Assembly: GCA_046536775.1 (NCBI GenBank)
Contig: JAWDMD010000021.1
Coordinates: 1-7,560 of the forward strand
Length of the DNA stretch: 7,560 nucleotides
Origin: Candidatus Nanopusillus sp.
GTDB taxonomy: Archaea; Nanobdellota; Nanobdellia; Nanobdellales; Nanobdellaceae
Reading direction: 5' to 3'
Shown: positions 1 to 7,560 of the stretch, piece after piece
Layout: each line of letters starts with the position of its first letter
Numbering within the stretch: position 1 is the first letter of the stretch
Notes under the pieces: generated by a model
What the model saw: the letters and a program-made list of their open reading frames with translations, nothing else
Told to the model about the DNA's origin: nothing
Database searches by the model: none
Translations under genes and position numbers: made by a program

Positions 1-4
1 CCAA

Positions 5-105
5 TGCCGCCGCGGGGATTTGAACCCCGGACCTCCTGGTTTCTCACAAACTCATCGATTTTATAGGTTATGAGCCAGGCGCTCCAACCCCTGAGCTACG
101 GCGGC
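5..105 (-). tRNA. tRNA-Met(CAT), elongator type, interrupted by a 28-nt intron at the canonical 37/38 position
   Basis: Reverse complement of 5..105 reads GCCGCCG-TA-GCTC-AGGGGTTG-GAGC-G-CCTGG-CTCATA[28-nt intron]A-CCAGG-AGGTC-CGGGG-TTCAAAT-CCCCG-CGGCGGC-A. This gives a 7-bp all-Watson-Crick acceptor stem, a 4-bp D stem, a 5-bp anticodon stem and a 5-bp T stem with a TTCAAAT loop. The anticodon is CAT, the spliced length is 73 nt, and CCA is not encoded. G1:C72 argues against an initiator tRNA. A CAU anticodon could also belong to the agmatidine-modified tRNA-Ile2, which sequence alone cannot exclude. Confidence 0.9.
41..68 (-). other. tRNA intron, a bulge-helix-bulge type substrate for the archaeal splicing endonuclease
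   Basis: The intron RNA is ACCUAUAAAAUCGAUGAGUUUGUGAGAA. Intron nt 23-26 (UGAG) pair with C32-A35 (CUCA) to form a 4-bp helix. That helix is flanked by two 3-nt bulges, U36-A37-A(i1) and A(i27)-A(i28)-A38, each containing a splice junction. The anticodon stem forms the outer helix. The inner helix is weak (only C(i2):G(i22)). The exact junction is ambiguous by a few nt because AACC is repeated at both borders. Confidence 0.75.
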
Positions 106-127
106 TTAATAAATTCCTTATTTTTAA

Positions 128-135
128 TTTTATAA
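128..135. promoter_or_regulatory. Candidate shared TATA box for divergent tRNA-Met and rps11
   Basis: TTTTATAA contains the palindromic core TTATAA (130..135, centre 132.5). The centre lies 27.5 nt from the tRNA-Met 5' G (105) and 26.5 nt from the A of the rps11 ATG (159). On the minus strand the adjoining AATAAT (137..142) fits a purine/A-rich BRE-like pattern. The AT-rich background makes chance matches likely. Confidence 0.35.
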
Positions 136-158
136 GATTATTTATAATTTTAAATTTA

Positions 159-554
159 ATGGCTGAAAAGGATAGATGGGGTATTGCATACATATATTCA
201 AATAAAAATAATACCGTAATTCATATTACAGATATAACTGGTAGAGAAACAATTGCATTTAGTTCTGGTGGTAGGGTTGTTTTAGCTCAAAGATTAAAAG
301 GTACACCAACTGCTGCAATTTTAGCTGCAAAACAGGCTGCTCAAAAGGCTTTAGAGAAGGGTATAAATGCTGTTCATGTTAGGGTAAGGGCACTTGGTGG
401 ACATAACGGTCCTTGGGTTCCTACACCATCTGCACAATTTGCAATTAAAACATTAATTACTTCAGGATTGAAAATTGGTGTTGTTGAAGATATAACTCCA
501 ATACCACATGATCATTGTAGAAGGAAGGGAGGAAAAAGAGGAAGAAGATTATAA
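159..554 (+). CDS. rps11: 30S ribosomal protein uS11 (S11P)
   Basis: 131-aa ORF. WGIAYIYSNKNNTVIHITDITGRETIAFSSGG and the C-terminal EDITPIPHDHCRRKGGKRGRRL match the archaeal/eukaryotic uS11 signature (..WGIAHI.SSFNNT.. / ..DVTPIPHDG.R..GGRRGRR.). Length is typical. Confidence 0.93.
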   Translation: MAEKDRWGIAYIYSNKNNTVIHITDITGRETIAFSSGGRVVLAQRLKGTPTAAILAAKQAAQKALEKGINAVHVRVRALGGHNGPWVPTPSAQFAIKTLITSGLKIGVVEDITPIPHDHCRRKGGKRGRRL

Positions 555-555
555 A

Positions 556-560
556 TTTTT
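556..560 (+). terminator. Oligo-T tract directly after the rps11 stop codon (candidate archaeal intrinsic terminator)
   Basis: TAA at 552..554 is followed by A then TTTTT. Archaeal RNAP terminates at oligo-T runs. Such runs are common in this AT-rich DNA, so specificity is low. Confidence 0.3.
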
Positions 561-616
561 ATAGAATCTTCTTTAATATTTTCTTAATTATTCTCTTTAT
601 TGCATATAAATAAAAT

Positions 617-1690
617 CTAATTCTTTCCATTTGCTTTTTCCTCTAAAAATTTTATCAAATTTTCTATATCTTTTTCATATATTAATCCACCAGCTGCCTT
701 TGGATGTCCTCCGCCATTTATTCCATATTCTTTTGCAAATTCCCTCATTAATATTCCTAAATCATATTTTCCAGATTGGTTCCTTAATGATATACTATAT
801 CTTTTATATTTTCCCTTAAATAATCTTCCAAATAATTTTTCTTTTAAAGATAGTACCAATATTATTTTTTCAGGATAAAATGATGATAAAATTGTAGATA
901 TAACTGAAGATTTCTTCGCTTTAAATACTAATAATTTTTCAGATTCATATATTTTTTTAGCGCTTTTTAATCCTTCGTAATATTTTATTGCTTCATTCTT
1001 TAATTTTCTTAAATCAAATTCTTTTATAAATTCTTCAATATTCAATGCCTTATCAATATTTTTCGATATTTTATATGGATAAGATATTAAGAACAGATAA
1101 AAGTACAATATGTATGGAACATAAAAATATTTGCCATTATAAAATCCGTTGTAATTTTTCAAGAGATCATCTAATAATTCATTATCATTTTCTAACATAA
1201 AATCTCCTACAGCTCCAATAGATGCTAATATTGAATATTTTGAAAATTCTTCACCGAACAATATTTTTCCAATCCTATATGATATACTTGTTGTGCATAT
1301 TTCTAAATTAAATAATGCTCTTACATCAAAATATGTTAAATTTTTTGGTAAAATTCTTGGAACTCTCCTTTTATGATGATCTAAATATATTATCTTTATT
1401 TTTTCATGTCTTTTAGAAAAATTAATTAAATATTTATCATCCATTGGCGTGTCTAGAAATATTATTGTATTTATTGTTTTCTTATTAAATATTATTCCAT
1501 CTAATATCTTTATTAGATCTAAATTATTTTCCCCACCAATTCTAAAATATTCCATATATTCTTTATTTAATTTTTCTAATATTATTTTCATTAATCCCAA
1601 TGACATTTTTCCATCTAAATCAGAGTCTGCTACTATTAATATTTCCTTATCTGAATTTTTTATCTCTTCTGCTATATCTGAAAAATCCAT
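617..1690 (-). CDS. DHH/DHHA1-family phosphoesterase with all catalytic motifs intact (RecJ-like or NrnA-like nuclease/phosphodiesterase)
   Basis: 357-aa ORF with motif I DSDLDG (aa 22-27), motif II FLDTP (aa 78-82), motif III LDHH (aa 103-106, encoded at 1373..1381), motif IV GAVGDF, and the DHHA1 motif GGGHPKAAGG near the C-terminus. Confidence 0.88.
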   Translation of the reverse strand: MDFSDIAEEIKNSDKEILIVADSDLDGKMSLGLMKIILEKLNKEYMEYFRIGGENNLDLIKILDGIIFNKKTINTIIFLDTPMDDKYLINFSKRHEKIKIIYLDHHKRRVPRILPKNLTYFDVRALFNLEICTTSISYRIGKILFGEEFSKYSILASIGAVGDFMLENDNELLDDLLKNYNGFYNGKYFYVPYILYFYLFLISYPYKISKNIDKALNIEEFIKEFDLRKLKNEAIKYYEGLKSAKKIYESEKLLVFKAKKSSVISTILSSFYPEKIILVLSLKEKLFGRLFKGKYKRYSISLRNQSGKYDLGILMREFAKEYGINGGGHPKAAGGLIYEKDIENLIKFLEEKANGKN

Positions 1691-1696
1691 TTAATA

Positions 1697-1704
1697 TTGA
1701 AATA
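1697..1704 (+). promoter_or_regulatory. Candidate TATA-like element for tRNA-Thr
   Basis: TTGAAATA differs by one mismatch from TTTAAATA. Its centre (1700.5) is 27.5 nt upstream of the mature tRNA 5' G at 1728, the same spacing seen for tRNA-Met. Confidence 0.3.
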
Positions 1705-1710
1705 CAATAA

Positions 1711-1718
1711 TATTTAAA
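1711..1718 (-). promoter_or_regulatory. Candidate TATA box for the DHH phosphoesterase gene (leaderless mRNA)
   Basis: The minus strand reads TTTAAATA, a consensus-like archaeal TATA. Its centre (1714.5) is 24.5 nt upstream of the A of the ATG at 1690. Confidence 0.4.
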
Positions 1719-1727
1719 AATATAGGA

Positions 1728-1798
1728 GCCCCGATAGCTCAGTGGTAGAGCAGTGGACTCGTAATCCACAGGCCCGGGTTCAAATCCCGGTCGGGGCT
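1728..1798 (+). tRNA. tRNA-Thr(CGT)
   Basis: GCCCCGA-TA-GCTC-AGTGGTA-GAGC-A-GTGGA-CTCGTAA-TCCAC-AGGC-CCGGG-TTCAAAT-CCCGG-TCGGGGC-T. All four stems are fully Watson-Crick, the anticodon is CGT, the variable loop is 4 nt and the discriminator is U. Length is 71 nt with no intron and no encoded CCA. G+C is about 60 percent in a much more AT-rich context. Confidence 0.93.
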
Positions 1799-2459
1799 AT
1801 CTTCTGTATCTATAATAATTTCCATAATAGTTTCCGTAATTATATCCATAATAGTTATAATAATTACTATTGTTTTGTTGATTGTATTGCAAATTACTCT
1901 CAGCGAAATTATCAGTATTATCTTCATTATTTTCTTCTTCATTTTCTTCTCCATATTTTTCCTCTTCTTCTTCAACGAAATCTGGCACTAATTTATCTAT
2001 TATATATACTGTTAGATATATTATTGGAAAGAAAATTATTACTGAAAGAAAATTTATGTAATTAAATTCTATTGTTCCATATATGAATGGTGTAAACATA
2101 ATCTGGAAATATGAAAAAAATCCAGTTTTCCCAAGTATTTTTGCAATTTTTTTCTTTTTTATAGATGCTATTAATATAAAGATGGATAAAAATAGGAAAA
2201 ATAGTGTTATAATTAATTTATTATAATCATTAAGTTCATTATCAAGATATAAATGTCTTAACCAATCTATAGAAACCCATGAAAATATAATACTATTTGC
2301 TAATGAGTGTGAATACCTAATTTCTTTTCTTTCTACTAAAAATTCCATTGCAAACCAGGTTATATAAACTGGATATGTAATCCATATAATCTCTATATTT
2401 GTCAGTGTAGATATGAATATTGTTAAGAATGCTTGAAACAACGATACTATATCTATCAT
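1797..2459 (-). CDS. Uncharacterised multi-pass membrane protein with an acidic then Tyr/Asn/Gly-rich low-complexity C-terminal tail
   Basis: 220-aa ORF with about five hydrophobic segments (e.g. LFQAFLTIFISTLT, LIITLFFLFLSIFILIASI, FLSVIIFFPIIYLTVYII). These are followed by EEEEEKYGEENEEENNEDNTDN and then NYYNYYGYNYGNYYGNYYRYRR. I recognise no family. The stop codon overlaps the tRNA-Thr 3' end by 2 nt on the opposite strand. Confidence 0.6.
   Translation of the reverse strand: MIDIVSLFQAFLTIFISTLTNIEIIWITYPVYITWFAMEFLVERKEIRYSHSLANSIIFSWVSIDWLRHLYLDNELNDYNKLIITLFFLFLSIFILIASIKKKKIAKILGKTGFFSYFQIMFTPFIYGTIEFNYINFLSVIIFFPIIYLTVYIIDKLVPDFVEEEEEKYGEENEEENNEDNTDNFAESNLQYNQQNNSNYYNYYGYNYGNYYGNYYRYRR
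1806..1865. repeat. Imperfect 12-nt tandem repeat, about 5 units, coding for the (N/G)-Y-Y tail
   Basis: The in-frame units are gtatctataata / atttccataata / gtttccgtaatt / atatccataata / gttataataatt. On the minus strand they translate to YYRY / YYGN / NYGN / YYGY / NYYN-type tetrapeptides. Confidence 0.6.
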
Positions 2460-2482
2460 TATAATAAATAAAAAATTTTGAA

Positions 2483-2490
2483 ATATTAAA
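2483..2490 (-). promoter_or_regulatory. Candidate TATA box for the 220-aa membrane protein gene
   Basis: The minus strand reads TTTAATAT. Its centre (2486.5) is 27.5 nt from the ATG at 2459. Confidence 0.3.
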
Positions 2491-2499
2491 ATATTAATT

Positions 2500-2507
2500 T
2501 TTAAATA
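2500..2507 (+). promoter_or_regulatory. Candidate TATA box for the 203-aa membrane protein / ASCH operon
   Basis: TTTAAATA on the plus strand. Its centre (2503.5) is 24.5 nt from the ATG at 2528. Confidence 0.35.
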
Positions 2508-2527
2508 TAAATTCTAGAATAAGGATT

Positions 2528-3139
2528 ATGGGTATAAGCATATTCTATATATTGATTGTAATATTTGATATACTACTATCTATATGGAATGCATATAACG
2601 CAGGAAGATCTTTGGAATATATGAAATTAAATAACATTGAAAGTGATTGGCCAAGAATGGTTGCATATTCTACATTAATATTATCCTTTGCAGGTGCAGC
2701 ATATAGTAATACATCATTATTATCAATTGCCGCATATTATTTAGGATATATTGATATATATACATTATTAGGAGTTCTTTCATTTTCATTTTTAGTATTC
2801 GGATTTTTAATAATATTGTTTGGAATTGTTGTAACTATTAATAGTATAATTGTCGCATCAAAAACAAGAAGGTTCTTTGATATAGCTATTGCAGTATATA
2901 ATAGTATTGCTGTTATTTGGGATATATATAGTTATATAGAAGGATTTTCTACAGCATTTAGTATATTAAGAAACCAGTTTGGTAATGAAGAAAGAAATTC
3001 TCAAGGGGCATTTATTTTAATAATAATTGCTGCAGTATTGATTGCAGTATTTATGGTATATGGAGCATTTAAATACGGTAAAGCTTCTGTATATAAGGTA
3101 GAAAAAATGTCTATGCAACCATCTCCAATTGAAGGTTAA
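2528..3139 (+). CDS. Uncharacterised integral membrane protein (about 5-6 TM segments)
   Basis: 203-aa ORF dominated by hydrophobic stretches (ISIFYILIVIFDILLSIW, MVAYSTLILSFAGAAY, LLGVLSFSFLVFGFLIILFGIVVTI, FFDIAIAVYNSIAVIW, AFILIIIAAVLIAVFMVYGAF). No family recognised. Its stop TAA overlaps the next ATG (TAATG at 3137..3141). Confidence 0.65.
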   Translation: MGISIFYILIVIFDILLSIWNAYNAGRSLEYMKLNNIESDWPRMVAYSTLILSFAGAAYSNTSLLSIAAYYLGYIDIYTLLGVLSFSFLVFGFLIILFGIVVTINSIIVASKTRRFFDIAIAVYNSIAVIWDIYSYIEGFSTAFSILRNQFGNEERNSQGAFILIIIAAVLIAVFMVYGAFKYGKASVYKVEKMSMQPSPIEG

Positions 3140-3699
3140 TGAAGCATTTGCAATTTTTGGGAAAATATGCAGATGATATAATAAAAGGAAATAAAAATTT
3201 AACTATAAGATTATCAAAGGCAAATTTAAGGACTGGAGATATTTTTATTTTACATGCTGGAGGAAAAGTAATTGGAAAATTTAGGGTAAAAAATATATAT
3301 ACAAAAAAGTTATACCAAATAACAGATGAAGAGGCAAAGAGAGATGGTTATAATAATAAGGAAGAATTAATAAATGATCTAAAAAAGATATATAAAAGAT
3401 TGGATTTAAATAAAGAGGTTGCAATTATAGAATTTGAACCTATAGAAATAATAAATAATATATCCTCTGAAGAATTTGCTTGGGGTGGAAAAAAGATTGA
3501 TTTAATTGAGTTAGCAAAATTGATATTAAAATATGATGAAAAATTGAATGAAAAAGAAGGAAAATTATTAAATATATTAATTGAAAGTGGGAGTTTAAGA
3601 AAAGCTGCAATTAAATTGGGAAGATTAAATAAAAGATATTTAATTAGGAAAATATTAAAGAAAGGATTTTATAGATTAAAAGAAAAGAAAATTATATGA
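3139..3699 (+). CDS. ASCH (PUA-like) domain protein with a C-terminal helix-turn-helix
   Basis: 186-aa ORF. The N-terminal part (LQFLGKYADDIIKGNKNLTIRLSKANLRTGDIFIL...ITDEEAKRDGYNNKEELINDLKKIY) follows the ASCH pattern: (F..y.d.I..GkKt.TiR), then (vGD.), then (t.e.A..dGf.s.eeL...L...Y). The C-terminal part (EKEGKLLNILIESGSLRKAAIKLGRLNKRYLIRKILKKG) has the spacing of a three-helix HTH. Confidence 0.7.
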   Translation: MKHLQFLGKYADDIIKGNKNLTIRLSKANLRTGDIFILHAGGKVIGKFRVKNIYTKKLYQITDEEAKRDGYNNKEELINDLKKIYKRLDLNKEVAIIEFEPIEIINNISSEEFAWGGKKIDLIELAKLILKYDEKLNEKEGKLLNILIESGSLRKAAIKLGRLNKRYLIRKILKKGFYRLKEKKII

Positions 3700-5074
3700 G
3701 ATTTTCTTGTCTTAAATTTATTTTTAATTTTTTAATAAATTCTTCATAATTATTTATATCCAATAAAAAACCTCCAAAATTATCGAAACTAGAATAATAA
3801 ATTAGATTATTGTCAAATAATTTTTTCAATATATTGTTTATTAATTTTTTATTTTCATCTTTATTTGTCCTAATTATTCCTCTATAAAAATTATTTACTT
3901 TATATAGTAAAACGATAACTTTTCCATCTATTATATTCTCTTTAATTAAAAGGTTTAATAATAGAGATAAGAAATATCCGTTTCCATAATTTTTCTCAAT
4001 TGTTATTATTTTCAATCCGTTTTCATCTTTTATTTGTATATTATTATTTATTATATCATATAATAATTTTGAAAATTGTAATCTTAGATTATTTTCAGAT
4101 TTTCTCAAAATATCGACATTATATTTTTTAATGAAATATAATATACCATCTCTTTTATTATTCTCAATTAATCCTTCAATATCATATAATAATTCTAATA
4201 AATCCCCAATCTCTTCACTTTTATTAATCTTATATATCTCCCCTATTAGATCATCTGTTCTTTGTAAATTATATTTTAATTTTGATTTTATTATACTACT
4301 AACTAGTTTTTTAATATCTTCTTCAGATAAATCTCTATAAAATATACCTGCAACCCCCTCATCTTTTATATTTAATTCTTTTACTAATTCCAAAGCCTTT
4401 TCATCACTTCCAGTAATGTTTGGGATATAAAAATTAAATGGGGAACTTAATACCTTATATAAAGGTTTTGTAAATATACTTGGAAGATTTATTCCAGTAT
4501 ATTTTGATAATATTTCTCTATCAACTAATTCATTTAATATTTCATTATTTGGTTTATTAAAATCATATAAATTTCCGACTAATGATAAATATAGAATATT
4601 TTTATCATATGGATTTAGGCTTTGATATAAGTAATATAGAACATTTGATGTAGATATATCTTTATAACCATCTAAATTAAAAATATTTGGGTTAAGATTC
4701 ACAACATTATTTAATTCAATATCTTTTATTGTTAAAAAATGATGATCTATTACATATATCTTTTTATTTAAATCTTTAGCCAATTTTATTAAATCATCTG
4801 AAAATATAGATCCAATATCTAAGAATATTATATTATCGTATTCATATCCACTTTCGCCCAAAAATAAATTATTAATTTCTTTTTTACCTATATAATCTAA
4901 AAATGTTAGATGAACCTCAGAATTTTTTTCATATAAATATTTTAATAAAAATATTGAAGAAGATAGACCATCAGGATTTAGTGAAGATATAATCAAAAAA
5001 TTTTGTTTATTTTCTACTGCCTTATTTATTCTATTAGATATCTCTTCTATATAAGATAAAAACCTATTGTTCAT
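3692..5074 (-). CDS. RecJ/Cdc45 (GAN)-like DHH-family protein with degenerate motif I and DHHA1 motif
   Basis: 460-aa ORF. It has SSLNPDGLSS (aa 30-39) where DHH motif I (DxDG or PDGD) is expected, so only one of the two Asp residues is retained. Motif II FLDIG (aa 84-88) and motif III VIDHH (aa 108-112, encoded at 4739..4747) are intact. Near the C-terminus, FDNFGGFLL stands in place of the GGGH motif. Its start codon overlaps the uS15 stop (ATGA at 5071..5074). Confidence 0.8.
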   Translation of the reverse strand: MNNRFLSYIEEISNRINKAVENKQNFLIISSLNPDGLSSSIFLLKYLYEKNSEVHLTFLDYIGKKEINNLFLGESGYEYDNIIFLDIGSIFSDDLIKLAKDLNKKIYVIDHHFLTIKDIELNNVVNLNPNIFNLDGYKDISTSNVLYYLYQSLNPYDKNILYLSLVGNLYDFNKPNNEILNELVDREILSKYTGINLPSIFTKPLYKVLSSPFNFYIPNITGSDEKALELVKELNIKDEGVAGIFYRDLSEEDIKKLVSSIIKSKLKYNLQRTDDLIGEIYKINKSEEIGDLLELLYDIEGLIENNKRDGILYFIKKYNVDILRKSENNLRLQFSKLLYDIINNNIQIKDENGLKIITIEKNYGNGYFLSLLLNLLIKENIIDGKVIVLLYKVNNFYRGIIRTNKDENKKLINNILKKLFDNNLIYYSSFDNFGGFLLDINNYEEFIKKLKINLRQENLI

Positions 5075-5463
5075 GAATATCCATACATCTTTGCTATATC
5101 TCTACTATATTCAAATGTTTGTTGTAATTTTTTATTTTTCTTATAATATTTTATTAAACTTTTTATCCTATTTTCCAATTCTTCTAATTTTTTCTTTGTT
5201 ACAACATCGTTTTTATGTAATTCTAGATGTTTTAACATTTTATTTACTTTTTTAAATAAATATAATAGCTCTTCTGGTATTTCTTGTTTTAAATTTAAAT
5301 CTTTTATTGCATATTTTGCCAGCTTTTTATTTAATATTTCTTTAACCTTTATATTATATTTTTCTTTTAATTCTCTCCCAATTTGTGATGTTGTATATCC
5401 TTTATTCCATAATTCTTTTATTATATCATTAATTTGTTCTTTTGATATTTGACTATTTTCCAT
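5071..5463 (-). CDS. rps15: 30S ribosomal protein uS15 (S15P/S13e), N-terminally short
   Basis: 130-aa ORF. KELWNKGYTTSQIGRELKEKYNI, then EIPEELLYLFKKVNKMLKHLELHKNDVVTKKKLEELENRIKSLIKYYKK, matches archaeal uS15 (..LAKEGYSPSMIG..LRDQYGI.. / ..IPEDL.NL..RAV.LRKHLE.N.KD..SKRGL.LIESKIRRL.KYYK.). Confidence 0.88.
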   Translation of the reverse strand: MENSQISKEQINDIIKELWNKGYTTSQIGRELKEKYNIKVKEILNKKLAKYAIKDLNLKQEIPEELLYLFKKVNKMLKHLELHKNDVVTKKKLEELENRIKSLIKYYKKNKKLQQTFEYSRDIAKMYGYS

Positions 5464-5494
5464 ACTAGTTTAAATGATAAAAATATTAAAAAAA

Positions 5495-6001
5495 TTATCT
5501 TTCGTATGTACCTATAAAATACCCATATCCAACAATATTTTCTTCTCTTGCATATCTAATAAAATCTTCAAAGAACCATCCATCTATATATAATTCTTTG
5601 TTTAGAAATAATACTATTGTATAATATCTATGTTTACCATGGCCCTTTGGAGGACATGGACCATCATATCCAATTTTTCCAAAGTCATTTTTACCCTGAA
5701 TAATTTGTACGTCATCTATTTTAACAATTCTTTCTTTTTTAATTCCTAGAGATATATTTTTTACTGGTTTATTTATATATGCAATCCAGTGTTTAAATAT
5801 ACCACCCGGTGCATCAGGATCTTCTACAAATAATAACATGCTTTTTGCATCATTTGGTATTTCTTCAATCACTATTGGAAATGATATATTTTTTCCTTCG
5901 CATGTATAGTCTTTTGGTATTTTTTCCAAATCTCTAAAGGAACTTGAATATATATTTACTTTTATTGCATTATCGGGTATTTTTATATCTAATATTTCCA
6001 T
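5495..6001 (-). CDS. PEBP (YbhB/YbcL, Raf-kinase-inhibitor-like) family protein
   Basis: 168-aa ORF with the two family signatures, VEDPDAPGG and GYDGPCPPKGHGKHRYYTIVLF. Confidence 0.9.
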   Translation of the reverse strand: MEILDIKIPDNAIKVNIYSSSFRDLEKIPKDYTCEGKNISFPIVIEEIPNDAKSMLLFVEDPDAPGGIFKHWIAYINKPVKNISLGIKKERIVKIDDVQIIQGKNDFGKIGYDGPCPPKGHGKHRYYTIVLFLNKELYIDGWFFEDFIRYAREENIVGYGYFIGTYER

Positions 6002-6005
6002 AAAA

Positions 6006-6018
6006 TATATTTATTTAA
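6006..6018 (+). promoter_or_regulatory. Candidate TATA region for the C/D box sRNA
   Basis: TATATTTATTTAA contains TATATTTA (centre 6009.5) and TTATTTAA (centre 6014.5). These would place a transcription start at about 6036-6041, at or just before the C box. Confidence 0.3.
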
Positions 6019-6022
6019 AAAT

Positions 6023-6030
6023 TTAATATA
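6023..6030 (-). promoter_or_regulatory. Candidate TATA box for the PEBP gene (leaderless)
   Basis: The minus strand reads TATATTAA. Its centre (6026.5) is 25.5 nt from the ATG at 6001. Confidence 0.3.
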
Positions 6031-6040
6031 TTTATCTTTC

Positions 6041-6088
6041 ATGATGAAAATCTAAAATCTGAAAAATGATGAATTGTCGGTCTACTGA
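6041..6088 (+). ncRNA. Box C/D sRNA (2'-O-methylation guide), minimal extent from C box to D box
   Basis: C box AUGAUGA (6041..6047); 11-nt guide AAAUCUAAAAU; D' box CUGA (6059..6062); 3-nt spacer AAA; C' box AUGAUGA (6066..6072); 12-nt guide AUUGUCGGUCUA; D box CUGA (6085..6088). All four boxes match consensus perfectly, and the spacer lengths and 48-nt size are typical of archaeal sRNAs. The element is intergenic, and the opposite strand has no such boxes. True ends may extend a few nt. There is no obvious terminal stem. Confidence 0.82.
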
Positions 6089-6096
6089 TTTATAAA
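6089..6096 (+). promoter_or_regulatory. Candidate TATA box for archease (leaderless)
   Basis: TTTATAAA lies immediately after the sRNA D box. Its centre (6092.5) is 26.5 nt from the ATG at 6119. Confidence 0.4.
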
Positions 6097-6118
6097 ATTA
6101 TTTAAAAATATTTCTAAT

Positions 6119-6577
6119 ATGACTGTTTTGAGAGAATATGAATATGAGGATCATACTGCAGATATAAAGATTGTTGGTTATGGAAATACCCCAAAAAGGG
6201 CTATTGAGGCATTAATATTGGGAATGTTTAATATTATATATGATAATGAAAAAGTTGAAAAAAAGGAAACAAAACAATTTGTAATTGAGGGAAAAAATAT
6301 ATTAGAAATTATATATAATGTTGCTAGGATATGTTTAGAGGATATTTTTTATAAAGATAAGTTTGCTTTAAGGGATATAAGAGTAAAAAACCTAAAAAAA
6401 GTTAGAGTTGAAAGCAAGAAATATAAATGGGTATGTAGATTTGAAGTTTATGGAGAAAAATATGATAAGGAAAAACATGGATTTAAGAAGGAAGTTAAAG
6501 CAGTTACTTTACATGATATAAATATTACAAAAATAATGAAAACCTATTGGAGTACAGAAATTGTTGTTGATGTCTAA
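6119..6577 (+). CDS. Archease (activator of the RtcB tRNA-splicing ligase)
   Basis: 152-aa ORF with the N-terminal YEYEDHTADIKIVGYG (conserved ..HTAD(I/V)....G), the KAVTLHDINI motif (KA(V/I)T(Y/L)H) and the C-terminal IVVDV. Size is typical of archaease family proteins. Confidence 0.9.
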   Translation: MTVLREYEYEDHTADIKIVGYGNTPKRAIEALILGMFNIIYDNEKVEKKETKQFVIEGKNILEIIYNVARICLEDIFYKDKFALRDIRVKNLKKVRVESKKYKWVCRFEVYGEKYDKEKHGFKKEVKAVTLHDINITKIMKTYWSTEIVVDV

Positions 6578-7452
6578 CTTTCCTGTTCTTTTTTAGCTTC
6601 AAAATATTTATATAAAGGTATATTTCCAATTAGATAATATAATAAATCTAATATTATTGCAACAGATAATACAAATGCGAATTCATCAACAGATGGTTCT
6701 GGCACTATAAAATATAATAAAAGTAATGTATACAATGCAATAATCTCCATTAGCATTCCAACTCTAAATGACATTCTTACTCTTTCAATAAATGGTTTTT
6801 CTTTTTCCTTTACTATATTTGTTGATAATACTACATTATTATCAATTGCAAATCCTAAAATCATTAACATTCCAATAAACCCATTTGCTCCTATAGGATA
6901 TTTTGTTATAGATAATATTGCCAATAATCCAACAATATCAAATAATATAGTAGATATTATATTTAAAGTAATCTTGGAAGCTCTAAATGCTATAAATATT
7001 ACAAATGCCGTAAGTACCATTGCTAAGATTACAAAGAATAAAAATTGATTAAATATAAGATTACCTACTAAAGAACTATAATGTTGTATTGATATATCTG
7101 TAGATAATAAGCTAATATTATAATCTTGATTTAGTAAATTAATTAATAATGTTTCATTAATTTGTTTTCCCGATTCAATATAAATAATATTTGGTGTATT
7201 ATATAATACATAATCTGTTATATTCATTTGATTCAATGTATTTTGTATTTCTGTGTTTGTTATATGATAATTGTTATTTATCAATGTTACATAACCTCCA
7301 GAAATTGTAATAGATTTATTAATTATATATCCATATTTAAAGTAATTGAATAATATTGTTCCGACAAATATTACAAATATTACCATGGAAATCATCAGAA
7401 ACTTTTTGTAATTATTTTCTATAAACGATAAGATTTTCATTAATATGCTCAT
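6574..7452 (-). CDS. secF: SecF-like protein-export membrane protein (SecD/SecF family)
   Basis: 292-aa ORF with an N-terminal TM segment, an extracytoplasmic domain of about 100 aa, then five TM segments. It contains IISTILFDIVGLLAILSI...GFIGMLMILGFAIDNNVVLSTNIVKEK, which resembles the SecD/F core (..HDV.I.LG..S......IAALLT.IGYS.NDTIV.FDRIRE). The size fits archaeal SecF rather than SecD. The start could instead be Met5. Confidence 0.78.
   Translation of the reverse strand: MSILMKILSFIENNYKKFLMISMVIFVIFVGTILFNYFKYGYIINKSITISGGYVTLINNNYHITNTEIQNTLNQMNITDYVLYNTPNIIYIESGKQINETLLINLLNQDYNISLLSTDISIQHYSSLVGNLIFNQFLFFVILAMVLTAFVIFIAFRASKITLNIISTILFDIVGLLAILSITKYPIGANGFIGMLMILGFAIDNNVVLSTNIVKEKEKPFIERVRMSFRVGMLMEIIALYTLLLLYFIVPEPSVDEFAFVLSVAIILDLLYYLIGNIPLYKYFEAKKEQES
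6589..6594 (+). terminator. T6 tract 12 nt after the archease stop, embedded in the convergent SecF coding region
   Basis: The sequence cTTTTTTag is the complement of the SecF C-terminal Lys-Lys codons. It is the only place an oligo-T terminator for archease can lie, because the two stop codons overlap. Confidence 0.3.
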
Positions 7453-7474
7453 TTTTTACATATTCTTAAAAAAA

Positions 7475-7482
7475 TATATAAA
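7475..7482. promoter_or_regulatory. Candidate shared TATA box for divergent secF and the partial downstream ORF
   Basis: The plus strand reads TATATAAA and the minus strand TTTATATA (consensus archaeal TATA). The centre (7478.5) is 26.5 nt from the secF ATG (7452) and 28.5 nt from the ATG at 7507. Confidence 0.4.
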
Positions 7483-7506
7483 CTTATATTCTTCATAAAT
7501 AGGTAT

Positions 7507-7560
7507 ATGAGATCATTTAATTATTTAGTAGAGATAATATTAGCTGTATCTTTAATATTA
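7507..7560 (+). CDS. 5' end of an unidentified ORF running off the window (hydrophobic N-terminus)
   Basis: The ATG at 7507 is followed by 17 open codons (MRSFNYLVEIILAVSLIL) up to the window edge. TATA spacing is appropriate and an upstream AGGT is present. The fragment is too short to identify. Confidence 0.3.
   Translation, partial: MRSFNYLVEIILAVSLIL

Follow-up and report, generated by a model that had tools for sequence, protein, structure and literature searches.

The window, by which we mean the whole stretch of 7,560 nt analysed here, contains a 117-nt gap between a PEBP gene (5495-6001, minus strand, PF01161) and an archease gene (6119-6577, plus strand, PF01951), and a C/D'/C'/D motif is located in this gap at positions 6041-6088 of the plus strand. 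The motif is 48 nt long, boxes C and D included, and reads AUGAUGA-N11-CUGA-N3-AUGAUGA-N12-CUGA. The consensus is matched at 22 of 22 box nucleotides, and the spacing of 11, 3 and 12 nt is that of archaeal box C/D sRNAs. The features of the element and of the sequence on either side of it are listed below.

6010-6022 (+): TATA-like A/T tract TTTATTTAAAAAT, ~20-30 nt upstream of box C
6041-6047 (+): box C, AUGAUGA; seen in the sequence, with A/GUGAUGA kept at the 5' end of the sRNA in all relatives of the window clade
6048-6058 (+): D' guide, 11 nt, DNA AAATCTAAAAT, RNA AAAUCUAAAAU; not conserved
6059-6062 (+): box D', CUGA; seen in the sequence and in relatives
6063-6065 (+): spacer between D' and C' (K-loop), AAA; AAA or UAAA within the window clade
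6066-6072 (+): box C', AUGAUGA; near-invariant column block in the nine-lineage alignment
6073-6084 (+): D guide, 12 nt, DNA ATTGTCGGTCTA, RNA AUUGUCGGUCUA; the conserved guide, with G6080 as N+5 nucleotide
6085-6088 (+): box D, CUGA; CUGA in eight of nine lineages and CAGA in one
6089-6118 (+): 30-nt spacer from box D to the archease ATG, beginning with TTTATAAAA

The composite motif is unique on both strands of the window, also when relaxed boxes and spacing are included. At the GC content of the window (23.8%), the strict motif is expected ~7e-8 times per window by chance and the relaxed one ~7e-7 times, and the relaxed motif was absent from all of 3000 first-order Markov simulations. A second match to RTGATGA...CTGA, at 4739 (+), is devoid of internal boxes and was rejected as a false positive, not an sRNA. 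Both in the window and in its relatives, the architecture consists of terminal C and D boxes, internal D' and C' boxes with a short spacer and guides of 10-13 nt. According to N+5 pairing, G6080 of the D guide would face a target C and A6054 of the D' guide a target U. The flanks offer no pairing for a terminal stem, and folding of the region is not significant (z = -1.6). The original prediction, which had described a near-perfect box C/D motif in the gap, very unlikely by chance, with these same N+5 assignments and without a terminal stem, is borne out in each of these points, and unpaired termini have been reported for the sRNAs of N. equitans (PMC3491384).

In a comparison with Rfam, only two tRNAs were retrieved from the window at the gathering score and no C/D family matched. 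At permissive thresholds, the gap region matches almost exclusively C/D families, the best of them being sR5 (RF01304) with 27.4 bits (E = 9e-5; gathering threshold 40). The sub-threshold matches agree with the box C/D identity that had been predicted. Box sequences and spacing align with sR5, sR3 (RF01133) and snoPyro_CD (RF00095) over the full length of the models; among the archaeal C/D families of Rfam, the boxes align with the window sRNA but the guides do not, and all scores stay below gathering. The window sRNA lies outside every curated Rfam family.

The tract upstream of box C is possibly the sRNA's own promoter, with a start near the first A of box C, and the TATA-like sequence at the beginning of the downstream spacer is centred ~26 nt before the archease ATG and would fit a leaderless archease mRNA, TATA-like tracts being not diagnostic in DNA of ~20% GC. 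Since only a short T run follows box D, read-through into the archease gene is also possible. In N. equitans, sRNAs with promoters of their own carry a TTTAAA box that precedes the start site by ~26 nt (PMC3491384).

Proteins required for a C/D RNP are present in a cultured relative. Nanopusillus acidilobi has genes for Nop56, fibrillarin and L7Ae, and its proteome contains all three proteins; Nst1 has an orthologue of each (PMC4935971 supplement); the genome paper of Nst1 mentions 'putative snoRNAs' (PMC3655853). In N. equitans, fibrillarin (NEQ125), NOP56 (NEQ342) and 26 abundant expressed C/D sRNAs with unpaired ends have been described (PMC3491384).

Conservation of the element among relatives

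Seventeen short contigs, taken from JGI, ENA and Logan assemblies, encode the archease protein. The window archease is 88% identical to that of a Nanopusillaceae MAG, 86% to that of AP031373 (a complete genome named 'Nanoarchaeota archaeon'), 74% to that of Nanobdella aerobiophila and 59% to that of Candidatus Nanopusillus sp. These homologues place the window in a nanoarchaeon from a hot spring, of the Nanopusillaceae/Nanobdella clade. The archease neighbourhoods of relatives were compared with the window, and together with eight others it makes up a set of nine lineages. The element was found in all nine, down to an archease identity of 55%, and in eight of them it is adjacent to the archease gene, which starts 30-40 nt downstream on the same strand even though the upstream gene may differ. 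In one lineage (L015) the sRNA resides elsewhere in the locus and not beside archease, and L013 has an archease gene without the sRNA. The elements of the eight relatives are given below, from 5' to 3' where boxes are shown.

L007 (AP031373): AUGAUGA GAUAAAAAAU CUGA AAA AUGAUGA AAUGUCGGUCUA CUGA
L011 (MAG GCA_049974095): D' guide GAAAAAUAAUU, D guide AUUGUCGGUCUU
L009 (N. aerobiophila): D' guide AAGAAUUAUGU, D guide UCUGUUCGGUCUC
L012 (metagenome): GUGAUGA ACUGCUUGGUCUU CUGA UUA GUGAUGA ACUGAACUGCCU CUGA
L014 (metagenome): AUGAUGA ACUGCCAGUCUC CUGA UAA AUGAUGA UAAAAAUCUUG CUGA
L147 (metagenome): AUGAUGA ACUGCCAGUCUU CAGA UAA GUGAAGA AAAAUUUAUAA CUGA
L015: AUGAUGA ACUGCCAGUCUU CUGA AGA GUGAUGA UAGGAAUUCA CUGA
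L148 (metagenome), three modules: AUGAAGA ACUGUCGGUCUC CUGA GGG AUGAUGA GAACUGCCUCGA CAGA UAA AUGAAGA AACGAACUGCCA CUGA

The conserved part is a half-unit made of a box, a guide of the form ..UG..GUCU. and a second box, which shows a mean column identity of 87% over the nine lineages, whereas the intergenic flanks are unalignable between clades. The original prediction had named flanks that are conserved in relatives without the boxes as evidence against an sRNA, and the opposite is seen. Conservation of the boxes and the guide core against unalignable flanks, together with the RNP proteins of a cultured relative, identifies 6041-6088 (+) as a genuine archaeal box C/D sRNA gene. Other composite C/D motifs could not be found in ~260 kb of nanoarchaeal loci outside this archease-locus sRNA family.

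The order of the modules differs between clades. In the window clade the conserved half-unit is the second one (C'-D) and follows an AU-rich module, while in all other lineages it comes first (C-D') and is followed by a variable partner. In the MAFFT alignment, the C'-guide-D part of the window is placed accordingly on C-guide-D' of L012 and L014.

The two guides of the window sRNA have fared very differently. The D' guide differs in each relative (GAAUCUAAAAU, GAUAAAAAAU, GAAAAAUAAUU, AAGAAUUAUGU), its first position (6048) is A in the window, whereas six further metagenome contigs from this population have G, and this AU-rich guide has probably decayed. In the D guide, UG and GUCU are invariant in all nine lineages. 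Counted from the box, the invariant positions are 2-5 (UCUG, read 3' to 5'), 9 (G) and 10 (U), position 1 varies freely, and positions 6, 7 and 8 vary as G/A, C/U and U/C only, i.e. by transitions. Through G:U wobble, both variants at position 6 could pair with U, and those at positions 7 and 8 with G, so that a single target base would serve in each case. This pattern bears the mark of selection for base pairing with a target that is itself conserved, and the comparison points to clear purifying selection on the D guide across the nine lineages.

A target core of approximately 5'-RGRYUGGYR-3', methylated at the Y that precedes UGG, is predicted from these guides, its simplest form being AGACUGGCA with the methylated C in the same place. 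Alternatively, the target may co-vary with the guide, and each lineage would then have its exact complement, UAGACCGACAAU in the case of the window. As candidate target sequences for the D guide, 5'-AGACUGGCAGU-3' may be set beside this exact complement. The guides of L009 and L012 are 13 nt long, one nucleotide more than the others, and a single fixed target would need a bulge to accommodate them.

Search for the target of the D guide

Nanoarchaeal 16S sequences were retrieved with a primer-derived pattern from PMC4935971, and a metagenome scan yielded a Nanopusillus-type contig (L142) with 23S and 16S. The 16S anchor of the Nanoarchaeota was seen to read UUGCACUCACC and not ACACACC. As an archaeosine transglycosylase gene lies in synteny beside 16S, the 16S, 23S and RNase P RNA of the same genome could be retrieved for two relatives, namely AP031373 (rRNAs on L144, sRNA on L007) and GCA_049974095 (rRNAs on L145, sRNA on L011). 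The search covered ~40 kb per genome including 16S, 23S and RNase P RNA.

Against the 16S, 23S and RNase P RNA of AP031373, the D guide of L007 (AAUGUCGGUCUA) reaches 7 of 12 pairs at best, which is equalled by 173 of 200 shuffled guides. The D guide of L011 (AUUGUCGGUCUU) reaches a best score of 9.0 with six G:U pairs against the RNAs of GCA_049974095 (equalled by 85 of 200 shuffled guides), and the D guide of the window a best score of 7.0 against the RNAs of the two relatives (equalled by 189-197 of 200). Duplex energies of the D guides with the 16S, 23S and RNase P RNA of these relatives are also at chance level, as is the complementarity of the D' guides to their rRNA. In ~260 kb of nanoarchaeal loci, searched on both strands with the rRNA flanks included, the complement of the D guide occurs only as the sRNA's own antisense strand.

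Guides of the partner modules served as positive controls. The D guide of L012 (ACUGAACUGCCU) pairs with 23S AGGCAGUUCGGU through 11 Watson-Crick and one G:U pair out of 12, equalled by none of 200 shuffled guides, and its N+5 nucleotide aligns with E. coli A2602. Guide 2 of L148 pairs with 23S GCGAGGCAGUUC, where N+5 corresponds to E. coli G2599, and the D guide of L015 (UAGGAAUUCA) pairs with 23S UGAAUUCCUG through nine Watson-Crick and one G:U pair out of 10, equalled by three of 200 shuffled guides. Since these partner guides match 23S almost perfectly, the target test is sensitive.

The conserved D guide has no ordinary target in the 16S, 23S and RNase P RNA of the two relatives. It also does not match tRNA-Thr(CGU) and tRNA-Met(CAU) of the window or the few tRNAs of the loci (Thr, Met, Glu), the three rRNA loci being without tRNA genes. 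The lack of a match to the tRNAs of the window agrees with the original prediction, and its suspicion that the D' guide is an orphan agrees with the divergence of this guide among close relatives and its lack of an rRNA complement. The D guide, which drew no such suspicion there, is conserved, yet its pairing with the 16S, 23S and RNase P RNA of the two relatives does not exceed chance. Judged from the alignment, the roles given to the two guides have to be revised, with the D guide conserved and the D' guide degenerate.

Several individual sites were considered as targets and rejected. The guide of L014 fits positions 1154-1165 of E. coli 16S (helix 39/40, C1158) at 11 of 12 nucleotides, a match that arises because ACUGCCAGU is nearly palindromic; this site was ruled out as the 16S of Nanopusillus and AP031373 reads GGGACUGCCAGG/GGG there, with a central mismatch. 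In a metagenome scan, the exact window target was not found beside the downstream anchor of this site. Helices h17/h18 of 16S (N. acidilobi 453-465, UAGAAUAAGCAGU) resembled all predicted targets and were ruled out by a mismatch at N+5, GAAUAAG being conserved in all recovered archaeal 16S sequences. Near H69 of 23S (AGGACCGGUAAA, E. coli C1894), window-type guides form 10-11 contiguous pairs, yet this is at chance level, and the site is incompatible with the guides of L009 and L014. The PTC regions of 23S, which we take to read UAGACCGUCG and GAGACCUCGAUG, match the guide over only 6-7 nt. A model that places the target in the anticodon loop, at Cm32 of tRNAs with a GRY anticodon, can accommodate guides of 12 nt but not those of 13 nt.

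Interpretation and comparison with known systems

The element is very probably a C/D sRNA gene whose C'-D guide-D part is the functional half and whose target lies outside 16S, 23S and RNase P RNA, most likely in a tRNA or another non-ribosomal RNA. By the established model of C/D RNPs, L7Ae would attach to the ~50-nt RNA at two places, the C/D K-turn and the C'/D' K-loop, after which Nop5 and fibrillarin would join. The 12-nt D guide (AUUGUCGGUCUA) would direct a 2'-O-methyl group onto the target nucleotide paired with G6080, and the C-D' guide-D' half would probably serve as a second protein-binding platform only. A tRNA seems the likeliest target because the combination of one conserved guide with one that has no target is the pattern of tRNA-targeting sRNAs (PMC7994747).

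A ribosomal target reached by extensive wobble pairing is improbable. The wobble core RGRYUGGYR, derived from the nine guides, occurs at two rRNA sites; the one in 16S is not conserved, and the one in 23S (GGGCUGGCGG) is the only conserved rRNA site to match it. The D guide would act there on 5'-GGGCUGGCGG-3' (AP031373 LSU 2474-2483) with much G:U wobble and would methylate C2477, which aligns with E. coli U2423. On this improbable view, Cs of the guide would have mutated to U under AT pressure at those positions where a target G permits it. The site is conserved in three of three recovered 23S sequences, its Cs lie opposite the two guide Gs (positions 5 and 9) that never vary, and target position 11 is G, as predicted by the majority guide C. 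For the guides of L014, L015 and L147 it gives the best duplex in 16S and 23S together (-17.6 kcal/mol, 10 bp, seven of them Watson-Crick). However, this energy is equalled by 7-15 of 60 shuffled guides, and the site was found with a pattern derived from the guides, for which ~0.5 matches are expected in 4.4 kb and two were found. A window-type guide forms only four G-C and six G:U pairs there, at about -12 kcal/mol, which is chance level, the guides of L009 and L012 need a bulge, position 12 is left unpaired, and no methylation is predicted in the vicinity of the site for any of the 26 guides of N. equitans.

It is slightly more doubtful still that the GGUCU guide, kept beside archease throughout a family of Nanoarchaeota, modifies or binds RNA outside both rRNA and the canonical tRNA positions, and that the locus is an evolving array of interchangeable half-units around a constant guide. 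Candidates would be mRNAs, other small RNAs and, in connection with the archease-RtcB ligation pathway, pre-tRNAs or splicing substrates, and the half-units would be gained, lost and permuted.

We regard it as very unlikely that the element is kept for a role other than guiding, either as an L7Ae K-turn/K-loop that affects transcription, processing or translation of archease, or as an RNA chaperone. Such a role would explain why the element remains upstream of archease, on the same strand, in eight lineages despite differing upstream genes, and it would fit the lack of an rRNA target for both guides in the genomes of the two relatives. L7Ae bound to K-turns of mRNAs has been proposed as an archaeal regulator of translation (PMC5539422), and sRNA families with both guides orphan are known (PMC6009581). 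A purely protein-binding role, however, leaves the selection on the guide (invariant UG and GUCU, transitions only) unexplained, and the modules that accompany it at this locus in relatives are clear rRNA guides. The sRNA of L015 is not next to archease and the archease of L013 has no sRNA; moreover, many archaeal sRNA genes adjoin protein genes simply to borrow their promoters (PMC7994747).

Finally, there is next to no probability that the motif arose by chance in AT-rich DNA or is the pseudogene of a former sRNA, a view that conservation effectively refutes: the low GC content, the six occurrences of ATGATGA on the plus strand, the empty target search and the lack of any Rfam match at the gathering score would suit it, but the motif is expected far less than once per window by chance, and its perfect boxes are conserved across lineages in which archease is 55-60% identical and intergenic DNA has diverged beyond alignment.

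Read as an sRNA gene with one working guide directed to a non-ribosomal RNA, the element is one further C/D sRNA in a phylum already rich in them, and alone it matters little. Since Pyrobaculum is known to have conserved orphan guides, families in which both guides are orphans, and circularly permuted families (PMC6009581), none of its features is new in kind. Its value is that of a clean test case, in which a conserved guide is without an rRNA target while the neighbouring partner guides have theirs. The genomes are only 0.6-0.8 Mb in size, those of Nanobdella aerobiophila and AP031373 included, so that an exhaustive target search and methylation mapping are practical and could reveal what a conserved 'orphan' archaeal guide does. 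With modules that vary in order and number while the locus stays syntenic, it is, in addition, a concrete example of sRNA gene rearrangement.

Among the closest known systems, the sRNAs of N. equitans (Randau 2012, PMC3491384) belong to the same phylum. They are 52-60 nt long with C/D'/C'/D boxes, guides of ~12 nt and unpaired termini, they are often located beside protein genes or under their own TTTAAA promoters, and three of them (sRNA14, sRNA20 and sRNA24) are likewise without a predicted target. In contrast to the window sRNA, whose boxes are all of perfect consensus, they often have AUGAAGA or CAGA variants. Most of their guides target 16S or 23S, whereas the window guides have no rRNA target in the genomes of two relatives, and in a check by eye none of the 26 was found to carry the window guide.

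The single-guide sRNAs of Pyrococcus and Haloferax that target Cm34 of tRNA-Met and tRNA-Trp (PMC7994747) show the same one-guide pattern as the window sRNA, although its guide matches neither the tRNAs of the window nor the few tRNAs of the loci. In Pyrobaculum, where orphan guides make up 28% of all guides (PMC6009581), the families sR43, sR50 and sR108 and the pair sR56/sR57 (Lui et al. 2018, PMC6009581) illustrate orphan guides and permutation. The conserved guides of sR43 are also without an rRNA or tRNA target, sR57 is a circular permutation of sR56, and guide replacement has been described, all of which is comparable to the conserved orphan guide of the window sRNA and to the swaps and expansion of modules at the archease locus. 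Pyrobaculum belongs to another phylum and its families bear no sequence relationship to the window sRNA. Its rearrangement took place between paralogous families, whereas the nanoarchaeal one is between orthologues at a syntenic locus and includes a three-module array.

Guide modules at the archease-linked locus

The number and the order of the modules at the archease-linked sRNA locus vary among lineages. The sRNAs compared with that of the window at this locus are located as follows.

L148, 2702-2778, plus strand: sRNA 5' of archease, with three tandem box-guide-box modules
L012, 4918-4967: sRNA
L014, 409-456: sRNA
L147, 404-451: sRNA

The conserved GGUCU module is the second in the clade of the window and the first in all other lineages. 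These differences suggest that half-units have been duplicated, lost or circularly permuted at one syntenic locus. The non-conserved D' guide of the window also varies at the population level: its first nucleotide (6048) is A in the window and G in 6/6 other metagenome contigs, all of which encode an archease protein identical to that of the window.

Complementarity of the partner guides to rRNA

Among relatives, partner guides that accompany the GGUCU module show near-perfect complementarity to the helix of the 23S peptidyl-transferase centre (AGGCAGUUCGGU).

L012, 4942-4967, and L148, 2728-2778: partner guides complementary to LSU (23S) 2647-2661 of L144 (AP031373)
LSU 2195-2204: match of the D guide of L015

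The methylation site predicted for the L012 D guide and for L148 guide 3 aligns with E. coli A2602, and that predicted for L148 guide 2 aligns with E. coli G2599. A sense-strand segment of 16S, ACUACCAGUCUA (L144 ~9062-9073, minus strand; 16S position ~606-617), resembles the guide itself, being identical to AAUGUCGGUCUA / ACUGCCAGUCUC at 8-10 of 12 positions, and was judged to be chance-level because a second match of equal score is located in a protein gene.

rRNA gene arrangement and the 16S decoding site

The 16S and 23S rRNA genes do not form one operon and are placed ~6 kb apart on opposite strands, separated by tgtA, a 165-aa ORF, the gene for ribosomal protein uS19 and three type-II/IV-secretion-like genes. 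From Nanopusillus-type contigs to the clade of the window, the split arrangement is kept.

L144, 8457-18842: split arrangement in AP031373
L145, 8458-18845: split arrangement in MAG GCA_049974095
L142, 1415-11783: split arrangement in a Nanopusillus-type metagenome contig
L018, 2034-3527: full-length 16S, with decoding-site region UUGCACUCACCGCCCGUC at position ~1362-1380

This decoding-site region has U in place of the A of the assumed archaeal pattern, UUGCACACACC, and is the same in the other three full-length Nanopusillus/Nanobsidianus 16S sequences (L019, L020 and L022).

RNase P RNA and the tRNA-Met intron

L144, 20646-20880, minus strand: archaeal RNase P RNA of AP031373 (Rfam RF00373, 85.5 bits)
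L145, 20650-20884, minus strand: homologous stretch of GCA_049974095, 86% identical
Window, 5-105, minus strand: tRNA-Met(CAU) gene (Rfam; ARAGORN in intron mode)

The RNase P RNA gene of AP031373 adjoins prolyl-tRNA synthetase, and the homologous stretch of GCA_049974095 lies at the equivalent place. The tRNA-Met(CAU) gene, which the default tRNA scan did not report, carries a 30-nt intron 3' of the anticodon.

Both features differ from Nanoarchaeum equitans. RNase P has been reported absent from that species (PMC3491384), whereas its RNA is encoded in AP031373. The intron in the window, unlike its counterpart in N. equitans tRNA-Met, is too short to accommodate a C/D sRNA.
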